NCBI GenBank assembly: GCA_963784355.1
Contig: CAWAQU010000004.1
Location: forward strand, 1-19,453
Reading direction: 5' to 3'
DNA length: 19,453 bases
Origin: an uncultured bacterium
GTDB taxonomy: Bacteria; Patescibacteriota; JACMRA01
In this document: piece by piece, positions 1 through 19,453 of the stretch
Layout of the letters: each line of letters starts with the position of its first letter
Numbering within the stretch: position 1 is the first letter of the stretch
The notes under the pieces: generated by a model
The model's database searches: none
What the model saw: the letters and a program-made list of their open reading frames with translations, nothing else
What the model was told of the DNA's origin: nothing
Made by a program: the position numbers and the translations under genes

Positions 1-230
1 CGGTGCTGCTGTCCCGCACCCGACACCTCCGCGGGACGCAGACGTCCCTCGCCGGCAGAACGACGGTGGCGGCTGCTGAGGGTTCGGCTAGCCGATGCGA
101 GGTCGCCCAGGCGCCGGGTCTCGGCAGCCGACGGGCTCGCTAGCCAGGTCGTCTCCGCGGTAAGTGCGCTGCGCCGGCGCACTCTCCGACACGGCTGGCT
201 TGGGGTGCGCCCATCGTCTACTCGCCGAAC

Positions 231-236
231 TAAAGT
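231..236 (+). promoter_or_regulatory. TANNNT -10 box for a leaderless transcript of the GNAT gene
   Basis: TAAAGT, conspicuous in GC-rich DNA, sits 7 nt before GTG at 244, the typical actinobacterial leaderless geometry. Confidence 0.55.
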
Positions 237-243
237 CCCCGAC

Positions 244-450
244 GTGACGATCCCCGGGCTCCGGTTCACCTCCCCCACGGCCGAGCTGGCCGAGCAGTTC
301 CTGACCTGGCGCCGCCGGCCCGACGTGACCCGTTGGTTCCTGCAGCAGCGCATCGAGGACACCGAGGAGTACGTCGCCGACTGGGCGGCGTACGACGACC
401 ACGACCACCACCGGGTCGTGGCGGTCCTCGACGGCGCGATGGTCGGCCAT
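244..450 (+). CDS. 5' fragment of a RimJ/RimL-type GNAT N-acetyltransferase, truncated at the junction (frame stays open to 495)
   Basis: From GTG244: LRFTSPTAELAEQFLTWRRRPDVTRWF...EEYVADW...RVVAVLDGAMVGH fits the N-terminal half of a RimJ/RimL GNAT; the acetyl-CoA-binding motif A is missing. Confidence 0.65.
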
Positions 451-509
451 ATGGAATTGGTCTGCAATATTAGATATTTAAAGATTGATTTATAATAAAT
501 TCAGCCTAT

Positions 510-1031
510 TTAGTTCAGTGTATTCTCGCCTTTTTTCCAGTCAACAGGGCAAAGTTTACCTGTTTGTAGAGCGTCAATGACTCTTAGGACCTCTTCAACA
601 CTTCTACCAACGTTATTATCACTTACTTGGTACCATCTTAATATACCTTCAGGGTCAATAATAAAAGTTGCTCTAAAAGATTGTGCTTCTTCTTCGATAA
701 ACACATTATAATCAATTGAGGCTGTGTGATGCACATCCGCTAGTAAGGGATAATTAATTCCACCCAAGCTTTCTGCCCAGGCTCTATGAACGTGGTGTGA
801 ATCTACAGAGCAACCCAATACTTCAACATTTTTTTCTTGAAAACTTTGTAAATGTTCGTTAAAACTTTTAACTTCTGTAGGACAAATAAATGTAAAATCA
901 GCAGGGTAAAAAAAGAATGTAACCCATTTACCTTTTAATTCTAATAGGCTCCAAACGCTTTCAGTATTTTTTAAGATTCCTTTTAATTTGAAGTCTGGAG
1001 CTGGATGGCCGATTTTTAAGGTAGAAAACAT
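510..1031 (-). CDS. ahpC: Typical 2-Cys peroxiredoxin (AhpC/Prx1 family)
   Basis: FYPADFTFICPTE peroxidatic motif, SVDS..H.AW, GRSVEE and resolving LCPVDW motif. Confidence 0.93.
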   Translation of the reverse strand: MFSTLKIGHPAPDFKLKGILKNTESVWSLLELKGKWVTFFFYPADFTFICPTEVKSFNEHLQSFQEKNVEVLGCSVDSHHVHRAWAESLGGINYPLLADVHHTASIDYNVFIEEEAQSFRATFIIDPEGILRWYQVSDNNVGRSVEEVLRVIDALQTGKLCPVDWKKGENTLN

Positions 1032-1038
1032 ATGTTAA

Positions 1039-1067
1039 AAAGTATTTAAATCACGTCAGTTTGTCAA
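1039..1067 (-). promoter_or_regulatory. Sigma70 promoter, probably leaderless, for the peroxiredoxin
   Basis: TTGACA (1067-1062), 17 nt, TACTTT (1044-1039), then 7 nt to ATG at 1031. Confidence 0.65.
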
Positions 1068-1094
1068 ATAAAGTCTATGTTTCTCAATCATTTC

Positions 1095-2234
1095 CTATTT
1101 ATTCCGCATTTTCTCCAAAATCTGCTTTTCTTCCTCAGTTAGTCTGTCAGGCATTTTTATTTTCAGTTTAACAAAATGATCTCCTTTTTGAGAGGGGTTA
1201 TTGAGTTTAGGCATGCCTTGCCCTTTTAATCTAAGTTTTCCCTCAGGGTTGGTATTTTCAGGTATACTTATTTCTACATCGCCCCATACAGTATAAACAT
1301 CAACTTTACCTCCTAAAACTAAGTCAAAATAATTTATTTCTACGGTTGAGACAATATCTTGATTTTCTCTAATAAGTATTTTGTTGGGTGATATTTCCAC
1401 AATTAAATATAGATCTCCAGGCTCAGAACCTCGATACCCTGCCTGCCCTTTACCGGTAATTCTAATTCTGTCTCCCGAGTCAACACCTACAGGTATTTTT
1501 ACCTCTAGCTCTTCTGTCTCCTGTGTAAAACCTTTACCAACACAAATATTACAGGATCTTTCAAAAGTTTTACCAACTCCTTCACAAGTAGGACACACCG
1601 TCTCTTGTTGTATGGTCCCAAAAAAAGTCTCAACTCTTTGATAAACTCTTCCATTACCTTTGCAAGTTGCACAGTTATTTACTTTAGTACCGGGTTCGTA
1701 ACCTTTACCTTCACAATGTTTACACTTGATATTATGTTTGTATTGAAAAGACTTTTCTACCCCTCTGGCTGCATCTTCTAAAGAGATTTTGATACTCATC
1801 TCTATATCTACTCCCTTTTGCCTGCTAGCAGATTTAGTTTTTGTGTTAGTTCTTCGTGTACTTCCAAAATTGCCACCGAAAAAAGTCTCAAAGACATCAT
1901 TTAAATCATCAAATGGGCTAGCACCACCGTTACCAAAATCAAATTGTACTCCACCACCGTTACTAAAACCGTTATTGAATCCTGTATTGTAATTGTTGTA
2001 CCCAGCACCTGCGTTTTGTGATGTATTATTGCCAAATCTATCGTAATTCTGCCTTTTTTGTGAATCTCCTAAAACTTCATAGGCATTATTTATTTCCTTG
2101 AATTTACTCTCAGCTTCTTTATTACCGGGATTTTTATCAGGATGATATTGATGTGCTAATTTTCTATAAGCTTTTTTAATTTCGTCTTGGGTAGAGGCAC
2201 GATTGACGCCTAAAGTTTCGTAAAGATCTTGCAT
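1095..2234 (-). CDS. dnaJ: Chaperone DnaJ (class A)
   Basis: J-domain with HPD, G/F-rich linker, four CxxCxGxG zinc-finger repeats and C-terminal substrate-binding domain. Confidence 0.97.
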
Positions 2235-2253
2235 AAACTAAATCAGATAAATT

Positions 2254-2280
2254 CTAGCAATATTGAATTGGATTTGCTAT
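2254..2280. promoter_or_regulatory. Degenerate CIRCE-like operator (putative HrcA site) overlapping the dnaJ promoter
   Basis: TAGCA (2255-2259), 15 nt, TGCTA (2275-2279) matches the CIRCE core and spacing; overlaps extended -10 TGcTAGAAT (2259-2251, minus strand). Confidence 0.55.
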
Positions 2281-2380
2281 ATTTTGTCAAACCCTTTGAG
2301 GTAGGCATTTGACATAACAATTTCTATTGAGATAGGTTATTTACTCTTGTTCTAGATAAAGTTATATTGTTATCTTGATT

Positions 2381-3655
2381 TTAGCTCCAGGGCCAAATAC
2401 TTTTAAAAACTCCTGATAAACCTTGATTTGAGTTGCTCCCGGAGCGATTACTTGTACCACTTGATTTATTTAGTCTTTGAGTATATGTAATGTCTTCAGA
2501 GTGAAAAAGTGAATAGGCTGCAAGAGCAATTACATTAATAAATGCAGGATCATTATTATAATCTGGCACAAATTCAACTATATTTTGGTCAAAAGCATAT
2601 TTAAATATTGGTTGTCTAAGGACTTGTTTTGCAACTTCCTCGATATTTTTCAATGCTGCACCACCACCAATTAAAACAGCGCCTCCAGGGAGTGAGTTTT
2701 TACCAAGTCTTCTCAATTCTTTACTAATATATAAAAATATTTCTTCTACCCTTGGCTTGGCATATTGCCTTATTTCTTCTAATTTAAATGTCTCATTTAT
2801 CTGCAAATCCGGATTATACATTTCGATTTCTTTTAGCTCTTCTTCGTTTTCTACACTAAGATCTAAATATTGCTTTTTAACTTCCTCAGCCATCTCAATA
2901 TTTGTTTGAAGACCCACTGCTAAATCCGCTGTAATGTGATCACTCCCAATAGGTATTACGCCACTACCTAAAATTTCTTCATTTTCCCAGACAATAAATG
3001 AAGTTGTTGCGTAGCCAATGTCAATTAGTATAGTACCAGCCTTTTTTTGCCTCAAGGTGAGTAAAAAATCACCGCTTGCAAGCGGATTAAAGATACGATC
3101 TGATATATCAATGTTAGCTTGGCTAAAAACCTTTGAAAAATTTCTCAGATAGCTTGTTTCACAACTAATAATTAAAGTTTTAGCTTCTAATTTTGATCCG
3201 ACCATTCCCACAGGAAATCTAATTCCCTTTTGGTTATCTACTGAAAAATTTCTTGGAATAACATGTAAAATCTCGTTGTTATTTATTCCAAACGCTTTTG
3301 TAAGACTGTCTTGGATAACCCTTTCAATATCATTATCCAGTATTTCATTATCAGGCCTGGAAATTATAACAAGTCCATCTGAATTGGTAAAAGTTATACT
3401 AGTGCCGTTTATGCCAATTATGGCTTTTCTTATAGGTAGTCCAATAATACTTTCTGCTTGGTTTATTGTATCTACAAGAGTTTCAGTAGCTTCACTCATG
3501 TTTGTAACAATACCTCTTCTAATTCCACCAGAAGGTCTTTCAACTAAAGCTAGTATTTGGACTTTGTCTTGCTCATCCAACGAATCTTTGGCTACAGCCA
3601 ATTTTATTGAATGGGAGCCTATATCTATTGCAACTAGATAGGGATCTTTTGCCAC
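2381..3655 (-). CDS. ftsA: Cell division protein FtsA
   Basis: IDIGSHSIK, GIRRGIVTN, PVGMVGSKLE, IDIGYATT, HITADLAVGL and LIGGGA actin-like motifs; C-terminal amphipathic tail GVFKSIWPWS; GTG start. Confidence 0.95.
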   Translation of the reverse strand: MAKDPYLVAIDIGSHSIKLAVAKDSLDEQDKVQILALVERPSGGIRRGIVTNMSEATETLVDTINQAESIIGLPIRKAIIGINGTSITFTNSDGLVIISRPDNEILDNDIERVIQDSLTKAFGINNNEILHVIPRNFSVDNQKGIRFPVGMVGSKLEAKTLIISCETSYLRNFSKVFSQANIDISDRIFNPLASGDFLLTLRQKKAGTILIDIGYATTSFIVWENEEILGSGVIPIGSDHITADLAVGLQTNIEMAEEVKKQYLDLSVENEEELKEIEMYNPDLQINETFKLEEIRQYAKPRVEEIFLYISKELRRLGKNSLPGGAVLIGGGAALKNIEEVAKQVLRQPIFKYAFDQNIVEFVPDYNNDPAFINVIALAAYSLFHSEDITYTQRLNKSSGTSNRSGSNSNQGLSGVFKSIWPWS

Positions 3656-3684
3656 GATTTTATTTAATTAAATTTAAGTTTATA

Positions 3685-3897
3685 TTATTTCTTTCCTATT
3701 CTTTCAACTATTTCCTGTTTTGCAAGATAAGCTGCTTTTCTGACGGCTTTAATCTTTTTTTGAAGTTTTGATAAAGGTTTAACCAAGTGCTGAATTTTTC
3801 TTTTTCTAGCTACTAGATTACTCTTTTTTACTCTTTTTAGAAAAGTACTTATTACTTTCTGTGAAGAATCTTCTTGATTGCGTTTAACTAAGATCAT
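3685..3897 (-). CDS. rpsU: 30S ribosomal protein bS21 (divergent, CPR-like)
   Basis: 70 aa, very basic; VKR..E.S..VI..F.KRVKKS.L....K.....KP.SK..KK..A pattern. Confidence 0.8.
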   Translation of the reverse strand: MILVKRNQEDSSQKVISTFLKRVKKSNLVARKRKIQHLVKPLSKLQKKIKAVRKAAYLAKQEIVERIGKK

Positions 3898-3900
3898 AAA

Positions 3901-4254
3901 TTAATTAATTTGTTTAAAGTTTGTGAAGAAAATACTTAAAAGAGATAACCCTGATAAGATTACCGTAGATAAAATTAAATTTAAATTATTCAACTTTATT
4001 ATGTATGGTAGAAAATTTAAAATAATATCAAGTATAAATACGGTTAAGACAAAAGTTCTAATGTTTAGGAACCCTTTTACAAAATTGAACGTATCTTTAG
4101 CAAAAATTGAGGCAATTACTAGAATTAATCCAAAAAATGATATGCCAAATGAGCTACTAATTTTATCTCCACCAAAAATAAAAGATGATACTACTAATAA
4201 AAGACCAATGATTAAATTGATTATTACAAAAATTTTATAAGGTATTAATGACAT
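3901..4254 (-). CDS. Small 4-TM membrane protein, possibly a divergent SPW-repeat family member
   Basis: Four hydrophobic segments; NLIIGLLLVVSSFIFG loosely resembles an SPW repeat; tightly packed between rplS and rpsU. Confidence 0.7.
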   Translation of the reverse strand: MSLIPYKIFVIINLIIGLLLVVSSFIFGGDKISSSFGISFFGLILVIASIFAKDTFNFVKGFLNIRTFVLTVFILDIILNFLPYIIKLNNLNLILSTVILSGLSLLSIFFTNFKQIN

Positions 4255-4268
4255 ATTAAATTTTAGAC

Positions 4269-4649
4269 TTAACCAACTTGAACCGCTTTTATGGCTTTAG
4301 ACTTAACCGCTTTAATTGGATCTTTTAGATCGTGTAAGTATCTAAGATTAGCTTTTTTTGCTCTTTTGTAAGCTGTAACTACTACCTTTTCGATAAATGG
4401 TGAGTGTAATGGGAATGTTCTTTCAACTTTGATATTTCCTGTGGCAACTTTAAGTACTGTAAAAGTAGCATCTAAAGTTTTTCCAGAGTGGATATCAACT
4501 ACAATTCCGCTAAAGGTTTGAACTCTTTCTTTATTTCCTTCTTTAATGCGGTAGTAGACGTCAACTAGAGATCCTGCTTTAAAATCAGGTATGTCATTTC
4601 TAAGTTGTGCAGTGACTACCTTACTTTTTTGTATGAGAGAATTAGACAT
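4269..4649 (-). CDS. rplS: 50S ribosomal protein bL19
   Basis: IPDFKAG, IKEGNKERVQTFSG, TFTV.K, VERTFPLHSP.I and A.LRYL motifs. Confidence 0.96.
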   Translation of the reverse strand: MSNSLIQKSKVVTAQLRNDIPDFKAGSLVDVYYRIKEGNKERVQTFSGIVVDIHSGKTLDATFTVLKVATGNIKVERTFPLHSPFIEKVVVTAYKRAKKANLRYLHDLKDPIKAVKSKAIKAVQVG

Positions 4650-4659
4650 AATTACATTA

Positions 4660-4689
4660 ATAATAATAAAACTTTTCCTGTTTCGTCAA
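4660..4689 (-). promoter_or_regulatory. Putative sigma70 promoter for rplS-rpsU-ftsA
   Basis: TTGACG (4689-4684), 18 nt, TATTAT (4665-4660), 10 nt upstream of ATG. Confidence 0.45.
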
Positions 4690-4721
4690 GCTTAAAAACC
4701 TGTTCAGCTTAAAAAAATATT

Positions 4722-6677
4722 TTATTTAAATTTCCATTCTCTTTTTGTATCAACATACCAGCTTGCTATCAAACTGTAAACTTCGTTACTATTAATACTA
4801 AAACTAGGCATACTGCTATTTAGTCCTCCAACTCTGTCAGAATAGTTAATTTCTTTTAAAGATCTAAATAAGTTTAAACCAACAAATTCCTTGGAAAAAA
4901 AATCTGTAAGCTTGTCTTTGCTTTCCTGATCAGTTAGCCCACTAGTTGAATATTTGTACAAAGTGTCTTCAATTTTAGAATCCACAATTTCTTTTTGATT
5001 ATTGGCTCTAAACTGAATTAAATCTCTACCCTTCATTCCATATAATGGATATGGGTCTTTGCTGACCAGGTTAATTGGTAAGAATGCAATGCTATATTCT
5101 TTGTTTCCAAGCTTCTTTTGCACCTCATCATTTCCTGTAATCAAATCTGCAGGCATACCAATGTCCCTCAGAAAAGCTTGCAATTCAACTAATAAACTGT
5201 TTGAGTCTTCAAAACCGATTAAAGTTAACTTGTTTATAGGGTTGCATTTACGACCACACACTAGAACTTTTTTAATGTTAGTTTTAGTATCTTCTTCTAA
5301 TTTGTAAGTTTTATTATCTAGAATATCTTTATTATTTTCAGGGCACTCAGGAGTAAATTCCGCACCGATTTGTATAGGTAGAACCCTTTTATTTTTCGGT
5401 ATGTTCTCTATACCTTGATAAGTAGTTTGGTTGATATTAAAATTGATTAAACTACAAATTAGATATTTTCTTAGAGAATAGTTTAAAAATACATCACTCC
5501 TTCTAATATTTAAAAAGGCCTCATAGTATACATTTGTTCCGATAACTTTCTGATTTAAACCTAGTTTAGAATTTAATTCTGCAGATGCAGGAGAGGTATT
5601 TGGTCCAAGTGAGCGGGTAAAAAGGTCAACTTTTTGATTTTTTGAAGCTCTTTCTATTGAGTCTACATTCGTGCCTCCAATGTCAAATAGGTTTGTATAT
5701 TTTTGAATAATGTACTTATCTATTTTAACTCCTTCTCTTGCATTCTGAACAGGATTTTTACTTAATACAACCGTGTTATAACCATCAACACCATCTTCTT
5801 TAATGGGATTATCGAGTAATGTGCCTGTATTTTTATTGGGATCTTTTACCTTGTCTTTGGTAAATGTAAAGTAGCCTGAAGTAACTAAAGGTTTGCTGGA
5901 ATTGAAATTGTTATAAAGCTTATCTATTGTCTGTTTCTCAAAAAATGTTGCCGGAATCGGGCTAAAATTTGCAACATTTATGAGTTGGGGGTTCGGAGTT
6001 GAGCTTCTTAGATCAAATTCATATTTAGATACTTTAACCAACTCAACTTTTGAAAAAATGTCACGAAATTGGGAATTAGAAGTATTTTCTTTTAAGCGTT
6101 CAAAAGTATATTCAATATCATCTAAAGTTATTTCACTTTGATCAGACCATTTAATATCTTTCCTTAGTTCAAATCGCAAAATTTTGTATCTATCTTCTGT
6201 GTTCTTGTTTTCTAAATCTTGCCATTGAGGTGTTTTTGAAAGTAAGATTGGTTTGAAACTTATGTCTTGAGTGGTACTATTTAAATAATCTGGAAAATCT
6301 ACCTCATATAAAGGATGATATAGTAAATTAGCAACTTTTCTTTCGCCCTCTCCTGATAATTCTAAAACCGGGTTAAACAGTTTGAAAGTTTGATCTGAGA
6401 TTGCTTCTCTAAAGTCGCCACCAGAGTCTGGAACTTCTTTTGTAGCAACTAAATAAACACCGAAAATGAAAAAGTAGCTGGAAATTAAAAAACCAATTAT
6501 ACTCGCTGTTAAAATTACTTTTATAGGATAAGAAGCTTCAACAATTGATATCCCAACTAATTTAAACTTTTTAAAATTACTCCAATTAATTGGCCATGAT
6601 TCCTGAATAATTTTTCTGAAACTTACAACAAGTTCAATTATCCAATTTTTAATTTTTTCCAGGCTGAAGTTTTCCAT
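4722..6677 (-). CDS. Membrane-anchored ABC-type substrate-binding protein, family 5 (OppA/DppA-like), divergent
   Basis: N-terminal TM helix, VPDSGGDFRE, FNPVL, LLYHPL and F.LRKDIKWSDQSEITLDDIEYTF (SBP_bac_5 signature). Confidence 0.8.
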   Translation of the reverse strand: MENFSLEKIKNWIIELVVSFRKIIQESWPINWSNFKKFKLVGISIVEASYPIKVILTASIIGFLISSYFFIFGVYLVATKEVPDSGGDFREAISDQTFKLFNPVLELSGEGERKVANLLYHPLYEVDFPDYLNSTTQDISFKPILLSKTPQWQDLENKNTEDRYKILRFELRKDIKWSDQSEITLDDIEYTFERLKENTSNSQFRDIFSKVELVKVSKYEFDLRSSTPNPQLINVANFSPIPATFFEKQTIDKLYNNFNSSKPLVTSGYFTFTKDKVKDPNKNTGTLLDNPIKEDGVDGYNTVVLSKNPVQNAREGVKIDKYIIQKYTNLFDIGGTNVDSIERASKNQKVDLFTRSLGPNTSPASAELNSKLGLNQKVIGTNVYYEAFLNIRRSDVFLNYSLRKYLICSLINFNINQTTYQGIENIPKNKRVLPIQIGAEFTPECPENNKDILDNKTYKLEEDTKTNIKKVLVCGRKCNPINKLTLIGFEDSNSLLVELQAFLRDIGMPADLITGNDEVQKKLGNKEYSIAFLPINLVSKDPYPLYGMKGRDLIQFRANNQKEIVDSKIEDTLYKYSTSGLTDQESKDKLTDFFSKEFVGLNLFRSLKEINYSDRVGGLNSSMPSFSINSNEVYSLIASWYVDTKREWKFK

Positions 6678-6686
6678 AGTATAAAA

Positions 6687-6920
6687 TTACGCTATGTATA
6701 AAGCTAAAATTCTGATAATTACAAACAAAACTATACATGCTATAGTCAAATTCACAACCCATTTCTCAATACCTCTTCTGGTTAAGTAAATTTCGTCTCT
6801 GCCTCCAAAAGCGCTGGATAAACCGGCCCCTCTATTCTGCATCAAGATTAAAATGACTGCGAGAACTAATAATGAGATCTGCGCAATTAGTAAATTTTGC
6901 TGTGTTAAAATATTATTCAT
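6687..6920 (-). CDS. secG: Preprotein translocase subunit SecG
   Basis: Two TM helices flanking ILMQNRGAGLSSAFGG...TRRGIEK. Confidence 0.93.
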   Translation of the reverse strand: MNNILTQQNLLIAQISLLVLAVILILMQNRGAGLSSAFGGRDEIYLTRRGIEKWVVNLTIACIVLFVIIRILALYIA

Positions 6921-6927
6921 ATATTAC

Positions 6928-7455
6928 TTAATTTTTATACTCTGTATAATTATTTAAATGACTTTCTACTTCTTTTATAGCTTCAGCTTTTCCAAAAACT
7001 CCTTCAACAGTGCACACCTTATTTTGTAGCCTCTTATAGTTTGCAAAAAAATCTGTCATCTCTTTGATTCTATGTTCAGGTATGCTACTAACATCTTCAA
7101 TTTCAGCAAATCTTGGGTCGGCCAGTGGAACTGCTATAATACAATTGTCTTGGTCACCACTATCAATTTTTTTGATTATCCCGATTGCCCTACACTTAAT
7201 TACTGTAGTAGGTGGTACAGGATTCGTGAGAAGTACTGCTACATCCAATGCATCTCCGTCAGCCGCTTTGGTAGATGGTATAAAACCGTAATTGAAAGGG
7301 TAAAATTCAGAAGAATACAAAACTCTATCTAAAAAAAGTGCTCCGGTTTCAGAATCTAATTCGTATTTGTTTTGGCTACCGTATGGAATTTCAATAACCA
7401 CATTGAACTTATCAACTTCGCCGGATGGTAAAAAATATAAATTTTGTGAATTCAT
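6928..7455 (-). CDS. ppa: Family I inorganic pyrophosphatase
   Basis: VIEIP.GS.NKYE, LDRVL, YPFNYGFIP.T, DGDALDV and FF.NYK motifs. Confidence 0.95.
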   Translation of the reverse strand: MNSQNLYFLPSGEVDKFNVVIEIPYGSQNKYELDSETGALFLDRVLYSSEFYPFNYGFIPSTKAADGDALDVAVLLTNPVPPTTVIKCRAIGIIKKIDSGDQDNCIIAVPLADPRFAEIEDVSSIPEHRIKEMTDFFANYKRLQNKVCTVEGVFGKAEAIKEVESHLNNYTEYKN

Positions 7456-7480
7456 ATCAAAATAGTTAACTTAACCCTAA

Positions 7481-7508
7481 AAGTTACAGCTTACAACAAA
7501 AATGTCAA
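7481..7508 (-). promoter_or_regulatory. Putative sigma70 promoter for ppa-secG-SBP
   Basis: TTGACA (7508-7503), 16 nt, TAACTT (7486-7481). Confidence 0.45.
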
Positions 7509-7528
7509 GCTACAAGCAGCATAAAAAT

Positions 7529-7557
7529 TTGACATATTTATTCTTGAAGAGTAATAT
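7529..7557 (+). promoter_or_regulatory. Sigma70 promoter for the serS leader
   Basis: TTGACA (7529-7534), 17 nt, TAATAT (7552-7557); predicted +1 about 7564. Confidence 0.7.
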
Positions 7558-7563
7558 TAAAGC

Positions 7564-7602
7564 ATGTTTCAAGTGCACTTCATTACCTCAATTATTTTAT
7601 AA
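7564..7602 (+). CDS. Putative leaderless leader peptide MFQVHFITSIIL
   Basis: ATG coincides with the predicted transcription start; 12 codons with one Ser codon (TCA 7588-7590); TAA at 7600-7602. Confidence 0.45.
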   Translation: MFQVHFITSIIL

Positions 7603-7609
7603 TTCTATA

Positions 7610-7664
7610 GGGAGTTGCTAGTGTAGTTTGATTATTTTTACTCCCGGATGGGGGAATTTTTATT
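7610..7664 (+). terminator. Putative attenuator: antiterminator versus intrinsic terminator upstream of serS
   Basis: GGGAGT (7610-7615) pairs with ACTCCC (7640-7645); alternatively CTCCC-GGAT-GGGGG (7641-7654) forms a hairpin followed by AATTTTTATT. Confidence 0.55.
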
Positions 7665-7681
7665 AAAAAAATCTTATTAAT

Positions 7682-8941
7682 ATGATCTCAATTCAACATT
7701 TGGTAGAAAATACAAGTTTGTATACTAAAGAGCTGCAAAAACGCTTTATGGATGAAACTTTAGCTGAAAAAGCTAAGCAGGCTTATTTAGATTGGAAAAA
7801 TAAACAGCATGAGTTGGAAGCTTTTAGGCAACAGAAAAATGAGTTTAATACAATTATTTTAAATTTAAGCAATGAAGAGAAAACATCAAAAATCCTCGAA
7901 ATGAAGGTAATTGCAGAGCAGATTAAGGCAATTGAGAGTGAGGCTAAAGAATTAAAAGAAGCACTAGATAATCTAATTGCTAGGATTCCGAATTTGACTT
8001 GGGAGGGTATGCCTATAGGTAAAGACAGTGATGCAAATGTCGAGAAAGCCGTATATGGCCAAAAACCAAATTTTACTTTTACTCCAAAAAATTACTATGA
8101 GTTACCTATTTTTCAAAGAGATTTTTTAAGTGAAAAAGGAGTTGCTGCTTCAGGTTTTAGAGGTTATTTTGTAACAGGAGAGTTGGCCAAATTTCAAAGA
8201 GTTTTATTTAATTGGGTTTTAGATAGGTTGATTCAAGATAATTTCGAGTATGTTATTCCACCAATAGCCGTAAATGAAGAACTGATGAAAGGTACAGGTT
8301 TTTTTCCTACTGGTAGAGATGATGTCTATGAAATTACAGATGGTAAGGAAGTAAAATTTATTCCCGGTACTAGCGAACCTCAATTGATGTTTAGATACTC
8401 AAATGAAGTGTTGGATTTAACAAAACCAAAGAAACTTACTGCCTGGACTACTTGCTTTAGAAAAGAAGTTGGTAGCTATGGGAAAGATGTTAAAGGTGGT
8501 ATTAGAGTGCATCAATTCGAAAAAGTCGAGACTGTTTTTATTTGCAAACCCGAGGACACATACAAAGTTTTTGAAGAAATGACAGGAATTTTTCACAATA
8601 CTCTAGATCAACTCGGTCTCTTCTATCATGATCTGGAGACTTCAACCGGAGATAATTCTTTAAAAAATCATCGCATGATTGATATTGAAGCTTGGTTTCC
8701 GGCTCAAGAAAAATTTAGAGAACTTAGTAGTAGCTCTATTTGTACTGATTATCAGACACGCAACTTAAATATTAAATACAAACAGGCCGATGGTACTGTA
8801 GAATTAGCTCATTCTTTGAATTGCACGGGGATTACTAATCGTACCATGTTTGCCATTATGGAGCAGTTTCAACAAGAAGACGGAAGTGTGAAGGTACCTA
8901 AAGTTTTAGTAGAGAGATTTGGAAAAGAGTTTTTAAGTTAA
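7682..8941 (+). CDS. serS: Serine--tRNA ligase
   Basis: N-terminal coiled coil, IPN, GTSE, CFRKEVGSYGKD..G.IRVHQFEKVE, DIEAWFP, ELSS.S.CTDYQ.R and HSLN motifs. Confidence 0.97.
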   Translation: MISIQHLVENTSLYTKELQKRFMDETLAEKAKQAYLDWKNKQHELEAFRQQKNEFNTIILNLSNEEKTSKILEMKVIAEQIKAIESEAKELKEALDNLIARIPNLTWEGMPIGKDSDANVEKAVYGQKPNFTFTPKNYYELPIFQRDFLSEKGVAASGFRGYFVTGELAKFQRVLFNWVLDRLIQDNFEYVIPPIAVNEELMKGTGFFPTGRDDVYEITDGKEVKFIPGTSEPQLMFRYSNEVLDLTKPKKLTAWTTCFRKEVGSYGKDVKGGIRVHQFEKVETVFICKPEDTYKVFEEMTGIFHNTLDQLGLFYHDLETSTGDNSLKNHRMIDIEAWFPAQEKFRELSSSSICTDYQTRNLNIKYKQADGTVELAHSLNCTGITNRTMFAIMEQFQQEDGSVKVPKVLVERFGKEFLS

Positions 8942-8985
8942 TCTTGTCTAATCCCATTGTACTCCTTTGCTCATCTAATTAGTGT

Positions 8986-9633
8986 ATGACAATAAAATCA
9001 ATTTTCTCTGCAAAAAATACTATATTTATAGCAATATATTTAATACTTTTGGCGATATTTGCTTATTATGCTCTTATTCCGACGTTGTTTAGTCAGGCTT
9101 ACGAATGCAATCAAAAAAGGGTTATATTTGATAAAAAAGAGTATTCTATTAATCAAGAGCTGGGGTTGAAGGCTAGAGTTAGTACGCCCTCAAACTATTT
9201 TGAAAAGAAATCTAAAGCAAATTTAAAAACTTCAGATTTGGATAATTGTATAGCCATAACTCAAGATAATCTGCCTATCACTGTAACTATAGCTCGAAAC
9301 AATAACACTGAAGTAATTGACTATGAATTTACAGCAGAAGCTTACGCAAAAAGATATTCAAATGAAAACTATAATTTTGATATAGTTTTGCAAGATGCTG
9401 TGTCTAATTTTGCTGTAGTTAAGACTGCAGATGAAATAAAATTAATTTGGAATGAAAAATCTGTGGAAACTAGTAAAATTAATGGTGCTTATTTTTTAAA
9501 CAATCAAGATCTATATTATGAAGTAGGCAGATCTGGTGAGTCTGGTTCCAAAAACGGTTTTTACAAAAAATACGCAATTTCCAAAGACAATGGTGTTACT
9601 TGGAGTATTGAAAAAGCTGAGTTAAAGAATTAA
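8986..9633 (+). CDS. Membrane-anchored extracytoplasmic hypothetical protein with a single Asp-box (BNR) motif
   Basis: N-terminal hydrophobic helix, two Cys, C-terminal SKDNGVTW matching S-x-D-x-G-x-T-W. Confidence 0.75.
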   Translation: MTIKSIFSAKNTIFIAIYLILLAIFAYYALIPTLFSQAYECNQKRVIFDKKEYSINQELGLKARVSTPSNYFEKKSKANLKTSDLDNCIAITQDNLPITVTIARNNNTEVIDYEFTAEAYAKRYSNENYNFDIVLQDAVSNFAVVKTADEIKLIWNEKSVETSKINGAYFLNNQDLYYEVGRSGESGSKNGFYKKYAISKDNGVTWSIEKAELKN

Positions 9634-9665
9634 TTTAAGATTTCAGTTATATAAATTATACTATT

Positions 9666-10229
9666 ATGAATACTGATACCGTAAGTAATATCGAATTTAA
9701 AAAACTTTCTGAAAAAATAATCTATAATGGTAGACGTAAAATTTTAAGCAAAGAATTTCAACTTCCAGATGGGCAAGTTACTGATTTTGAAACTTTTTAT
9801 TCGCCTGCGGGTATAGCAATTATAATACCAGTTACCGATAAAGGTAATTTAGTAATAGTAAAGCAGTACCGAGTTGGTCCTGAAAAAACTTTAATAGAGT
9901 TACCAGGGGGTGGCATGGAAATTGGGGAATCTCCTGAAGATGCTGATAAAAGAGAATTGTTAGAGGAAACTGGCTATACTTCCGATAATTTTCAATTGCT
10001 TGGAAATTTTTACAAAGACGGATATTCAAATCTAGAGATTAATTTTGTTTTAGCTACTAATTGCAAAAAAGTGGGCAATCAGGATCTTGATAGTACAGAG
10101 TTTGTTGAGGTAGACGAGATGAGTATTGAAGAATTTAAAATACTTATAAAAAATAATAATAAAATGATGGAAGGTCATCACGTGCTTGGTTTTTATTTGG
10201 CTATGGAAAAATTGGGTAAAATTGCTTAG
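9666..10229 (+). CDS. Nudix hydrolase, ADP-ribose pyrophosphatase (NudF)-like
   Basis: LPDG, VKQYR, ELPGG and Nudix box GGMEIGESPEDADKRELLEETGY; LD..EF.EV. Confidence 0.9.
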   Translation: MNTDTVSNIEFKKLSEKIIYNGRRKILSKEFQLPDGQVTDFETFYSPAGIAIIIPVTDKGNLVIVKQYRVGPEKTLIELPGGGMEIGESPEDADKRELLEETGYTSDNFQLLGNFYKDGYSNLEINFVLATNCKKVGNQDLDSTEFVEVDEMSIEEFKILIKNNNKMMEGHHVLGFYLAMEKLGKIA

Positions 10230-10248
10230 CTATTACGATCATAAACAC

Positions 10249-10277
10249 TTGTAAATAAGGTGTAATTATGCTATAAT
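10249..10277 (+). promoter_or_regulatory. Strong sigma70 promoter with extended -10
   Basis: TTGTAA (10249-10254), 17 nt, TATAAT (10272-10277) preceded by TGn. Confidence 0.75.
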
Positions 10278-10301
10278 TAGAGATAGTTGTCTATTTATAA
10301 T

Positions 10302-12116
10302 ATGTCTGAAGCTCCGGGTAATAAGAAAGAAAAAAGATTGGATTGGATCATTAAACAATACCCAAACTACAAGTCTTGGCAAAAAATACATAAAAATTAT
10401 AATGCTGAAGGGCAAGAATATATTGTTCCTAAAATTGAGATATTAGTTGAAAATGAGTTTAGCAAATATGCAGCTGCCAATAACCTAACAATACCAAAAT
10501 TGAATGTTCTACTCAAAAAAACATACCATTCTATAATTAACGATCCCTACGGTGAAAATTCTATAGACCTAGGCAAAGAGGCGGCAAAAGCCCGTTACCC
10601 TGTAAAAGCTGACAGAACCCTATTTCAACGCAATCCGTCTCAATTTAGATTAGTTCATCGAGCGGAACAGGAAATTGAAGCTCATCTCGGTGGTCTGCCT
10701 ATTGCTGTTAAAATAACGGCTTTGGAACCAGAAAGCTATTACGCATCTCTTGATGGCAATAAACCAGCAGTTGGTAAAAATGCTTTACTTACATTTCAAA
10801 ATATGCTCATATGGAATGAAAAATTGCCTCTCTTTGTTCCAGAAAAATATAAAAATTTGCTTAGAGCGAATAAAATGTATGCAGCGGTGTCTTTTTGGGA
10901 TGAAGAAAGCGAAAAGTATATCCAAATGCTAATAATGGAAAGGCTTACCAACCCTACCGCGATTCAAATGGATCACAATGATGAGCCAGATCAAAGTTTT
11001 TTGGATGCAATCATTGATAAAAACGGGAATCTAATCAACAAGTCGACTTATAGCCAAAACACTTATAAAGATAAATTAAACCCTCAATATCAGCCTGAAT
11101 TAATTGAGATTTTTAAAGGCAAGACAAAAATGATTGAAATAGCTAGGGAATTAAAAGGAAAATATGGTATTCCTGCTACTGATTTGCATGGTGGCAATAT
11201 TCTTATGGTTCCAAGTAACAGCTCCTGGGGATATTCATATGTTATTATTGATCAAGAGCCGATTGCACTCAATTTTGATTATTCAATTGAACATTCTGTG
11301 TTGGCTGATTTAAATAAATATATAAAAGATTTCAAAAATGGCTTGGTAGTATATTGTTTAAATTTGAACATACAAGATCATTTTAACAAAGCTATTATGA
11401 ATGAACATGGGGAATTTCACCTAGATGAAACACAGCAATTTCAGCATTTTGGACATGAATCTTTTGATATTCCGGCAATTACTATGCAAAATTTAACTTG
11501 GAAATTATCTAATAAAAATAATCTAGTAGCAAAAATTAAACCAAATTCTTTGGTTGGGATTATGATTGGTATGCCATTAAATATGGAGCTAAATAGTTTT
11601 AAGCAAAAATATTTTGAAAGTATAAACCCTAACGAAGATGAAAAAAATTATTTTTTAAGTGATATTATTTATGATAATCTAATTGAGAACTATCCAGAAT
11701 TATCAGACTTTGAAACTGAAGATTTACATAACAAACTTCATCAAATTTATACTCTACATTCATCTTTGTTAAAAATCATTCAAGCTAAGTGGGATTTAAA
11801 TCAGAATTTGATTCAACAATTAAATAGTTCGATTGAAATTGCCGGTTTTTGGTTATCAAATAAACACATTAATGCACTCGCACCCGCACTAAGAGATAAA
11901 ATAATTTTAAAGGAATCAAATCTTTCAGATACAGTTGAACTAGGCCTGAACACATATTATCATAAAAAAGCTTTGTGGATTTATCCTCATTTTGATCAAC
12001 TAGTTAAAAAGTTGCAAGAAGACCAAGAAGTCAATAATATTGTGGAACAATTAATTAAAGTAATTGCGTCAATTCCTAGTCAATTCCTTACTAGACACCA
12101 AAGCATGGAAGAATAA
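10302..12116 (+). CDS. Hypothetical protein with divergent protein-kinase-like domain and unknown C-terminal region
   Basis: IAVKI, LIMERL, TDLHGGNILM and VIIDQE in kinase order; ATG10302 preferred over TTG10287 as start. Confidence 0.65.
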   Translation: MSEAPGNKKEKRLDWIIKQYPNYKSWQKIHKNYNAEGQEYIVPKIEILVENEFSKYAAANNLTIPKLNVLLKKTYHSIINDPYGENSIDLGKEAAKARYPVKADRTLFQRNPSQFRLVHRAEQEIEAHLGGLPIAVKITALEPESYYASLDGNKPAVGKNALLTFQNMLIWNEKLPLFVPEKYKNLLRANKMYAAVSFWDEESEKYIQMLIMERLTNPTAIQMDHNDEPDQSFLDAIIDKNGNLINKSTYSQNTYKDKLNPQYQPELIEIFKGKTKMIEIARELKGKYGIPATDLHGGNILMVPSNSSWGYSYVIIDQEPIALNFDYSIEHSVLADLNKYIKDFKNGLVVYCLNLNIQDHFNKAIMNEHGEFHLDETQQFQHFGHESFDIPAITMQNLTWKLSNKNNLVAKIKPNSLVGIMIGMPLNMELNSFKQKYFESINPNEDEKNYFLSDIIYDNLIENYPELSDFETEDLHNKLHQIYTLHSSLLKIIQAKWDLNQNLIQQLNSSIEIAGFWLSNKHINALAPALRDKIILKESNLSDTVELGLNTYYHKKALWIYPHFDQLVKKLQEDQEVNNIVEQLIKVIASIPSQFLTRHQSMEE

Positions 12117-12176
12117 ATCAACCAATATAATTATTTGTATTGAGTGGAGCTTCATAACTTTTTTAATTTTTACCCC

Positions 12177-12205
12177 TTGCCACAATTTAAAAATATTAGT
12201 ATAAT
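12177..12205 (+). promoter_or_regulatory. Sigma70 promoter for the small membrane protein and beta-CASP nuclease
   Basis: TTGCCA (12177-12182), 17 nt, TATAAT (12200-12205); ATG at 12216. Confidence 0.75.
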
Positions 12206-12215
12206 AATCAAAAAT

Positions 12216-12392
12216 ATGGCTAAAAACAAAAACATAATCAAACAGGTATCTAAATTTTTACCTAAAACTCGCAAACAAAACTTCCTAAAAAAGTTGACTA
12301 AATTATTTTCCAAACTCTTTTCATTTGTAATAATTGCGGGATTTTTATTGTCTACTTTATCAGCATTCTTACTTACATTTGTGGGGCACTAG
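12216..12392 (+). CDS. 58-aa small membrane protein with basic N-terminus and C-terminal TM helix
   Basis: MAKNKNIIKQVSKFLPKTRKQNFLKKLTKLFSKLFSFVIIAGFLLSTLSAFLLTFVGH; start fixed by the promoter; next ATG 10 nt after the stop. Confidence 0.7.
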   Translation: MAKNKNIIKQVSKFLPKTRKQNFLKKLTKLFSKLFSFVIIAGFLLSTLSAFLLTFVGH

Positions 12393-12402
12393 TAAAACTA
12401 CT

Positions 12403-13938
12403 ATGTTAAAAGTTACCTTTTGTGGTGCAGCAAGAACTGTAACAGGTTCCCAATATTTCCTGGAATATACGGGTCCAAATGGCGATAAATTCAATTTTTG
12501 TGTTGATTCAGGATTGTTTCAAACCGGGCAAAAGATTAATTTGTATAAAATAAATTCACATCTACTATTTGATCCCAGAAAACTTGATGCTTTAGTGTTA
12601 ACTCATGCTCATTTGGATCATTGTGGCCGTATTCCATATCTAATAAAACACGGTTTCGGTGGAAAAATTTACTCTACCTTGGCTACTAAACAAATTGCTG
12701 AAGTGGTCATGATGGATGCTGCTAGGCTGAGTACTGATAAAACTCCTGAGAAAAGCTCTTATTCTCCGCTAAAAGGAATGAAAAAAATTGATTTGCAAAC
12801 CAAAGTAAACCAAATCGAGTTTGACGAAAAATACAAAGAGATTTTGGCTAAGGCCGCTTTGGAAAGTGAAAATTTAGGGTTGTATTCATCCAGTGAAGTA
12901 GAGCAAACAATGAGAAGATTTAAGACATTTGAATACCATAACAAATTTTTAATACATCCAAATTTGGAAGTGGAGTTTTTTGATGCCGGACATATTCTAG
13001 GTTCTGCCTATGTCACTATAACAGAATTATCATCAGGGCAGCAGGTTGTATTTTCAGGAGATTTTGGGAATAAAAATAAACCAATTATTAATGATCCTGA
13101 GCCACCTCATAAATTAAACAAATTAAGTCATGTATTTATTGAGACGACTTATGGAAACAGGCTTCACGGGAAGCAAGATCCAAAACAAAAATTGAGAAAA
13201 ATTATTTATGATACTTTAAAAAATAATGGACAAGTACTTTTACCTTCTTTTTCGGTGGAGCGTGCACAGGAAGTAATTTATTTTTTGGTTGAACTCATGG
13301 AAGAAAATAAACTACAAAAGGTACCAATTTTTCTAGATTCACCAATGGCTTCTAAAATCTTGCAGATTTGTCTGTCTCATCCGGATTTATATGACAAAGA
13401 AATGAAAGATAAGCTGAATTTTACAGGTAACCCACTACAGTACAAGTGGATAAAAATACTGGAAACCACTGCTCAAAGTAAAAACTTAAACCATTTCAAA
13501 GATCCATGTATTATTATTGCCGGCAGCGGAATGATGAATGGGGGTAGAATACTAAAACATTTATTTTTTCACATAGAAAATCCGAATAATTTATTATTAA
13601 TGGTTGGCTATCAGGCAGTTGGTACCCTCGGGAGACAGATTTTAGATGGAGCTAAAGAGATTGATCTGGAGGGAAAGAAGTTGCAGTTAAACACAAAAGT
13701 AGAAGTTATCAATGAGTTTTCAGCTCATGCAGACCAGAGAATATTAAGAGATTGGGTTGTAGATTTGGTAGATAAAAAACAAGCTGGTCCTAGTAATAAA
13801 AAAGTTAAAGTATTTTTAATGCATGGTGAAAAAGATGCTAGTCTGACTTTTGGTAGGGAGATAGAAGCAATCATGCCAAATAATGTTGAAAGCCACTGGC
13901 CTCATTTTGGTGAGCAGATTGAATTGTGGGTGAAATAG
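12403..13938 (+). CDS. MBL-fold beta-CASP ribonuclease (CPSF73/Ysh1-like bacterial family)
   Basis: GAARTVTGS, LTHAHLDHCGR, AGHILGSA, FSGD.G, ETTYG, P.FSVERAQE, AGSGM..GGRI, GYQA.GTLGR, FSAHADQ and HGE motifs; true start ATG12403. Confidence 0.92.
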   Translation: MLKVTFCGAARTVTGSQYFLEYTGPNGDKFNFCVDSGLFQTGQKINLYKINSHLLFDPRKLDALVLTHAHLDHCGRIPYLIKHGFGGKIYSTLATKQIAEVVMMDAARLSTDKTPEKSSYSPLKGMKKIDLQTKVNQIEFDEKYKEILAKAALESENLGLYSSSEVEQTMRRFKTFEYHNKFLIHPNLEVEFFDAGHILGSAYVTITELSSGQQVVFSGDFGNKNKPIINDPEPPHKLNKLSHVFIETTYGNRLHGKQDPKQKLRKIIYDTLKNNGQVLLPSFSVERAQEVIYFLVELMEENKLQKVPIFLDSPMASKILQICLSHPDLYDKEMKDKLNFTGNPLQYKWIKILETTAQSKNLNHFKDPCIIIAGSGMMNGGRILKHLFFHIENPNNLLLMVGYQAVGTLGRQILDGAKEIDLEGKKLQLNTKVEVINEFSAHADQRILRDWVVDLVDKKQAGPSNKKVKVFLMHGEKDASLTFGREIEAIMPNNVESHWPHFGEQIELWVK

Positions 13939-13988
13939 ACTGGGCATTAAAAATATCCATACAGACACTCACTTCACTTTACAAAAAC

Positions 13989-14011
13989 AAAAAAACCGGG
14001 TTTTGCCCGGC
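13989..14011 (-). terminator. Intrinsic terminator of pyk
   Basis: Minus strand GCCGGG-CAAAA-CCCGG followed by a run of 7 T, about 30 nt after the pyk stop. Confidence 0.85.
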
Positions 14012-14042
14012 TGAATTAATGAATTTCTGATAAAAACTTAAA

Positions 14043-15455
14043 CTATTTTATAGCTCTAATTTGTACTGTTTCTACATAATCTTTATCTACTAAAATCTCA
14101 GAGACTACGATTATAGTGTCATTTTTTTCAACAATACCTTTTTCAGTAAGTTTATTTATTGCAAATTCAATGTTGTTCTCAAAATTGCTAGAAAATTCAA
14201 TTAGGTGAGGAGTAATACCAAAATATAGATTTAATTTATTTTTAGTTTCACTAGAATTGGTGAATGCAATGATTGGTGAATGCGGTCTCAATTTTGAAAC
14301 TGAAGCAGCAGTATCGCCTTTTTTAGTAAATACAACAATTGCTTTTGCATTAAGATTATTAGCTAATATACATGCTCCAACAGCTATTTCCTGTTTTGGT
14401 GACGAGTCTGTTTCAGTGTGCTTAACTATTTTCTTTTCAGCTAATTTTTGCTCAGCTCTGATTGCTACAGTTTGCATCACTTCAAGCGCTTTTAATGGAT
14501 AATTTCCATTTGCTGTTTCTCCTGACATCATAATTGCATCAGTTTTTTGCATTACCGCATTAAAAATATCAGTTACCTCAGCTCTAGTTGGAGTAGGATT
14601 AACCATCATCGATTCCAAAAGTTGGGTGGCTACTATTACAGGTTTACCAGCTTTTCTGGACTTTTCAACTACCTCTTTTTGAATGATTGGCACTTCTTCA
14701 ATTGGTAATTCAGCACCCAAATCTCCTCTAGCTACCATTATACCATCGCTGGCTTCTATAATTTCATCAATATTTTTTACAGCATTTGTACTTTCAATTT
14801 TTGGTACTATTAGTATATTTGAATTTTTATCAGTTAAGTATTTTCTCAAATCATTGATAGTTTTAGCATCATTTGCAAAAGATAGGGCGATAAAGTCAAA
14901 TTTTTCGGCGATTGCAAAGTCAATATCTTGCCAATCTTTATCTGTGATTGCAGGCAAAGTAGCACTTTTACCTCGAATATTTAAATGTCTTCTGGAAGTT
15001 AAAGTACCACCGTCAAGACACTCAGTAATTACATCGGTATCGGTCTTTTCTAAAATTTTTAAATTCATCATTCCGCTATCAACTAAAATCACATCTCCTA
15101 CGCTAACATCTGAAATAAACCCTTCGTAGTTAACACTTGTAGTGCCTTTAGGGTATGAAGCTTCTTGTTTTATTGTAAAAATTAACTTATCACCTTTTTG
15201 TAAGGGTAGGGGTTCTGTTAAATCACCACTTCTAATTTCAGGACCTTTTGTATCGAGCATGATTGCTACGGGGTATCCCAACTCTTCGCTTATCCTTCTT
15301 ACGGCTCTGGCTGTGCCACCATGCCATTCATGGGTGCCATGTGACATATTTAACCTAGCAACATTCATGCCACCTAGGATTAAATTTTTTAAAGCTTCAG
15401 GTTCAGCTGTTTTTGGACCAATTGTACATACAATTTTAGTGCTACGCATAAACAT
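14043..15455 (-). CDS. pyk: Pyruvate kinase
   Basis: TKIVCTIGP, ARLNMSHG, LDTKGPEIR, KIES, MVARGDLG, ATQLLESM..NPTPTRAE and MSGETA motifs. Confidence 0.97.
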   Translation of the reverse strand: MFMRSTKIVCTIGPKTAEPEALKNLILGGMNVARLNMSHGTHEWHGGTARAVRRISEELGYPVAIMLDTKGPEIRSGDLTEPLPLQKGDKLIFTIKQEASYPKGTTSVNYEGFISDVSVGDVILVDSGMMNLKILEKTDTDVITECLDGGTLTSRRHLNIRGKSATLPAITDKDWQDIDFAIAEKFDFIALSFANDAKTINDLRKYLTDKNSNILIVPKIESTNAVKNIDEIIEASDGIMVARGDLGAELPIEEVPIIQKEVVEKSRKAGKPVIVATQLLESMMVNPTPTRAEVTDIFNAVMQKTDAIMMSGETANGNYPLKALEVMQTVAIRAEQKLAEKKIVKHTETDSSPKQEIAVGACILANNLNAKAIVVFTKKGDTAASVSKLRPHSPIIAFTNSSETKNKLNLYFGITPHLIEFSSNFENNIEFAINKLTEKGIVEKNDTIIVVSEILVDKDYVETVQIRAIK

Positions 15456-15542
15456 ATGCTTTAGTTATAGACTAATTTAAATTATAGTCAACCCCTTGTC
15501 ATTCATAAGACTGTGTAACTCATCAAAATTCACAAAAGCAGA

Positions 15543-16622
15543 CTACTTGGCCTGATTATTCTCGTTTTCATCCTGATCTTTTTTACCAAAAACCCGATTG
15601 TGTAAATCTTTAATTTGCAAGTTTGTAATGTGGGTATAAATTTGAGTGGTAGCTAAATTTGAGTGACCTAAAAGAGTCTGCACAGAGCGTAAATCGCCAC
15701 CCTCAGACAAGATTTTAGTGGCAAAGCTATGTCTAAGTGTGTGTGGGGTAATATGCTTATAAATACCAAGCCTCCTAGCATAATTTTGCAAAATCATCTG
15801 TACCATTCTGGGGGTCAACGGTTTAGAATTTTTTGAATCTTTCGGCCTATTTTTGCTAAACGAGATAAACAAGTAAGGATTTTCGTCCTCTCCTCTTAAT
15901 TTTAAATACTCATCTATTGCTTCTTTGGCAGCCGGTGCTAGAAATGTAGTTCTATATTTTTCACCTTTACCCTTGATTAATAACGGTTGAATTTCATCTT
16001 CTGTAATATCGTTTTGTTCGGTAGATTTAGAATTTTGATCAATAAACTCTTGAGCGGAAAGATTGGTTTCTTGTACATCATCATTTTCTTCATCCAAAAA
16101 AGGTACTGCACCAACTTCAGCTTTTCTCAATGAAAGCATTTCTGAAAGTCTAAGGCCCGAGCCAAACATTGCTAGTACTATAGCTTGATTGCGCTTTTTT
16201 TGTACCTCGGGAATTTTATTGGTATCATTTAAAATAGAATTGATTAGCCTCTGCACCTCTACATCAGTCAAATACTCGATACGTTGCATTCTTACTTTGG
16301 GTAATTCTAATTTATCTGGGCTTAGAACAACAGTTCCATGTTTGATCATGAATTTTAAAAAACTTCTTAAAACCACTATTTGATAGCTTTGAGCTCGCAA
16401 ACTCATTTTATCTTTTCTAATTGTAGTTAGTTTATTTAGATGCTGTCTATAGTTATTGACTATGTCTAAATCAATGTCTTGAGTCCTTTCAATTCTTTTA
16501 ATATCTAAAAACTCTTGAAATCGCTCCAAAGTATTTCGGTAATTTCTGACTGTATTCCCTGAATATTGCTTGGTTAATTCGCAGTATAGCAGAAAGTCTT
16601 CCATATCTCTTTTAAACGACAT
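15543..16622 (-). CDS. XerC/XerD-family tyrosine recombinase
   Basis: N-terminal SAM-like domain (S.NT.RNY); catalytic residues in GLRLSE, GKGEK, HTLRHSFAT, LLGH and TTQIY. Confidence 0.93.
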   Translation of the reverse strand: MSFKRDMEDFLLYCELTKQYSGNTVRNYRNTLERFQEFLDIKRIERTQDIDLDIVNNYRQHLNKLTTIRKDKMSLRAQSYQIVVLRSFLKFMIKHGTVVLSPDKLELPKVRMQRIEYLTDVEVQRLINSILNDTNKIPEVQKKRNQAIVLAMFGSGLRLSEMLSLRKAEVGAVPFLDEENDDVQETNLSAQEFIDQNSKSTEQNDITEDEIQPLLIKGKGEKYRTTFLAPAAKEAIDEYLKLRGEDENPYLFISFSKNRPKDSKNSKPLTPRMVQMILQNYARRLGIYKHITPHTLRHSFATKILSEGGDLRSVQTLLGHSNLATTQIYTHITNLQIKDLHNRVFGKKDQDENENNQAK

Positions 16623-16645
16623 ATACTTAAATTGAGTTACAATTA

Positions 16646-18106
16646 CTAGTTAGTCAATTTTTTAATAAATATATCTCTAAATTTCTGGGGATTTCCTTTA
16701 CCTCTTGATTCTTTCATAGATTGCCCTACTAAATAATCTAAAATCTGAACTTTACCTGATTTATACTGCTCAACTTGGGCAGGATTTTTTTCAATCACAG
16801 TATTTACAAATTCCTCTAAAGCTGAATCATCATTTTCCTGAATAAGTCCATTTGTTTCAACTACTTCTTGTGCATTTGCTTGGAAATCGTTTGCTAAAAT
16901 TTCTAAAGATTTGCTTAGGCCTTGGTTATTAATTTTTTTCTCTGAAAGCAGTTGACTTAAAACTAGTAAATTTTCTTTGGATATTAGCTCTTGAATTGGT
17001 TTATTTTGTTTTTCAGAAAGTGCTAAAAGATTGACTGTAATTATATTAGCAACTGCCCTTATCAGGTCTTTATTTTCTACTTGTTGCAAAATCTCGTCAA
17101 AAAAGTGACCCACAACTTCTTTATTTACAAAAGTATTTACGGTTTGCAGATTTAGCCCTAATTCTAAATACCTTTGCCTTTGCACTTGTGGTAATTCCGG
17201 TAGATCATTGATACTAGGAATATCTTCAGATTTAATTTCTAAAATTCTAAGATCCGGTTCCGGGAAGTATCTGTAATCTTGAGCTTCTTCTTTACTTCTC
17301 TGGCTTTCGGACTTGTTTAAATCATCCCTCCATCCTCTAGTTTCTTGGGAAGGTATTTGTCCATTGTTTAATAGCTCAGTTTGTCGCTTGATTTCAAATT
17401 CCACAGCTCTACCAATGGCTCGAATGGAATTAATATTTTTGACTTCTACTTTGTACTTAGGTAATCTACCTGCCGCGTGTTCTTCTTCAGTTTGCAGCGA
17501 AAGGTTGCAATCAAAACGCATTTGCCCTTTTTCCATGTCTGCATCTGAAATACCAATTTTTCTAACCAAAAGCTGTAATTCAGCTACATAAGCCATTGCT
17601 TCAGCACTATCTTTCACAACGGGATCAGTTACAATTTCAATTAAAGGCGCTCCTGAGCGATTAAAATCCACGTAGGTTTTACCACCTGCATGCATTAATT
17701 TTCCTGCATCTGCCTCTAAATGAGCTCTTGTCAAAGCTACTGAACAGGGTTTAAACTGGCCATTATTTTTGTCTTCAATATAAAAATCCACTCGACCTTG
17801 CTCAATAATAGGGTTATCGTACTGGCTAATTTGGTAACCGGCAGGAAGGTCAGGGTAAAAATAGTTTTTGCGATCCCATCGTGTTTTTTCAGGAATAGTT
17901 CCATTTATAGCTACACCAAATTTAATAGCTTTTTTAACAGCTTCTTTATTTAGAGCGGGTAAAGCACCAGGTTGACCTGTACAAAACGGACAAATATTTT
18001 TATTTGGTTCATCAGGAGCATATTCATTTAAGCAGCTACAAAACAGCTTTGTTTTAGTATTTAATTGTACATGGGTTTCGATACCGATTACAGGATAATA
18101 GGCCAT
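16646..18106 (-). CDS. gatB: Asp/Glu-tRNA amidotransferase subunit B
   Basis: VIGIETHVQL.TKTKLFC, DRKNYFYPDLP.GYQISQ, HLE.DAGK, NRSG.PLIEIV, EVKNINS and YRYFPEPDL motifs; YqeY-like tail. Confidence 0.97.
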   Translation of the reverse strand: MAYYPVIGIETHVQLNTKTKLFCSCLNEYAPDEPNKNICPFCTGQPGALPALNKEAVKKAIKFGVAINGTIPEKTRWDRKNYFYPDLPAGYQISQYDNPIIEQGRVDFYIEDKNNGQFKPCSVALTRAHLEADAGKLMHAGGKTYVDFNRSGAPLIEIVTDPVVKDSAEAMAYVAELQLLVRKIGISDADMEKGQMRFDCNLSLQTEEEHAAGRLPKYKVEVKNINSIRAIGRAVEFEIKRQTELLNNGQIPSQETRGWRDDLNKSESQRSKEEAQDYRYFPEPDLRILEIKSEDIPSINDLPELPQVQRQRYLELGLNLQTVNTFVNKEVVGHFFDEILQQVENKDLIRAVANIITVNLLALSEKQNKPIQELISKENLLVLSQLLSEKKINNQGLSKSLEILANDFQANAQEVVETNGLIQENDDSALEEFVNTVIEKNPAQVEQYKSGKVQILDYLVGQSMKESRGKGNPQKFRDIFIKKLTN

Positions 18107-18154
18107 AATTACTTATTTCTTTACAAAATTTAGATCCTAGTCAAGTAATTCAAT

Positions 18155-19207
18155 ATGATTCTCAAATATCCCAAATACTTTATTCAAACAGAAGACTGGG
18201 CAAAAAACTGGGTAAACGCTAATCTTGCAGGTCACAACTTTTTTGTTCTTGAGGTGAAGGATTCTAAGTCAGAAAATTTACTAAAAGGTATAGTTTATCA
18301 ATATCCTTGGCACTTCAAACAAAACTTTTTGTATTTACCCAAAGGTCCATTTTTTAAATTAAATTCAGATATTTCACCAGAAGAAGTAAAATCACTTTTT
18401 GAGGAATTTTTAGAGAAATTGATTGCTCTTGGGAATCAGCAAAATTCGGCTTTTATTAAGGTTGATCTTGAAGATGAAGCCGGTAGACTGCTTAACTTGC
18501 ATAATCTAGACGATTTTAAACATTTTATTTCTCATTCAACCGTTCTAAAAAATAAGTTAAAAGTCACAAAATCCTATAAAACTATTCAATATTTGCATAC
18601 TTCTACTTTGGATCTTAGTTCTATTTTAAGATTAAATGTTACAGCAGAAAAGCTCGAAAACTCAGAATCACTAAAAAATTTCTTTCAAGACAGTAAGGAT
18701 TTTTGGAAAATAACCAATGAAAATATACGTAGATATACTAAAAAAAGTCTGGAAAAAGGTTGGAAAATTGCTACTACAAAATCTGAAGAAAACTTTAATC
18801 ATTTTTGGGAGGTCTACACCCATACCAGTAAACGTCAAAATTTTGCAATCAATACTAGGGAATATACGTACAGTATTTTTAAATCCAACTTTAGCCGAAT
18901 TATTATTCTAAAAGATGAATTTAACAAGCCTCAATGCGTGTGGCTAGGAATTGTGTCACCAGATACCCTGACTTATTTGTATGGAGGAAATACAGCTTTT
19001 TCTTTTGAAAATTACGGTCAGTATTTAATTCATTTGATAGCGATAGCTCAATGTGTTTATGAAAATCTAAAATTTTACGATCTTGGTGGCTATGATTCAG
19101 AAAAAGGTTTTGGTAAATTTAAGGAAGGATACAGGGGCGATTATAGGAGCTTCCTAGGGCCTTTGGATTTGCATTTACAACCACTCAAAGCTAGCTTAAA
19201 CCAATAA
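18155..19207 (+). CDS. FemABX/MurM-family peptidoglycan interpeptide-bridge aminoacyltransferase (3' end possibly frameshifted; true stop may be 19241)
   Basis: FIQTEDWA, LYLPKGP, RRYTKKS.EKG, YLYGG, YDLGG and GFGKFKEGY.G motifs. Confidence 0.85.
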   Translation: MILKYPKYFIQTEDWAKNWVNANLAGHNFFVLEVKDSKSENLLKGIVYQYPWHFKQNFLYLPKGPFFKLNSDISPEEVKSLFEEFLEKLIALGNQQNSAFIKVDLEDEAGRLLNLHNLDDFKHFISHSTVLKNKLKVTKSYKTIQYLHTSTLDLSSILRLNVTAEKLENSESLKNFFQDSKDFWKITNENIRRYTKKSLEKGWKIATTKSEENFNHFWEVYTHTSKRQNFAINTREYTYSIFKSNFSRIIILKDEFNKPQCVWLGIVSPDTLTYLYGGNTAFSFENYGQYLIHLIAIAQCVYENLKFYDLGGYDSEKGFGKFKEGYRGDYRSFLGPLDLHLQPLKASLNQ

Positions 19208-19337
19208 CATCATCAACTTAGCCAAAACATTCAAGAAATAGCCCTTTTTGCAATATTTGTGCAAATGTCGAGATTGTACTAGTTTGCAAATAATTTTTTA
19301 TTATCGAAGTTTATTTTGACGCTCTGATTAAACTGCT

Positions 19338-19453
19338 TTAGTCTTTAATTACAACCTTATCATTAATTTTAGCTGAGGTAATTGCTACAAGTTTAGTGGA
19401 GCATCTGTATTTTTTCTACAAAATGAATATCTCCAGGCTCCAAATGAATCATA
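19338..19453 (-). CDS. 3' end of a probable cupin-domain protein, partial, with two apparent indels
   Basis: Adding one A in each of two A-runs joins three frames into IHLEPGDIHFVEKNTDAPLKLVAITSAKINDKVVIKD*, resembling cupin motif 2. Confidence 0.5.

Follow-up and report, generated by a model that had tools for sequence, protein, structure and literature searches.

In Firmicutes, serS genes are usually controlled by a T-box riboswitch (Rfam RF00230). The serS locus of the uncultured patescibacterial genome studied here raises the question of which device, if any, adjusts the supply of seryl-tRNA synthetase, and whether this device senses serine. The original prediction proposed a leaderless short open reading frame (ORF) and two competing hairpins that would respond to the charging of Ser-tRNA. 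In the stretch of DNA that was analyzed (19,453 nucleotides, hereafter the window), no Rfam family was matched at the gathering score, and searches of positions 7400-7750 at E values of up to 10 yielded nothing but two unrelated weak matches. The T-box was likewise missing from all genomes of the family (0/26), in agreement with the expectation that serS lacks one here. The region between serS and the divergently oriented ppa gene contains the following elements:

7481-7508, minus strand: likely promoter of ppa (TTGACA 7508-7503, 16 nt, TAACTT 7486-7481), from sequence reading
7529-7557, plus strand: promoter of the serS leader (-35 TTGACA 7529-7534, 17-nt spacer, -10 TAATAT 7552-7557), from reading and a motif scan
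7564-7602, plus strand: leaderless 12-codon ORF MFQVHFITSIIL with the stop TAA at 7600-7602, from sequence reading
7610-7615, plus strand: patch S1, GGGAGT, predicted 5' half of the antiterminator, 7 nt past the ORF stop, from sequence and folding
7640-7645, plus strand: patch S2, ACTCCC, predicted partner of either S1 (antiterminator) or S3 (terminator), from sequence and folding
7650-7664, plus strand: patch S3, GGGGG 7650-7654, followed by AA and the T tract TTTTTATT (7657-7664), predicted 3' half of a weak intrinsic terminator
7682-8941, plus strand: serS, seryl-tRNA synthetase of 419 amino acids (Pfam Seryl_tRNA_N and tRNA-synt_2b), the gene under the proposed control

The ppa gene (Pfam Pyrophosphatase) starts at 7455 on the minus strand, and its -35 box is a perfect hexamer that stands back to back with that of serS. 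The serS leader promoter was also recovered by the motif scan (10/12 matches). The A of ATG 7564-7566 is the seventh base past its -10 hexamer, and transcription is predicted to start at A7564 or an adjoining base, giving a leader of 118 nt. The ORF reads ATG TTT CAA GTG CAC TTC ATT ACC TCA ATT ATT TTA TAA, with TCA 7588-7590 as its sole Ser codon. A terminator-like hairpin consisting of CTCCCGGATGGGGG and AATTTTTATT at 7641-7664, the latter being the sequence that follows GGGGG 7650-7654, was listed by the motif scan as well. Promoter, ORF, Ser codon, stop, the three patches and the T tract all proved to lie, on reading the sequence, where the original prediction had put them. The Pfam profile match of SerRS begins at residue 1. 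The serS ATG comes only 17 nt after the T tract, which leaves no room for a separate serS promoter; by eye, no other promoter hexamers with usable spacing were seen past 7557, and the promoter scan of the window listed none on the plus strand between 7558 and 7681.

Other ways of reading the short ORF were considered. Its derivation from a relic of the serS N-terminus (MFQVHFITS compared with MISIQHLVENTS) was unsupported and was dropped given the homology to Thr-type leaders described below. A 39-codon ORF in another frame runs from ATG 7502 to an end reading NSIGSC-stop and holds six Ser codons; it begins upstream of the promoter, and past 7564 its frame lacks ATG, GTG and TTG codons, and hence it was rejected.

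Both alternative pairings of the serS leader are feasible in the folding model. The GGGAGU:ACUCCC pairing has a predicted energy of -8.2 kcal/mol for its six pairs and -12.9 kcal/mol when extended; it is the minimum-energy fold of positions 7603-7666 (-12.9 kcal/mol) and excludes the terminator. The latter is predicted at -7.2 kcal/mol (-6.1 as a bare hairpin), possesses a stem of five pairs including one G-U, and is followed by AA before the T tract. It is the weakest among the nine leaders of the same layout found in this genome, four others of which have values of -6.6 to -7.3 kcal/mol, and it is weaker than the median (-9.1 kcal/mol) of the hairpins at gene 3' ends, whose number (141) indicates that the genome employs intrinsic terminators. 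When 7564-7690 is folded, everything past 7654 is predicted to be unpaired, the serS start included, so that a duplex sequestering this start, as in a translational attenuator of the mycobacterial type, is not present in that fold.

Judged alone, the serS leader is unremarkable. Its folding energy does not differ from that of shuffled sequences (z = +0.36; an equal or better fold was reached by 125 of 200 shuffles), and promoter-like sites (79 against 75.9 +/- 10 in shuffles) as well as terminator-like sites (8 against 10.8 +/- 3.6) occur in the window at the chance rate. Held against the whole genome, by contrast, it rises above chance, and leaders with the same parts are found in front of thrS, lysS and proS, genes whose identities were assigned with NCBIfam:

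thrS leader: TATAAT, 10 nt, ATG; ORF MNSLQTTTTTTNPLKG; GGGGTAG ... ACTCCC-AATCCA-GGGAG and a T tract
lysS leader: TTGACA-17-TATAAT, 7 nt, ATG; ORF MKLVVFSKKNSKKTSQ; AAGGGGGCTC ... GCTCCCT-TCC-AGGGAGT and a T tract
proS leader: TTGACA-18-TATAAT, 9 nt, ATG; ORF MKYSNLNSVNFPPR; two hairpins with T tracts

All three combine a TTGAC-type promoter, a leaderless or nearly leaderless ORF of 14-16 codons, a G-rich patch at its stop and a CUCCC/GGGAG terminator. The original prediction had suggested that leaders of other aminoacyl-tRNA synthetase (aaRS) genes be inspected for this layout with cognate codons, and such codons are present. The thrS ORF contains six Thr codons (P=6.7e-5) and the lysS ORF five Lys codons (P=0.006), the cognate residue being the most enriched one in each, and the proS ORF carries Pro-Pro, a borderline case (P=0.06) in which Pro is the second most enriched residue. 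The layout is thus found on 4 of the 15 aaRS genes located; nothing resembling it was seen at glyS, valS, ileS, leuS, metG, aspS, tyrS, gltX, pheS, alaS and cysS, and the genome, which is 81% complete, yielded no argS, hisS or trpS. At least five additional leaders of this kind stand in front of other genes, namely those for a peptidase C26, for an AstE/AspA-like protein and for three proteins of unknown family, bringing the promoter/short-ORF/three-patch layout to at least nine occurrences.

Each of the nine leaders opens with TTGACA or TTGACT. The stop of the short ORF lies on the first G-rich patch or a few bases from it in all copies, serS having the largest distance (7 nt); it overlaps or adjoins this patch in the thrS, lysS, peptidase-C26 and AstE-like leaders and in those of relatives. 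In the AstE-like leader all three patches are altered together (GGGGA / TCCCC / GGGGA). In an alignment with leaders of the Thr type, that of serS matches at GGGAGT(A/T)G, at the invariant ACTCCC and at the T tract, and its ORF frame reads the first patch as AGG GAG, matching the ...RE-stop endings of the family. The leader is therefore conserved paralogously within the genome, where the 226-nt spacer in front of serS as such has no second copy (blastn-short). Because the main ORF begins 13-50 nt past the terminator in at least seven of the nine leaders, it would be reachable only by read-through.

We quantified how often such arrangements occur, using gene calls from a crude in-house ORF caller for the genome-wide counts. 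Eleven intergenic CTCCC-loop-GGGRG hairpins with a T tract are present, a class picked after examples had been seen, and in five of these, serS included, a GGGRG patch stands 20-50 nt upstream (0.24 expected), compared with 0/11 downstream. A generic test for any complementary upstream patch, applied to 195 intergenic terminator-like hairpins, was not significant (8 against 5.9 +/- 1.9 in shuffles, with 5 in the downstream control). Across the 26 family genomes, GGGRG-N20-50-CTCCC-N3-8-GGGRG gave 37 matches against 6 for a reversed control; when the pattern was extended by NTTTTT and 301 genomes of the phylum were searched, the counts were 25 and 1. Divergent spacers contain more terminator-like hairpins than expected (26 against 10.3 +/- 3.1), but this surplus proved to consist largely of tRNA arms and uncalled small genes and was set aside.

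The proposed use of a leaderless start fits the translation habits of this genome. TTGAC.-N16-18-TA...T motifs occur 7.5 times as densely in intergenic DNA (0.527 per kb-strand) as in coding DNA (0.070), and ATG is enriched genome-wide 6-9 nt past such -10 boxes. Since 28 of 40 ATG/GTG starts situated 5-9 nt past -10 boxes open ORFs of at least 50 codons, leaderless mRNAs appear to be common. Shine-Dalgarno motifs precede 32 of 797 genes, compared with 52 of 797 in a control window; as the genome thus makes no use of them, the GGGAG patches should not be ribosome-binding sites. The 16S 3' end (anti-Shine-Dalgarno) was not matched in the genome by the pattern tried.

As the sister leaders share its parts and carry cognate ORFs, the serS leader is most likely a ribosome-dependent attenuator. 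We consider it probable that this 118-nt leader is a leader-peptide transcription attenuator and belongs to a cassette of which the genome has several copies. RNA polymerase would start at or next to A7564, and the 5'-terminal AUG would be translated without a leader. A ribosome footprint reaches about 13 nt from the A-site codon. A ribosome that has passed through the 12 codons to UAA 7600-7602 would hence place its front edge over the first bases of GGGAGU 7610-7615; with the stop 7 nt before S1, and at this footprint of ~13 nt, only three of the six S1 bases would be covered. With GGGAGU masked, ACUCCC 7640-7645 would pair with GGGGG 7650-7654 and transcription would stop in the U tract, 17 nt before serS. 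When the ribosome lags, is stalled in the ORF or has not loaded, GGGAGU:ACUCCC would form and the polymerase would read into serS. We infer from this layout that the leader ORF is translated, that transcription terminates at the hairpin and that the switch works in this direction. The attenuator architecture and the ribosome-position logic of the original prediction are strengthened by the same switch before thrS, lysS and proS, each with a cognate ORF.

The arrangement was then sought in the family, which comprises 25 other species with a best SerRS identity of 65%. None of the 24 serS loci of relatives possesses the promoter-hairpin-serS arrangement, and 9 of these have at most 52 nt upstream of serS. 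A genome of the same genus retains the ppa/serS synteny and also the TGTCAAG...TTGACATA arrangement of the spacer; this spacer measures 84 nt and is devoid of a short ORF or hairpin. A scan of metagenomes added two serS loci (38% and 49% identity) and one of a genome collection five (34-60%). A search for RNA data sets covering 6900-9000 found none, and the pieces of three sets of DNA contigs aligned to the region reached 7354-7395, 7926-8269 and 8089-8130, all outside the leader. With no relative closer than 65% SerRS identity, an orthologue-level alignment of the leader is impossible. Nor does the lysS leader recur in the 18 other family genomes examined for it, or the proS leader in 21, which indicates that the cassettes are short-lived. 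The leaders of relatives carry codon runs of their own: Thr runs precede thrS in G022, G018 and G016, a Leu run precedes leuS in G055, and WW precedes trpA in G010. A nine-Cys ORF stands before a PALP enzyme in G016, MM-S-MM and CC before Cys/Met PLP enzymes in G016 and G299, and IVAIVVV before a TPP enzyme in G118. In G008, a Thr run was seen before a DUF2000 gene.

Sensing of Ser-tRNA(Ser) charging through the single UCA 7588-7590, where a stalled ribosome would free GGGAGU and permit read-through, is a possibility that we regard as doubtful. Its geometry is favorable: the UCA lies 22 nt before S1, so that a ribosome held there would leave S1 free, and in the leaders of thrS, lysS and the Met type the distance from the last cognate codon to the patch is 13-19 nt (counted by hand). 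The sister leaders do carry cognate codons, and in a Streptomyces study one or two regulatory codons sufficed for a leader peptide to be accepted (PMC8079986). Yet one Ser in 11 codons is the level expected by chance (P=0.61), and serine specificity is therefore not supported; the ORF has more codons for Ile (3), its most enriched residue, and for Phe (2), at which stalling would act in the same way. TCA is moreover an ordinary Ser codon in this genome (22.6% of Ser codons), and the relatives' loci offer no orthologous serS leader for a comparison of codons. Alternatively, the leader may be a decayed or idle Thr-type cassette whose weak hairpin terminates little, serS being expressed constitutively from the promoter at 7529 with a 118-nt leader. 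This appears unlikely to us, although the serS terminator is the weakest of the set and cassettes turn over fast. Traces of Thr-type ancestry would fit it as well: GGGAGTAG of the Thr-type leaders, which includes their ORF stop, corresponds to GGGAGTTG in serS, where TAA occurs three codons earlier, and the serS ORF starts with ATGTTTCAAG and holds ATTACC, like the Thr-run ORF of G008 (GTGTTTCAAG...ATTACC), but lacks the Thr run. Against decay, the leader retains its promoter, T tract and three patches as well as an intact ORF that ends within ribosome reach of S1, and four other leaders, that of thrS with its six Thr codons among them, have similarly weak hairpins. With one Ser codon and no enrichment, the serS copy may signal Ser-tRNA weakly, respond to elongation as a whole, or derive from a Thr-type cassette in weakened form.

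Two further readings would deny serS a regulatory leader. Promoter, 12-codon ORF and terminator could form a stand-alone tiny gene or small RNA, with the serS promoter located elsewhere. These three parts are indeed the form of a small gene, and the genome contains such a unit at C3 15530 (MKASTSGKLGVSFINF plus hairpin) that faces a convergent gene and regulates nothing downstream; the 17 nt left between T tract and serS ATG, the lack of a good promoter seen past 7557 and the same tight spacing in at least seven of the nine leaders make this very improbable for serS. Still less credible, and already disfavored, is the view that chance alone placed an ATG behind a -10 box and three G/C patches in an ordinary AT-rich 5' UTR. 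The chance-level motif counts of the window, the ordinary fold and the lack of conservation at serS are what this view predicts, as is the finding of 12 short ORFs situated 5-9 nt past promoter-like sites where about 20 are expected (an estimate from neighboring offsets). Three of these 12, however, precede aaRS genes, which make up about 15 of the 1001 called genes, the three-patch pattern occurs five times in the genome against about 0.01 expected (an estimate from base composition), and the sister leaders contain runs of cognate codons. We thus retain the leader-peptide attenuator as our reading of the serS leader. From the original prediction, the architecture, the ribosome-position logic and the absence of a T-box carry over into it; the serine specificity is not supported by the codon count, and conservation of the ORF, Ser codon and stem, which it proposed to check in related serS leaders, was not borne out by the 24 loci and the same-genus genome. 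That such a device would be undescribed is not supported either, as discussed below.

To our knowledge, almost nothing is known about gene regulation in bacteria of the candidate phyla radiation, most of which cannot be grown. The cassette layout on at least four aaRS genes of one 1.1-Mb genome suggests a wider picture, which we advance tentatively, as possible rather than probable: a Patescibacteria lineage without T-boxes or Shine-Dalgarno initiation would employ minimal three-segment attenuators with leaderless or nearly leaderless ORFs genome-wide, as a cassette copied from gene to gene and re-coded, with the serS copy as a recent derivative of the Thr type and read-through as the default. 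The cassette would consist of TTGACA, TATAAT, often TAAAG, the short ORF and GGGAG / CUCCC / GGGAG plus a U tract, re-coded for the locally relevant amino acid; the serS copy would respond to the overall speed of elongation or to stalling by the nascent peptide instead of to a codon run. If true, this would amount to a regulatory code readable from sequence, in which the codon run of the short ORF names the amino acid sensed by the downstream gene. It could help to assign functions to unknown genes with such leaders, e.g., those for the 422- and 633-amino-acid proteins of this genome and DUF2000 in G008, and it would show how aaRS supply is coupled to translation in a lineage that has neither T-boxes nor Shine-Dalgarno initiation. 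As regards serS alone, little would be gained beyond one more aaRS gene under a classical kind of control, with an unusually uninformative leader peptide.

Leader-peptide attenuators of enterobacteria control the trp, his, thr, leu and pheA operons and, for an aaRS, pheST. The serS leader shares with these a leader ORF, a predicted intrinsic terminator and a mutually exclusive antiterminator, and the position of the ribosome would decide between the two structures; the cognate codon runs of the enterobacterial systems recur in the thrS and lysS sister leaders, whereas the serS copy lacks a run. Leaders of the serS type differ from them in having three segments in place of four, and their ORF is leaderless or nearly so, without a Shine-Dalgarno sequence. 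No 1:2 pause hairpin is evident, so that untranslated RNA should default to read-through rather than termination, which would be the opposite of the enterobacterial default. With the T-box the serS leader would have in common a terminator/antiterminator decision in an aaRS leader that reports tRNA charging, but sensing would proceed through the translating ribosome and not through binding of a tRNA to the RNA.

Close parallels are the leaderless short ORFs of Streptomyces and mycobacteria. In Streptomyces lividans TK24, leaderless leader peptides have been reported upstream of alaS, thrS, trpS and leuS in the part of the study consulted (PMC8079986), which overtakes the notion of an undescribed device, and attenuators have been predicted at trpS2 and leuS of Streptomyces in the consulted part of another (PMC1262725). 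These systems likewise set aaRS genes behind hairpins and leaderless short ORFs in which the cognate codons number from few to several. They belong to another phylum and to GC-rich genomes, unlike the AT-rich host of the serS leader; for several, the authors note that no clear U tract is present, and serS, lysS and proS do not appear in the pertinent passage of their table (PMC8079986). The mycobacterial 'Cys ribulon', as outlined in the portion of the preprint consulted, consists of polycysteine leaderless short ORFs at several loci per genome that control translation by exposing a ribosome-binding site downstream (bioRxiv 10.1101/834739). Leaderless sensory short ORFs at several loci are a shared trait, and the nine-Cys ORF before the PALP enzyme of G016 may be compared with them. 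The serS leader differs by its downstream hairpin and U tract, by a serS start that is unpaired in the predicted fold and by a genome that makes no use of Shine-Dalgarno sequences. Within the literature searched, outside of which subscription journals lay, we found neither transcription attenuation nor sensory leader peptides described for Patescibacteria. On the attenuator reading, the serS leader would extend an established type of device to a clade and a gene for which it is new.

The source genome is a metagenome-assembled genome of 1.14 Mb (81% completeness, 33.6% G+C), and the window is one entire 19.5-kb contig of it. On direct reading, the promoter, the ATG, the Ser codon, the stop codon and the three patches that the original prediction placed ahead of serS all hold at their coordinates:

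6928-7455, reverse strand: ppa, divergent from serS across a 226-nt spacer
7508-7503, reverse strand: second perfect TTGACA, then 16 nt and TAACTT, read in the sequence as the likely ppa promoter
7529-7557, forward strand: promoter read in the sequence, TTGACA (7529-7534), 17 nt, TAATAT (7552-7557)
7564, forward strand: ATG of the short ORF, its A being the seventh base past the -10 hexamer
7564-7602, forward strand: short ORF MFQVHFITSIIL, read in the sequence, with TCA at 7588-7590 and TAA at 7600-7602
7610-7654, forward strand: patches read in the sequence, GGGAGT (7610-7615), ACTCCC (7640-7645) and GGGGG (7650-7654), then AATTTTTATT
7682-8941, forward strand: serS (Pfam Seryl_tRNA_N, tRNA-synt_2b)

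A mini-ORF (MGEFLLKKSY, 7648-7680, forward strand) has its ATG within the terminator loop and a TAA ending 1 nt short of the serS start codon; with the hairpin open, it might allow coupled translation of serS. At the far end of the contig, positions 1-1000 have 51% G+C (29-37% elsewhere), and the ORF at 1-495, open at its 5' end, has weak GNAT matches only (E about 0.006); this first kilobase may have a foreign origin or result from a join at the contig end.

Viewed in isolation, the serS region is unremarkable. The window holds 79 promoter-like motifs (75.9 +/- 10 in shuffled sequence) and 8 terminator-like ones (10.8 +/- 3.6), the leader folds no better than its shuffles (z = +0.36), and its spacer has no second copy elsewhere in the source genome. 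The terminator is weak (-7.2 kcal/mol; bare hairpin -6.1), and the competing GGGAGU:ACUCCC helix reaches -8.2 kcal/mol, or -12.9 once extended. An Rfam search of the window returned nothing, T-box included, in agreement with the original reading that no T-box is present.

We located 15 aaRS genes in the source genome. Four of them (thrS, lysS, proS and serS) have a common leader layout, in which a TTGAC-type promoter is followed by a leaderless or near-leaderless short ORF, a G-rich patch at its stop and a CUCCC/GGGAG terminator; no leader of this type precedes the remaining eleven.

thrS (source genome contig C3, 64670-64516, reverse strand; locus L033, 2987-3141): TTGACT-17-TATAAT, 10 nt, ATG; ORF MNSLQTTTTTTNPLKG; stop within GGGGTAG, then ACTCCC-AATCCA-GGGAG and ATTTTTTATTTT, about 50 nt ahead of thrS
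lysS: TTGACA-17-TATAAT, 7 nt, ATG; ORF MKLVVFSKKNSKKTSQ; AAGGGGGCTC, then GCTCCCT-TCC-AGGGAGT and TTGTTTTTT, about 30 nt ahead of the lysS ATG
proS: TTGACA-18-TATAAT, 9 nt, ATG; ORF MKYSNLNSVNFPPR; then two hairpins with T tracts
serS: TTGACA-17-TAATAT, 6 nt, ATG; ORF MFQVHFITSIIL

Measured against intergenic codon frequencies, the cognate residue is the most enriched one in the short ORFs of thrS (Thr 6/15, P=6.7e-5) and lysS (Lys 5/15, P=0.006). The check proposed in the original prediction, for this layout with cognate codons at other aaRS genes, was thus positive at these two genes; at proS, Pro accounts for 2/13 (P=0.06). With six Thr codons in a row, the thrS leader is the clearest candidate attenuator of the source genome.

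Several of these synthetase genes are themselves unusual. In ThrS (978 aa), GNAT/RimI-like acetyltransferase domains separate the catalytic core from the ~130 conserved residues at the N-terminus; a HAM1/RdgB-like domain sits at the N-terminus of valS; and leuS is split over two ORFs, with Nudix hydrolase matches within the first (loci of aaRS genes with foreign domains: L033, L036, L038/L039). The first ~60 codons of lysS (MSQQAGISYSSVETQRQIRIEKMYKLEDLGQNPFTPYSKKR...; contig C6 about 37954-37866, reverse strand, locus L042) are out of frame with the remainder, and an A run marks the point where the frames join; the cause is either a genuine frameshift or a fault in the assembly.

Intergenic terminator-like hairpins were screened for an upstream patch whose sequence complements the 5' arm. 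Beyond serS and lysS, the hits were leaders of genes for a peptidase C26 and an AstE/AspA-like protein, of genes for 422-aa and 633-aa proteins of unknown family, and of a small ORF, each combining a TTGACA box with a short ORF that ends at the patch. The peptidase C26 and serS leaders have TTAAAGCATGTT in common, and in the AstE-like leader the three patches are altered together (GGGGA / TCCCC / GGGGA). These peptidase and AstE/AspA-like deacylase genes are adjacent (contig C3, 118345-117271, reverse strand, locus L134), each with one attenuator-like leader whose short ORF begins MLN... and contains Cys. A generic test for any complementary upstream patch among 195 hairpins was not significant (8 versus 5.9 +/- 1.9). 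Among 11 intergenic CTCCC-loop-GGGRG hairpins with a T tract, GGGRG lies 20-50 nt upstream in 5 versus 0.24 expected and downstream in none; the motif classes, this one included, were defined once examples had been seen, so that 5 versus 0.24 exaggerates the excess. Still unexpected are the two or three copies known from the screen alone.

Relatives, labelled Patescibacteria or Paceibacterota, also carry the cassette. The pattern GGGRG-N20-50-CTCCC-N3-8-GGGRG gave 37 matches in 26 family genomes versus 6 for the reversed control; extended by NTTTTT, it gave 25 in 18 of 301 phylum genomes versus 1, with hits in 5/15 other family members sampled and 12/285 genomes outside the family, although shared ancestry means that such counts are not independent.

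G022: short ORF MQIFVTTTTTAQIRE, ahead of thrS
G018: short ORF MQIFVITTTTTQIRE, ahead of thrS
G016: Thr-run ORF, ahead of thrS
G055: ...PLTLLLWSL, ahead of leuS
G010: ...FSWWQ..., ahead of trpA; locus L179, contig C76 about 10960-11120, same three-patch terminator switch
G016: nine-Cys ORF MQNCDFCDCSCCCCGNEGGCGCTKS, ahead of a PALP (cysteine-synthase-like) gene; locus L176, contig C1 about 68830-69000, same three-patch terminator switch
G016: ...SMMSMM..., ahead of a Cys/Met PLP enzyme gene
G299: ...NCCAILP, ahead of a Cys/Met PLP enzyme gene
G118: MEMHRSSIVAIVVVTSL, ahead of a TPP enzyme gene
G152, a distant genome: no run noted, ahead of a peptidase C26 gene

Judged by their codons, the cognate-run leaders are signatures of classical leader-peptide attenuation. 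In G018 a PemK/MazF-like toxin ORF (144 aa; locus L157, contig C1 about 386700-387750) stands between the Thr-run attenuator and thrS, about 530 nt apart, as if it had been inserted into the leader. The lysS version was sought in 18 other family genomes and the proS version in 21, with no case seen; individual cassettes therefore turn over quickly. T-boxes were found in 0/26 family genomes by a search whose control was positive in 5/14 reference genomes.

Genome-wide counts, based on 1001 genes called by a crude ORF-based heuristic, describe the expression signals of the source genome. TTGAC.-N16-18-TA...T is 7.5x denser in intergenic than in coding DNA, and ATG is enriched 6-9 nt downstream of the -10 box. 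ATG or GTG codons 5-9 nt past that box open ORFs of at least 50 codons in 28 of 40 cases, so leaderless mRNAs are common; they are likewise indicated by the sixth or so of strong promoter-like sites that sit 5-9 nt ahead of a long ORF's start codon. The short ORFs opened in this way number 12, near chance expectation, and three precede aaRS genes (serS, proS, lysS). Shine-Dalgarno motifs (GGAG/GAGG/AGGA at -20..-4) are essentially unused (32/797 ATG-start genes versus 52/797 in a control window further upstream), so the G-rich patches of the leaders do not serve as ribosome-binding sites. The genome does use intrinsic terminators, with 141 terminator-like hairpins at gene 3' ends (median -9.1 kcal/mol).

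No orthologous copy of the serS leader was found in the relatives compared. The family comprises 25 other species, with a best SerRS identity of 65%, and scans of metagenomes and genome collections found no SerRS closer than that family member. In the 24 relatives' serS loci compared, the upstream gene varies, nine have at most 52 nt ahead of serS, and the promoter-hairpin-serS order was never seen. Three have a terminator-like hairpin: those at L007 and L022 are read as terminators of the co-directional upstream gene, and that at L017 lies 67 nt ahead of serS inside a 396-nt spacer. In a same-genus genome, ppa and serS are arranged as here and the two -35 boxes persist in a spacer of just 84 nt, with serS directly after a TATAAT box and neither short ORF nor hairpin. 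The predicted conservation of the leader at serS is thus not supported.

The serS leader holds every structural part of the cassette family and, on balance, is probably a translation-coupled terminator/antiterminator switch. Its GGGAGT(A/T)G, ACTCCC and T tract line up with those of the Thr-type leaders, and its ORF frame crosses the first patch as AGG GAG, as in the family's ...RE-stop endings. The footprint of a ribosome reaches some 13 nt beyond its A-site codon, so a ribosome at UAA 7600 would cover the beginning of GGGAGU; CUCCC would then pair with GGGGG and transcription would stop. With the ribosome lagging or stalled, GGGAGU would be free to hold ACUCCC and polymerase would continue. 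The energies favour the antiterminator in naked RNA, and the untranslated default would therefore be read-through.

What such a switch would sense is a separate matter. The original proposal, Ser-tRNA sensed through the single UCA codon, is possible but finds no support: Ser makes up 1/11 of the ORF (P=0.61), in which Ile is the most enriched residue. We consider it rather unlikely that the leader is a Thr-type cassette that has become idle. The ORF start (ATGTTTCAAG) and ATTACC resemble the Thr-run ORF of the relative G008 (GTGTTTCAAG...ATTACC), without the run; the Thr-type TAG position is TTG here, TAA coming three codons earlier, 7 nt ahead of the patch; and the hairpin is the weakest of nine leaders, four others having just -6.6 to -7.3 kcal/mol. 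We consider it very unlikely that the unit is a separate small gene; the main ORF starts 13-50 nt past the T tract in at least 7/9 leaders of the source genome and is therefore reachable by read-through only. A chance layout is scarcely credible; the cassette recurs at least nine times in this 1.1-Mb genome, four of them on aaRS genes.

Classical leader-peptide attenuation is known, pheST included. Enterobacterial attenuators, of four-segment design, do not share the read-through default that the serS leader would have when untranslated. Attenuators have been predicted at trpS2 and leuS of Streptomyces (PMC1262725), leaderless leader peptides lie ahead of alaS, thrS, trpS and leuS in S. lividans (PMC8079986), and leaderless polycysteine ORFs of mycobacteria act on translation (bioRxiv 10.1101/834739); in PMC12641178, leaderless translation comes up in connection with YchF. 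The kind of device is therefore already known, and the original view of it as undescribed appears to hold only for the clade and for serS as a target. Within the literature outside subscription journals, what appears to be new is the occurrence in the clade Patescibacteria; a compact cassette of three patches, with at least nine copies in a 1.1-Mb genome and four aaRS genes among its sites; and serS, lysS and proS as targets.
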